From positions 1 to 45,882 of the forward strand of contig WFPN01000329.1 in the NCBI GenBank assembly GCA_015487535.1: a stretch of 45,882 bases of DNA, read 5' to 3'. How positions within the stretch are numbered: position 1 is the first letter of the stretch; each line of letters opens with the position of its first letter. A model generated the notes under the pieces. It was not told the DNA's origin. It worked only from the letters and a program-made list of their open reading frames with translations, and did no database searches. Below, one piece after another: positions 1 through 45,882 of this stretch. Source of the stretch: Aquificaceae bacterium. Its GTDB lineage: Bacteria; Aquificota; Aquificia; Aquificales; Aquificaceae. The translations under genes were made by a program, and so were the position numbers.

Positions 1-2
1 CC

Positions 3-932
3 CCTATAGAAGAGACAAAAACAATTAAGGAGGGGGGCACCCCCCGTGACCTCGGGGACGACCTGGTTTCGGATGGGCTCCTCGAAGCCCTCCAGGGCAG
101 GACATCGAGGATAACCGAGTGGGTCGATGCTGTGGAGCAGGTGTATTCCAACTTCGGTTGGAACGAGGACTGTACGAGGATGCTTTCCGAGCTCCTTGAC
201 AAAACTTACATCACCCCTCAGCGTTTTCTCGGCATTTTAAGAGGGAGGGCTGGGGAGCTCGCTGGGAAGTACGGGATCGGTTTTGTTCTAAAGTCTATGC
301 TCGAGAAGGTTGACGCCTCCCTCAACGCTGGGGAAAAGAAAGCCAAGACCTTGCTTGGGGATATAGGCTTGAAGGTCAAGAGGGAGTCCTTCGACCCGAA
401 AACAGTTTTCGGAGTTTACGAGAGGGCTGTTCAGAGGTTCCCAGAGTTCAGGCCGGTGAGGCTATCCGAGTCTTTGAAGAAGAGGATAGGCTCTGTCCTG
501 AAAAAGTCGGCGAGATTCAGGAGTGAAGAGTTCTGGGAGGATCTCCTCAGGAGGGCGAGGGACTACATAGCGTATCTGAGCCAGAAGCAGGATGAAGTCC
601 AAGTGAAGGATCTCTGGTGGGTTCTCAACGAGAAGGTGTTCGAGTGGATAGAGGGAGATGTCAGGAACGGGTTTGAGGTCGCTACCGTGAGCTTCCCGAG
701 TGAGTGGGTCGGTCGGTTCAGAGAGATACTCGGGGAAGATAGGTACGAGACCCTGAGGTTCGACATGAAGGCGAGCATCGTCGGGCACGAGAAGAGAGAT
801 GGGGAGATAGTTCTGAAGGTCTGGAAGCCTTCACCCTTGTACTCCGCCCTCTACGATTCAGACTCTCCCGAGGACTTTCTCGAGAGGTTTTACAGGAAGG
901 AGTATCTTGGAGGTGGCGATGATAAAGATTGA
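3..932 (+). CDS. Putative phage replication initiator / replisome organiser, 5'-truncated
   Basis: The frame of the 132..932 ORF is open back to base 3 (PIEETKTIKEGG...), so the gene starts outside the window. Function inferred only from its position directly upstream of and overlapping DnaB. Confidence 0.5.
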   Translation, partial: PIEETKTIKEGGTPRDLGDDLVSDGLLEALQGRTSRITEWVDAVEQVYSNFGWNEDCTRMLSELLDKTYITPQRFLGILRGRAGELAGKYGIGFVLKSMLEKVDASLNAGEKKAKTLLGDIGLKVKRESFDPKTVFGVYERAVQRFPEFRPVRLSESLKKRIGSVLKKSARFRSEEFWEDLLRRARDYIAYLSQKQDEVQVKDLWWVLNEKVFEWIEGDVRNGFEVATVSFPSEWVGRFREILGEDRYETLRFDMKASIVGHEKRDGEIVLKVWKPSPLYSALYDSDSPEDFLERFYRKEYLGGGDDKD

Positions 933-2283
933 ACCGTACTACGACGAGCCTGCGGAGAGATCTATCCTCGGGACCATGCTCGCCGACCCTGATGTCATCC
1001 CTTCTGTGATGAACCTTGTTGGGGAGGATGACTTCTACATAGAGGAGCACAGGCTGCTCTTCTCTGTCATCGTCAGGCTTTGGCAGGAGCATGGGAGCAA
1101 CTGGGACGAGGTCGTTCTGAGGGACTACATAAGGAAGGAGGGACTCGAGGACAGGCTCCCCCTCGATTGGATACTCGGTATATACGAGGACGCCGCCCCT
1201 CTTGTCACGCTCGAGACTGCGTGCAGGATAGTGAAGGAGCATTCGGACAGGAGGAAGGTAGGCGACCTCATTCTCTCCCTCGCCTCCTCGCTTAAGAAGG
1301 GAGAGCCCGTGGAAGACCTGCTCAAGAACACGTTGGATAGGCTCCTCAGCATAGCCGGTGACAGCTCCAAGCTCTACACCAAAGTCGATATAGCCAAGCT
1401 CGTTGCAGAGTATGTGAAATCAGCCATGGAAAGGAAGGAGGTTTACACGGGTCTTCCGACGGGGTTCACGGAAGTGGATGAGGTTACAAACGGGTTTCGG
1501 GCTGGGGAGCTGATAGTTTTCGGTGCGAGGCCCGCCGTAGGGAAGACCACGCTGCTCGTTACGCTTGCGGAGAAGTTTGTGGAGAGCGGGTATAGGGTTG
1601 CCTTCTTTTCCCTTGAGATGCCTCCAATCACCCTCGGTTTGAAGCTCGCTTCCATGGTTAGCGGCGTTCCCTTCAGGAAGCTCCTCTCTGGTTTTCTTTC
1701 GGATGAGGAGTACGACAGCTTTTTGGAGAAGCTCCTCGGCTACACGAGGGTTGGAGGAGATGTGTATTTTGACTTCAGGAGGCACGACCATAAGAGCCTT
1801 GTATCCTCTATCTTCTTTCTCAGAAAGAAGATGGGTATAGACGTTGCGATGATCGACTACTTTCAGCTTGTGAAAGTGAAGCCTGGGTTTGGGGAATCGA
1901 TGAAAGATGCGTACTCAGCCCTGAGTACTGACCTCAAGATGGTAGCTAAGGAGCTCGAGATCCCTGTGATTGTCGCTTCCCAGCTTCGGAGGGAGGCCGA
2001 ACATGCCAGTAAACCTCCTACCATAAGGGATCTTAAGGAAACGGGGCAGCTTGAGCAGGATGCGGACATGATTTTCCTCCTCTGGAGAGACGGCAAAGAC
2101 AACATCACACGCATGAGGCTTGCCAAGAACAGGCTCCTTGGGGAGACGGCCAAGTTCAACCTAATCTTCGACAAGGAAACCCACACGTACAGTATCGAGA
2201 AGCCTGGGGTAAGCGTGCCTGTACAGCAGGAAAAGACAAACGTGGAGGATTACTACGATGAGAACGGTGAGATTCCCTTTTGA
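919..2283 (+). CDS. dnaB: Replicative DNA helicase, DnaB family
   Basis: N-terminal AERSILGTML, Walker A GARPAVGKT, FFSLEM, IDYFQL, ASQLRR, LKETGQLEQDAD, AKNR. GGAGGT precedes ATG 919. Confidence 0.95.
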   Translation: MIKIEPYYDEPAERSILGTMLADPDVIPSVMNLVGEDDFYIEEHRLLFSVIVRLWQEHGSNWDEVVLRDYIRKEGLEDRLPLDWILGIYEDAAPLVTLETACRIVKEHSDRRKVGDLILSLASSLKKGEPVEDLLKNTLDRLLSIAGDSSKLYTKVDIAKLVAEYVKSAMERKEVYTGLPTGFTEVDEVTNGFRAGELIVFGARPAVGKTTLLVTLAEKFVESGYRVAFFSLEMPPITLGLKLASMVSGVPFRKLLSGFLSDEEYDSFLEKLLGYTRVGGDVYFDFRRHDHKSLVSSIFFLRKKMGIDVAMIDYFQLVKVKPGFGESMKDAYSALSTDLKMVAKELEIPVIVASQLRREAEHASKPPTIRDLKETGQLEQDADMIFLLWRDGKDNITRMRLAKNRLLGETAKFNLIFDKETHTYSIEKPGVSVPVQQEKTNVEDYYDENGEIPF

Positions 2284-2288
2284 GGCAC

Positions 2289-2323
2289 TTGACAAAAATT
2301 GGAATAACGATTTTAATGTTATT
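2289..2323 (+). promoter_or_regulatory. Sigma70-like promoter overlapped by palindromic motif copy 1
   Basis: TTGACA (2289-2294), 17 bp spacer, TTTAAT (2312-2317); AATAAC-gattttaat-GTTATT (2303-2323); AGGAGG follows. Confidence 0.75.
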
Positions 2324-2337
2324 AGGAGGTTGGCTAT

Positions 2338-2640
2338 ATGAGGCATGTGTCTATGGGCATATACGTGTCCGAGGCGGTTGCTGATGCTATCAGGCGTGAA
2401 GCGGAAGAAAGGGGCGAGAGCTTTTCTAAGGTAGTTATGGACATAGTAGCTGAAGGGCTTGAGGATGTTGATCCTGCTGAGTTCAGGAACGCTGGGAGAC
2501 CGACGAGTATCAGCATCTCTCCCGATGTGTACGATGAGCTGAGGAGATTTGCCAAGGCTCATGGGTTTCAAGTTGGGCATGTCGTAAGGAAGCTTTTGGA
2601 GAAGTGGTACTGGGAACAGAAGGTTGGGGCCAGGGGGTAA
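2338..2640 (+). CDS. Tandem ribbon-helix-helix DNA-binding protein
   Basis: Two RHH-like units: HVSMGIYVSEAVADAIRREAEERGESFSKVV and PTSISISPDVYDELRRFAKAHGFQVGHVVRKLL. Confidence 0.7.
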   Translation: MRHVSMGIYVSEAVADAIRREAEERGESFSKVVMDIVAEGLEDVDPAEFRNAGRPTSISISPDVYDELRRFAKAHGFQVGHVVRKLLEKWYWEQKVGARG

Positions 2641-2642
2641 GT

Positions 2643-2975
2643 ATGGACAAGAGCTGGAAGGCGTGGGAGAGAGAAGTTGCCAAATGGTTCGGAGGACGGA
2701 GGAACCCTCTTTCCGGCATGAACAACGTCTCAGACAACGGGAGCCGGAGGGTCGGGGACGTTGTCGGTGTAGATGGTCTTGTTGTGGAGTGCAAGCTCCT
2801 CAAATCCGTTGCCCCTATAAGGAGGGCGAGGACGACTGCGAGGCTTGCGAGGGAAAACGGGAAAAGGTTTGTGCACATAGAGAGGGAGAAGGGTGATAGA
2901 AAACTCGTCTGTTTTGTTGTGGATGTTGAGACTGCAAAGAGGATAGCGGGCTTGTTTAAGGAGGGGAAGGTATGA
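2643..2975 (+). CDS. Hjc-like PD-(D/E)XK Holliday junction resolvase
   Basis: WKAWEREVAK...RNPLSG...GDV...VVECK pattern; likely start ATG 2643. Confidence 0.7.
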   Translation: MDKSWKAWEREVAKWFGGRRNPLSGMNNVSDNGSRRVGDVVGVDGLVVECKLLKSVAPIRRARTTARLARENGKRFVHIEREKGDRKLVCFVVDVETAKRIAGLFKEGKV

Positions 2976-3307
2976 AGAGGGTGAGCTTGTCTATTCCTGA
3001 AGATCTTTACACAAGGTTGAAGTCGGTTGCCTCTGCGAACGGTGAAAAGATTTCTGAGCTTATTTCTGTTATGCTCGACAGCCTTTACGACGGCGACTTC
3101 GTTCATATCCGAAAGGATCTCTCCGAGAGGCTCAAAGATTGTGAGGGGGTTGACGTTTTCCTTCTTGTTAACGGAGTCCTCGAGAAGTACCTGGACGGGT
3201 GTCTCGTTGAGGTGCCTCACGACCTCCTTGCCCGTCTATCCAAGGAGGGGGATGTATCCACCACAGTAGTGAGGGCTATAGAGCTTTATTTGGAGGAGAA
3301 GTCATGA
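2972..3307 (+). CDS. RHH/CopG-like DNA-binding protein
   Basis: MKRVSLSIPEDLYTRLKSVA...ISELI; a second weak RHH-like unit at the C-terminus. Confidence 0.65.
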   Translation: MKRVSLSIPEDLYTRLKSVASANGEKISELISVMLDSLYDGDFVHIRKDLSERLKDCEGVDVFLLVNGVLEKYLDGCLVEVPHDLLARLSKEGDVSTTVVRAIELYLEEKS

Positions 3308-4089
3308 GAGAGGTGTTTGTGAACCCGCCTGCCATAGTCAGGGAGGCTGAGGACGTCCAGAGCATAGTGCAGTACATAGAACAGGCTGTTCGGGACATAG
3401 AGAGCAAGTTCATATCACTCGGCAAGTACCTGTGCAAGATGTACGACAGAGAGTTGTACAGAAACCTTGGGTACAAATCCCTCTGGGAGTTCATAGAGGC
3501 CCACCCCAAGCTGACCTTTGAGAGGCGTACTGCCGAGATGCTCATGCGGATCTGGAGGTTCTTCGGGGAAGGCGGGAAGTTTCCCATTTCCGTTGGGACA
3601 CTATCTGAAATTGGGTATGCGAAGGCGTATTTGATGACGAGGCTATATGAAGGGGGGATTTTGAGCCGGGACAATCTCGATGAGTGGATACAGCTCGCCA
3701 AGGAAAGCACCTACAGGAAATTCAAGCTCGAGGTTGACAAGGCCCTTGGGAAGGAAGAGCCTTCCGAGGAAGAGCTGAATTGGAAAACCGTGTCTTTTAG
3801 GGTACCTCCCGATTATGAGGATGAAATAGAGGAGGCTATAAACACTATGGCCTATATAGAGGGGGTTGAGGACCCCGAGGAGATAAGGAAGAGGAGGGGG
3901 GACTTTTTGGTGAAGATACTCGTGGACTGGGTTGGGTATTACAGCCTTATATACCAGAAGGATGAGTACAAGGACAACGAGGCCAGGAAGATGTTCAAGC
4001 TGGAACAGGTTAAGGGTATTCTTGAGAATACCTTTGATGACGTTTTAATCGTTGTTATAGACAGGAAAACCAATCAGAGGGTGTTGTGA
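3304..4089 (+). CDS. DUF3102-like phage protein
   Basis: FISLGKYL...LYRNLGYKSLWEFIE...RRTAEMLMRI pattern. Confidence 0.5.
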   Translation: MREVFVNPPAIVREAEDVQSIVQYIEQAVRDIESKFISLGKYLCKMYDRELYRNLGYKSLWEFIEAHPKLTFERRTAEMLMRIWRFFGEGGKFPISVGTLSEIGYAKAYLMTRLYEGGILSRDNLDEWIQLAKESTYRKFKLEVDKALGKEEPSEEELNWKTVSFRVPPDYEDEIEEAINTMAYIEGVEDPEEIRKRRGDFLVKILVDWVGYYSLIYQKDEYKDNEARKMFKLEQVKGILENTFDDVLIVVIDRKTNQRVL

Positions 4090-4189
4090 TGGGCTGCCGC
4101 TGCTGTGCTCATCTTGATCCCTCCCCCTCCCTCCCTTTTCAGCTCTTGCGGGGCGCCGAGCTCCGCTCTTCTAACAGAGGAGGGATGAT

Positions 4190-4672
4190 ATGAGGGTCTT
4201 TATGGCTCTTATCCTTGGGGTGCTCGGGGTATTCTTTGTGGAGAACATAGGCCAGGGAGAGGAGAGAGACCAGATAGGGGACTTAATCAGGCATCTTACG
4301 GCCAAACCCGCCCTTTACTTCCAAGGGAAGGAGTGTATGGTTGTCAAAGCTACGGGTTATTCAAACGACCATTACTCCATCAACGTCCCCGAGTGGAGGG
4401 ACGGGCTTACCTCTACTCTTGCGAAGGCTGACAGGGGAGCGGTTGCTGTCGATCCTTCTATTATTCCCTTCGGTTCCGTTTTGTGGATCGAGGGCTACGG
4501 CTACGGGATAGCCCTCGACAGGGGTTCGGCCATAAGAGGATACGAGATAGACCTCTACTTCCCAACGAGGGAGGAAGCCCTCGAGTGGGGAGTGAGAGAT
4601 GTTTTGGTTTGTGTCGTAGGCAAGGTGGACGTGAGGGTTGTGAGGAAGGTTGTGAAGGGAGGTACAAGGTGA
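4190..4672 (+). CDS. 3D (Asp-Asp-Asp) domain muralytic enzyme with N-terminal hydrophobic signal/anchor; candidate endolysin
   Basis: ATGYS...AVAVDPSIIPFGS...YGYGIALDRGSAIRGYEIDLYF; hydrophobic first ~18 residues. Confidence 0.85.
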   Translation: MRVFMALILGVLGVFFVENIGQGEERDQIGDLIRHLTAKPALYFQGKECMVVKATGYSNDHYSINVPEWRDGLTSTLAKADRGAVAVDPSIIPFGSVLWIEGYGYGIALDRGSAIRGYEIDLYFPTREEALEWGVRDVLVCVVGKVDVRVVRKVVKGGTR

Positions 4673-4681
4673 AACTTTCCT

Positions 4682-5098
4682 ATGAAACGTGTTATGAGCG
4701 CAGAGTACATCTGCCCTAAGTGTGGGAGTCATAACGTAGTGAAGAAGGGGACGGTTGTCCGAAAGAAAGACGGACGACGGTTTAGATGTATTTACTGCAA
4801 AGCTTGCGGGAAGAGGTCGAGAGTTCCTATGTCAATGGAGGCAGCGAGGAAGGATGCGATACGACGCAGGCAGATAGCGGGCATGAAAGAGGCGTTAGAA
4901 GACACAAAGAGACTGAAAGAAGTTCTCGGTAGGGAGCTCGAAAGAGTCTTTGGGTCGGGGAAGATCGACTTTCTCCAAGAGTGGATAGATGACCTTCTCT
5001 TTTTTCTAAAGCGGGGGTTGCTCTACGACTCTCGCATTTTCCCGCAGGAGAACAGGAGGAGGCTCTGGAAGCTTGTGAAAGCGTTGAAGAAGATGTAA
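4682..5098 (+). CDS. Zinc-ribbon protein (InsA-like N-terminus), function unknown
   Basis: CPKCGSHNVVKKG...YCKACGKR. Confidence 0.55.
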   Translation: MKRVMSAEYICPKCGSHNVVKKGTVVRKKDGRRFRCIYCKACGKRSRVPMSMEAARKDAIRRRQIAGMKEALEDTKRLKEVLGRELERVFGSGKIDFLQEWIDDLLFFLKRGLLYDSRIFPQENRRRLWKLVKALKKM

Positions 5099-5112
5099 GG
5101 AGGTGCGAAGAG

Positions 5113-6228
5113 ATGGAGGTGAAGGAGCAGACCACTTTTAAGATTAAGGCTCCAGCGGACGTTTTACTTTCTGCCCTTGAAAAGCTCCCCTACGGGAAGA
5201 GTGCAGCCTTGCCACTTCTTTCTTACGTCCTTGTGAAGGGAGTAGGCCACAGGGTTTCTTTCAGCTCCACAGACCTTGAGACTTACGGGATGGTAACTGT
5301 GGACAACCCAGGGCCAGTATCTTTTGGTGAGGTGTGTGTTAGCCTCGAAAAGCTGAAAGCCCTTCTGAAGAGCTTCGGCACTTCTGAGGTCAAGCTCGAG
5401 CAGGAAGGGGAGGCCCTTAAGGTAGAAGCGGAAGGCAAGGGGGCGAGATACAAGGTTCCAGGGATCAACCCGGAGGACTTTACGGAGTTCCCCAATATAG
5501 AAGGGGAGCCTGTATGCGGGTTTACCCTGAGGGCGGAGGATCTCAGGGAAGGCCTTGGCAAGACGGAGTTTGCGATTGCAAAAGATGACCTTTCACGGCC
5601 CGGTTTGAGTGGAGTGTGCCTGAGGGGGTTTGGGAACAAGCTCCACATTGTAGGATCTGACGGCCACAGGCTCTCCCTCTTCGAGATCCCCGTTGAAGCT
5701 CCAGAGTTCGTGTCTATACTTCCCTCAGGCGCTGTTAAGGTTCTTTCCAAGCTGAGCGGAGAGGTGAGGGTCAAGAAATTCGAGAAATACATTGTGTTCG
5801 AGGCCCAAGATGTGACCTACACGATCAGGGAGATAGATGTTGGGTACCCAGACTACCTGAGCGTCATCCCTCCAGAGGACAAGTTCGTGTGCATGGTAGA
5901 GCTTTACAGGGACGAACTCAAGGAAGCGCTCGAGAGGATGATGAGGTTCTCTAAAGAGCTCAGGAGGATGGGAGGGATAACTCTCTATGTCAGGGAAGGT
6001 AGGCTCGAGGTGGGATACACAGACCCAGATGAGGGGGAGGGACAGGAGGAGATAGGCCTTACCCATGTGGAGGGGAAGGAGCTGTGGACGGGGTTCAACC
6101 CGAGGTTCATACTCGAGTACCTCAAGAAGGCCGAGTCTGAGAGGGTCTGGATGAAGTTCACAGGAGAGGATACGGCGTGCGTTATGGGGGATGACTTTAC
6201 CTACCTGGTAATGCCGATGAGGATTTAA
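5113..6228 (+). CDS. dnaN: DNA polymerase III beta sliding clamp
   Basis: STDLET, GSDGHRL, YPDYLSVIP, GFNPRFILE, C-terminal YLVMPMRI; 371 aa. Confidence 0.93.
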   Translation: MEVKEQTTFKIKAPADVLLSALEKLPYGKSAALPLLSYVLVKGVGHRVSFSSTDLETYGMVTVDNPGPVSFGEVCVSLEKLKALLKSFGTSEVKLEQEGEALKVEAEGKGARYKVPGINPEDFTEFPNIEGEPVCGFTLRAEDLREGLGKTEFAIAKDDLSRPGLSGVCLRGFGNKLHIVGSDGHRLSLFEIPVEAPEFVSILPSGAVKVLSKLSGEVRVKKFEKYIVFEAQDVTYTIREIDVGYPDYLSVIPPEDKFVCMVELYRDELKEALERMMRFSKELRRMGGITLYVREGRLEVGYTDPDEGEGQEEIGLTHVEGKELWTGFNPRFILEYLKKAESERVWMKFTGEDTACVMGDDFTYLVMPMRI

Positions 6229-6261
6229 TGAAGGTGGCCGATATTATACTATTGAGTAAGT

Positions 6262-7437
6262 ATGGGGGATTTGTTTGCTAAAAACGACTTGCAAGTTGGG
6301 AAAGATAAAAAAGAGTTGGAGAAAGATGCTACTAATGAATTGAAGGCTTTTGTGTTGGGTTTACACACTATCAAGGGAGTTGGATGGAAAGCACTAAGGC
6401 ATTTATTCCGAGCCTTAATTCAAGGTGAAGATGTTTTTTCCAGTCGTTCTAAGCTTTCAAAGTTGCTCCACGATGCGAGGGTGCCAAACTCTAAAGAAAT
6501 CGCAATTTCAATAATTGAGTCTTTAGACAAGATAAGGGATATTGGTTATGAGGAATACGAACGATTGAAAGGTATGGGGATAGATTTTCTTGTTGGAAGT
6601 GAGCTACCGGGAAGATTGCAGAACACTAATGGTGGGAAGCCGTATTGGTTGTTTATAGAAGGAGATAAGGAAGTATTTTTAACAGGGGGAAATTTGTTTG
6701 TTGGAATTGTTGGGACACGGAACCCCTCTGCGGAGGCTCAGAGGAGCATAGAAAAAATAGTGTGGTTGTTCAGCCGGTACCCTGTTGTAATAGTTTCAGG
6801 GCTTGCAAAGGGAATTGATTCTTGGGCGCATGCTATTAGCATAAAATCAGGTATAAGGAATATAGCTTTCCTTGGACATGGGCTACAAGTTCATACATCT
6901 AAGGAAAGTCGAGAACTTAGAAAAAAGATAATAGAATCTGGTGGAGCTATTGTTACCGAGTACTTCCCTAAAGAGCGCTACAGTAGGGAAAGATTTTTAC
7001 GTAGGAATAGGCTTATAGCCAGTTATAGTGATATTGTTATCCCTGTACAAGGCCGTGTTCCTGGAGGTACTTACTCTACAGTGTTACATGCATTGAAAAG
7101 CAATAAGCAGGTCATAGGTGTAGAGATGAAAGATAGTCCAATAACCGGATTTCTTAGGGAAAAAGGGTGTAGTGTTGTAGACGTGAACAAGCCTGACGAC
7201 TTGGTGTTACTGGACAAGCTTGTAAGATGCGTCCTTAGAAAGAAAGGTATAGACTTTGATGCTTTATCTTCTTTTAAGAAGAAAATTACGAGGTTGATTG
7301 AGAGGGAACTTTCATACCGGTATGTGGACGAAGAGTTCTATAATGACATACAATCGTTTTTGCGTGATTTGCCAAGATATGTGGAGGAAAAGCTGAGGGG
7401 GAAACATGTGGATCAAGGGGATTATAGTACATCCTGA
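6262..7437 (+). CDS. DprA/Smf-like (SLOG fold) protein, ShosA-like
   Basis: VGIVGTRNPS, IVSGLAKGIDSWAH, FLGHGL, GAIVTEY, FLRRNRLIASYS; visibly AT-rich DNA. Confidence 0.88.
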   Translation: MGDLFAKNDLQVGKDKKELEKDATNELKAFVLGLHTIKGVGWKALRHLFRALIQGEDVFSSRSKLSKLLHDARVPNSKEIAISIIESLDKIRDIGYEEYERLKGMGIDFLVGSELPGRLQNTNGGKPYWLFIEGDKEVFLTGGNLFVGIVGTRNPSAEAQRSIEKIVWLFSRYPVVIVSGLAKGIDSWAHAISIKSGIRNIAFLGHGLQVHTSKESRELRKKIIESGGAIVTEYFPKERYSRERFLRRNRLIASYSDIVIPVQGRVPGGTYSTVLHALKSNKQVIGVEMKDSPITGFLREKGCSVVDVNKPDDLVLLDKLVRCVLRKKGIDFDALSSFKKKITRLIERELSYRYVDEEFYNDIQSFLRDLPRYVEEKLRGKHVDQGDYSTS

Positions 7438-8542
7438 ACTTATACTTAAATGTAGCCAAGACGAATATGACGAACTCCGAAAATTTTTGCTGGATAATAA
7501 TCTACAGCTATTTGGGTTTTCGAATCGGAATTTAAATAAGTACAAACAAGCTACGGAAGATATAGGAGGGGTCTTTATCTCTAAGGTTGATGTAGGGAAA
7601 AACAAGGGGTCTCCTGAGTGGATCCATTATATAGAGAAGCGTTTTGGTATTACTCACAACGAACTGGTGTATATAGGCTATGGAAATAGAAAGCATGATT
7701 GGTATACTGCCATAAACTCATCCGTTTTCTACCTGCACTATGCACCAGAAAAGAAGGTGTCCAAAGATATTAGTAAGTATGTTCTCAGAACGGCAAGTGT
7801 ACAAGGGGCGTTAAAGTTTATAAATGTCTTTCTCAGAGACCCTCCACTTTTCACTTACGAGTTTACTTTTGAAGATGGGACGGAGCTTAGAATTCTTTTC
7901 GATGCTGGGGTTGAGCTAAAAGATGTAAATGGGGAATCATTCTCTCTCCGAGATCTATTTACCTACGACAAGATCTTCCTTTTAGGAAAGAAGCGTAAAA
8001 TAGATGCAAGGAGTATCCTATTTCTCCTTCTTATAGCCCAGTTGTGGAAGGAGGGTATAGCTTCACGGGGCGTAAGGTGGTGCGTATATCCTTCTTCAAA
8101 AAAGGGTAGAGTATCCAAAAATATGGAACCATACCTTAGATTTTTCAGGGGACTGACCGGGTCCTATTATGCCCAAATTTTGAAGCGGTGTAAAAATACG
8201 GTTGATAAGAGCAAGGCTCGTAAAGAAGGTAGGTACCATGAGGTGAGCTTTGATAGAGAAAAAGGTTCACTATGTTTAGATGAGAAGCAAAGTATAAAGG
8301 GCAGAAGGATTATTGTAGTTGACGATTTTTCAACTACTGGTATGTCCTTAGAGGCTGCAAAGCTCCTCTTGAGGAATGCTGGAGCTTCCCAAATAGCCTT
8401 ATGTGCTGTTGGTAAGTATGGTTCAAATCATACTGTATACGATGTTGAAGGCAACATCTCTTGTAATGTTAGGCTTTATCAGAATTTAGGGGCACAAGAA
8501 AGGTTGAAGGAGATAATAAATGAATGTAACGATTTATTTTAA
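7406..8542 (+). CDS. HAD-like + phosphoribosyltransferase protein, ShosT-like
   Basis: C-terminal PRPP-binding motif IIVVDDFSTTGMSL; N-terminal degenerate HAD-like segment (LVYIGYG..HDWYTAINS); overlaps the DprA gene. Confidence 0.75.
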   Translation: MWIKGIIVHPELILKCSQDEYDELRKFLLDNNLQLFGFSNRNLNKYKQATEDIGGVFISKVDVGKNKGSPEWIHYIEKRFGITHNELVYIGYGNRKHDWYTAINSSVFYLHYAPEKKVSKDISKYVLRTASVQGALKFINVFLRDPPLFTYEFTFEDGTELRILFDAGVELKDVNGESFSLRDLFTYDKIFLLGKKRKIDARSILFLLLIAQLWKEGIASRGVRWCVYPSSKKGRVSKNMEPYLRFFRGLTGSYYAQILKRCKNTVDKSKARKEGRYHEVSFDREKGSLCLDEKQSIKGRRIIVVDDFSTTGMSLEAAKLLLRNAGASQIALCAVGKYGSNHTVYDVEGNISCNVRLYQNLGAQERLKEIINECNDLF

Positions 8543-8563
8543 ACCTGTGAGGAGGGGTAAATC

Positions 8564-8782
8564 ATGAAGACAAAGAAGTTTCTACTACTACTGGGCGTTT
8601 TGGCCGTTACTAACGGTTCTGTAGTCTATACGGTAGATGGGATAGATGACGGGATAGTTACCTTGAGCAATGATGATACGCTTGAGGTAAAGGAGGCGGA
8701 GCTTATTAGCCTTGACGGGGCTTACCTTGTAATTAAAGAAGGAGATCACGTTGAGTTTTTGAAGGTGATAGAGAGCAAGTAA
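8564..8782 (+). CDS. Small hypothetical protein with hydrophobic N-terminus
   Basis: GAGGAGG RBS; MKTKKFLLLLGVLAV. Confidence 0.55.
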   Translation: MKTKKFLLLLGVLAVTNGSVVYTVDGIDDGIVTLSNDDTLEVKEAELISLDGAYLVIKEGDHVEFLKVIESK

Positions 8783-8850
8783 CGAAGTTTCTGTTAATCT
8801 ATTTTTATGGGGTGGGAGTCTCTATCCCAAGCGGAAAGAACCAAAGAAGC

Positions 8851-9192
8851 CTAAGAATCAGGGGTAGGCTCGTTTTCGAGGATTTCCTTCAAATCCTTTT
8901 TGTGTTCTATGAGGGGCTTGTAGATCCGATAAAGGATAGCAAGCTCTCGCATTACTGGGAACAGATCCTCTCGAGTAGTTCTCTTTAGGCTTATGTATCT
9001 GCCTGCATAATATGCACGTATTGCTACAGATGGCTTTTTTCCTCTGGAGGGTTTAGAGGTTTTACTTGTGTAAAGCTTCGAGTAGGCGCCCCTGATAACA
9101 TCCCTTATTTGGGTATCTGTTAACCCGAGCTTTACACATCTAACTCTGATAGCTTCTTTCAGCTTCTTAACCAGATCTTCAACTTCCAACAT
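8851..9192 (-). CDS. Basic hypothetical protein, the only credible minus-strand gene; possible regulator
   Basis: Fills a gap with no + strand ORF; likely ATG at 9192; divergent from the early cluster. Confidence 0.6.
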   Translation of the reverse strand: MLEVEDLVKKLKEAIRVRCVKLGLTDTQIRDVIRGAYSKLYTSKTSKPSRGKKPSVAIRAYYAGRYISLKRTTREDLFPVMRELAILYRIYKPLIEHKKDLKEILENEPTPDS

Positions 9193-9341
9193 GGCTTTTA
9201 TGATACAGCTATAAACTTGAACAGTCAAGGAGTTTCATAAAGTTAGCTTATATCAACCATAAGCTCTTAATATTGCATATGTCTAATTAGAGCTATACAA
9301 TAAATATTGACAATTCAAAAACCTCAAAGGAGGTAGGCAAG
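9193..9341. promoter_or_regulatory. AT-rich divergent control region
   Basis: One of the longest non-coding gaps; two TTGA-N4-TCAA boxes (9217-9228, 9307-9318); AAAGGAGGT before 9342. Confidence 0.55.
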
Positions 9342-9659
9342 ATGAGGTTGATGGACGGGCAGCTAAGGAAAGACCCCCTGAAGAACAGGGGGTGGCTAAG
9401 GGCCTTTAAGAAGGCCAGGTTGGGATGGAACTACTTAAGCTTGCACAAAGATTATATCGCACTTCACGGTGAGCCCGAGACATACTTCCTCGGTAAGGCG
9501 GAAGTGTATTTGACGGAGGCTAAGCAGGTATTGGCCGAAGAGGGGCTGCACGGAACAGAGCTCGAGAGGTACATCGATCAAGGGCTGGAATGGGTCGTAG
9601 ATGCTGGCCTTAAGGTCCTTAGGAGGGACACGGCAGAGCTTGTTAAGGAGGTGCTGTGA
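9342..9659 (+). CDS. Hypothetical early protein
   Basis: Strong RBS; coupled to the next ORF. Confidence 0.7.
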   Translation: MRLMDGQLRKDPLKNRGWLRAFKKARLGWNYLSLHKDYIALHGEPETYFLGKAEVYLTEAKQVLAEEGLHGTELERYIDQGLEWVVDAGLKVLRRDTAELVKEVL

Positions 9660-10087
9660 TGGGGTGGTCTAAACATGAAGACTGGGCGCTTGAAGCGACT
9701 TATCACGGGGAAGGGTATGAACCTCCCCGTGTGGAAAAGGTTGAGCTGGATGTTGTAGGAGGGAGGTTGTACGCTATTGTGGTTTTCTCCGACGGAACTC
9801 GGGAGCCGGTTGATATAACTGACGCAAACGTTTGCGCTGGTATAGCAGGTGTTGTGGAAGATGCCCGTGCTGCTAAAGAGTTATTTATAAAAGCTTACGG
9901 AGAGGACAAATACAGGGAGGCCATGGGAAAGATCGAGGAGAACGTTAACAGGTTAAAGCAGGAGTTCCCTCACAAGTCAGACATGGAGGTGGCCTTGGCG
10001 GTCGCTAAGGTTAAGCTCAGGGAGGGTGAAGAACTTGGGTACGCTTTGTACAAGCTGTGGGTGCTCGAGCAGTTGGAGGTGTTGTGA
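9656..10087 (+). CDS. Hypothetical early protein
   Basis: AAGGAGGT RBS; overlapping stop/start. Confidence 0.7.
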   Translation: MMGWSKHEDWALEATYHGEGYEPPRVEKVELDVVGGRLYAIVVFSDGTREPVDITDANVCAGIAGVVEDARAAKELFIKAYGEDKYREAMGKIEENVNRLKQEFPHKSDMEVALAVAKVKLREGEELGYALYKLWVLEQLEVL

Positions 10088-10539
10088 TGTTTGCTGTAAG
10101 TACCTATGCTGTTAGCCTTGTGCAGGAAATACTGGGATGTGGTATCAGAGATTTGGAGAGGGCGTTCGAGATAGCAGATGAGGCTGGTATCGAAGAAGAC
10201 AGGCTTATAGCAAGGATAGGGGAGGTTTTCAGAGAGACAGGGGAAGTTGATCCTGTTAGATTGGCTCTCCAAGAGGCTGTTGAAGAGGCTTGTAACTATG
10301 TGATGGAGATAGTGGGAATGGATCTGAGGCCGTACCTGTGGATAGAAGGGCATTATTTGGGAACACAGATTGTAGGAGATAGGGTAGCTGTTGAGACGCT
10401 GTTAAGAAAGTTTGATGATGAGGGATTATCCGAGAGCAAAGCCCTCGGGTACGTATTAAGGGAGCTGTACATAAACCCTTTGGAGAACCCTTTGGAGGTA
10501 AGCGTGAGATGGACACAAGGGAGCTTAAAAAGGCCGTAA
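10087..10539 (+). CDS. Hypothetical acidic protein
   Basis: GGAGGT RBS; TGATG overlap at 10085-10089. Confidence 0.7.
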   Translation: MFAVSTYAVSLVQEILGCGIRDLERAFEIADEAGIEEDRLIARIGEVFRETGEVDPVRLALQEAVEEACNYVMEIVGMDLRPYLWIEGHYLGTQIVGDRVAVETLLRKFDDEGLSESKALGYVLRELYINPLENPLEVSVRWTQGSLKRP

Positions 10540-11291
10540 AAGATGTTTTAGGAAAGCCTTGTAGGGTAAGGTCTAACGGCTCTTTTAAGCATGTTGCCGT
10601 GGACTTTGGCGACTTTAGCTGGTATTTCGATGTTTACGACGGGGCTGATGCCGACTGGGTTATAGGCAGGCTTAAAGATATGAAGGGAGCTATGGAGATC
10701 CTTATGGATAAAGGTTACAGGATTGTGGGTGCATATGAAGATCACGTTAGGATACTGCGGGAAGGGTTGTACACAGAGGACATATACGCAGGATCGGCTA
10801 AAGAAGACATTTCCATCATGGAAGAGAATGTGAAACTGTTTTCCAGGCTCGAGGATTTTTGGGTAGGAGATGCCCCAAGTAAGTTTGCTGATAAGAATCT
10901 TTACGCTCTTCTCAAGGTTGCGGACGAGTTCTGGGAAAAGGGTTATGCAGTCCAGATTCGTAGTTCTTCTGTTGGGCGAAACCTGTACGTAGTAACGACG
11001 TCTTTCAGGGTAGCTGTCGATTCTGACCTGCTCTATTTTGCATATCCCTTGGTAAGGTTTGGGGGCGAGATCCTTGACTCTGATGGGGTGGATATTAATG
11101 GCAGGTTCAATCTGAGACTTCACGCTTGGATCGAAGTCAATGGGAAGTGTAGTAAACGCCTCTCGAATATAGTCGGTCTAATGAAGAATTACGGGATACA
11201 GGATGCCGAGTTTGTGCTCGGCAGTGATAGATTTGATGTTCGCTTGCCTTTTATCTACGATAACGATCAGAACGTTATTGAAATCCTGTAG
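10509..11291 (+). CDS. Hypothetical protein
   Basis: GGAGGT RBS; 260-aa ORF. Confidence 0.7.
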   Translation: MDTRELKKAVKDVLGKPCRVRSNGSFKHVAVDFGDFSWYFDVYDGADADWVIGRLKDMKGAMEILMDKGYRIVGAYEDHVRILREGLYTEDIYAGSAKEDISIMEENVKLFSRLEDFWVGDAPSKFADKNLYALLKVADEFWEKGYAVQIRSSSVGRNLYVVTTSFRVAVDSDLLYFAYPLVRFGGEILDSDGVDINGRFNLRLHAWIEVNGKCSKRLSNIVGLMKNYGIQDAEFVLGSDRFDVRLPFIYDNDQNVIEIL

Positions 11292-11296
11292 AGGAG

Positions 11297-11569
11297 GTGG
11301 GTATGATGCGAGAGACCGCCATTAAGAAGGGGATAGTTCTCTGGGACAAGGAGACTGGGGGCAACCTGATCTATGTTGAAGGAGAGATAACTGAGGTGGA
11401 CGAGAACGGGCTTGTGTGGTGGAGGGCTAAGGTTGCAAGCGGAGAGCTTATAGAGGATGTCATCGATTGGGATGTGGTGGCGGATACTTCCGAGCCAGCT
11501 TATGCGATAGTTGGCGAGCCTCCGTACAAGAGTGTGGAGCTTGAGGTTCGTTTCACAGAAGAGGTATGA
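11297..11569 (+). CDS. Hypothetical acidic protein
   Basis: GAGGAGGT RBS (start may be 11303). Confidence 0.65.
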   Translation: MGMMRETAIKKGIVLWDKETGGNLIYVEGEITEVDENGLVWWRAKVASGELIEDVIDWDVVADTSEPAYAIVGEPPYKSVELEVRFTEEV

Positions 11570-11582
11570 GGAGGTGTGTGAA

Positions 11583-11825
11583 ATGAGTAGGTTTGTTGAG
11601 GTTGATGACGGAGTTTTTGTAAACCTTGACCTTGTATTTAAGGTCAAGCTGTACGAGTACAGCTACGGGAACGAGAACTACTGTTATTGGCTTTTCATAG
11701 GCCCTTCTACAGAGATGGAGGTTGGGGCAGGTTACCTTGAGCCTTATGCTCAGTCAAGGAGGTTCCCTTCCAAGGAATTAGCCTTGGAATGGTTTCGTAA
11801 TACCGTTTTGGAGGAGGGTGCGTGA
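11583..11825 (+). CDS. Hypothetical protein
   Basis: GAGGAGGT RBS, ATG 11583. Confidence 0.65.
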   Translation: MSRFVEVDDGVFVNLDLVFKVKLYEYSYGNENYCYWLFIGPSTEMEVGAGYLEPYAQSRRFPSKELALEWFRNTVLEEGA

Positions 11826-12094
11826 TGTTTTGGAGGAGAAAAGACAGGAAGGGTGGACGAGGTGTTTATGAAGTGTTTGTTGTGAGGGATCGCCGTTCCG
11901 TTTGCAGGTTACGGAGAGACGAGCGCATATCTGTGTTCTCGGACGGCAGGGTGGTCTTGAGGTTTCCGGGTGTTATAGAGAAGAGGAGGATCGAGAGGGT
12001 AGTGGAAAATGGGAGTACAAAGGAGTATGTGCTATCCGAGCCTTTTGAGGTCATTAGACTTGAGGAGGTTAGGGATGCCGAGTGCAAGGGTTAA
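11822..12094 (+). CDS. Hypothetical protein
   Basis: GGAGGAGG RBS; overlap with upstream stop. Confidence 0.6.
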   Translation: MMFWRRKDRKGGRGVYEVFVVRDRRSVCRLRRDERISVFSDGRVVLRFPGVIEKRRIERVVENGSTKEYVLSEPFEVIRLEEVRDAECKG

Positions 12095-12509
12095 GAGGTT
12101 TGTTAAAGAGTTTTGGGAGCTGAACAAAAGTGTTCTCGAGAACAGAGACTACAGGGAGGACATATCGGATACATTCCCCGATTATTTACCCAAAGGCTGG
12201 ACATTCAAAAATGTTTCCCTTGGTTTTGATCTATGCAAGTGGACTGTGTATGCCTTTGTGTATTACTATGGGGAAGAATCCTTTGTAAAGGAGCTCTGGA
12301 AATGGTACCAGCAAAGGGGTATGAGTGTGGTTGTGCCAGAAGGATACTCCCACAGATCTAAGGCCGACATTACAAGGGTCGTGGAGCACATCGAGAAGAG
12401 GATAGACGAGATGGAGAAGAGGATTGCGGAGCTCAAGTTCCTTCTCGAGCACATAAGGAATCTGGTTGAGGACGGAACGGAGCTCGAAATTGACTTGGAG
12501 CTTGTTTAA
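12075..12509 (+). CDS. Hypothetical protein with C-terminal coiled coil
   Basis: GAGGAGG RBS, ATG 12075; IEKRIDEMEKRIAEL heptads. Confidence 0.65.
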   Translation: MPSARVKRFVKEFWELNKSVLENRDYREDISDTFPDYLPKGWTFKNVSLGFDLCKWTVYAFVYYYGEESFVKELWKWYQQRGMSVVVPEGYSHRSKADITRVVEHIEKRIDEMEKRIAELKFLLEHIRNLVEDGTELEIDLELV

Positions 12510-12528
12510 TAACGCTTATGATGTTATT
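12508..12528 (+). promoter_or_regulatory. Palindromic motif copy 2
   Basis: AATAAC-gcttatgat-GTTATT upstream of the AGGAGG of 12544. Confidence 0.75.
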
Positions 12529-12543
12529 ATATAGGAGGGCAAG

Positions 12544-13248
12544 ATGAAGAAGATCTACACTTCCTATTACAGCCTTTACTGTTCTAAAACAAGGCTTTTG
12601 AAGTCCAAGAGGCTCGCCGGGGTAAGGATAACTGTAGGGGTGCCGAGTTGGTGTAAGGAGAAGATAGAATACGAGTACCTTAAGCTCGCTCCCTTTGGCG
12701 TTCTTGGGGAAGAAGACTGGGGTGTTTACCGGGAGCTTTACTACAGTCGCATACTCGGCAGGCTTGACCCGAAAAGGGTTTACAGGGAGCTTTTAGAACT
12801 GACAAACCCTTACACCCCGGTCTTGCTCTGCTATGAACCTCCGAAGGAGGGGTACAACTGCCATAGGTGGCTTGTTGCTGAGTGGATGAAGGCTGCTGGT
12901 ATAGAAGTCGAAGAGTTTGGTTACAGGGGCTGGATAGACAAGTGGATTGCTGATCAGAGAAACCTCAAGGTTGCTGTGCCTCAGAGCAGGCAAGGCGATC
13001 TTTTTTCAGATCAGGTTAAAGAGATGGAGAGGAAGGCTAAGGAGAGGGCCAAGTATGTCAAAGTTCTTGGGTGCGAGGGGAGCGTCTGCAGGGTGGAGGG
13101 CAGTACGGGTAATGTTTATGAGGTGGATACGGAGAGAGGAACCTGTACTTGTCCCTTTTTTCAGAACCGTTGGGTCAAGTGCAAGCACATATATGCAGTA
13201 GAGAAGTATTTGGGCAAAGAGATAGAGGTTAAAGAGGTGGCCCGATGA
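12544..13248 (+). CDS. DUF488-like domain fused to a SWIM zinc finger
   Basis: KIYTSYY..., LKLAP, VLLCYE...CHRWLVAEW; C-terminal YEV...CTCP...CKHIYAV; QGDLF in the linker. Confidence 0.7.
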   Translation: MKKIYTSYYSLYCSKTRLLKSKRLAGVRITVGVPSWCKEKIEYEYLKLAPFGVLGEEDWGVYRELYYSRILGRLDPKRVYRELLELTNPYTPVLLCYEPPKEGYNCHRWLVAEWMKAAGIEVEEFGYRGWIDKWIADQRNLKVAVPQSRQGDLFSDQVKEMERKAKERAKYVKVLGCEGSVCRVEGSTGNVYEVDTERGTCTCPFFQNRWVKCKHIYAVEKYLGKEIEVKEVAR

Positions 13249-14657
13249 TATTCTTTGGTGCCCTACGAAAGCCCGAGAAGGCCTTTCTTGCTAAGCTTGG
13301 TATGGAAGGGGTTTTTGATGGAAGGGATGTTCAAGTAATCGGTAGCGGTAGCTTTACCATAGAGCAGACCCTGAGTAAGTTTTCTCCGAAAACAGTTTGC
13401 GGCAACGATATAAGTCTTCTGTCTGTGGTCATAGGGGACTACCTCGTTGGTAGAATGAGGGAAATTAGACTTAAGGACACTCGGGAGGCAGAGGCTTTTA
13501 GACCTTATGTGGAGGAAAGGCTCAACACAGATTCTCTTACTCAGGCTGCAACCATCTTAAGCGTATATCACTACACCGCCTACTTCCCGCTCAGCAATCT
13601 TTACAAAGTGAGGAAATTCAAGCAGGAGCTTTCCAAGTTTGACAAAGTCTTTGAGGGATGTATCGGCGTCCTGAAGGATTTCAAGAGTAAGGTCAGGATA
13701 GATGATTTTGTGGTCAAGGATGGTACGGAACTTGTAGGCGATAAAGAGAAGTTCTACATATGGCATCTGCCCTTCGACGAAGGGGACAGTTACCTTAAAG
13801 ACTACAGGCTTGTGAATGCTGTATTTGATTGGGATGCTCCCGAGTATAAGAAGATGACCAAAGAGAAGAACATATCTTTTTTAAGAAGGTTTGTGGAGGG
13901 AGGTTACGATTTCCTTTTCTTTACCTCTCATTATGTAGATGACTGCAAGGATTTTCTTATAGCTAAGTTCAAATACAGGGAAGGGGATACCGTATATGCT
14001 TACGGTAGAATTGGAAAGGGCAACGGAGTTTACTGGGCAAAAAGGTGGGGCCTCTCTATTAAAGACGGTAGGTACCCCCTTTTGCCTGATGATTTCGAAT
14101 TTGGTGAGGATGTAAATGTGTCTTTCAAGATCGTTAAGAGAGACGTCTTTAATTACTACCGGGAGCTGTTTATAGCTAAGGACAAGGTGAGGTTTTATGG
14201 CAACCCTTCTTCTGGGATACCCGTTCTCCTGTTCGCAAATGGCTGTCTTTTTGGTTTCCTCCTGTTTGCCCAGGATAGGTCCTCTTACAAGTTCGGGAAG
14301 AGGCCTACCGCATTCTTGCTTTCAGACTTCAGGGTAGCTTCTAATGTGCCTCGGCTCTCTAAGCTCGTGGTTATGCTCGCAAAGGCTGCTGAGTTCAAAG
14401 ACATTTATGAGAAAGCTTTTGGGGTTAAGACCGAAGAGATCATGACTGCGGTTTATACGGAGAAGCCTGTGTCTATGAAGTATGAGAGAGGAACAGGGTG
14501 GAGGTGTGTTAATAGGGCAAAGAGAAGATTCGGGGATACTGAGGTTTTTTATCTCACATATAGGGCACCTTTCGGTGAAAAGAGCCTTAGGGAGGAGTAT
14601 CTCCTATGGCTTGAGAAGCACTACAGGAGGGTTAGGCATGGGGCCGCAGAGTCTTGA
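13245..14657 (+). CDS. Adenine-methyltransferase-like Rossmann domain + C-terminal GNAT-like domain; putative DNA-modifying enzyme
   Basis: IGSGSFTIE (motif-I-like), GNDIS, VKDG, HLPF at the motif-IV position; C-terminal LLSDF...RLSKLV...TAVYTEKPVSMKY; adjacent ParB-like gene. Confidence 0.6.
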   Translation: MIFFGALRKPEKAFLAKLGMEGVFDGRDVQVIGSGSFTIEQTLSKFSPKTVCGNDISLLSVVIGDYLVGRMREIRLKDTREAEAFRPYVEERLNTDSLTQAATILSVYHYTAYFPLSNLYKVRKFKQELSKFDKVFEGCIGVLKDFKSKVRIDDFVVKDGTELVGDKEKFYIWHLPFDEGDSYLKDYRLVNAVFDWDAPEYKKMTKEKNISFLRRFVEGGYDFLFFTSHYVDDCKDFLIAKFKYREGDTVYAYGRIGKGNGVYWAKRWGLSIKDGRYPLLPDDFEFGEDVNVSFKIVKRDVFNYYRELFIAKDKVRFYGNPSSGIPVLLFANGCLFGFLLFAQDRSSYKFGKRPTAFLLSDFRVASNVPRLSKLVVMLAKAAEFKDIYEKAFGVKTEEIMTAVYTEKPVSMKYERGTGWRCVNRAKRRFGDTEVFYLTYRAPFGEKSLREEYLLWLEKHYRRVRHGAAES

Positions 14658-15591
14658 AGAGGTTGCGAGGATAGGGAAATTCAAGATAGGGTTCGTTGAC
14701 CCAAGGGATCTTAAGCTCCTTGAAAAGAACGCAAGGTATATGCCTGCGGAGATGTTTGACAGGCTTGTCCAGAACATCAAAAGGGATAAGCAACTCAGTT
14801 CTGTCCCCTTCTGCTACCTTGACCCTGAGAGTGATGAAATGGTCGTGCTTTCAGGGAATCACCGTGTCCGTGCCGCTATTGCTGCTGGGGTTGATAGGAT
14901 TCCCGTAATGTGGAATGCGGAGCCGATGACGGAGGACGAGAGGATAGCTATCCAGCTATCACACAACGCCATACAGGGGATGGATGATCTCCAGATACTC
15001 AAGGACCTGTATGAAAAGATCAATGATATTGAGTTGAGGGAATACTCGGCGGTTGACATAGCCTACGACCTGTCCGATCTGGAGGATGTTGACTCCAAGG
15101 AGATAGAGGCTGAGCTCATTGCTACTCCGGAGTTGCCCGAGAAGACCGTGATCCTACTCTTTACGGACGAAGAGGAGGAGAGGATAAGGAAGGTGCTCGA
15201 GAAGTATGAAGAGAGTATGGTGCTGATAGCCCACAAAGATCAGTACGAGAAGTTCAACGAAATAGTTGCCAAGCTCAGGGAGGAATACGATATCTTCAAC
15301 CTTTCCACGGTTTTCCTGTTGATGATAGAGGGGTTTGACAAGGTCATGGAGGGGGAGAAGAGGTTTGAAGATGTCTATGGGGGAGATATGGACGTTGAGG
15401 GCATGGTTCACTGGAGGATAGGTGGTGCGAAAGGAGTTGTGGACGTGAGAGTGGCAAGGAAGCTTAAGGGCTTCGTTGACAAGTACGGGATCGACGGCGT
15501 TGTTAACATGCTTGAGGAGTATGAGGCCAAGAGGGTTATAGATGAGCACCTTGACAGGGCGGGATTCCCTGATATTGAAGGACTTTCTTAA
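14638..15591 (+). CDS. ParB/Srx N-terminal domain protein
   Basis: KNARYM...LVQNIKRD...VVLSGNHRVRAA...QLSHNAIQG; AGGAGG before ATG 14638. Confidence 0.85.
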   Translation: MGPQSLEEVARIGKFKIGFVDPRDLKLLEKNARYMPAEMFDRLVQNIKRDKQLSSVPFCYLDPESDEMVVLSGNHRVRAAIAAGVDRIPVMWNAEPMTEDERIAIQLSHNAIQGMDDLQILKDLYEKINDIELREYSAVDIAYDLSDLEDVDSKEIEAELIATPELPEKTVILLFTDEEEERIRKVLEKYEESMVLIAHKDQYEKFNEIVAKLREEYDIFNLSTVFLLMIEGFDKVMEGEKRFEDVYGGDMDVEGMVHWRIGGAKGVVDVRVARKLKGFVDKYGIDGVVNMLEEYEAKRVIDEHLDRAGFPDIEGLS

Positions 15592-16429
15592 GAGGTACAG
15601 GGATCAAATAGTATCTCTGCGGAAGTTTCTTAGCCTTTGTCGAGGGATAGATCACTATCTTCTTTCCTTTCCCGTCCTCGCCACATACTACGACCTTCTG
15701 GGGTTGCTTGAAAAGAGGCATGTTGTTTTTTTGGATGGTCTTGTGCTTCTACTTGACAAAAAGGTTGCGGTACACTTTGGGGGAGATTACGACCTTTCCT
15801 CTCTTGAGGGCTGGGTTGTCAAAACCTCTGACAAGCTTTCTTGTGCTGGGAGGACTTTTGTTGAAACTCTGTATGACCTTGAGGAGCTTTTTGACCCTGG
15901 AAGGTACGGGAGAGAGGAGAGGAAGAAGAGGCTAAGGAGGCCTTTGAAGATTATAGAAAAAGACTGTGTTAACGTAAGGGTTTTGGAAGGGGACTGGGTT
16001 AAAAAAGCCATCAAGCTTTCTGAGAGGTGGGAGGAAGAAAAGGTTAAATCTGGAAAAGTTTATGTTCGGGGATTTCCGAAGGGTGAGTTCAGGAGAATGC
16101 TCGAGAGGTTTTTAGTGTGGAGGAAGTTTGACGTGCTGGACGGGTACCTCTTCGGCGTTTTTGTGAAGGATAAACCCTATTACATAGGGGTTGATGTTTT
16201 CATTAACCCTGAGGTGGTCTTCGGGATTTGTGGGTTCGCCCTTTACTTTGACTTTGAGAAAAGCTACGGTAATGAGGCCTTTCTTAGCGAGTGTATGTTC
16301 CTCCAGGGAAGGGGACACAAAAGGCTTAACGTAGGGTTTTCTACTGATAAAGGGGTTCGGAGGTTTAAGGAGAAATGGGTACACAGATCTCTGAAAAGCT
16401 TTCAATACAGGATCTCAAAGATTTCCTAA
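15542..16429 (+). CDS. Fem/MprF(DUF2156)-like GNAT-fold transferase, paralog 1
   Basis: ETLYDL, basic helix RKKRLRR, C-terminal RLNVGFSTDKGVRRFKEKW. Confidence 0.5.
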   Translation: MSTLTGRDSLILKDFLKRYRDQIVSLRKFLSLCRGIDHYLLSFPVLATYYDLLGLLEKRHVVFLDGLVLLLDKKVAVHFGGDYDLSSLEGWVVKTSDKLSCAGRTFVETLYDLEELFDPGRYGREERKKRLRRPLKIIEKDCVNVRVLEGDWVKKAIKLSERWEEEKVKSGKVYVRGFPKGEFRRMLERFLVWRKFDVLDGYLFGVFVKDKPYYIGVDVFINPEVVFGICGFALYFDFEKSYGNEAFLSECMFLQGRGHKRLNVGFSTDKGVRRFKEKWVHRSLKSFQYRISKIS

Positions 16430-17247
16430 AGAAGTACAAGGACAGGGTCGTATCGTTGAAAAAGGTTATAGAGGAATTTCCTCCTTTCCAAGAGCATGCG
16501 TGTTCTTTTCCTGTCAGCTCTCTTTTCCACGACCTTGTGGGGTCTTTAAGAGACGGCTCCGTTATTCTGCTTGACGGGGCTATTGTCTATCTAAAGAGCG
16601 CAACTGTTGTGCTTTACAAAGACATTCTTTACGAGTTCCCTACTGGCTTTCAGATTAAGACGCCGTTTGAGCTCCCGTACAGAAACAGAAAAAAACTTAA
16701 GGAAATTCTCTACCGGTTGCCTGACATCTTCGAGAGGTCTATGTACAGGAATTCTGATGCCTTCAGGAACAGAATGCGGTATTTGAAAAAGCTTGAGAAG
16801 GCGGGATATGCTGAGAGGGATGTGACCAGGGATAACATAGGCGATGCTGTTAAGGTGCACGACGAGTGGGTAAGGTACAAGCTTTCTCTTCCCTCCACCT
16901 TTAAGAAGTCTTTCCCGAAGGCTAAGTACATCTCCATGCTCAGGAACTGCATGAATGCGAGATTGTTCCCCTACAAGGCTCTTGTGGGTTACATAGGCGA
17001 TGAACCTGTGTCTTTGACTCTTTATCTGATCTGGCGTGGGATGGTTTATTCACTTATTGGTATTAGTAAATACTGGGAGCACAAGCACTTGTCCGAAGGA
17101 GTATTTCTCTATCAGGCGAGGAAGCTCTTGGAGGATGGGCACGAATACGTTAATGTTGGGTATGAGCAGAACAGGGGGATAGGTAACTTTAAGCGGGAGA
17201 AGTTTCCGTATATAGAGGTGGCCACGAATATTTACCTTGTCAAATAA
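16375..17247 (+). CDS. Fem/MprF(DUF2156)-like GNAT-fold transferase, paralog 2
   Basis: EILYRL, FRNRMRYL, YVNVGYEQNRGIGNFKREKFP; aligns by eye end to end with paralog 1. Confidence 0.5.
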   Translation: MGTQISEKLSIQDLKDFLKKYKDRVVSLKKVIEEFPPFQEHACSFPVSSLFHDLVGSLRDGSVILLDGAIVYLKSATVVLYKDILYEFPTGFQIKTPFELPYRNRKKLKEILYRLPDIFERSMYRNSDAFRNRMRYLKKLEKAGYAERDVTRDNIGDAVKVHDEWVRYKLSLPSTFKKSFPKAKYISMLRNCMNARLFPYKALVGYIGDEPVSLTLYLIWRGMVYSLIGISKYWEHKHLSEGVFLYQARKLLEDGHEYVNVGYEQNRGIGNFKREKFPYIEVATNIYLVK

Positions 17248-17268
17248 CGATTTTTATGTTATTATAAT
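17237..17268 (+). promoter_or_regulatory. Palindromic motif copy 3 with promoter elements
   Basis: AATAAC-gatttttat-GTTATT (17243-17263); TTGTCA (17237) 17 bp from TATTAT; TATAAT at 17263-17268. Confidence 0.75.
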
Positions 17269-17275
17269 ACCCAAG

Positions 17276-17611
17276 ATGGAAATCATTGAATATGCGACAT
17301 ACGCCGAAGGAATTGTGAACGAGGCAAGGATAAAGCTTGGAAAGGGTCTTTACGCTTACCCCTACGGAGAGTATGTTAGACAGAAGCTCGGTACAAAACA
17401 CGGATGTGTCAAGTATCGGTACATAAAGCTTAAAAAGCCCGGCAGGCTCCTCCTTATCTGCATAAGGAATAAAGAGGGTAAGAGAGGGGGTAGGACCAAG
17501 GCTATAGCTCTTCTCCGTGATAAGGATGTGGATCTCAGGGCCTTCAAGGGCAGGAGAAGGATAGTCAGGGCTATCAAAAGGTTTCGGAAGTTTAAGGAGG
17601 GTGAGCGATGA
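17276..17611 (+). CDS. Highly basic hypothetical protein, possibly leaderless
   Basis: ATG 7 nt after TATAAT with no SD; K/R-rich. Confidence 0.65.
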   Translation: MEIIEYATYAEGIVNEARIKLGKGLYAYPYGEYVRQKLGTKHGCVKYRYIKLKKPGRLLLICIRNKEGKRGGRTKAIALLRDKDVDLRAFKGRRRIVRAIKRFRKFKEGER

Positions 17612-17901
17612 TAAGGGCGATTCCTGCTTTGGGTTTAGCTGTTTCTTTGGTTTTTCCTCTTCCCCGCGACTTTTGCACCAAGCTGATCAAGCTCCTCGAT
17701 GTGTGTGCGATCGCTACCTATGAGGGTGTGCCGTGTTCAGCAGCCAGAAGTGCAGTCCTGAAAGGAGTTCTTAAAGGATCTGGGGGGAACTATCAGACAG
17801 CGAGAGACATAGCCGATCTATGTGAGGCAGTTTGTATGGCCCCTGGAGGGTATGCGGTCATGAGGGAGAGCCTTTTTGAGAAGTGCCTTGCGGGGTGGTA
17901 G
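17608..17901 (+). CDS. Small Cys-rich protein with hydrophobic N-terminus
   Basis: AAGGAGG RBS; six Cys; signal-like N-terminus. Confidence 0.6.
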   Translation: MIRAIPALGLAVSLVFPLPRDFCTKLIKLLDVCAIATYEGVPCSAARSAVLKGVLKGSGGNYQTARDIADLCEAVCMAPGGYAVMRESLFEKCLAGW

Positions 17902-17904
17902 AAA

Positions 17905-18711
17905 GTGGGGTTTGCAGAAGTAATAGAAGAGCTATCCAGGAAAGGGTTTTCAGTTACCGACACTACCCGTGACCTCATAGACACCATTTTTATATCCTTT
18001 CACAACCGTGTGAACACCCTTTTGGGAGAAAGGGACAAGTACGAGGAACTCGAGAAGGAGTACCTGAGGGTTATAGAGCCTTACAAGAAGAGGGGCGTTC
18101 TGGATCTGTTCGTTTCTGCTTTTGCGGGACTTATAAAGGACATGGAGGAAAACCCTTATGAGGACATCCTCGGGGAGTACTACCTGGAGCAAAAGGCGAA
18201 GATCGACAGGCAATACAGGGGACAGTTCTTCACGCCTCCCAACGTGGCGGACTGCATGGTAGAGATAACCTTCTCTCTGAAGGAGATAGAGGAGAAAGGA
18301 GTTATAACCGCCTGTGAACCTGCAGCAGGGGCGGGGATATTTCCCTTGAGAGCTGCGAAATGGCTCGTTCAGAACAAGCTCTCGGTTAGGTCGGTGAGGT
18401 GGACGCTCTGGGAGATAGACCCTGTGTTTTTCAAAATAGCTTACATAAACACGACCCTCTGGGGAATACCTGCGGTTGTGATTCATGGGGACTCTCTGAA
18501 AGGTGAGGCTTTGGGTGTGTATCCGAATCTTCACTTCTTAGTACACCCTGTATTACTTGAAGGGGGAGTAGCTCAACTGGATAGAGCCCGGGGGTTATCC
18601 CCGGAGGTTGGGGGTTCGAGTCCCCCCTCCCCCACGGGTCGAACGGCGCCGTTTATGGAGGAGGGGAAGCTCTCCTCCTCCAGCCCGTTAAAACAGTTGA
18701 GGTTGTTTTGA
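17905..18711 (+). CDS. Truncated HsdM-like N6-adenine methyltransferase family protein lacking NPPY/F
   Basis: DILGEYY, GQFFTP, EPAAGAG, EID, HGDSL; no motif IV; ends in QLRLF. Confidence 0.8.
   Translation: MGFAEVIEELSRKGFSVTDTTRDLIDTIFISFHNRVNTLLGERDKYEELEKEYLRVIEPYKKRGVLDLFVSAFAGLIKDMEENPYEDILGEYYLEQKAKIDRQYRGQFFTPPNVADCMVEITFSLKEIEEKGVITACEPAAGAGIFPLRAAKWLVQNKLSVRSVRWTLWEIDPVFFKIAYINTTLWGIPAVVIHGDSLKGEALGVYPNLHFLVHPVLLEGGVAQLDRARGLSPEVGGSSPPSPTGRTAPFMEEGKLSSSSPLKQLRLF
18562..18634 (+). tRNA. tRNA-like element with an abnormal anticodon arm (tRNA-Arg-like D arm)
   Basis: Acceptor GGGGGAG/CTCCCCC, TA, D arm GCTC-AACTGGATA-GAGC, arm CCGGG-GGTTATC-CCCGG, AGGTT, T arm GGGGG-TTCGAGT-CCCCC, discriminator A; no encoded CCA; nucleotide 26, U33 and purine 37 absent. 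Confidence 0.8.
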
Positions 18712-18723
18712 TGGAGGAGGGTC

Positions 18724-19104
18724 ATGTACACGATGAAGGACTTTATGGAAGACATTTCACTCCTCGACAAGTACATGGAGGATATGCACTTCTCGGATCT
18801 CGATCGCAAGATAAACAGGGAGTTTGTCATCTGGTGCAAGCGTATATACAGCATGGTCGATGCGGTTAACAGGAATCAGGCGGAAGCGCTTTACAACTAC
18901 TTTCAGCTTGGGCTCAAGCACTTCTTCGAGAGACACAGAAGGAGTCTCTACAGGATATGGGACATAAACGTGAGCAGACTTGAAATAGCACTCAGGGTGA
19001 TGGTTGGCTGTAGGCTTACTTCCTTCGCTCTTGAGTGCCATGCGGAAGCAGTAAAGACGCTTTATGAAGGGCTTAGGAAATTAAAGCGAGAGTCGGAGGT
19101 CTAA
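18724..19104 (+). CDS. Hypothetical protein
   Basis: GGAGGAGG RBS. Confidence 0.65.
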   Translation: MYTMKDFMEDISLLDKYMEDMHFSDLDRKINREFVIWCKRIYSMVDAVNRNQAEALYNYFQLGLKHFFERHRRSLYRIWDINVSRLEIALRVMVGCRLTSFALECHAEAVKTLYEGLRKLKRESEV

Positions 19105-19106
19105 CG

Positions 19107-19403
19107 ATGCCGTGGTATTGGTGTTCTAACCTTTATGAGTGGGGTAACTATGTAAAAGCAGAGAGCTACAAGGAAGCAAAGAAACTTTACTACATTTACG
19201 GGGACGAGCCAGGAGAGTGGATAAATATAAGATGCCGGAAGTTGAAAGAAGGAAAATACGATGAGGAATGGCTTGAGAGATATTTGGATAGAACGGGAGT
19301 AATTTCCAGACCCCCAGCCTGTAATGTGTGTGGGCATCAATATCCAAAGCCTGAGCATATGAAGAAGTGTCCTTGTTTTTATGAGAGCAATTCATGGTAT
19401 TAA
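19107..19403 (+). CDS. Hypothetical protein with a C-terminal Cys cluster
   Basis: GGAGGT RBS; CNVC...H..KCPC. Confidence 0.6.
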   Translation: MPWYWCSNLYEWGNYVKAESYKEAKKLYYIYGDEPGEWINIRCRKLKEGKYDEEWLERYLDRTGVISRPPACNVCGHQYPKPEHMKKCPCFYESNSWY

Positions 19404-19415
19404 GGAGGCTTTAGA

Positions 19416-20183
19416 ATGCCGACAGGAATTGAATGGACCAACGAGACCTGGAACCCTTTTACAGGTTGCACGAAGGTATCCCTCGCTTGTGTAAGCTGTT
19501 ATGCGGAGAGGTTTGCTAAAAGGCTCCAGAAGAACCCCAGGCTCAGGAAGAAATACAGGAACGGCTTTAGGTTTACCTTTCATCCCGAAGAGCTTGAAAG
19601 ACCTTACGGGTGGAAGGCTCCGAGAATGATTTTTGTAAATTCCATGTCCGATACCTTTCACGAAGAGGCTTCCGACGAGGCTATCCATCAAATTTGGAAG
19701 GTCATGGAGGACAACTCCCATCACGTTTTCCAGATTCTTACCAAAAGACCCCACAGAGCCGTGAACCTCCTTCTTAAGGGAATCATTTATCCGCTTCCTA
19801 ATGTGTGGATGGGGGTAACGGTAGAGCACAGGAAGTATATTCACAGGGTTCTCTACCTTCAGCATTTTGACCTTGCGGGGTTTCCCGTGAGGTTTGTTTC
19901 GGCGGAACCTCTCCTTTCTCCTCTACATGACACCTTAGAGCCCTTCCTCGGAGTGGTGAACTGGGTAATAGTTGGAGGGGAGACAGGGAGAGGAGCGAGA
20001 GAGACGAAGAAGGAGTGGGTTATAGCCCTTCGAGACTTGTGCAAAAAGCACAACATCCCCTTTTTCTTTAAGCAGTGGGGAGGAAGGAACGGGAAGGGAG
20101 GATACTTGATAGGTGGAGAGGAGGTTAGGGAGTTTCCGAGCATTGTCTTCAGGAATACCAAGATTTCCATAGGAGGTTTATGA
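19416..20183 (+). CDS. Phage Gp37/Gp68 (DUF5131) radical-SAM-like protein
   Basis: TGIEWTNETWNPFTGCTKVSLACVSCYA, IFVNSMSD, FQILTKRP, SAEPLL, WVIVGGETG, FFFKQWGG. Confidence 0.92.
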   Translation: MPTGIEWTNETWNPFTGCTKVSLACVSCYAERFAKRLQKNPRLRKKYRNGFRFTFHPEELERPYGWKAPRMIFVNSMSDTFHEEASDEAIHQIWKVMEDNSHHVFQILTKRPHRAVNLLLKGIIYPLPNVWMGVTVEHRKYIHRVLYLQHFDLAGFPVRFVSAEPLLSPLHDTLEPFLGVVNWVIVGGETGRGARETKKEWVIALRDLCKKHNIPFFFKQWGGRNGKGGYLIGGEEVREFPSIVFRNTKISIGGL

Positions 20184-20611
20184 TGGGAACGGATATTTTT
20201 TCTCTTGTACTGGACGCTCTCAGAGATGGTGACCACAAGGAGCTCGCAAAGATGTATATCTACACACTCAGAAAACTGGTTGAGCTGGAGCAAAAATACA
20301 TCGAGCTGAAGCGAAAAGACACTCTTACCAGAATTCAAAAACTTAACTCTGAGGGCCAATCCGACCTTGAAGAGTGTGGGCTTGAATTCTTTCAGGAAGA
20401 CGAGAAGCTTAGGCAACTTAACAAGGATATAGTTTATCTGAGGGCAGGTTTGAAAGCATGCACCTTTGCTTTGGAGGCTTTAAAGCTCCAAGAGGCGAAA
20501 ACGTTTTCGCAGGACAAGGTCGAGAAAGAAACCCGTAGAAAGCCAGAACGGATAGAGCGTCCCAAAAATGTGCCGCCCGAGCCTACCAAGACAATACTGA
20601 TTTACCCATGA
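20180..20611 (+). CDS. Hypothetical coiled-coil protein
   Basis: AGGAGG RBS; coupled ORF. Confidence 0.6.
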   Translation: MMGTDIFSLVLDALRDGDHKELAKMYIYTLRKLVELEQKYIELKRKDTLTRIQKLNSEGQSDLEECGLEFFQEDEKLRQLNKDIVYLRAGLKACTFALEALKLQEAKTFSQDKVEKETRRKPERIERPKNVPPEPTKTILIYP

Positions 20612-20811
20612 GTTACAAAGAAGACTTTTTTAGGTTATGTGAGGAGATTGAACTCGAGCTTTTGTACAGGCTCGGGATCTTTGAGGAAGAACTCAAGGTT
20701 ATAGAAGAATACTACAAGACAAAGCACGATTACTTAGCGTCCTATAGCTATAAGCACGGACTAAAGAAATTGCAGGAATTGAAAAGTAAGCTAATGGAGG
20801 TGGTGAGATGA
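20608..20811 (+). CDS. Hypothetical protein
   Basis: ATGA overlaps on both sides. Confidence 0.55.
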   Translation: MSYKEDFFRLCEEIELELLYRLGIFEEELKVIEEYYKTKHDYLASYSYKHGLKKLQELKSKLMEVVR

Positions 20812-21656
20812 TAAAGCCTAAGAAGTTCGTCAAAAAGCCTATACCCGTGGAAGCAGTATTTTTGACACGGGAAAACCTTAAGAGCGTGGAGAGATGGATA
20901 ATTGACAGTGCTGGACTAATCAATTCCTGTATGGCGGATGAGGAACGAGGGCTACTCATTATTACTACCCTTGAAGGAACTTTAGAAGCCCGCTGTGGGG
21001 AACATTACATCGTCCGTGGAGCAAGAGGCGAATTCTACCCTGTGGAAAAAGAAATCTTTGAAGAGACTTATAGGGAGATGGTTCCCGAAAAAGAGGTTTT
21101 CTTCTACACAAGGATGTTAAAGCACTTGGCCCGAGTCTATATGTACGTAGTCTATCTTGTTGAATTCCACTCGGACGTGCTCGAGGAACACGGTGTAAAC
21201 ATCCTCCAGCTTCTTAAGAATACTGTGGAGCACGACAGGAGTAAGTTTGGAGAACCTCAGCTCTCCGCTTACATAGAGCTCGTTAATCACTATTACAGAA
21301 AGGCGGGGGGTAGTGTGAAAGACTATCCCCTTAATAAGGTTCTTTCTACAAACGCTACAATCCACCACATAATCTCGGAACCTCACCATCCTGAGTACTG
21401 GGATAGGGGTTTTGTTACCGACAAGGGCAAGTTCAACATTAACGATAGAGATGGACTGCCCACTAAGCCTGTCGATGGAACCTCCATGCCCCTTGAGTGT
21501 GTGGTGGAGATGGTATGTGATTGGGAAGCCACTGCAGATGAGAAATGCGACAGCGTTCGTGAGTGGGCAGACAATGCAGTCAACAAACGGTGGAGATTTA
21601 CAGAGGAACAAACAAAGCTAATCTACTCAATCATAGAAATTTTTGAGCAAAGATAA
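20808..21656 (+). CDS. Fusion of a small phage domain (KKPIPVEA...TLEG...EFYPV) and an HD-like DUF5662 domain
   Basis: HDRSKF, HH...PHHPEYW, MPLECVVEMVCDW. Confidence 0.7.
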   Translation: MIKPKKFVKKPIPVEAVFLTRENLKSVERWIIDSAGLINSCMADEERGLLIITTLEGTLEARCGEHYIVRGARGEFYPVEKEIFEETYREMVPEKEVFFYTRMLKHLARVYMYVVYLVEFHSDVLEEHGVNILQLLKNTVEHDRSKFGEPQLSAYIELVNHYYRKAGGSVKDYPLNKVLSTNATIHHIISEPHHPEYWDRGFVTDKGKFNINDRDGLPTKPVDGTSMPLECVVEMVCDWEATADEKCDSVREWADNAVNKRWRFTEEQTKLIYSIIEIFEQR

Positions 21657-21736
21657 AGCTGGGTTGTTACGAAGGAGGCGAGGACATCATGATATATGAG
21701 CTTTATATGAAGTCTGTTTAGGCAGAGGAGGGTTAT

Positions 21737-22387
21737 ATGAAGAGCTGTGAGGGGCGTATGGTAATCAGGTTTCTGGTTGACAACGTTAAGGTGGGGCTTG
21801 AGCTAAAGAGGGTAAACATTTTTGTAGGTGAGGAAGCGAATATTTGGCTTAGCTTAGTCTTTGCGCTGATAAAGATAGCCCGCAGGGAAGAGAAACCGTT
21901 TCCCTTCCTATTTCCCGAAGCTTTTCTTCATCCTACCGCTCAAAGGGACATAGCTAATGACATGGGGCGGGCGTATAACGAAGGAAAATGGGTGTTTGTT
22001 GCAACCTACAGCCCTTACATCTTGGCACAGCTTAACAACCTCTTACTTGCAAAGAGCCTTTACAAAGAGACCCGCGAGGAAGAGATAAGGGAAAGGTATA
22101 AAGGTTTGTGGATAGATCCCGAAGACGTGGCTGTCTATGAAGTTGAATTTGGGCGAGTAAAAAACCTGATAGACGAAGAGGGACTGATAGAGGCAGGGGC
22201 GATAGATGCGGTTTCGGATGAGATAGTAAAGGAGATGGACTGGATGTTGGAAGTAGCCTATGGAGGTAGGGAAAGTGGCGAGGCGGGGACGCCGCAAGGG
22301 GAAGGGGAAAGGAGACACCCTCCCATCCCCGCTGACCCTTCCCCAACTACCAAGGCGGGGGCGCCCCGCCTGTTGAAAAGGAGGTGA
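21737..22387 (+). CDS. Internally deleted ABC/AAA (AAA_15/AAA_21-like) ATPase derivative
   Basis: PEAFLHPTAQ and VFVATYSPYIL retained; Walker A (NIFVGEEA) and Walker B acidic residues lost. Confidence 0.6.
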   Translation: MKSCEGRMVIRFLVDNVKVGLELKRVNIFVGEEANIWLSLVFALIKIARREEKPFPFLFPEAFLHPTAQRDIANDMGRAYNEGKWVFVATYSPYILAQLNNLLLAKSLYKETREEEIRERYKGLWIDPEDVAVYEVEFGRVKNLIDEEGLIEAGAIDAVSDEIVKEMDWMLEVAYGGRESGEAGTPQGEGERRHPPIPADPSPTTKAGAPRLLKRR

Positions 22388-22390
22388 AAG

Positions 22391-22606
22391 ATGGGAGAGG
22401 TTAAGTTTAGGATATGGAACGGAAAGGAGTGGCTAAAGGACGAAGACGGAGCAGCTAAATACGTAATAGACCGAGAGGGGAATGCCCTTTTTGTGAAGGC
22501 AGGTGATTTTGAAGATGTGGTGCTACCCGTTGAAGAAGCTGAGGTTTCCTTATGCACAGGGCTTAAAGACAAGAACGGAAAGGATATATACGAGAATGAG
22601 ACTTAA
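22391..22606 (+). CDS. YopX-family N-terminal fragment
   Basis: KFRIW...TGLKDKNGKDIYE, then an early stop. Confidence 0.75.
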   Translation: MGEVKFRIWNGKEWLKDEDGAAKYVIDREGNALFVKAGDFEDVVLPVEEAEVSLCTGLKDKNGKDIYENET

Positions 22607-22712
22607 GGCGGTTTTCAAAGAGCTTGACATAGTACTCCAGCTTTGGGAAAAGGGAGATAAAGTTCAGATTCATGAGAAGCCTTGCGGTCTTTGCGAGGAG
22701 GGAAAGATATGA
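22596..22712 (+). CDS. Small hypothetical protein
   Basis: Fills the gap; ATGA overlap with the next gene; CGLC. Confidence 0.35.
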   Translation: MRLKAVFKELDIVLQLWEKGDKVQIHEKPCGLCEEGKI

Positions 22713-23074
22713 GGTTTAAACCCGTTCCCATAACCCAAAAGGAGTTCGAGAGATTTTTTGAGGAAAGACTTAGGAAATGTAAAGAGACTCTTATTATCAA
22801 AGCAAGAGAATACGCTTCCGATACTGACAAGGCACACAACTTTAACGAAGCAGGCAGAATGATGAACATGAGGCCAGAGCAAATAGCCTTTATGTACATG
22901 ATGAAACACTTCCAATCTCTGACGGACATAGTAATGAACGGGAAGCAGGTATCTAAAGAAGTATGGGACGAAAAAGTGGGAGATCTCCTGAACTACTGGT
23001 TCTTGATAGATGCCATTGTGCAAAAAGTGTATGAGGGACTGAAAAATACCTCTACACCTGTTGGAGGTAGATAG
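22709..23074 (+). CDS. All-alpha NTP-pyrophosphatase-like (DUF1599-like) protein
   Basis: KAREYA...HNF...KH...EKVGDLLNY. Confidence 0.6.
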   Translation: MRFKPVPITQKEFERFFEERLRKCKETLIIKAREYASDTDKAHNFNEAGRMMNMRPEQIAFMYMMKHFQSLTDIVMNGKQVSKEVWDEKVGDLLNYWFLIDAIVQKVYEGLKNTSTPVGGR

Positions 23075-23076
23075 CC

Positions 23077-23298
23077 ATGGACATAACCTGGCACATTACG
23101 GGGAATTACAAGGCTGGATGGAAGGTCGTGGCTGAGAACAGGCATGTGAGAGTGGAGGTGGAAGGTAGAGATTTACACAGAGCTGTTAAAGAGGCGGAAG
23201 GGAAGATAGTTAGCGAGACCCGAGCTATTACCAGAAAAACCTTTGTTACACATCAGCCAGAATTGCATATGCCCCTTGACAGACATAATCACGATTAG
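23077..23298 (+). CDS. Hypothetical protein
   Basis: GGAGGT RBS. Confidence 0.55.
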   Translation: MDITWHITGNYKAGWKVVAENRHVRVEVEGRDLHRAVKEAEGKIVSETRAITRKTFVTHQPELHMPLDRHNHD

Positions 23299-23307
23299 AA
23301 TGTTATA
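23276..23307 (+). promoter_or_regulatory. Palindromic motif copy 4, upstream of the terminase genes
   Basis: TTGACA 23276; AATCAC-gattagaat-GTTATA (23287-23307). Confidence 0.7.
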
Positions 23308-23337
23308 AAGGTACGCACGTGTAACAGGATAGTAGCA

Positions 23338-23898
23338 ATGCCAGGGCGACGCAAGTATGACTGGGATAAGGCTCGGGAGATGTATGTGGAGGGCATTCCT
23401 GATGGTAAGGATGGTGTGCGATTCCCGACACTTGAAGAGATAGCCAGTATCCTCGGGTGTGCTCCTTCGCTTGTTCGCAGGAGGGCTGCACGGGAGAGGT
23501 GGAGTTATCAGAGGGAGCTGTACAAGAGGCAGCTGGAGGAGGAGAGAAGGAAGAGGAAGATAGCTAAATTTCTGGAAGACATATCTGAGGTTGACAGCAG
23601 GCTTATAAGCCTTGTGAAGTTTGTTAGTGCAGAAATAATCAAGTTTGCTGGGGAGAAGGCAAGGCGGGGCGAACCTTTAACATTGAAAGAGGCGGAGAAG
23701 ATAGCGGCCGTTTCCGAAAAGCTTCAGAGAGTCATTAATATCATGAAGGGAGAACCCACGGATATTGTTAAAAGCGTCGTGGATGATGTTAGTTCGTTGA
23801 TAGACGACCCCGAATTCAGCGCCGTGGTTACACAAGCCGTCAGGGAGTATGTGAACAGGAAAGCTCTTACCAAAAGGAGGAAGAGTGGGGATCAATGA
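23338..23898 (+). CDS. Terminase small subunit (putative)
   Basis: KYDW...Y, HTH TLEEIASILG...RAARERW; precedes TerL. Confidence 0.75.
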   Translation: MPGRRKYDWDKAREMYVEGIPDGKDGVRFPTLEEIASILGCAPSLVRRRAARERWSYQRELYKRQLEEERRKRKIAKFLEDISEVDSRLISLVKFVSAEIIKFAGEKARRGEPLTLKEAEKIAAVSEKLQRVINIMKGEPTDIVKSVVDDVSSLIDDPEFSAVVTQAVREYVNRKALTKRRKSGDQ

Positions 23899-25688
23899 AG
23901 AATGATGTCATTGCCTACACGGCCAAGCTTCTGTACGAAGAGACGTACGTGGACGTAGAGGAGTTTGTGAACGAGCATCTCGGCCTTAGGGGGCAGATTT
24001 GGGACAAGCTTATCGACTTGATGATAGATGTTTGGCATGGAGGCGATTATTTTCTCGTTGTCATCGATGGAGGTATAGGATGGGGTAAGTCAACGTTTGC
24101 AAAGGTGAGCCTGCTCTATCTCTTTTACAACGCTATCGTGTTGAAAAATCCCCAAGGTGTTCTCGGGTTTGTTAAGGGGACTGAGCTCCCTATCTTACTG
24201 GTCGGGGAGACGAAGCAGCAGGCGAAGCATATCCTCTTTAATGACATAAAGACCATGATGGCCAGCTCTCCTTATTTCAGGAAGAAGATAGAGAAGAAGG
24301 AAATAGTGTTCTACGAGTCCAAGGATGGGGGGGAGATAAGGCATGTGAGCAAGAACGTAGTGATAGTTCCGAGGGGGATAGACGATACCGGGATACTCGG
24401 CCTGAACCTTATAGGGGCTGTGATGGAGGAGGTGAATTTCTGGAGCGTTCTTTTGAACAGCAAGATGGGGAAGAATTACGATACTGCACGGGAGACTTTT
24501 GAAAAACTCCACAAGAGGTTTACTTCGAGGTATGGGAATTTTGAGAGACCCCTTCCGTTTATTCCCAAGTTCTTTGTAGTTTCCTCGAACCACAGGGAGA
24601 AGGATCTCACTCTGCAATTGCATAAGGAGTATAAGGGCAAAAGGGGGTTTTACTACCTTCACATGAGGACATGGGATACGCACCCTGAGGGTTGGCACTC
24701 CCCGAAAACGTTTACGGTTTGTGTTGGGGACAAGAACCAAGAGCCGAGGATAATAGATTCCGGAGAGAGCTGCAGGGGGTGCTCTATACACCCCAGGAAA
24801 GACTACACGAACTGCGGGCACAAGCTGGAAAAGGTCCCAGAGGATTACAGGGTTGAGTTTGAGAGGAACATACTTACCGCCGTTAGGGATTTTCTCGGCT
24901 ACCCTCAGTACGCCAGCTCCCCTTTTATCGCATCGAGGGAGAGGGTTTACGCATGCATAGATGACCTTTTGTTTCATCCTTGGGAGGTCGAGGAGCTTGT
25001 TCCCCAGTTCGTATCTACGGAAAAGAGATGGAAGATACCTTTGCCAACGAGAGTGAAGGTGGTAAATCCGCAGGCTCAGAGGTTTATTCACGTTGACCTT
25101 GGGTTGAGGCACGATGCGTGCGGTTTGGCTGTTGGGCACGTCGAGAGGTTTGTTGAGGTTAAGAGGGTGGACGAGGAGGGCAACGAGTACTCTGAAAAAC
25201 TACCCTTTATAAGGGTAGACCTTATGGTGAGGATAGTTCCACCTGAAGGAGGGGAGATAGAGATAGCGGAGGTGAGGAACCTCCTTTACTTCCTCGGGAC
25301 GAAATACAGGATACATACCATCAGCTTTGACGGTTTCCAGAGTGCTGACAGCATACAGATACTCAGGAAGAGGTTCCCGAACGTTGAACTACTCTCTGTG
25401 GACAGGAGCAACGAGCCGTATGAGTTCCTCAGGAGTGCGGTGTATGAGGGCAGGATACGTTACTACAGGTATGAGCCTTTTATAGAGGAGCTCCTGGACC
25501 TTGAGTTTGACGATGTGAGAGGTAAGGTTGATCATCCTCCGGGCGGTTCCAAGGATGTTGCGGACGCTGTGGCCGGGGTGGTGTACCACTGTATGAAGAG
25601 GGCGAAGCTCTCGGTTCCGACGAAGATAGAGAGAGGCTACCCCTCCTTAGGAGAAAAGCCTTGGTGGGAAGACTTGAGACATCTTTGA
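23895..25688 (+). CDS. terL: Terminase large subunit
   Basis: GGIGWGKST, VMEEVNF, IHVDLG..HD, SFDGFQS, KVDHPPGGSKDVADAVAG. Confidence 0.92.
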   Translation: MKNDVIAYTAKLLYEETYVDVEEFVNEHLGLRGQIWDKLIDLMIDVWHGGDYFLVVIDGGIGWGKSTFAKVSLLYLFYNAIVLKNPQGVLGFVKGTELPILLVGETKQQAKHILFNDIKTMMASSPYFRKKIEKKEIVFYESKDGGEIRHVSKNVVIVPRGIDDTGILGLNLIGAVMEEVNFWSVLLNSKMGKNYDTARETFEKLHKRFTSRYGNFERPLPFIPKFFVVSSNHREKDLTLQLHKEYKGKRGFYYLHMRTWDTHPEGWHSPKTFTVCVGDKNQEPRIIDSGESCRGCSIHPRKDYTNCGHKLEKVPEDYRVEFERNILTAVRDFLGYPQYASSPFIASRERVYACIDDLLFHPWEVEELVPQFVSTEKRWKIPLPTRVKVVNPQAQRFIHVDLGLRHDACGLAVGHVERFVEVKRVDEEGNEYSEKLPFIRVDLMVRIVPPEGGEIEIAEVRNLLYFLGTKYRIHTISFDGFQSADSIQILRKRFPNVELLSVDRSNEPYEFLRSAVYEGRIRYYRYEPFIEELLDLEFDDVRGKVDHPPGGSKDVADAVAGVVYHCMKRAKLSVPTKIERGYPSLGEKPWWEDLRHL

Positions 25689-25707
25689 TTACGATTAGTA
25701 TGTTATT
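25687..25707 (+). promoter_or_regulatory. Palindromic motif copy 5, upstream of portal
   Basis: GATTAC-gattagtat-GTTATT, then GGAGGT. Confidence 0.7.
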
Positions 25708-25721
25708 AGTGGGAGGTACCG

Positions 25722-26885
25722 ATGTTCTTCAAATGGGATAAAGAAGTACGGAACCTGTCCAGAAAGCTTCCCAAGCCCAAGCTGTCAGAGTACGACAAGA
25801 TGGCTGAGTATCCGTACGTTTACTCTGCCTTGCTGCTTTACACTGAAGAGATACTTCAGGTCAACCCAGATACCGGCCGCATATACGAGGTTGAGACGGA
25901 TAACAAGAGGGTCAATGATCTGGTTGCTCGGCTGGAGGATTCTGGGTTTGAGACTACCCTCAATATAGCGGTTTTCAACGCCTGTAAATACGGAGAGTTC
26001 GCTGTGGTTTTTGATGGAAAGGACTCTCTTAGGTTGATCTCTCCGAAGAACTACGAACTTGACTCCGAGGGCAAGCTTATTGTGAAAGAAGGGAGGAGCG
26101 AGAGGGAAACGTTGGAACCTGAGATGTACTCACGCTTGGCTTTTTTGACGGACATAGAGGATCAGCCCTACGGTACTTCTGTGCTTAAACCCGCCAGGAG
26201 GGTTTGGAAGAACCTCAAGCTCCTCGAGGAGTCTCTCCTCGTTTACAGACTGACGAGGGCTCCTCAGAGGTATGCGTTCTACATATACGTTGGAGATAAG
26301 ACGCCCGAAGAGGCTTTGGACTACGTGAATCAGCTGAGGATGGATATAAAGAGGAGGAGGTTGATAGACGAGAGGACCGGGGAGCTCAGGAGGGAACCCG
26401 GTTTCTTGAGCATAGAGGATGACTTCTTCATACCTGTGTGGGAAGAGGGGAAGGAGACGAGGATAGACGTCCTTTCTGGGGCTTCCAACGTTGCGGATAT
26501 TGCCGATGTTGAGTACTTCCTTTCCCAGTTCTTCGGTGCCTTGAGGATACCTAAGGCGTACATGGGTAACGAGTACGATGTGAACAGGGCAACCCTCGTT
26601 ATGCAGGATGTGAGGTTTGCGAGGACTATAAAGAGGCTCCAGAAGTTCGTGCAGGGGTGGCTTGAGGACCTCTTTACGAAGTTCGCTATGCGCAACGGTA
26701 TAGAGGAGCCTTCTGTTAGAGTGAAGATGTTCTTTCCGAACATAGACGATGCTATGAGGCTTGAGTACTTGATGAATAAGGCTGATTTGATAGACAGGAT
26801 GTCTAACTTGAGGGATGCGGAGGGGAATCCTTTGTTCGACCGAAGTGAGCTCAAGTCTATGTGGGGAGGGGAAGATGCACGGTAG
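25722..26885 (+). CDS. Portal protein, T4 gp20-like
   Basis: YRLTRAPQRYAFYIYVG, EDDFFIP, IDVLSG, DVEYF...ALRIPKAY, DVRFARTIKRLQ. Confidence 0.92.
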   Translation: MFFKWDKEVRNLSRKLPKPKLSEYDKMAEYPYVYSALLLYTEEILQVNPDTGRIYEVETDNKRVNDLVARLEDSGFETTLNIAVFNACKYGEFAVVFDGKDSLRLISPKNYELDSEGKLIVKEGRSERETLEPEMYSRLAFLTDIEDQPYGTSVLKPARRVWKNLKLLEESLLVYRLTRAPQRYAFYIYVGDKTPEEALDYVNQLRMDIKRRRLIDERTGELRREPGFLSIEDDFFIPVWEEGKETRIDVLSGASNVADIADVEYFLSQFFGALRIPKAYMGNEYDVNRATLVMQDVRFARTIKRLQKFVQGWLEDLFTKFAMRNGIEEPSVRVKMFFPNIDDAMRLEYLMNKADLIDRMSNLRDAEGNPLFDRSELKSMWGGEDAR

Positions 26886-27681
26886 GTGGAACGAGCTTCC
26901 CGTGTTTGACTTTGTTGAGGTCGAAGGCCCTCTTGTAGAGGGCAAGTCTCTTGGGTGGAAGCTCAAGTGGGATGGGGATAAGAGGGCAAAGCTTCTGGGT
27001 ATGGCTGTCAAGCTTGGAGACCACATAAAGGACATAAAGAGGAGGAAGGCTAAGAATGCGAGGGCGAAGTTTTTGAGCTTGAAGGCTGACCTTGAGCGGA
27101 AAGGATGGGCGGTTATAAGCGACTTTATAGAGGGACGGCTGAGCAAGGAGGAGGCGGAGAAGCTGCTCAGGAGGGAGCTTAAACAGGCTTACAGGAGAGC
27201 TTTTGAGCTTGGGCATGAGAGCTCCGGGATGTCGGACTGGGTCGAGCTGACCGATAGGGATCTTGAGTGGCTCGAGAGCGCCTACAGGGAGGAGGTTGGG
27301 TACCTTAAGAGATTCTTGGACGATGTGGATGCTGGTCGGGGGGCTATGGACTACAGGAAGAGGTGGAGGATGTACGTTGATACTCTCGAACATGTGTTCT
27401 TCAGCGGGAAGATGGTCTCCGTACCGGAGGGTTTTGTTATCGACTGGGTTATGAACAGGCTGGCGGAGCACTGTGAGGGATGCGAGATCCTGAAGAAGAA
27501 CTCTCCCTACACGAGGAACTCCCTGCCGACAGTCCCCAAGGCTGGAGCCACACCGTGTCTGTCTAACTGTAGGTGCAGGCTCAGGGTCAGGAAGCCGAGA
27601 TCTCTCGAGGAGTATAAGGCCGCTGATAGGAAGAACAGGAGGAGCCTGCTTCGCCTGCTTAAAAAGGTGAAGGGAGGGTGA
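26875..27681 (+). CDS. Head morphogenesis (MuF-like) protein, putative
   Basis: Follows portal; EHCEGC...CLSNCRC. Confidence 0.6.
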   Translation: MHGRWNELPVFDFVEVEGPLVEGKSLGWKLKWDGDKRAKLLGMAVKLGDHIKDIKRRKAKNARAKFLSLKADLERKGWAVISDFIEGRLSKEEAEKLLRRELKQAYRRAFELGHESSGMSDWVELTDRDLEWLESAYREEVGYLKRFLDDVDAGRGAMDYRKRWRMYVDTLEHVFFSGKMVSVPEGFVIDWVMNRLAEHCEGCEILKKNSPYTRNSLPTVPKAGATPCLSNCRCRLRVRKPRSLEEYKAADRKNRRSLLRLLKKVKGG

Positions 27682-27704
27682 GCGCAAACGTTTTCGGTCG
27701 TGAG

Positions 27705-27735
27705 TTGCACGAGCAATAACGATAAATATGTTATT
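27705..27735 (+). promoter_or_regulatory. Palindromic motif copy 6, upstream of core/protease/capsid genes
   Basis: TTGCAC 27705; AATAAC-gataaatat-GTTATT (27715-27735). Confidence 0.75.
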
Positions 27736-27752
27736 AATTAGGAGGTACGGGT

Positions 27753-28253
27753 ATGAAAGAGCATGCCGAGGCCATCGTTGAGTCTTTTCTTTCGTCTGGA
27801 ACCATCGACGGCGAAGCTCTTAGGGAAGCTCTTAGGGTTGGTGTGAGGAAGAGGAGGAAAAAGAGGGTAGATCCGGAGCAGAGGAGGAAGTGGAAGGAGT
27901 ATTACAGGAAGAACAAGAGGAGGATACTCAGGAGGGTGAAGCAGTGGGCCAGGAAGAACAAAGCTGCTCTCAGGCAGTATGCGAAGAAGTACAGACAGAT
28001 GTTCGGCAAGAAGGAGGGCGCCGAACCTATGACGGAGAACGTCGAGATGCTCAGGGACAGGGTTGAGGAGCTTATCTCCTTTGTTGAGGAGGTCGATGCG
28101 GACGGGACTGAGGAGCTTCTCGATCAGCTTGAGGAACTTCAGGAGATGCTCGAGGAGGTCGACGAGCTGGACGAGGAGGAGGCTGGAGAGATAGAGGAGA
28201 TGATAGACGAGATAGAGAAGGCCCTGTTGGCAATAGACTCTCAGGAGGATTGA
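27753..28253 (+). CDS. Putative prohead core protein (basic half + acidic half)
   Basis: R/K-rich then E/D-rich; lies between portal and protease. Confidence 0.55.
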   Translation: MKEHAEAIVESFLSSGTIDGEALREALRVGVRKRRKKRVDPEQRRKWKEYYRKNKRRILRRVKQWARKNKAALRQYAKKYRQMFGKKEGAEPMTENVEMLRDRVEELISFVEEVDADGTEELLDQLEELQEMLEEVDELDEEEAGEIEEMIDEIEKALLAIDSQED

Positions 28254-28254
28254 A

Positions 28255-29304
28255 ATGGGTGTTCTTGTCGAAACCACCTATATACAGCCGGAAGTTGTAA
28301 AGGAGAATAAGGACGGGAAGGAAAGGGTCAGGTTCAGGGGGGTTTTCCAGAGAGCGGACGTTGTGAACGAGAACGGGAGGAGGTACCCGAGGAAGGTCAT
28401 AGAAAAGGCTATTAAGGAGTTTGAGGAGAGGATAAAGGAAGGCAGGGCTGTCGGGACTCTCGAACACCCCCTCGACGGGATCACGAGACTCGACGCTATC
28501 AGCCACAAGATAGTCAGTCTGGAGCTCAAGGAAAGTGGAGAGGTGGTTGGGGAGTTCGAGGTGCTGGACACCTCTAAGGGGAAGGATCTCAGGGCTCTGC
28601 TGGAGGCCGGGGTTAAGATAGGGATCAGCTCGAGGGGTTTCGGTTCTACAAAGAAGGTAAAGGATGGGGACAGGGAGATAGAGGAGGTACAGGAGGACTT
28701 CAGGTTCGAGGCCTTCGACGTTGTCTATACACCTTCCACCCCGGGTGGGTGGGTTTATTTGAAGGAGTCTCTGGACAAAGCGGGGCTTGTCAGGAAGGAG
28801 GACGTTGTTTCCCTGGTGGACAGCTTGATTGGGTCTTTTGTCGAGGTAACCGAGGAGCTTGTAGAGGAGCTTCTGGAGAACGTTGAGGAGGTGTACACAG
28901 AGGAGTTCTCCGCACGTCCGGACGCAAAGGCTGTTGTTGCAGTTGAGGCGATAGCGAAGATACTCTCTCCTATAGTTCCTGAGATAGCTGAGTGGATAGC
29001 GGAGGCGAGCTGTGAGGAGAAGGAGAAGCTTCAGGAGGAACTCGAGGAGCTTCAGGGGAAGGTAAGGGAGCTTACCGTGGAGAACTACAAGCTCCAGAAG
29101 GTTGCGGAGTCCGCCTATCCCGAGGAGTTGAGGTCTTACCTGGCCGAGGCCAAAACGGTGGAAGAGGTGGACAGGCTTGTCGAGGACTTCAAGAGGAAGA
29201 AGAAGGTTTCCTTCAAGGTAGATAAAGGGAATGATAAGGGTGGTAAGGATAGGAGCATACTCGAGGAGAAACTTCAGAAATTTTCAGGCGGAGGTGTAGT
29301 GTGA
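28255..29304 (+). CDS. Prohead protease, T4 gp21-like, with acidic scaffold-like C-terminus
   Basis: NENGRRYP, GTLEHP, GISSRGFGS, FDVVYTPS. Confidence 0.9.
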   Translation: MGVLVETTYIQPEVVKENKDGKERVRFRGVFQRADVVNENGRRYPRKVIEKAIKEFEERIKEGRAVGTLEHPLDGITRLDAISHKIVSLELKESGEVVGEFEVLDTSKGKDLRALLEAGVKIGISSRGFGSTKKVKDGDREIEEVQEDFRFEAFDVVYTPSTPGGWVYLKESLDKAGLVRKEDVVSLVDSLIGSFVEVTEELVEELLENVEEVYTEEFSARPDAKAVVAVEAIAKILSPIVPEIAEWIAEASCEEKEKLQEELEELQGKVRELTVENYKLQKVAESAYPEELRSYLAEAKTVEEVDRLVEDFKRKKKVSFKVDKGNDKGGKDRSILEEKLQKFSGGGVV

Positions 29305-30752
29305 TGTCTGTGAGACAGATACCTGTTTTCAGCTCCTACGAAGAGAAGGTGCAGTACGGGCTGAGGGTTGTTGAGGAGAACGCCCCGTTTTTCGAAGCGC
29401 TCGCCCAAATGAACCCGAGGTACAAGAGGATCTGGGAGAGTGGCGACAGGCACAAGCTGGCTCTCCTCGGTTTCATATTCGAGAATACTGTCGGGAGGAT
29501 AACCGAGGTGACCAAGACACCTCCCGAGACTGTGAGGAGGGCTTTGCTCGAGGGTAAGGGCATACTTGCGGAGGCTACTACCCTGAACGATATAGCGGGG
29601 TACGACATCAACTACCTTGGGGTTGTATCGTTCCTCTTTCCCACGCTCGTTGCTTCTGACATAGTGAACATACAGCCCCTCGAGGGACCTACGGGCGTGA
29701 TCTTCTACAAGAGGTATCTGACTGAGAAGGCGAAGGGTAAGGTGGCGGCTGGTACGGAGCTGACGAGGAGCGACCAGACCGATCAGGGAGCGGCCGAGCA
29801 GGGGATAGCCGGTGACCTCGTTGTGGATGAGAAGATAGGTACTGGGAACGGAACCAATACGACCTTTAACGGTACACTCGCTTGGACTCCTGTTGTCCCC
29901 ACCTCCGTTACTGTGACCGACGGGACGCAGATAGTTACTGACGACGGGAACGGAAACCTTACTGGGGATGGGAGTGGAACGATAAACTACGAGACCGGGG
30001 ATATAGCCGTTACCTTCAACGCCGCCCCTGCGAGTGGTGCGGACGTCACCGTAACGTACAGGTTCGAAAACCACGGGAATCAGTTCATGACCGTGAAGAT
30101 GAAGCTCGAGAAGAAGACTGTGTCCGCTCAGAGCAGGGTTCTCGGGTTCCAGTGGGAGGCGGAGGCCCAGCAGGATCTGCTCGCCTACCATCAGATAGCT
30201 ATAGAGGATGATGTCGCCACTACGCTTGTGGAGGAGGTCGCTACGGAGATAGACTCGAAGATACTTTCCGACCTGTATGCACTCGCTAATGCAGGGGTGT
30301 ACAAGGAGGTTTGGGACTCCACTCCTCCTGCGGGAACCGACCCGGTTCTCTATAGACAGACGATAGCCTTCGCTATAAGGAGGGTTTACACGAAGATCAT
30401 AGATGCTATAGGCAGGAGGCCTGCGAACTCGGTTGCCTTTGCGGTGTGTGGGGCTGACGCATGGCATTACGTGCAGACGAGCGGTAAGCTCCAGGACGGA
30501 AAGCTGGACGGGGACATAAACGTTTACTACTCTCCCCTTGTGCCTGCGAACTCCATCATAGTCGGTATCAAGGGGGCGGATGCTGTTACCGGCGGTTACG
30601 TTTACTCTCCTTACAGGCTCGAGGTTTCTCCTGCTGTCCCTGCGGTTGTCAACGGTCAGACTCACCCCTTCCTGTATGTCAAGGGGATACTGAGCAGGGA
30701 CGCCTTTACGGTTGTTAATCCCAAGTTCTATGGACTTGTTACTGTGGTCTGA
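29304..30752 (+). CDS. Major capsid protein, T4 gp23-like
   Basis: LVASDIVNIQPLEGPTGVIFY, QWEAEAQQDL..YH, EIDSKIL, YVYSPY. Confidence 0.92.
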   Translation: MSVRQIPVFSSYEEKVQYGLRVVEENAPFFEALAQMNPRYKRIWESGDRHKLALLGFIFENTVGRITEVTKTPPETVRRALLEGKGILAEATTLNDIAGYDINYLGVVSFLFPTLVASDIVNIQPLEGPTGVIFYKRYLTEKAKGKVAAGTELTRSDQTDQGAAEQGIAGDLVVDEKIGTGNGTNTTFNGTLAWTPVVPTSVTVTDGTQIVTDDGNGNLTGDGSGTINYETGDIAVTFNAAPASGADVTVTYRFENHGNQFMTVKMKLEKKTVSAQSRVLGFQWEAEAQQDLLAYHQIAIEDDVATTLVEEVATEIDSKILSDLYALANAGVYKEVWDSTPPAGTDPVLYRQTIAFAIRRVYTKIIDAIGRRPANSVAFAVCGADAWHYVQTSGKLQDGKLDGDINVYYSPLVPANSIIVGIKGADAVTGGYVYSPYRLEVSPAVPAVVNGQTHPFLYVKGILSRDAFTVVNPKFYGLVTVV

Positions 30753-30765
30753 TCGGAGGTAGGGT

Positions 30766-31179
30766 ATGTACAGGGTCGAATTCAGTAAACTGATGGAGGC
30801 ACGTGCTCTCAAGGAGGGGAGGGGGCTTGCCTTCCCTCCTGATCTTGTTGAGGAGACTTCTGAGAAGGCCAAGGCTCTCGGGCTTAACGTTGACTACTCT
30901 CGTAAGGAGCTCCAGGGTGGAAATGTTGATTTTGCAAAGGTGGAGATTTCCTTTGAGAGGAGGCAGACCGTTTTCCTTATGGAGTCGGCCCACTTTAAGG
31001 ACAAAGACGAGTACGACTGTCGTATATATCTGAATGTCCCTGTTAAGTCGTGGGATAAGGTGGCTAAGGATGTAAGGGATCTTGAGGAGTTCGGGGAGGA
31101 GTTTGAAGGCAGGGCGGAGTTCTACAGGAAGGTATCAGAGCTGATCGACTACGTTGTTCAGAAACTGAGGAGGTTGTGA
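30766..31179 (+). CDS. Hypothetical virion-region protein
   Basis: GGAGGT RBS. Confidence 0.6.
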   Translation: MYRVEFSKLMEARALKEGRGLAFPPDLVEETSEKAKALGLNVDYSRKELQGGNVDFAKVEISFERRQTVFLMESAHFKDKDEYDCRIYLNVPVKSWDKVAKDVRDLEEFGEEFEGRAEFYRKVSELIDYVVQKLRRL

Positions 31180-31180
31180 T

Positions 31181-31375
31181 ATGAAGACTGTCAGAGTTAA
31201 GAACGTGTCTAAGACCGCTATCGGGGTGCCCAACGGTTCTGGCGGGACTGTTGTCATCGCTCCTGGGGAGGAAACGGAGATCCCCCAGAAGTATATGCCC
31301 CTGCTTGCGGGGCAGGTGGTCAAGGTGAAGAAGAAAACTGGTGGGAACCAGAGCAAGGAAGGTGAGAAGAAGTAG
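31181..31375 (+). CDS. Small hypothetical virion-region protein
   Basis: GAGGAGG RBS. Confidence 0.6.
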   Translation: MKTVRVKNVSKTAIGVPNGSGGTVVIAPGEETEIPQKYMPLLAGQVVKVKKKTGGNQSKEGEKK

Positions 31376-31383
31376 GTTGGGCG

Positions 31384-32070
31384 ATGACCAAGGATGAGCT
31401 GATTACTGCTATAAGGGCGTATCTCGGTGATGGGGTTGTCGGGGTTGAGCTCACTCCTGCTCAGCTGGATGTTGTTGTCGGGTCTTCTCTAAGGTGGCTT
31501 TCAAGGTTCTTCAAGAGGACAGGGTCTCTGACCCTTACTCCAGCATCCGGGCAGTCGAAGTTTGACCTCAGCGGTCTCCCTTATGGTGCGGAAGTTGTCG
31601 ATGTGAGGAGGGCCCCCGTTTCCTCCCCTCCCTCTTACTTTTTGGAGGATGACATCTATCCCTTTCACGAGAGCGCCCCTGATGTGGGCGAGTATGCGAT
31701 AGGGCTCAACTATTCCGAGGTTGCCAGGAAGATGCTTGGCAGAGATCCTGTGTGGAAGTACGATCCCCCTTATCTCTACATCAGCCCTCCTGCTGGTGAT
31801 GGGGAGACTGTGAAGGTGTATTACACGTTGCCCTTGACCGCTGTGGAGGATGTTCCGGACAAGTTTCTCGTTCCGCTCGTGGAGTATGCGAAGGGAGAGG
31901 CTAAAGAGATACTCGGGAGGATAAGGGGTAAGTACAGGGGCGTGCCTGCTCCGGAGGGACAGGTTGAGCTTGACGCCGATGTCCTCTTGCAGGAGGCAAG
32001 GGAGGACAAGGAGAGGGCCGAGGAGATGGTAAGAAAGCTTGTTCCGTCTGCCGGTTTTGTGGTCGGTTAG
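31384..32070 (+). CDS. Neck / head-tail adaptor, T4 gp13-like
   Basis: YLG..VVGVELT..QLD; KEILGRIRGKY..VPAPEG.V.LD. Confidence 0.8.
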   Translation: MTKDELITAIRAYLGDGVVGVELTPAQLDVVVGSSLRWLSRFFKRTGSLTLTPASGQSKFDLSGLPYGAEVVDVRRAPVSSPPSYFLEDDIYPFHESAPDVGEYAIGLNYSEVARKMLGRDPVWKYDPPYLYISPPAGDGETVKVYYTLPLTAVEDVPDKFLVPLVEYAKGEAKEILGRIRGKYRGVPAPEGQVELDADVLLQEAREDKERAEEMVRKLVPSAGFVVG

Positions 32071-32079
32071 GAGGGTGGT

Positions 32080-32511
32080 ATGCTTGGCGAAGCAGAAAAG
32101 GCACAGCTGAAGAGGTTGATGAGGAAACTCAAGAGGAAGAACAAAAAACAGCTTAAGAAACTGGCAAAGGCTAATGTTGTTTATCCCGATGTTCTCAGCA
32201 CCGACAGGGATTACAGCTACCTTGCGAATACCTTGGTCGTTGAGTATGCGGAGATCCTTGAGGCCCTCCAGTATATGGAGGAACTTTCCGGGAAAGCTTT
32301 AGCTTGTGCGCAGAAGTATGCTGTGCTCGACGGGGAAGGGAACATAAAACACTTCAAGGGCCCTCCTGGGCAGGGTGTGAGGTTCAAGAACTGTGTCGAG
32401 TACTTCAGGTGTCTCGGGAAAAGCGAGGAACGGGCTAAGGGTATATGTGCGGCTATAGCGAGGGCAAAGTGTAGGGCAGGAGCTAAGTATGCCTGCGGGA
32501 GGAGGAAATGA
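32080..32511 (+). CDS. Hypothetical basic, Cys-rich protein
   Basis: AGGAGG RBS. Confidence 0.6.
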   Translation: MLGEAEKAQLKRLMRKLKRKNKKQLKKLAKANVVYPDVLSTDRDYSYLANTLVVEYAEILEALQYMEELSGKALACAQKYAVLDGEGNIKHFKGPPGQGVRFKNCVEYFRCLGKSEERAKGICAAIARAKCRAGAKYACGRRK

Positions 32512-32804
32512 CCGAAAAGCAGAAGAGGTTTTTAATGAGGCTTGCAGAGGAGATAGGTATGGGGAGGTTCCTGGAGATCGTAGAGGAGGAGGGCGTGAAT
32601 GTAAGCTCTCTAATATCGAGGTGCACTAAAGAGGTTGAGGAACTTTCCCTTTTGAAGGAGAAGATCTCAAAGCACCCGAGGTTCAAGGAGAAGTACGACT
32701 GGAGGATACTCCTTTATGCGGACAAGGAGCTTTGCGAACTCATGCTCGAAGACCTTGAGAGCTCCAAGAGCATAGAGGAAGAACTGAAGGAGGCCTTCAG
32801 ATGA
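32508..32804 (+). CDS. Hypothetical protein
   Basis: GGAGGAGG RBS, ATGA overlap. Confidence 0.6.
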   Translation: MTEKQKRFLMRLAEEIGMGRFLEIVEEEGVNVSSLISRCTKEVEELSLLKEKISKHPRFKEKYDWRILLYADKELCELMLEDLESSKSIEEELKEAFR

Positions 32805-33019
32805 GGATAAAGATAGGAGCGGTTGATCAAGAGGTAGGTGTTTTGCTTGTGAAGACCTCGAAAGAGCAGATTGAGAAGGTAGGAAGAGAGGAGTTCAGGA
32901 AGAGGGTGGAAAAGGCCCTCGATGTTCTCTTTACAGAGATAGAAAGGGCTTTGGGCGATGGGAGGACTTCTTACGTGGAGAAGACCTTGGTTTTGGGAAG
33001 GAGACAGCTAAATGATTGA
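32801..33019 (+). CDS. Hypothetical protein
   Basis: AAGGAGG RBS, ATGA overlap. Confidence 0.55.
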   Translation: MRIKIGAVDQEVGVLLVKTSKEQIEKVGREEFRKRVEKALDVLFTEIERALGDGRTSYVEKTLVLGRRQLND

Positions 33020-33416
33020 GGATTACAACCCAGATCCTTACGTGGCCGAGAGTTTTTCTCTTTTCTACAGACTTGTGAACGTTTACCCTCTCGATTCGAA
33101 CGCAACTCAGATAGATGCTCTTTACGGCGAGAGTAAGGGGAGGGTTTATCCATCCACGCCTGTGCAGGTTCCTCTTTACTACAGGTTTGACATAGACGAG
33201 AAGACTCTTACTAAGTTCGGGATAGACAGGAAGGAGGATCTTTTCATAGGCATAAGCAAGTCCTTAGCCCAGCAGTCGGGGTGGACTCCAAAGATAGGGG
33301 ATCTTGTAGAGATAGGGGGTGAGAGGTTTGAGATAACTACGCTAAAGCCCCAGAGGGCTATGAACGGAGAGGTTTACATTCTCGTGGGGACTGCAAAGAG
33401 ATGGCAATCAGGATAA
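33012..33416 (+). CDS. Head completion/neck protein, T4 gp14-like
   Basis: DALYGE, LTKFGID, PKIGDLV...FEIT. Confidence 0.7.
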   Translation: MIEDYNPDPYVAESFSLFYRLVNVYPLDSNATQIDALYGESKGRVYPSTPVQVPLYYRFDIDEKTLTKFGIDRKEDLFIGISKSLAQQSGWTPKIGDLVEIGGERFEITTLKPQRAMNGEVYILVGTAKRWQSG

Positions 33417-33988
33417 AGCCCGTAGGGAAGGTTTACGAGCCAAGAGCGATTAAAAAAGTGGTAAAGGAGTACATAGACAGGGGGGTGGAGGAGATAGCTA
33501 ATGAACTTGCACAAAACGTCGCTAAGAGGGTTCAGCCTAACTGGATAAGGGAAAGGACACGCTTACTCCTTAAGAGGGCCAGGCGGATAGAGAAGGGGTA
33601 CGAGAAGAGGATGGCAGAGTATGTAGCGAATTATCTAAGAAAGGGCATTTTAAGGCAGAAATGGAAGAGCAGGTGGAAGCCCTTGAGCGAGAAATACCGC
33701 AGATACAAGCTCAGGAAGGGATTGGATACGAGGATACTCTTGGCTTACCACTACTACGTCAACTCCATAACTGTTTACCAGTTGGGGGAAGACTGGGTGG
33801 TAGGGACTAAACCTTTCCAGAAGCATCCTAAGACGGGAATTCCCATGGAAAAGCTCGCAAGGTTTTTGGAGTTCGGGACACGGAATATGCCCGCAAGGCC
33901 ACACTGGAGACCCGCTTTTAAGGAAGCCCAAAAGAACGCAGGCTATGTTTTGAGAAGGTATCTCAGGGATGTTAAGGCTTTTGGATGA
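33401..33988 (+). CDS. Tail-completion / HK97 gp10-like virion morphogenesis protein
   Basis: WKPLS..Y, LEFGTRNMPARPHWRP. Confidence 0.7.
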   Translation: MAIRIKPVGKVYEPRAIKKVVKEYIDRGVEEIANELAQNVAKRVQPNWIRERTRLLLKRARRIEKGYEKRMAEYVANYLRKGILRQKWKSRWKPLSEKYRRYKLRKGLDTRILLAYHYYVNSITVYQLGEDWVVGTKPFQKHPKTGIPMEKLARFLEFGTRNMPARPHWRPAFKEAQKNAGYVLRRYLRDVKAFG

Positions 33989-34544
33989 GGTTACAAAACA
34001 ACTTCTCAGCGGGTTTGTGGTGGAGAGGGGCGGGCAGTATGTAAGCGTGAGCAGGGTGATCTACTCCACCCCTGAAAGGGCCTTCTCGGACTCCGATAAG
34101 CGGATAGACCTTCCTGTGATCTCTTTCTTCAGGTTTTCTCAAGAGTTCTCTCAGGAGGCCAATAATCTTGCAGTACAGGAGGTAGGAGGAATTATTAAGG
34201 ACAAAGCCACTTACACGGGCAGGAGGTACAAGCTCGTCCCAGTTTCGGCTTCTTACCAGGTAGACTTCTGGGTCAAGTTCACAGACGACCTCCAGATTCT
34301 CCAGACCCAGCTCCTCCACTACTTTAGACCTGTGAAGAGGTACTACCTTGAGATAGATACAGGTGTGGGTGCTCCCCTTGATTACTCGCTTTCAGGTATG
34401 ACGGACAACTCTGATCTGGAGCCTGGAGAAGAGGAAAGGGTTTTGAGGTTTACTGCGGATCTGGAGGTGAAAGGCTATCTGCCTCTCGAAGCGGTCGATG
34501 TGAAGTTGGTAAAAGATGTCATCGCGTATGTAGATGTTTTATGA
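33969..34544 (+). CDS. Tail terminator / sheath stabiliser, T4 gp15-like
   Basis: LPVISF, VP....YQVDFW...DLQILQTQLL..F.P, F...EVKGYL. Confidence 0.7.
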   Translation: MLRLLDEVTKQLLSGFVVERGGQYVSVSRVIYSTPERAFSDSDKRIDLPVISFFRFSQEFSQEANNLAVQEVGGIIKDKATYTGRRYKLVPVSASYQVDFWVKFTDDLQILQTQLLHYFRPVKRYYLEIDTGVGAPLDYSLSGMTDNSDLEPGEEERVLRFTADLEVKGYLPLEAVDVKLVKDVIAYVDVL

Positions 34545-34576
34545 TTGCAAGGTTTAATCACAATTTGTAAGTTATT
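34545..34576 (+). promoter_or_regulatory. Palindromic motif copy 7, upstream of the tail operon
   Basis: TTGCAA 34545; AATCAC-aatttgtaa-GTTATT (34556-34576). Confidence 0.75.
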
Positions 34577-34590
34577 ATAGGAGGCACACC

Positions 34591-34767
34591 ATGAAAGTAA
34601 AGAATATCTCTGGACAAGTGATCAACACCTCCAAAGGATTGCTCCTCCCGCTTGAAGAGAAGGAGCTCGACAAAGGAGAGGCGGAAAGGCTGATAAGGAG
34701 AGGGCTTGTGATAGCGACAAAGGACCTTCCAAAACCCCCTAAACCCCAAGAAGGAGGTAACAAGTAA
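34591..34767 (+). CDS. 58-aa protein missing from the ORF track
   Basis: AGGAGG RBS; MKVKNISGQVINTSKG...GGNK; TAATG overlap with the sheath gene. Confidence 0.7.
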   Translation: MKVKNISGQVINTSKGLLLPLEEKELDKGEAERLIRRGLVIATKDLPKPPKPQEGGNK

Positions 34768-36242
34768 TGGGCGTGTTTGTATCTCCCGGAGCTTACACGG
34801 TAGAGGAGGATTTTAGTCTATACGCCCCCGCCTTGGCAACTTCAATATGCGCCATGGTGGGGTGGACTCCCAAGGGGAGGACGGACGAGCCTCAGTTTGT
34901 CACAAATGTCCAGCAGCTTTTAGACACTTTCGGCAAGCCTTCCCCTGACAACTTACTCCTCCACTCCGCAATAGCCTTTTTGGAGTTTGGCAACAAGCTT
35001 TGGGTAAAGAGGGTCGTGGGCCCCAACGCTACGAGGGCGAGCGTGACCATAGACGACGGGGACGCTACCGCTCCCACCAACGTTATCACCGTTACCGCAG
35101 TAGGAGAAGGAGCTTACTACAACGAAGTGGCGGTTCAAATTCAGTCCACAGACCCCCTCATAGGGACAGGGTTTGACCTGATAGTCAAAGACAGGGGCGA
35201 AGTTGTAGAGGTTTTTAAAGACCTTACCACAGATCCCGCAAATTCTAAGAGGTATGTAGGCAACATAAAGAGCAAGTACATCACTGTAACGGTTCTTGAC
35301 ACGACCAAGGCCCCCAAGAGCGGGACTTTCCAGCTTACTGGAGGGAGCGACGACCTTGCTAACCTATCTTCTGCGGAGATAATAGCTGGGCTTCAGACCT
35401 TCCTCTCTGAGAATTACGACGTCAACATCCTTTGTGCTCCTGGTTGGTCAGATGCGGCGGTCATAAACGAGGGGCTTTCCATCTGCCAGCAGAGAGCGGA
35501 TTGCATGTACATAGCGGATCCCCCCATAGGGCTTACTCCTCAAGAGGTAGTGGACTGGCACAACGGGGCGGGAGCTTGGAGTGGTCAGCATCAGGCTTTC
35601 AACTCTTCTTACGGGGCTCTTTACTGGCCCTGGCTTAAGGTCTATGACTCTTTCAGCAGAAGGGAGATATGGGTTCCTCCTTCGGGTTTTGTGGCAGGGG
35701 TGTATGCCTACAACGACACGGTGGCGGAACCTTGGTTCGCCCCTGCTGGTTTCGTGAGGGGCAAACTCATAAAGCCCTTGGCGATCGAACACAACGCAAC
35801 TCAAGGGGAAAGGGACCTTCTCTACGGAACCCCTAACGCAGTAAACCCGATAGTGAACTTCAGGGGGGACGGGATAGTTATATGGGGGCAGAGGACGCTT
35901 CAAAGAAAGCCCTCGGCAACGGACAGGGTAAACGTGAGGAGGCTTCTCCTGTATGCGAGGAAGGTGATAGCGACCTCGGTCAAGTACATGACTTTTGAGC
36001 CTAACGACCCGCAGACTTGGAGAAGGTGGGTAAACCTCGTCCAGCCCTTCTTTGAAGATATTAAGGACAGGAGAGGTGTTTACGATTTCAAGGTCGTCTG
36101 TGATGAGACGACTAACACACCACAGACTATAGACAGGAACGAAATGCACGGGTATATACTCCTGAAGCCCACGAAGACCGCTGAAGTGATAGTAAACCAC
36201 TTCAGGATTCTGAGCACGGGTGCAAACTTTGATGAAATTTAA
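34767..36242 (+). CDS. Tail sheath protein
   Basis: SPGAYTVEED, YGALYWPW, VPPSG, PWFAPAG, IWGQRTLQ, DRVNVRRL, VCDETTNT. Confidence 0.95.
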   Translation: MGVFVSPGAYTVEEDFSLYAPALATSICAMVGWTPKGRTDEPQFVTNVQQLLDTFGKPSPDNLLLHSAIAFLEFGNKLWVKRVVGPNATRASVTIDDGDATAPTNVITVTAVGEGAYYNEVAVQIQSTDPLIGTGFDLIVKDRGEVVEVFKDLTTDPANSKRYVGNIKSKYITVTVLDTTKAPKSGTFQLTGGSDDLANLSSAEIIAGLQTFLSENYDVNILCAPGWSDAAVINEGLSICQQRADCMYIADPPIGLTPQEVVDWHNGAGAWSGQHQAFNSSYGALYWPWLKVYDSFSRREIWVPPSGFVAGVYAYNDTVAEPWFAPAGFVRGKLIKPLAIEHNATQGERDLLYGTPNAVNPIVNFRGDGIVIWGQRTLQRKPSATDRVNVRRLLLYARKVIATSVKYMTFEPNDPQTWRRWVNLVQPFFEDIKDRRGVYDFKVVCDETTNTPQTIDRNEMHGYILLKPTKTAEVIVNHFRILSTGANFDEI

Positions 36243-36255
36243 GGAGGTGTGAGCT

Positions 36256-36789
36256 ATGGCTTTTAGCCCGCCTGAACAGCCTCAGGTTCAAGTTGTGAAA
36301 CCTACCTTGGCTAAGGTAAGAAAGCACGCTTACCTCTTTCACTTCTATCCAAACGCAACCCTTAAGGGGATGGTGAACGGGATAGAGGACGTAATTCTGA
36401 TGACCTGCTCGAGGGTGTCCATTGATGGGGGCTCCTTCGATGAGATAACCGCAGATTACGTCAACTACAGGGAGAGCAAACCGGGTAAGTACACGCCAGG
36501 ACAACTGACTCTTACCGTGAAGCCTGATGAAGACGGGAAGATTTTTGAATTCATAGATGCTTGGAAGAGGATTATCTTTGACCCAGAGAGCGGGGCTATG
36601 GCCCATGCCCGGCACTATGAATGTTCTGGGGAGCTTGAGGTTCTCACTATCAGCGGACAGCCCATAAAGAGGTGGAAGTTTGTAGGTCTTTGGCTCCAAA
36701 CTGTTCCCACGATGGACTTTGATTACTCTGCAAGCGAAGAGCTTGAGGTGGATCTGACGCTCAAGTACAGGTACTTCACTCTTGCTTAA
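36256..36789 (+). CDS. Tail tube protein
   Basis: Follows sheath; T4 gp19-like W...G.W...DFDYS pattern. Confidence 0.85.
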   Translation: MAFSPPEQPQVQVVKPTLAKVRKHAYLFHFYPNATLKGMVNGIEDVILMTCSRVSIDGGSFDEITADYVNYRESKPGKYTPGQLTLTVKPDEDGKIFEFIDAWKRIIFDPESGAMAHARHYECSGELEVLTISGQPIKRWKFVGLWLQTVPTMDFDYSASEELEVDLTLKYRYFTLA

Positions 36790-36815
36790 AAGGGGCTTTA
36801 GAGAGGAGAGAGGAA

Positions 36816-37679
36816 ATGGGTAAGACAGTGATGATGCCTTATGAGCCCGAGGCTCAGAGGATGTTGCTACCTTCGAGGGGCATACCTTACGGGACGGACG
36901 GAACCGCTCTTATCCGTCCCATGACCGCAAGAGAGGAGAAGGTTTTAGCCACTGCAAGCCCCCAGACTTACTTGGACGCTATAGATGAGATCATTTCAAG
37001 GTGCCTTAAAGAGCCCGACATTCCTCCAGAGGAGCTCACCGAAGGGGACAGGTCTTTTATCCTCTACTGGCTCAGGATAAACTCGTACTTCCCCCAATAC
37101 AGGGTAGAGCTAACGTGTCCCAAGTGCGGGGAGGACTTTACCACGGTGATAGACCTTTCGGAACTTCCCATAAAGATGCTTCCAGAGGGGATAAGGGAGC
37201 CTTTTGAGGTAAAGATAGCAAACCAGGTTGTAGGCTTGAGGTTTTACAGGGGCAAGGATGAAAAGGGACTATACAGCATGGAACGTGATCTCGCCAAGAA
37301 GAGAGGAGACACGAGAGATAGATACATCTACAGGTATGCCCTCGCTATAGAGACCATAGGAGGGGAGAGGGCGGACTTTGCCACCGCCAAAAGTTTCGTG
37401 GAAAGTCTCACAGGCAAAGATCTTGCAAGACTCAGAGGTGCTTTGGCGAAAATGGACCACGGCGTAGTCTTTGAGCAGAGGATAGAGTGCCCTCTTTGCG
37501 GCAAGTCCTCCAACTTCAGGATACCTATAACCGCCGAGTTTTTTCTTCCAACAGAGGATTACGACGGAGAAGGTTATGGAGAGGATCTATCTAATAGTCA
37601 AACTCTTGAAGATCCCCTATTCGGAAGCGGAGATGATGGCAGTAAACGAAAGGGAGTGGCTCATAGAGAGGGCAATTGA
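36816..37679 (+). CDS. Baseplate hub assembly / tail chaperone, T4 gp26-like
   Basis: LPSRG..Y, IRPMTAREEK, LRINS, two CxxC pairs, EFFLP. Confidence 0.75.
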   Translation: MGKTVMMPYEPEAQRMLLPSRGIPYGTDGTALIRPMTAREEKVLATASPQTYLDAIDEIISRCLKEPDIPPEELTEGDRSFILYWLRINSYFPQYRVELTCPKCGEDFTTVIDLSELPIKMLPEGIREPFEVKIANQVVGLRFYRGKDEKGLYSMERDLAKKRGDTRDRYIYRYALAIETIGGERADFATAKSFVESLTGKDLARLRGALAKMDHGVVFEQRIECPLCGKSSNFRIPITAEFFLPTEDYDGEGYGEDLSNSQTLEDPLFGSGDDGSKRKGVAHREGN

Positions 37680-37701
37680 AGACCTTGAAAAAGGGCTATG
37701 A
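37576..37701 (+). CDS. Small overlapping tail-assembly-chaperone-like ORF (41 aa)
   Basis: MERIYLIVKLLKIPYSEAEMMAVNEREWLIERAIEDLEKGL; +1 frame relative to 36816; ATGA overlap with the tape measure gene. Confidence 0.7.
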   Translation: MERIYLIVKLLKIPYSEAEMMAVNEREWLIERAIEDLEKGL

Positions 37702-39821
37702 GGCTTGAATATAGGATAGGCTACACTTTTGAAGACAGGTTTACCTCCAAGTATAAGGTATTCCAGAATGCCTTTCAAAAAGGACTAAAAGATATAGAGA
37801 AGGGGTTCGGGAAGATAGACAGAGAGCTTAAGACTACCTTCCAGAATGTGGGGGCGAGGAGAGGGTATATAACCCGTGTGGGGGAACAGATACATCTGAT
37901 CTCTTCTGAGGCCTTTCAGCAGGCAGTGGAGGACTGGAGGAAGGACTACAAGGATTTCGGCAGAGATCTACAGAGGAAACCCTTGGAGGTACCCGCAAAG
38001 CTGGATATAGACGACAGGGAGATAAAGCAGATGGAAGACAGAAGCTTTAATCTCACGGTCTTCCCCGTAATTAGCTCTGCAAAGAGTGTAGTAGAGGAAG
38101 AGGCTGTAACCCTTACTGATGCGCTATACGAAGGCGTCAGGTACGGGCTTAGGAAGGCTGACCTCGCCAAAGCATTTGCGGAAGAACTCAGGAAAGCAGG
38201 CGGGTACATAGGAACTGAAGAGATAGCACAGAGCTTTGTCCGGCTTACGGAAATGGGGGTTAGGGGCACGGCTAAGGAAATGGCCGAGTTCGCTTCAATG
38301 GTTACGAGGGTAAGCAAAGCGACCAAGCTCAGCTCTGAAGGTGTTGCCCAGTTAACCTACGAAATGCAAGGGTTGGGTCTTTCCGTAAAGGACATGCAGA
38401 AAGTATTTGCTTATGCGGGCGGGGCCATGGAGAAATACAACCTTACCCAAGATAAGGTTATAGAAGGTCTCCAGGCTTTCAAAGAGACTGGAGGGGCTGT
38501 TTTTGCCTCTCTAAGTGCGGATGCGAGGGGGAAGCTCCTGAAGGGGATGATAGACCTGTCTGGCAAGCTTGAGAGCCTCTATTTGGATTCTGTAGCCTTT
38601 ACGAGACAAATAGGCGCCTTGATGAGTGGGCGGTTTGAAGAAGCAAGAGGGTTGATGGCACTGCTTGGCAGCCAAGCTCAAGAGTTCAGAAAGGCCCTCG
38701 AATCGGGAGATGTTCAAAAAGCTCAGCAGATGCTTATGGGAAGGCTCTTGGAACTAAGAGAACGTCTTGCGACTATACCCCCTCAGCTCAGAGGTTACTA
38801 TATACAGCAGTATTCCGAGCTTTATCAAATTCCCGTAGACACCTTGACCCAGCTTGTTAATAAGTCCTCGGGGGAGATAAGGCAGGTCTTTGCAGAATCG
38901 GTTAGTCCTGTGGATATTGACGAACGCATGAAGGAGACGACCAACGTCATTACCAAGTGGACCAACGTTATCAAAAACAAGATCGTGGGGACCTTTGGGG
39001 CGGAGTTTGCAGATGTAATAGGGGAAGGGATAGATACGGTTACGCAGGTGGGAGGTATGGTAGCGCCGTTTTTGCTGTTCAAGGCCCTGCCTTACATCGG
39101 TGGTAAGATAGGAGGCAAGGCTCTCGGTACCTTAGGTGGTGTCGCAAGGGGTTTTCCATTCTTCAAAGTATCCTTGCCTAAGTTTGAGGCCCCAAAAGCC
39201 GCTTCTATCCTAAGCACAGGAAAGACTGCTGCCTCAGAAATTGCGGAAGTTACCTCTAAGGGTAGCGGGCTGCTGTCTAAGGCGGGTAAACTTGCCAAGC
39301 TCGCCAAGCTCGCCAAATTTGGGAAAATAGGAGGTGCTTTAACCCTCCTTTCCACAGGCATAGAGTTTGCCACCGCCAAGACCGCCAAAGAAAAGGCCGA
39401 AGCGGTGGGCGGAGGTGCGGGAGGACTGACAGGAGCCTTGGCAGGGGCAGCTATAGGGTCAGCGATACTGCCTGGCATAGGGACGGTGATAGGGGGGATA
39501 TTGGGAGGCTTGGGAGGGGACTTCATAGGCAGAAAGGTTGTAGGAGCTGTAAGCTCGCTCTTTGGAGGTGAGGAAGAAAGGGTAAAGGAAATAAAGCAGG
39601 TCTCTAAAGAGAGGGAGGTACAAAGAGAAAAAGAAACCATCAAAGAGGGGAGGTCTCAAGATGAAGTTGCAATTCTCATGGCTATAGCCACTAAGCTTGA
39701 CGTTCTTGCCGAAGTTCGAGATCTATTAAGCGCATACTTGACTCAGCAAAAGCTAAAGCCCTCTCCTAAACCCGTTTACACGGGAATGGAGGACTGGATA
39801 GACAAGGGGTTTAAGAGATGA
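37698..39821 (+). CDS. Tape measure protein
   Basis: Position; long helical protein; Gly/Ala-rich GAAIGSAILPGIGTVIGGILGG segment. Confidence 0.85.
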   Translation: MRLEYRIGYTFEDRFTSKYKVFQNAFQKGLKDIEKGFGKIDRELKTTFQNVGARRGYITRVGEQIHLISSEAFQQAVEDWRKDYKDFGRDLQRKPLEVPAKLDIDDREIKQMEDRSFNLTVFPVISSAKSVVEEEAVTLTDALYEGVRYGLRKADLAKAFAEELRKAGGYIGTEEIAQSFVRLTEMGVRGTAKEMAEFASMVTRVSKATKLSSEGVAQLTYEMQGLGLSVKDMQKVFAYAGGAMEKYNLTQDKVIEGLQAFKETGGAVFASLSADARGKLLKGMIDLSGKLESLYLDSVAFTRQIGALMSGRFEEARGLMALLGSQAQEFRKALESGDVQKAQQMLMGRLLELRERLATIPPQLRGYYIQQYSELYQIPVDTLTQLVNKSSGEIRQVFAESVSPVDIDERMKETTNVITKWTNVIKNKIVGTFGAEFADVIGEGIDTVTQVGGMVAPFLLFKALPYIGGKIGGKALGTLGGVARGFPFFKVSLPKFEAPKAASILSTGKTAASEIAEVTSKGSGLLSKAGKLAKLAKLAKFGKIGGALTLLSTGIEFATAKTAKEKAEAVGGGAGGLTGALAGAAIGSAILPGIGTVIGGILGGLGGDFIGRKVVGAVSSLFGGEEERVKEIKQVSKEREVQREKETIKEGRSQDEVAILMAIATKLDVLAEVRDLLSAYLTQQKLKPSPKPVYTGMEDWIDKGFKR

Positions 39822-40297
39822 GGGGATTTCTCTACGTTCCTTCTAAAGGGGCTTATATCAAGTTTGAGAACGACAGGGGACAGCTTATAGATATTCAGCC
39901 TCAAGAGCAGAAATCTGCCAATTACTCACCTCTGGAGCTCAGGGGCAGGTTTGAGCCTTTGATGGTTTACGAGGGGTCTTCCGAGAAGAGTGTGAGCTTT
40001 GATATGAGGCTTTACTTTTTGGATGGGGAAGAGCTTGAAAATACGGTGGACAAGATAAGGAGTCTTGTCTATCCAGTAAGGAAGGGGAAGCTACACCTTC
40101 CTCCGCCCGTGGTCATTTTTGTGTGGGGCAAAACGATCAAGTTCAGAGGGGTTGTCCAGGACTTCGGCGTGAGTTATGCGGATAGCGTCTACGATGTTAA
40201 AAAAGGCTACGCTTACACCGCTCAGGTAAGTCTAACACTAATAGAGCAAAGGGACAAGCCTGCACACTTTGACAAGGTCTGGGAGGGAAGCGCATGA
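39818..40297 (+). CDS. Tail tube initiator / baseplate protein (putative)
   Basis: GRFEP..VY, PPPVVIFVWG, VSLTLIE. Confidence 0.65.
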   Translation: MRGFLYVPSKGAYIKFENDRGQLIDIQPQEQKSANYSPLELRGRFEPLMVYEGSSEKSVSFDMRLYFLDGEELENTVDKIRSLVYPVRKGKLHLPPPVVIFVWGKTIKFRGVVQDFGVSYADSVYDVKKGYAYTAQVSLTLIEQRDKPAHFDKVWEGSA

Positions 40298-40500
40298 AGG
40301 TGAGCAGGGCAGAGGTGCAAAGGTTACTGGCTTTGTTGGACAAAGTTTTACCTGATGGTGGCCCATGCGGGAAGTTTTTCGTGCGGGATGGTTATCTATA
40401 CCTGTTCTGCGGAAATGGTTATCACAGAGTTAGGTTTGAAGTAATAGACGATCGTGAGGGTGAGGATGGGCAGGTTCGCCAAAACGCCTGTTTTTTCTGA
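40294..40500 (+). CDS. Small hypothetical protein
   Basis: ATGA overlap, GGGAGG RBS. Confidence 0.45.
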   Translation: MKVSRAEVQRLLALLDKVLPDGGPCGKFFVRDGYLYLFCGNGYHRVRFEVIDDREGEDGQVRQNACFF

Positions 40501-40738
40501 TGAGGCTTACGCTTTGTGGGAGAGACCAGTATTCGAGAAATTTCTCCCCGAAGTGTGGACTGTTAGAGAAGGAGATATGCTGGATTTGATAGCGTATGAG
40601 GTTTACGGGAAGCACGAGTGGTGGTGGGCTATAGCGGTTGCCAATAACATCCTCAATCCCCTGAGAGACCTTAAGGTGGGCATGAAGTTAAAGCTCCCTG
40701 ACCCTTCGGAGATAGAGAGGTTTGAAGAGAGATGGTAA
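40466..40738 (+). CDS. LysM / gp53-like baseplate wedge protein
   Basis: VREGDMLDLIAYEVYG...WWAIAVANNI.NP...L.VG..LKLP. Confidence 0.85.
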   Translation: MGRFAKTPVFSDEAYALWERPVFEKFLPEVWTVREGDMLDLIAYEVYGKHEWWWAIAVANNILNPLRDLKVGMKLKLPDPSEIERFEERW

Positions 40739-41865
40739 AGCCCCCTCTTGCGCCTCACCTTGCGGTAAGGATAGGGGAGGTTACAACCGAAAGCGGGGCG
40801 GTGTCTTTTGAGATTGAGATCGTTCCTAACTCGCCCTTTGCCCCATCAGCGACCCTTGAAGTCTTAGATTTGGATTTACAAATAGAAAAGGAGATCCTTA
40901 GGGGCGGAATAGAGACGCCCATAGAGGTCGTTTACGGGTGGAAAGACACGAGCGGCGTAATAGTTGCCGGCATATGGAAAGGCAGGGTGGGCAAGGCAAC
41001 CTCAGTGATGGATGGATCTGCGGTAAGGCTTACCATAGAGGGCTTGTCCAACGGGGTGCCTCAGATGGCAAGTAAAGATAGGCAGATAAGGAGGAAGGGA
41101 GAGGTGTCTGCGGTAATACGGCAGATGGCTCAAGAGGAAGGGCTTCTGGCGGATGTAGATGAAGTGGGGGTTGAAATAGACAGACTGCAGGTGAACATGA
41201 GCAACTACGACTTTATAAGGAAAGTAATCCTTCCTTACGTGAACGCTCGGTCAAGTGATGATCCTTTTTCTTTCTGGATTAACAACGGGACGCTGTTTTT
41301 CAAAAAAAGCCGATCTAAAAGGAATAAGTTTATCTACGGGCTTTACACCGAAGACGAGTTTGCAAACATCCTTTCCTTAGAAACTGAGCTTGACCTTATG
41401 CTCGGGATAATGGCGGGGGAGAAGGTGGAGGTCGTAAAGCTTGACCCTAACACAAAGCAGCTGGTTGCTCAGGAGGGAGGCAATTCTGCAAACTCCAAAA
41501 GGACGGTTCTCGGCAGTAAAAGGTCTGCTGTAGGCAGTAGAAGGAAGAGAGTGCTGCCCCACGGACTTGACACGGAGAGTGTTGCGGGGGCGGTAAAGAA
41601 TATCTACGGCAGACTTGCGGACTTTCCCCTGTCGGTAAACATGACAATTCTGGGCAACACCGAAATATCCCCCATGGACATTATAGAGGTCGTAGTTTAT
41701 GCCTACACAACGCAGGGCTATAAGATTAGACCCATAAGCGGTAAATACATGGTCATGAACGTAAAGCAAAGGGTTGATGCGGAAGGTTTTTTTACCGAGC
41801 TCAGGTGCATTAAGAATGCCACTTCGGAGGGGTCAGTAAGCGCTGAGGGGGTAAGGGTGCTATGA
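40732..41865 (+). CDS. Baseplate hub protein (gpD/gp27-like)
   Basis: Position; QVNMSNYDFI, ILGN, SGKYMV..V......GFFTEL. Confidence 0.75.
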   Translation: MVKPPLAPHLAVRIGEVTTESGAVSFEIEIVPNSPFAPSATLEVLDLDLQIEKEILRGGIETPIEVVYGWKDTSGVIVAGIWKGRVGKATSVMDGSAVRLTIEGLSNGVPQMASKDRQIRRKGEVSAVIRQMAQEEGLLADVDEVGVEIDRLQVNMSNYDFIRKVILPYVNARSSDDPFSFWINNGTLFFKKSRSKRNKFIYGLYTEDEFANILSLETELDLMLGIMAGEKVEVVKLDPNTKQLVAQEGGNSANSKRTVLGSKRSAVGSRRKRVLPHGLDTESVAGAVKNIYGRLADFPLSVNMTILGNTEISPMDIIEVVVYAYTTQGYKIRPISGKYMVMNVKQRVDAEGFFTELRCIKNATSEGSVSAEGVRVL

Positions 41866-42074
41866 GTGTCAAGATTGTGTACAGAAAGAAGGGGTTAAAT
41901 GAAATGGTGAACATGGTTTGTGAGTGGTATGGGATGGACACGGAAGAGCTGAAGACGGTTGGGACTTTCGTGATGAACTGGCTTGAGGGGGATTACATCG
42001 GGGCACTTTTTACTTTCAAGGAGTGGGAGGAGAAGTATTATAAGGATAACGACATTGGAGGAGGGGAAATATGA
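41862..42074 (+). CDS. Small hypothetical protein
   Basis: ATGA overlaps. Confidence 0.5.
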   Translation: MSVKIVYRKKGLNEMVNMVCEWYGMDTEELKTVGTFVMNWLEGDYIGALFTFKEWEEKYYKDNDIGGGEI

Positions 42075-42619
42075 AGGTAGTTGGGTTGTTCGTTGTATTG
42101 GGGTTTGTATTTGCTGTGGGGTGTTCTGAGAGCGTTAAGACGGAAATCCGTAGCAAGGAAGACGCCCTTGCTGTGGCAGAGAAAGCCCTATCTACGTGTT
42201 CAGATGTGGGAGAGGTGAGCTTTGTAGATAAGGGTGGTATAGCGATTGCATTAAGCAAAGACAGAGGTGTTGCGACTGGAGTCAAGCCATTGATACAGGG
42301 CGACCCCAAAAAGTTTTCCATCATACTCGTGACAAAAGAGTTAGACCCATACGTGATTTGTATTCGTGAGTGGATGGGATACGATAGGGCATCTAAGGTT
42401 GCCAAGAAGCTAAATGTAGTGGGAGGAGGGTTTGCCTCATATGTATTGGGTTTTCCTGTGGTATGCACAAGAGTCATACCTGCAGCAGTAGGATTATACG
42501 ATTACAAATTCGGTTTACTTTGCGATTCTGTTGCCCGTTATGGATTGTCTTCGCCAAAAGGGGCATGCAAGACAGTTTTCAAAGAAGCGGCCAGTATTAT
42601 GTGTGCGGAGGCATACTGA
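42071..42619 (+). CDS. Putative lipoprotein
   Basis: MKVVGLFVVLGFVFAVG-C signal with lipobox-like Cys. Confidence 0.65.
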   Translation: MKVVGLFVVLGFVFAVGCSESVKTEIRSKEDALAVAEKALSTCSDVGEVSFVDKGGIAIALSKDRGVATGVKPLIQGDPKKFSIILVTKELDPYVICIREWMGYDRASKVAKKLNVVGGGFASYVLGFPVVCTRVIPAAVGLYDYKFGLLCDSVARYGLSSPKGACKTVFKEAASIMCAEAY

Positions 42620-42620
42620 T

Positions 42621-43220
42621 ATGCTCGTAAGAGCCGTTGTAGTAGACAACAAAGACCCCCTTCACAGGGGCAGGATCAAGATAAGAGCCTACGGATGGCA
42701 TGACGAGATACCCGACGATGACCTTCCGTGGGCGGAGCCTTGTATGCCCTTCGGCGGGGATAAAGATTACGGCACTTTGCTGATTCCTGAGACAGGATCT
42801 ACGGTGTGGATCTCCTTTGAGGTTGATGACACATTTAAGCCTAACCCCATGTGCCCCGTGTGGGTGGGAGTGTGGTGGGGGCAAAGTGAGGTTCCGTCGG
42901 AGAGCCAAGATGGAACATATCAAACTCATGCAGTTGTGAAGACAAAAAAAGGCCACAAAGTGATAGTAAGCGATGCTAACGACATCATAGAAGTAACTAC
43001 CGCTCAGGGGGATAGGATAGTCTTGGATGGGGTAAATAGAACCATATCTGTTCAGACGAAAACGTTTTCGCACGCTTTCGACAGCGGGCAGACGGTCATG
43101 ACCTCGTGGAACATAAGCGGTGATGTAACGATCAACGGGAATTTGACGGTCAAGGGGGAGATCACAGACATCAAGGGGTCTCTCACATACCATACCAACG
43201 GAGGTCTTGCGAGGGATTGA
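42621..43220 (+). CDS. Baseplate spike (gpV/gp5 OB-fold)
   Basis: VVDNKDP..RGRIKIR, LPWAEP, IPETGSTVWISFE, C-terminal ISGDVTINGNLTV..HT. Confidence 0.88.
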   Translation: MLVRAVVVDNKDPLHRGRIKIRAYGWHDEIPDDDLPWAEPCMPFGGDKDYGTLLIPETGSTVWISFEVDDTFKPNPMCPVWVGVWWGQSEVPSESQDGTYQTHAVVKTKKGHKVIVSDANDIIEVTTAQGDRIVLDGVNRTISVQTKTFSHAFDSGQTVMTSWNISGDVTINGNLTVKGEITDIKGSLTYHTNGGLARD

Positions 43221-43585
43221 TTATGTGGAGAGGGCCAGGCTTTCCTTTAGAAAGGGGTTTGTATGGATACCCTAAGGTAAAGGAAGGTATAAACCTCATC
43301 AAAGATAGCATTAAGCAGATCCTTACTACACGCAAAGGCGAAAGGGTCATGCTCAGAAACTTTGGCTCTAATTTACACAAGCTGATATTTGAGCCAAGCG
43401 ATGAGCTTCTCGAAGAGCTTGTAAGGGTGGAGGTGGAAGAGGTTATAAAAGAATGGGAGCCAAGGGTCGAAATAGTGGACGTGCAGACAGAAAGACAGGG
43501 ACACGAGGTTAGGGTAGGCATCACCTTCAGGGTAATCGCTACTGGAGATATTGGTCATGTGGATTTTGGGATTCGCGCTCTCTGA
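43217..43585 (+). CDS. Baseplate wedge gp25/gpW-like
   Basis: ILTTRKGERVMLRNFGS..LIFEP, WEPRV. Confidence 0.9.
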   Translation: MIMWRGPGFPLERGLYGYPKVKEGINLIKDSIKQILTTRKGERVMLRNFGSNLHKLIFEPSDELLEELVRVEVEEVIKEWEPRVEIVDVQTERQGHEVRVGITFRVIATGDIGHVDFGIRAL

Positions 43586-43594
43586 TTTATAAGC

Positions 43595-43625
43595 TTGAAC
43601 CTATAATCACAATAAATAAGTTATT
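43595..43625 (+). promoter_or_regulatory. Palindromic motif copy 8, upstream of baseplate J
   Basis: TTGAAC 43595; AATCAC-aataaataa-GTTATT (43605-43625). Confidence 0.75.
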
Positions 43626-43634
43626 AATAGAGGG

Positions 43635-45002
43635 ATGGCGAACCAGGTCTTAAGGCTTACTTCTCTTGAATACGACTCTATCCTCAAAGACCTGATAGAT
43701 TACGTCAAGAATAAATATCCAGACGAGTGGAACGACTTTCTCCATTCCAACCTCGGGATGATGTTTCTTGAAGCGGTTTCTGCAGTAGGAGACAACCTTG
43801 CCTTTTACATTAATCAGCTGGCCAACGAGCTATTCCTTCCGACGGCGACCCAAAGGAAGGCGGTCGTAAATCTTGCCAAGCTCGTTGGATACACACCGAA
43901 GAGAGGAGTTCCTGCCACCGGCCAACTCAGGTTCTATTTGGATTCACCTCACGACAGAGACGTGGTAATACCGGAAGGTCTTGTATGCGAAGGCAAAGAT
44001 GTTAGGGTGGAAACGACCACATCGGGGGTAATAACCGCAGGTAGCACCGAAGTCCTTGTAGATGCTATCCAGAGGGATGTGAAGGAATACAGGTTTACTG
44101 CCGAGCAGGACGGGGTAAACGAGTTCTTTGTAGACGACGAAGAAGCTTACGAGTTCGAGGTTGTTGATGAAGACGGAAATGTATATACAGAAGTTAGCTT
44201 CTTTGTGGATAGCCCCCTCAACCCTTATGTGTACAGGGTCGATGAAGTTGTTGGTGGGTACAGGCTCACGGTAAACAACCTTACCGTCGGAAGGGGGGTG
44301 TATGTCAAAGCGTATACTACCAGGGGAAGTAAGGGGAACATAGCGGGCGGTGTCATAGGGAAGATACTCGGGACCATCAGGGACACGGCGGGAAACGTTG
44401 TAGGCGTTAAGGTTGACAATCTCCCTTTTTCTGGAGGCGAGGACAGGGAGAGTGTAGATGAAATAAAGAAGAGCGTCTGGGTGTGGTCTCTGACTCAAAA
44501 TCGCTTAGTTACGGAAGAAGACTACAACGAATACATAAACACCATACCTGGCGTCTACAGAGGAAAGGTAAAGCTCGTTCAGTGGGGGTGTGCGGGGAAC
44601 ATAGTTGACGCCTACATCTGTGAAGATAGTAACGGAAACCCTGCTTCAGCCTCTCAAGCTCTCAAAGACAAGGTTCAAAAAGAGCTCATGAGAATGGGAA
44701 TACTGAACGTGGTTGTTAATGTGCAAAGTGTAACCCTGACTCAGGTCAATATAACGGCAGACGTAAAGGTCTTGCCTGGGTATGCCACGGCAGACGTTTT
44801 GAGTAGAGTGGAAAGCAATATCAGGGGGCTTTTCAGAGAGCTTGATATAGGCTCAACGCTAAGGTATTCCGATCTTTACAGGGTTATGGACGAAACGGAG
44901 GGGGTTGACTATGTAGAGATAAGCACCCCGACGGGAAGCGTTATTCCTGCAAGTGACACGGAACTACTGGCTCCAGGAGGTATAACACTAAATGCTGTAT
45001 GA
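43635..45002 (+). CDS. Baseplate wedge protein J / gp6-like
   Basis: WNDF..SNLG, ANELFLPTA, LVGYTP, GGEDRES, NRLVTEEDY. Confidence 0.9.
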   Translation: MANQVLRLTSLEYDSILKDLIDYVKNKYPDEWNDFLHSNLGMMFLEAVSAVGDNLAFYINQLANELFLPTATQRKAVVNLAKLVGYTPKRGVPATGQLRFYLDSPHDRDVVIPEGLVCEGKDVRVETTTSGVITAGSTEVLVDAIQRDVKEYRFTAEQDGVNEFFVDDEEAYEFEVVDEDGNVYTEVSFFVDSPLNPYVYRVDEVVGGYRLTVNNLTVGRGVYVKAYTTRGSKGNIAGGVIGKILGTIRDTAGNVVGVKVDNLPFSGGEDRESVDEIKKSVWVWSLTQNRLVTEEDYNEYINTIPGVYRGKVKLVQWGCAGNIVDAYICEDSNGNPASASQALKDKVQKELMRMGILNVVVNVQSVTLTQVNITADVKVLPGYATADVLSRVESNIRGLFRELDIGSTLRYSDLYRVMDETEGVDYVEISTPTGSVIPASDTELLAPGGITLNAV

Positions 45003-45699
45003 CCTGCTTCCTGAGATTTACAAGGATGAGGGTGGGAAAAAGCTCTCGGACATACTCGATCGCCCACTAACTCAGATAGAGAGCGTTATCGAGCAACTCT
45101 GGGATTTGATAGACGTGGACAAGTGCCCTGCTCGATTTTTGCCTTACCTTGCAAAGCTTTTAGGGTGGGAGCTTGTGGGGGATGATGAACAAAACTGGAG
45201 AAGACAGATAAGGTATGCGATTCAGTTAAACAAGACGAAGGGCAGGTATGACGCTCTCGTCTTTCTCTTCAAAATGTTTGGGTATGACTTAGAGTATGTC
45301 AAACGAGAGTGGACAGACCTCGCAAACAATACGAAGATATACGAGGACTGGGATGTCATACTGCCTTTACCTTCTGATAATACCTGTTCAGGTGGATATT
45401 GCCCTGGGAGCAATATAGAAATAGGTGTAAGAGCTGGGGTAGGCGTATCTCCAGATTTTTGGAGCACGTTTGACGGAGTGTTGACGAGGGCTATCCCCAT
45501 AGACGTGAAGCCTACAGTAAAGGTGATAGTCCCGGTAGCTTCTGAAGTACCCAGAATTGGTATGGTATCCCTCACAGGAGAGCTTACCACTATCTACCCC
45601 TACTCGATAACCGAACTCTCCCAGAGCTCTCAAGTCCCCTCTATGGCGGTAGGGATGCACTCGGGAGAGATAACAACTATCTATCCTGGAGGTAACTGA
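44992..45699 (+). CDS. Baseplate/tail protein I-like
   Basis: LIDVDKCP.RFLPYLA..LG, RRQI......KTKG. Confidence 0.8.
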   Translation: MLYDLLPEIYKDEGGKKLSDILDRPLTQIESVIEQLWDLIDVDKCPARFLPYLAKLLGWELVGDDEQNWRRQIRYAIQLNKTKGRYDALVFLFKMFGYDLEYVKREWTDLANNTKIYEDWDVILPLPSDNTCSGGYCPGSNIEIGVRAGVGVSPDFWSTFDGVLTRAIPIDVKPTVKVIVPVASEVPRIGMVSLTGELTTIYPYSITELSQSSQVPSMAVGMHSGEITTIYPGGN

Positions 45700-45882
45700 T
45701 GGCAGAGCAGTTTTACACGATTTTGACCGAAATAGGTAAAGCTAAAATAGCCAACGCCGTAGCTCTCGGAAACACAGTCCAGATCACCCAGATAGCGGTG
45801 GGGGATGGGAACGGGAACTATTACAACCCTTCAGAGACTCAGACCGCACTCGTGAACGAGGTCTGGAGGGGGAACATATCGA
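45699..45882 (+). CDS. Tail fibre/collar protein N-terminus (P2 gpH-like), 3'-truncated
   Basis: MAEQFYTILTEIGKAKIANA...IAVGDGNG...QTALVNEVWR. Confidence 0.85.
   Translation, partial: MAEQFYTILTEIGKAKIANAVALGNTVQITQIAVGDGNGNYYNPSETQTALVNEVWRGNIS

Follow-up and report, generated by a model that had tools for sequence, protein, structure and literature searches.

Within the literature searched, Mom of phage Mu is the one proven case in which a charged tRNA is used to modify DNA. In the Mom paper (PMC13219725), Gly-tRNA-Gly is described as being used on adenine N6, the product N6-glycyl-adenine as unstable and rearranging to an amide without a free amine, and donor and acceptor as not predictable from the fold. 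For the phage 7-deazaguanine pathways, the known tailoring of dPreQ1, by DpdM and DpdN, is with methyl and formyl groups according to PMC10516641; a word search of its main text found neither GNAT nor acetyltransferase.

A prophage operon of five genes was analyzed in a stretch of 45,882 nucleotides from an Aquificaceae bacterium (contig WFPN01000329.1, assembly GCA_015487535.1, genome G000), referred to as the window. The operon consists of two joined parts, a widespread three-gene core and a pair of Fem/MprF-like genes (the Fem pair), and is not one widespread system. It very probably modifies DNA. The preferred reading, held tentatively and at somewhat below an even chance, is that the core aminoacylates adenine from a charged tRNA and that the Fem pair extends the resulting amine. 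A literature search by title or start of abstract, outside most subscription journals, returned no description of the core or of a Fem-type DNA enzyme. Iyer et al. 2013 reportedly deals with predicted phage base-modification systems and may discuss ParB/GNAT neighbours.

Organization of the operon

The following features were annotated in and around the operon:

Gene 1: 12544-13248, + strand; DUF488-like domain and SWIM zinc finger, core member.
Gene 2: 13245-14657, + strand; Dam-fold domain fused to a Mom-like GNAT, predicted primary base acyltransferase.
Gene 3: 14638-15591, + strand; ParB/Srx-fold protein with intact GNHR box, predicted NTP-using helper.
Gene 4: 15542-16429, + strand; diverged Fem/MprF-like paralog, assigned by homology.
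Gene 5: 16375-17247, + strand; FemX/MprF/DUF2156-fold protein, modelled, predicted aminoacyl-tRNA-dependent transferase.
Upstream motif copy: 12509..12527, + strand; near-palindrome ATAAC-N9-GTTAT, at the same position in the sister prophage (L007:8785).
Downstream motif copy: 17244..17262, + strand; overlaps the gene 5 stop, sister counterpart at L007:13718.
tRNA-like gene: 18562..18634, + strand; Arg-type body with a broken anticodon loop.

Successive genes overlap by 4, 20, 50 and 55 nt. The start of gene 3 was placed at an ATG with a GGAGG site, the same ATG at which the sister-prophage alignment begins. The open reading frames, their overlaps and the motif copies at 12509 and 17244 confirmed the preliminary description, which had reported five overlapping genes bracketed by two copies of the motif; the downstream copy simply heads the next unit. 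Eight copies of the motif were found in the window, all on the + strand and ahead of gene starts, against 0.01 expected from Markov shuffles, an expectation that is post hoc because the pattern was drawn from these same sites. The remaining 1.6 Mb of the genome contained one match, inside the left arm of the same prophage. The motif is likely a phage-wide operator or promoter.

In the sister prophage, in genome G017, the same five genes were observed in the same order, flanked by the same two motif copies. Judged against this prophage, all five genes are under purifying selection, and genes 4 and 5 are intact and constrained (pN 0.22-0.24, pS 0.67-0.82). Genes 2, 4 and 5 also seem to have homologs on a third contig, of 29,569 bases. 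In a phylum-wide search of 178 genomes, the Fem family was found in G000 and G017 only. One further candidate, G078, was rejected, its matching region being full of stops.

The sister cassette directly precedes the terminase genes. This position would suit an operon that modifies no DNA and serves packaging, segregation or anti-defence through protein acylation, an alternative considered highly improbable, since the Dam fold, the Mom-like GNAT, the private Gly-tRNAs and the Dpd-linked Fem relatives all indicate DNA bases.

The three-gene core

For gene 3, matches were obtained to PHROG 7405 (E 2e-55) and to named ParB families (E 1e-13 to 1e-5), together with a weak match to Pfam ParB_N (E 0.07). 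A ParB-like domain was found with its GNHR box, including the box II arginine, whose role in the ParB/Srx fold is covered in PMC12704722; the original ParB/Srx assignment was thus upheld. Gene 1 had been named DUF488-SWIM, of which the SWIM part was supported above the Pfam cut-off and the DUF488-N3a part remained sub-threshold (E 4e-4); the protein also matched PHROG 2450 (E 2e-20).

Gene 2 matched PF22555 DAM-like-phage1 (E 5e-28, 98.7 bits) and PF22559 GNAT-phage-like (E 1e-27, 97.4 bits), against a Pfam cut-off of 27, and gave no match to Pfam Mom. In a fold search of its model (pLDDT 88), the N-domain matched E. coli Dam, DpnM and T4 Dam (Z 11.8-12.8). The top GNAT for the C-domain was Mu Mom (8bv8; Z 11.0, rmsd 3.0, 148 aligned), with other GNATs within 1 Z of it, for example at 10.2. 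The catalytic residues of Mom are R111 and S124. The proposed fusion of a methyltransferase-like fold to a GNAT-like domain was therefore recovered as a Dam fold joined to a GNAT with Mom as its top GNAT match.

The catalytic motif IV of Dam-type N6-adenine methyltransferases is (D/N)PP(Y/F). In gene 2, the non-canonical HLPF noted earlier was confirmed at residues 174-177; homologs show F-(L/P)-P-T-Y at this place, and the D/N of DPPY is absent from all those aligned. SAM motif I is kept in gene 2 as GSGSF, plus ND, and across the family there is strong conservation of N54-D55 and of the region of motif I (G-C/S-S-G-x-F). Such conservation would be expected if the Dam-fold domain were an active SAM-dependent transferase (e.g., aminocarboxypropyl) making an amine for subsequent acylation by the GNAT and the Fem pair, and an alkyl-linked amine would be stable, unlike the N6-glycyl product. 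The altered motif IV argues against this explanation, as do the core clade members L055, L065 and L075, which have lost the Dam motifs yet retain the GNAT, ParB and Gly-tRNA; it is regarded as quite improbable.

In gene 2, moreover, the near-invariant KYRG motif is lengthened by one inserted residue (KYERG), seen in P0004 as well and not in the sister. A frameshift was rejected as its origin because P0004 shares the insertion. This insertion was counted against the preferred reading.

The core, defined as DUF488, the PF22555-PF22559 fusion and ParB, was found at 146 loci, cultured mycobacteriophages included. ParB lay directly downstream in 133 of 137 loci with room, and a DUF488 homolog was present in 90 of 108. 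In IMG/VR, a single-protein scan with gene 2 gave no match, and an alignment was required to find homologs.

The Fem pair stood beside the core at only one of the 146 loci, that of the sister prophage, with 119 loci having at least 2 kb beyond ParB. The five genes do not form a general system, and the suggested gene-neighbourhood survey gave a divided answer, the five genes recurring together in the sister prophage and the core occurring elsewhere without the pair. Since 145 of 146 core loci lack a Fem gene, the second step would be dispensable, and this too was held against the preferred reading. In another clade the core carries a fused amidoligase, an independent gain of amide-forming capacity.

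tRNA genes near the core

Of the 124 core loci that had 300 nt or more upstream, 42 carried, on the same strand and no more than 4.5 kb upstream, a tRNA-like gene whose acceptor set is of the Gly type (G1-C72, C2-G71, mostly G3-C70, U73; identity set taken from Table 1 of PMC9976931). These tRNA-like genes comprised 32 distinct sequences, and 31 of the 42 lay outside the training set. In phage Jeon, an annotated tRNA-Gly overlaps the gene start.

No Gly-type tRNA was found at the window cassette or the sister cassette, which weighs against the preferred reading. The tRNA-like gene at 18562 was rejected as a Gly donor, being without C2-G71 and U73 and scoring E 0.18 with the Gly model. It is possibly a private donor RNA for the operon; no counterpart was found in the sister prophage.

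Fold and conservation of genes 4 and 5

Genes 4 and 5 are tandem paralogs, 29% identical over 268 aa (E 6e-28), in which the motifs quoted in the preliminary description were all present. The model of gene 5 (pLDDT 95.7) gave as top fold matches 2hqy, L-PGS, MprF, Sbb17, FemX and FemA (Z 14.1-18.4), compared with Z 12.7 for the best GNAT outside the FemX/MprF group. The predicted FemX/MprF fold was thereby substantiated for gene 5; for gene 4 it is predicted from homology. Neither gene had a Pfam match, LPG_synthase_C and FemAB included, the best homolog reaching 26.2 bits against a cut-off of 27.5.

K273 was found in 89/89 other family members and in both paralogs, and N260 in 85/89. The family-invariant residues are largely intact in gene 5. 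Gene 4 has lost His41, His162, Arg184 and Tyr185 and retains W165, K169, N260, G262, F272 and K273 (gene 5 numbering). The C-terminal FK tRNA-end motif and the N.G of the family align with L-PGS; a search of one review found no mention of this tRNA-end role. In a quick tree the four paralogs grouped with support 92 near the P0009 and P0012 clades, a placement that is suggestive only. A tblastn search of cultured phages with a Fem homolog gave no match.

Genomic context of the Fem family

Que/Dpd genes, usually adjacent, were present in 24 of 39 distinct Fem-family loci and, among the 18 that span 3 kb or more, in 13. The closer relative P0012 lies inside a full QueD/QueE/FolE/QueC/QueF cluster. 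The subclade alignments A6, A10 and A11 yielded no loci in the context scans, so that the Fem neighbourhoods described here come from the main clade and P0012 alone. The remaining five of the 18 long loci had no Que/Dpd gene, an observation counted against the preferred reading.

The E(S/L)KS motif, which marks preQ1-forming reductases (PMC10516641), was present in 9 of 12 neighbouring QueFs; these sequences make a DNA-base amine the likely Fem-family acceptor. An unlikely alternative is that the core modifies DNA and the Fem pair only shares its promoter, aminoacylating some other target (tRNA, lipid, cell wall, or a protein of the virion or the host). In favour of this, every fold match with a solved structure has lipids, peptidoglycan or small molecules as substrates, and the family loci L124-L126, L128 and L132 are without DNA-modification neighbours. 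Against this, two unrelated DNA-modification platforms have each acquired members of the Fem family, and the pair overlaps core genes in two diverged prophages.

The same context fits a further alternative, in which the core modifies adenine alone and the Fem pair acylates dPreQ1. A phage TGT/DpdA would insert this base using preQ1 from the host, its gene being recently lost here or lying in unassembled DNA. About 11 kb upstream in the sister prophage lies a gene for a TGT/DpdA-like protein (Pfam TGT E 6e-11), which was likewise counted against the preferred reading, and the host carries QueC, QueD, QueE, QueF and FolE; an ancestral preQ1 substrate was therefore on offer. DpdA and the core also occur within one locus in L066/L067. 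However, no DpdA/TGT-like gene was found in the assembled part of the prophage (right end unassembled, G000 79% complete), the only TGT in G000 is host-type and on a different contig, and in the window nothing occupies the slot, flanked by initiator and DnaB, that is syntenic with the sister's TGT gene. The Fem pair, moreover, is intact and embedded in the core operon, not beside a TGT gene. This alternative is rated as rather unlikely.

Proposed function

Gene neighbourhoods favour DNA base modification, as first suggested, for both the core and the Fem pair. Because Fem relatives occur in 7-deazaguanine DNA-modification clusters, the prophage likely decorates the bases of its own DNA with amino acids delivered by tRNA. 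Under the preferred reading, the bases of phage DNA would receive a short amino-acid tag, built in two steps that each depend on tRNA.

In the first step, the Dam-fold domain of gene 2 would bind DNA and flip out adenine, and its Mom-like GNAT would transfer an aminoacyl group to adenine N6; glycine donated by host Gly-tRNA is the likeliest candidate, and the NTP-using ParB and DUF488-SWIM proteins are putative helpers. In the second, gene 5, whose family probably acylates the preQ1 amine in DNA elsewhere, would extend the adduct at its free amine with another amino acid. Since N6-glycyl-adenine rearranges, this step would have to outrun the rearrangement, and the instability was also counted against the preferred reading. 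Gene 4, a diverged copy, may differ in specificity or serve a role other than catalysis. The tag would presumably shield the DNA against host nucleases.

A broader proposal, possible though doubtful, is that a portable Fem/MprF-fold family aminoacylates DNA-base amines, normally dPreQ1, and was here grafted and duplicated onto a Mom-like adenine platform, building a short tRNA-derived peptide directly on DNA in the way that FemX/A/B build theirs on the cell wall, perhaps fed by the 18562 tRNA. If true, the Fem/MprF fold would be a second enzyme class modifying DNA from tRNA, stacked on a first tRNA-dependent step, and a candidate amino-acid tailoring enzyme for dPreQ1 would be named. The core is present in cultured phages (cluster W mycobacteriophages and Gordonia phage Clawz) and hence testable, and the likely thermophilic host would make the enzymes convenient for biochemistry and DNA labelling.

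Comparison with known systems

Like gene 2, Mycobacterium phage Jeon gp68 and Gordonia phage Clawz gp29 combine PF22555 and PF22559, with ParB next and DUF488 upstream. Unlike this operon, both have a Gly-type tRNA upstream and no Fem pair.

With the 7-deazaguanine clusters (PMC10516641) the link is through the Fem family, which sits in such clusters, often beside a CxxCxxCC protein resembling DpdM; the window, in contrast, contains no Que/Dpd genes.

FemX/FemA/FemB, the MprF aminoacyl-PG synthases, DUF2156 and Sbb17 share with gene 5 a tandem-GNAT fold over about 230-250 residues, and the W..K, F...Y, N.G and L..FK features of L-PGS align with the family. Identity is about 10-14%; the genes described here are phage-encoded and without a membrane domain, and their family's neighbours point to DNA bases, whereas the known enzymes act on lipid or cell wall.

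Phage Mu Mom (8bv8; PMC13219725) shares the GNAT fold as the top GNAT match of the gene 2 C-domain, is likewise a phage gene with adenine in DNA as the likely common target, and has a parallel in the Gly-type tRNA genes that adjoin many gene 2 homologs. Mom is a single stand-alone enzyme, whereas the GNAT of this operon, predicted to be an acyltransferase, is fused to a Dam fold and accompanied by ParB, DUF488 and two Fem-type genes.

Prophage context and organization of the operon

Most of a myovirus-like prophage, with recognisable replication, terminase, capsid, sheath and baseplate genes, was identified by ORF reading in the window; its left arm lies on contig C263 of the same genome, where the integrase adjoins host tRNA-Cys and tRNA-Gly. 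The prophage was colinear with a sister prophage from the same genus (genome G017), at approximately 40–86% protein identity. The cassette of locus L155 was the same as that of G017, and the two were counted once. Homologs of genes 2, 4 and 5, with protein identities of 80%, 76% and 91%, respectively, all came from a 29,569-base contig; from this shared source, we take the contig to represent a probable third phage. A two-gene insert at 6262–8542 was absent from the sister prophage; by eye, we take its products to resemble DprA and a phosphoribosyltransferase-like protein.

All five overlapping ORFs of the preliminary description were present (overlaps of 4, 20, 50 and 55 nt; ParB start at 14638), and their proposed bracketing by motif copies recurred around the same five genes in G017.

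12544–13248, +, gene 1, DUF488-SWIM
13245–14657, +, gene 2, Dam-like fold with GNAT
14638–15591, +, gene 3, ParB
15542–16429 and 16375–17247, +, genes 4 and 5, Fem/MprF-like paralogs (Fem pair)
2304, 11260, 12509, 17244, 23288, 25688, 27716, 34557, 43606, near-palindromic motif found phage-wide, preceding blocks of middle and late genes

The motif was kept in the sister prophage. Eight copies of ATAAC-N9-GTTAT were found ahead of gene starts in the window, and the sole match in the remaining 1.6 Mb of the genome fell in the left arm of the same prophage. Compared with G017, every operon gene yielded pN of 0.16–0.24 and pS of 0.67–0.82.

The core and its Gly-type tRNA

Gene 2 consists of PF22555 and PF22559. 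As forecast, its model combined a methyltransferase-like N-domain, matching Dam methylases, with a GNAT C-domain, for which phage Mu Mom was the best GNAT, others lying within 1 Z. Since motif I was retained and motif IV lost, gene 2 is not a standard methylase. Acylation of a SAM-derived amine was considered very doubtful.

The core (genes 1–3) was surveyed in 146 redundant, non-independent loci: the best 80 of 227 IMG/VR matches, 64 genome loci and 2 cultured phages, taken from 15 matching phage records. In this set, including those best 80 of 227, ParB lay 3′ of the gene 2 homolog in 133/137 loci with room, and DUF488 was present in 90/108. At L066/L067:3439–7991, DpdA shared one locus with a Gly-acceptor tRNA and with the DUF488, Dam-GNAT and ParB genes, which places two modification platforms next to each other.

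A covariance model trained on 11 ARAGORN tRNAs, run upstream of core genes, detected a Gly-acceptor tRNA-like gene in 42 of the 124 loci with room (best 80 of 227 IMG/VR matches included). Of these 42, 19 had the tRNA-like gene no farther than 300 nt away, and 31 had not been used for training. Among 19 control Fem-family loci the model gave 3 weak matches, two of them at ordinary Ala and Ser tRNAs. Mom moves glycine from Gly-tRNA to adenine N6 (PMC13219725); because of this and of the upstream Gly-acceptor tRNA genes, the core would most likely act like Mom. The same search found no private Gly tRNA in the cassettes of the window or the sister prophage, which would draw on host tRNA, as Mom does.

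Two further genes follow the operon:

17905–18711, lone gene resembling N6-adenine methylases (Pfam N6_Mtase, E 4e-8)
18562–18634, +, tRNA-like gene (Rfam, 50.9 bits)

The tRNA-like gene sits within the tail of the methylase ORF. Its acceptor and T stems are fully paired, it is 81% like host tRNA-Arg(ACG), D-arm included, and its anticodon arm is one base short (ARAGORN anticodon TTA). In the sister prophage, no counterpart of it was found, and the methylase-like gene was absent from the corresponding position.

Fold and neighbourhood of the Fem pair

Gene 5 had no Pfam match, and its relatives numbered 81 at the 50% cluster level, at least one (P0062) being spurious. The anticipated Fem/MprF fold was confirmed for gene 5 by structure-model search (pLDDT 95.7), with DUF2156, L-PGS, MprF, Sbb17, FemX and FemA outranking other GNATs; its profile reached L-PGS at E 0.004, and an atlas search was concordant. 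The near-invariant family residues were largely retained in gene 5. Because gene 4 and its two orthologs had H41, H162, R184 (to Glu) and Y185 replaced (gene 5 numbering) yet kept W165, K169, N260, G262 and FK, genes 4 and 5 appear to have diverged in role.

The five-gene combination recurred in the sister prophage, but elsewhere the expected co-occurrence failed: the Fem family adjoined the core in just 1/146 loci (best 80 of 227 IMG/VR matches included), that of the sister prophage itself. Que/Dpd (7-deazaguanine) genes occurred in 24 of the 39 distinct Fem-family loci (47 in all). Among those of at least 3 kb, they were present in 13/18 (DpdA in 10, QueF in 9) and absent from 5/18. P0012, a nearer relative, was flanked by QueC and a CxxCxxCC protein within a complete cluster; across L088–L138, Fem-fold genes often stood directly upstream of the CxxCxxCC (DpdM-like) gene. 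In known phages, preQ1, the product of QueF, undergoes methylation or formylation at its primary amine (PMC10516641); the natural family role would thus be aminoacylation of this amine, making the family a candidate dPreQ1 aminoacyltransferase.

Acceptor of the Fem pair

No DpdA was found in the prophage of the window, whose right end is unassembled, and the only TGT in its genome was host-type, on contig C200. Since both Fem genes are intact and coupled in translation to those of the core, the simplest acceptor for the pair would be a core-made amine. We tentatively read the operon as a two-step adenine tag, core modification followed by Fem-pair extension, at somewhat less than even likelihood. 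Against it, the glycyl-adenine of Mom rearranges with loss of the free amine (PMC13219725), the host makes preQ1, and the sister prophage carries the following gene:

L135:18066–18776 (G017 prophage), short TGT/DpdA-like gene between initiator and DnaB, without phage Que genes

Host preQ0/preQ1 may serve as substrate for its product. The gene and host preQ1 production also favour dPreQ1 as the Fem-pair acceptor, which we nonetheless regard as quite unlikely. A PAPS-reductase-like gene lies nearby (L007:1662–2525). Action of the pair on a non-DNA target is unlikely, and an operon that modifies no DNA is improbable.

A core clade (L055, L065, L074–L085) carried an amidoligase-GNAT fusion, degenerate Dam motifs and an extra GNAT upstream. 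The fusion and extra GNAT in this separate clade fit repeated recruitment of chain-extending enzymes to the core.

Open-access literature, screened by title or start of abstract, yielded no paper on either the core or a Fem-type DNA enzyme. The locus adds a bridge: a single Fem-fold family occurring with two DNA-modification platforms that are unrelated to each other, here duplicated and diverged.

Follow-up and report, generated by a model that had tools for sequence, protein, structure and literature searches.

What is an intact tRNA body with a non-decoding anticodon arm doing inside a protein-coding gene of a phage? The DNA in which this question arises (45,882 nucleotides, called the window from here on) is the whole of contig C329 of an Aquificaceae genome bin that is 79% complete (G000), and it holds a partial myovirus-type phage genome with DnaB, beta clamp, portal, capsid, sheath and baseplate genes (Table 1). 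The sequencing runs that contain window DNA are listed as hydrothermal vent metagenomes, and the window genes read normally in table 11. An earlier note on this locus had favoured a dedicated aminoacyl carrier for two Fem/MprF-like proteins encoded upstream, with an anticodon-nuclease decoy, an RNase P/Z processing signal and an att-site relic as alternatives.

Table 1. Positions of the window features discussed in the text and the basis on which each was assigned.
Feature	Position	Strand	Basis
Beta sliding clamp, phage-encoded	5113..6228	+	Annotation searches
DUF488/SWIM, Dam-like/GNAT fusion and ParB-like genes, candidate DNA-modification module	12544..15591	+	Annotation; context only
Two paralogous Fem/MprF-like (tandem GNAT) genes, 29% identical	15542..17247	+	Structure and sequence matches; context only
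Methyltransferase (MTase)-like ORF, 268 aa	17905..18711	+	Profile and structure matches, alignment, model
tRNA-like cloverleaf	18562..18634	+	ARAGORN, RF00005, minimum-free-energy fold
12-bp hairpin in ORF tail	18656..18682	+	Fold prediction
Second 12-bp predicted hairpin, spanning the QLRLF codons and the stop codon	18685..18714	+	Fold prediction
C-terminal QLRLF, clamp-binding-like motif, downstream of the element in the same frame	18694..18708	+	Alignment, homologue tail count

The element is readily recognised as a tRNA body. ARAGORN made a single tRNA call in the window, a tRNA-Stop(tta), and RF00005 matched the same stretch with 50.9 bits against a gathering threshold of 29 (E 4.1e-8 over the whole window). 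Its minimum-free-energy (MFE) structure is the cloverleaf itself (-41.2 kcal/mol, z -2.1), with a 7-bp acceptor stem, a 4-bp D stem closing a 9-nt D loop that carries A20, a 5-nt variable loop, a 5-bp T stem and A73, and without an encoded CCA. The 22 pairs are Watson-Crick throughout (20 are G:C), and the paired acceptor, D and T stems, U8/A9, the GG of the D loop and the TTCGA that had been described before are all present.

Of the features of a canonical tRNA, the element has the cloverleaf with its 7-bp acceptor, D and T arms, and it lacks base 26 and the standard anticodon arm (5-bp stem, 7-nt loop, U33, purine 37). The section from the D stem to the variable loop counts 17 nt, compared with 18 in host tRNAs, and two readings of it are possible: a 5-bp stem whose loop has G33 and U37, with base 26 missing, or, in line with the MFE structure, a 6-bp stem with a 5-nt UUA-centred loop. 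The anticodon arm is non-decoding under both readings, as had been noted from the missing base 26, U33 and purine 37. Suppression of ochre stop codons was rejected, since the loop cannot decode and the window genes need no recoding, and a match to PYLIS_5 (27.9 bits, compared with a threshold of 60) is attributable to chance. A tRNA-Stop call inside an ORF can be neither suppressor nor junk, which is a warning for annotation.

The gene around the element is equally well defined. Bases 1-72 of the element are exactly codons 220-243 of the MTase-like ORF, with offset 0, and the frame that had been seen to pass through the tRNA body indeed does so; translation of this frame is probable. In the structure model the ORF product corresponds to half of a type I (HsdM-like) methyltransferase fold, and its alignment shows a SAM-binding-type motif that is not followed by an NPPY/F-type catalytic motif. 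Residues 232-268 have a pLDDT below 50 and form a predicted-disordered linker that holds the element. We place the element in a permissive linker between core and tail, because the linker varies freely across the MTase-like family before a clamp-like C-terminus. This C-terminus, QLRLF, resembles the bacterial beta-clamp-binding motif QL(S/D)LF (PMC9690074). A clamp-motif-like sequence occurs in the last 25 residues of 43 of the 199 homologues, a set that includes the window's own protein and four members of its sister cluster, compared with none in a control taken from mid-protein and an average of 0.75 when the tails were shuffled. From sequence, the likely partner of the QLRLF tail would be the beta clamp encoded by the phage itself. 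As a more general observation, clamp-binding-like motifs are frequent at the ends of this truncated HsdM-like family of phage proteins, and the window phage encodes its own beta clamp.

A second copy of the element exists in a relative. The protein P0004, 68% identical to that of the window, has its copy of the element at the equivalent site, preceded by the same Leu-Glu codons and followed by QLSLF, and P0005 (64% identical) has neither the element nor a QLSLF-type tail. DNA of the P0004 type is known from a 30-base loose contig end in run X2, from a mixed consensus and from the peptide; mapping X2 on the host tRNA-Arg to extend the relative's element yielded only a mixed 5' consensus. The P0004 element has an 8-nt D loop without G18/G19 (in two partial views), base 26, a full 5-bp anticodon stem with A:U at 31:39 and a canonical 7-nt loop with a UCA anticodon. 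The earlier statement that only decoding features are lost is hence correct for the window copy and fails for the relative, in which the anticodon loop is canonical and the D-loop GG is gone.

The comparison of the two copies shows what has been kept and what has been free to change. The D loop and the anticodon section measure 9+17 nt in the window and 8+18 nt in P0004, and both arrangements keep the frame; bases 22-30 are identical in the two copies, yet they are read in different frames, a local frameshift across which 0 of 8 residues match by hand count. Over the whole element, 12 of the 24 encoded residues differ between window and P0004 (again counted by hand). Despite this, the P0004 peptide excludes none of the 12 acceptor and T-stem pairs and is compatible with every one; it fixes 5 of them, and pairs 1:72, 4:69, 7:66 and 51:63 are compatible but unconfirmed. 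At 50:64 a compensatory swap turns the G:C of the window into C:G in P0004 and changes two residues. The P0004 peptide also fixes G73, against A73 in the window. Pairing and the T loop are kept between the copies, and the D loop, the anticodon loop, base 1 and the discriminator vary. In P0052, a member of the same cluster, the single residue that differs in the element stretch maps by hand to the unpaired position 26.

A null of random substitutions, which ignores G+C bias and recombination, left all 22 pairs Watson-Crick in 111 of 160,756 trials with 8 changes (1,461 when G:U was allowed) and in 2 of 144,520 with 12 changes; the window and P0004 copies are about 15 substitutions apart, as counted by hand. 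We consider it likely that selection acts on the RNA fold rather than on the peptide, because stems and T loop are kept through a pair swap and a frameshift while half of the encoded residues differ. The preservation of the pairs across two diverged copies also bears out the earlier argument against random decay.

The element has a narrow range, two phage lineages only. No DNA loci of close MTase-like or Fem-like relatives were found in viral_contigs, metagenome_contigs or genome_contigs, and a motif common to both copies gave 0 matches in metagenome_contigs and genome_contigs. The MTase profile matches 3 of 178 phylum genomes, G000 counted, and L100, the better MTase match outside G000, gave no tRNA match. 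A pattern for tRNA-derived tails picked out 5 of the 199 proteins, namely that of the window, three of the P0004 cluster and an unrelated mid-protein match. A viral search for T arms with QLSLF-type codons behind them yielded 120 loci in 49 of 64 parts, and 46 of these loci are tRNA-like; the single locus that passed an open-frame filter is an ordinary tRNA in an array. Codons of this type can hence stand behind a tRNA by chance, and these 120 loci held no further gene with a tRNA and a clamp tail. In X2, the MTase-like and DUF5131 genes are covered by far deeper contigs than the Fem-like genes, a depth that cannot rank genes. In the mostly open-access literature searched, we found no published phage gene with a complete tRNA fold embedded in its reading frame. 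We regard the element as real and unusual, and group it with the tRNA-like mRNA elements.

Where did the tRNA body come from? The element was compared with 114 distinct tRNA sequences, those of the host coming from a MAG that is 79% complete. Outside the D loop and the anticodon section it differs from the host tRNA-Trp(CCA) at 5 positions and from the host tRNA-Arg(ACG) at 8, and its D loop is that of tRNA-Arg(ACG). The longest exact run in the 5' half is 20 nt (bases 7-26), shared with the host tRNA-Arg(ACG), and that in the 3' half is 18 nt, common to Trp and Met tRNAs. It is conceivable that the element is simply a captured tRNA tolerated in the permissive linker, with its stems refreshed by recombination with host tRNAs, or an old att site. 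The freely varying linker would accommodate such a passenger, the host Trp and Arg tRNAs are stop-free in the element's register, and the exact runs mean that patchwise copying from host tRNAs could keep the stems without selection. Moreover, the integrase of a related prophage (G018:C11) adjoins a tRNA-Arg(TCT), far from the element's position, and integration leaves tRNA fragments, partial genes that give rise to aberrant tRNA calls in hyperthermophile mobile DNA, according to PMC9897764. In that account, however, the fragments are half copies identical to the host gene at the edge of the mobile element, whereas here the whole body is present, neither half matches any of the 114 tRNAs fully, and the site lies in a mid-genome accessory block with no integrase adjacent. 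The acceptor strands (2-7 and 66-71) occur in no other of the 114 distinct tRNAs, and the changes in the stems come in pairs. An explanation by capture and tolerance is in our judgement improbable, and the att-site relic of the earlier note in particular is contradicted by the 3' half and by the missing integrase.

We tentatively hypothesise, with less than even confidence, that the element is a cis cleavage signal in the mRNA for the host's protein-only RNase P (HARP). A protein of the HARP family was found in 3 of 3 genomes searched, host bin G000 included, and RNase P RNA in 0 of the same three. HARP gauges how far the T loop lies from the 5' end of the acceptor (PMC12217051), and a HARP signal is preferred because the kept features, the acceptor/T helix and the T loop, match what HARP reads. 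The RNase P/Z processing signal that the earlier note had ranked as an alternative fits better than its favoured carrier, given that the acceptor/T helix is kept and HARP is in the host. A close precedent would be the t-elements of plant mitochondria, tRNA-like folds of coding transcripts that have been put forward as cis-acting sites for cleavage by RNase P and RNase Z (PMC1920247). The window element is likewise a tRNA-like fold within a protein-coding transcript, with an intact acceptor/T helix and the cognate nuclease in the cell; t-elements, however, are found at the ends of organelle mRNAs, whereas the window element lies inside a translated phage frame and its cleavage is only predicted. 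A further comparison is the tRNA-Other of Bacillus cereus, a non-translating pseudo-tRNA linked to a mobile element and proposed as a structural part of a longer RNA (PMC3399842). Both are non-translating tRNA forms; tRNA-Other flanks an island within a regulatory RNA, according to the same source, and the window element is double-coded within an ORF.

Under a HARP signal, a tRNA related to the host tRNA-Trp(CCA) or tRNA-Arg(ACG) would have entered the linker once, and selection would have retained the 12-bp acceptor/T helix and the T loop that HARP measures, leaving the D loop, the anticodon loop and the discriminator free to drift. In a ribosome-free message the cloverleaf would fold and be cut before base 18562, and translating ribosomes would mask the cleavage site. 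Upstream of the cut, the 219-residue core would be encoded by a message lacking both stop codon and clamp tail, and the genes behind would gain a new, structured 5' end; full-length protein would then come only from uncut, translated message, and the MTase-like protein would be lowered relative to its neighbours. If the cut is real, the phage sets gene dosage by exposing its own coding sequence to an enzyme with which the host matures tRNAs, the same 72 bases encode both an RNA structure and a protein tail, and the element is a non-tRNA substrate of HARP of which two natural variants separate what HARP needs (the acceptor/T helix) from what it ignores. Several points speak against it: P0004 lacks G18/G19, which should weaken the elbow, the D arm of the element is predicted to be open at 80 C, and cutting one's own coding sequence is costly.

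The same cut could also serve another end, by freeing a small tRNA-shaped RNA that would titrate an anticodon nuclease used by the host against phages, or some other protein that binds tRNAs. Such a decoy or ligand would agree with a kept body whose anticodon loop differs between the copies (UUA-centred with 5 nt in the window, UCA with 7 nt in P0004), and tailored motif searches turned up other phage tRNA bodies with shrunken arms (L089, L090, L092, L095, L098 and L009). Yet a decoy needs abundance, and no promoter-like site was found on the + strand between 17265 and the element; furthermore, its release destroys the message, and no host target was identified. We regard this use of the RNA as unlikely.

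The fold might, on the other hand, act uncut, with the cloverleaf and the two hairpins downstream slowing the ribosome, stabilising a hot mRNA or gating the next ribosome-binding site. The stretch 18562-18711 has a z of -4.9, compared with -4.7 for the best of 305 tiled 150-nt windows, in a register that was hand-chosen. The 3' arm of the first hairpin can alternatively pair with the next gene's ribosome-binding site (18712-18720); this pairing, at 18656-18721, rests on a 14-nt direct repeat, 56 nt apart, and the swap of partners is a possible translational-coupling switch on the strength of fold prediction. Against an uncut structure, any hairpin would serve, and U8/A9, the helix lengths and the TTCGA loop point instead to a protein that reads tRNAs; the P0004 protein, moreover, lacks the stretch that encodes the first hairpin, and its copy is without the extra hairpins. 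We think it doubtful that the fold serves as structure only. Small deletions occur around 18656-18721 in related contigs. The TGA stop of the ORF is in frame with the next gene's ATG four codons on (18709-18726), and the relative's element has a UCA anticodon, probably a coincidence; in-frame readthrough of this TGA into ORF 18724 was rejected as a 1-in-3 coincidence.

The carrier that the earlier note had preferred would be cut out, receive CCA, be charged (with Arg here) and feed the Fem/MprF-like or the Dam-like/GNAT enzymes. The nearer Fem/MprF-like gene ends 1.3 kb upstream of the element, and the assignment of the upstream pair finds support in the fold of the nearer protein, a tandem GNAT with MprF/DUF2156, aminoacyl-tRNA-dependent peptide synthases and FemX among its best matches; the other is its paralogue. 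However, acetyl-CoA GNAT enzymes match the same fold (model pLDDT 71, 5 sequences). A carrier would also find support in the A20 and A73 of the window copy, which fit ArgRS (A20 is the main determinant in E. coli, according to PMC9976931), and in the absence of any other tRNA-like fold from the window. The synthetase identity set, on the other hand, is not common to the two copies, which differ at positions 1, 20 and 73 and in the anticodon: the window copy has A20 and A73 and lacks C35, and P0004 has no A20 and carries G73 and UCA.

The distribution of the operon counts against a link with the Fem-like genes. Among 89 other genomes of the family, one (G018) has both Fem-like genes, and one more gave a weak, stop-riddled match. 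The prophage in G018:C11 keeps the DUF488, Dam-like/GNAT, ParB, both Fem-like genes and a 124-aa gene at 58-70% identity; there the 124-aa gene is followed directly by the small terminase, and the accessory block with the MTase-like gene is absent. ARAGORN, Rfam and a permissive stem scan found no extra tRNA-like fold in it beyond two canonical tRNAs at the edge, in an assembly that stops short of the prophage end, the contig ending in tail genes. The only operon-keeping relative found (1 of 1) is therefore without the element and its gene, an outcome that the earlier note had itself named as refuting a carrier. The idea of a carrier survives, as an unlikely one, because this test covers one relative and A20 alone is a strong ArgRS signal.

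Known private tRNAs offer partial parallels to a carrier. The non-proteogenic tRNA-Gly of S. aureus keeps its UCC anticodon and charging by GlyRS and differs in the D and T arms (PMC7826273), and like the window element it is a non-translational tRNA form found near genes of the tRNA-dependent transferase kind, there the Fem enzymes and here genes resembling them. Unlike it, the window element has no gene of its own, and it is the anticodon loop that has been lost and the T loop that is kept. The private-tRNA pattern of D and T departures with an intact anticodon is thus not that of the window copy, with its canonical T loop, D-loop GG and aberrant anticodon arm, and the P0004 copy fits it at the D loop and the anticodon.

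A second parallel comes from phage DNA modification, since Mom of phage Mu modifies DNA using Gly-tRNA, as stated in PMC13219725. The window has a homologue of the Dam-like/GNAT gene of the actinophages Jeon, Clawz and Soos, together with a ParB gene. In actinophages an odd tRNA stands directly upstream of homologues of this window gene (13245-14657), as seen in 5 opened of 15 matching records, from sequence for Jeon (L135:11896-11967), Clawz (L136:7766-7839) and Soos (L138:949-1022), from annotation for Megabear and from a gap only for Jollymon. The odd tRNA is annotated as tRNA-Gly(tcc) in Jeon and Megabear and is unannotated in Clawz and Soos (ARAGORN misses it in Clawz), where the same acceptor stem, U73 and CCA are kept and the D and T loops are eroded. 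In the window, by contrast, nothing tRNA-like lies upstream of the Dam-like/GNAT gene; the element is 3.9 kb downstream of it, within a separate accessory gene, and keeps the T loop that the actinophage tRNAs erode. That one RNA stretch is at once linker code for the clamp tail and a host-excised, tailed and charged tRNA that donates amino acids to phage DNA-modifying transferases, with an identity retuned between phages (Arg-like here, Trp-like in P0004), strikes us as very unlikely.

Some further observations concern the wider phage group. The block at 12544-17247 is conserved in G018:C11 ahead of the terminase, and may be an operon for tRNA-dependent DNA modification that includes two additional transferases. 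At 6262-8542 the window has an A+T-richer stretch with one DprA/SLOG-like and one phosphoribosyltransferase gene; this stretch is missing in G018:C11 and is likely a defence-type moron. The related prophage itself (G018:C11 25733-73923, L031-L033) sits in a 99% complete genome of the same genus, next to tRNA-Pro(TGG) and tRNA-Arg(TCT) and with a tyrosine-integrase-like gene, and is a possible experimental handle on the phage group. Viral tRNA bodies with short or missing anticodon arms occur in L089, L090, L092, L098 (about 1495-1570), L091, L095 and L009:5986-6052. For L090 and L098 the tRNA fold begins at the stop codon of a gene of 376-378 aa, and the arm in L092 is much like that of the window element.
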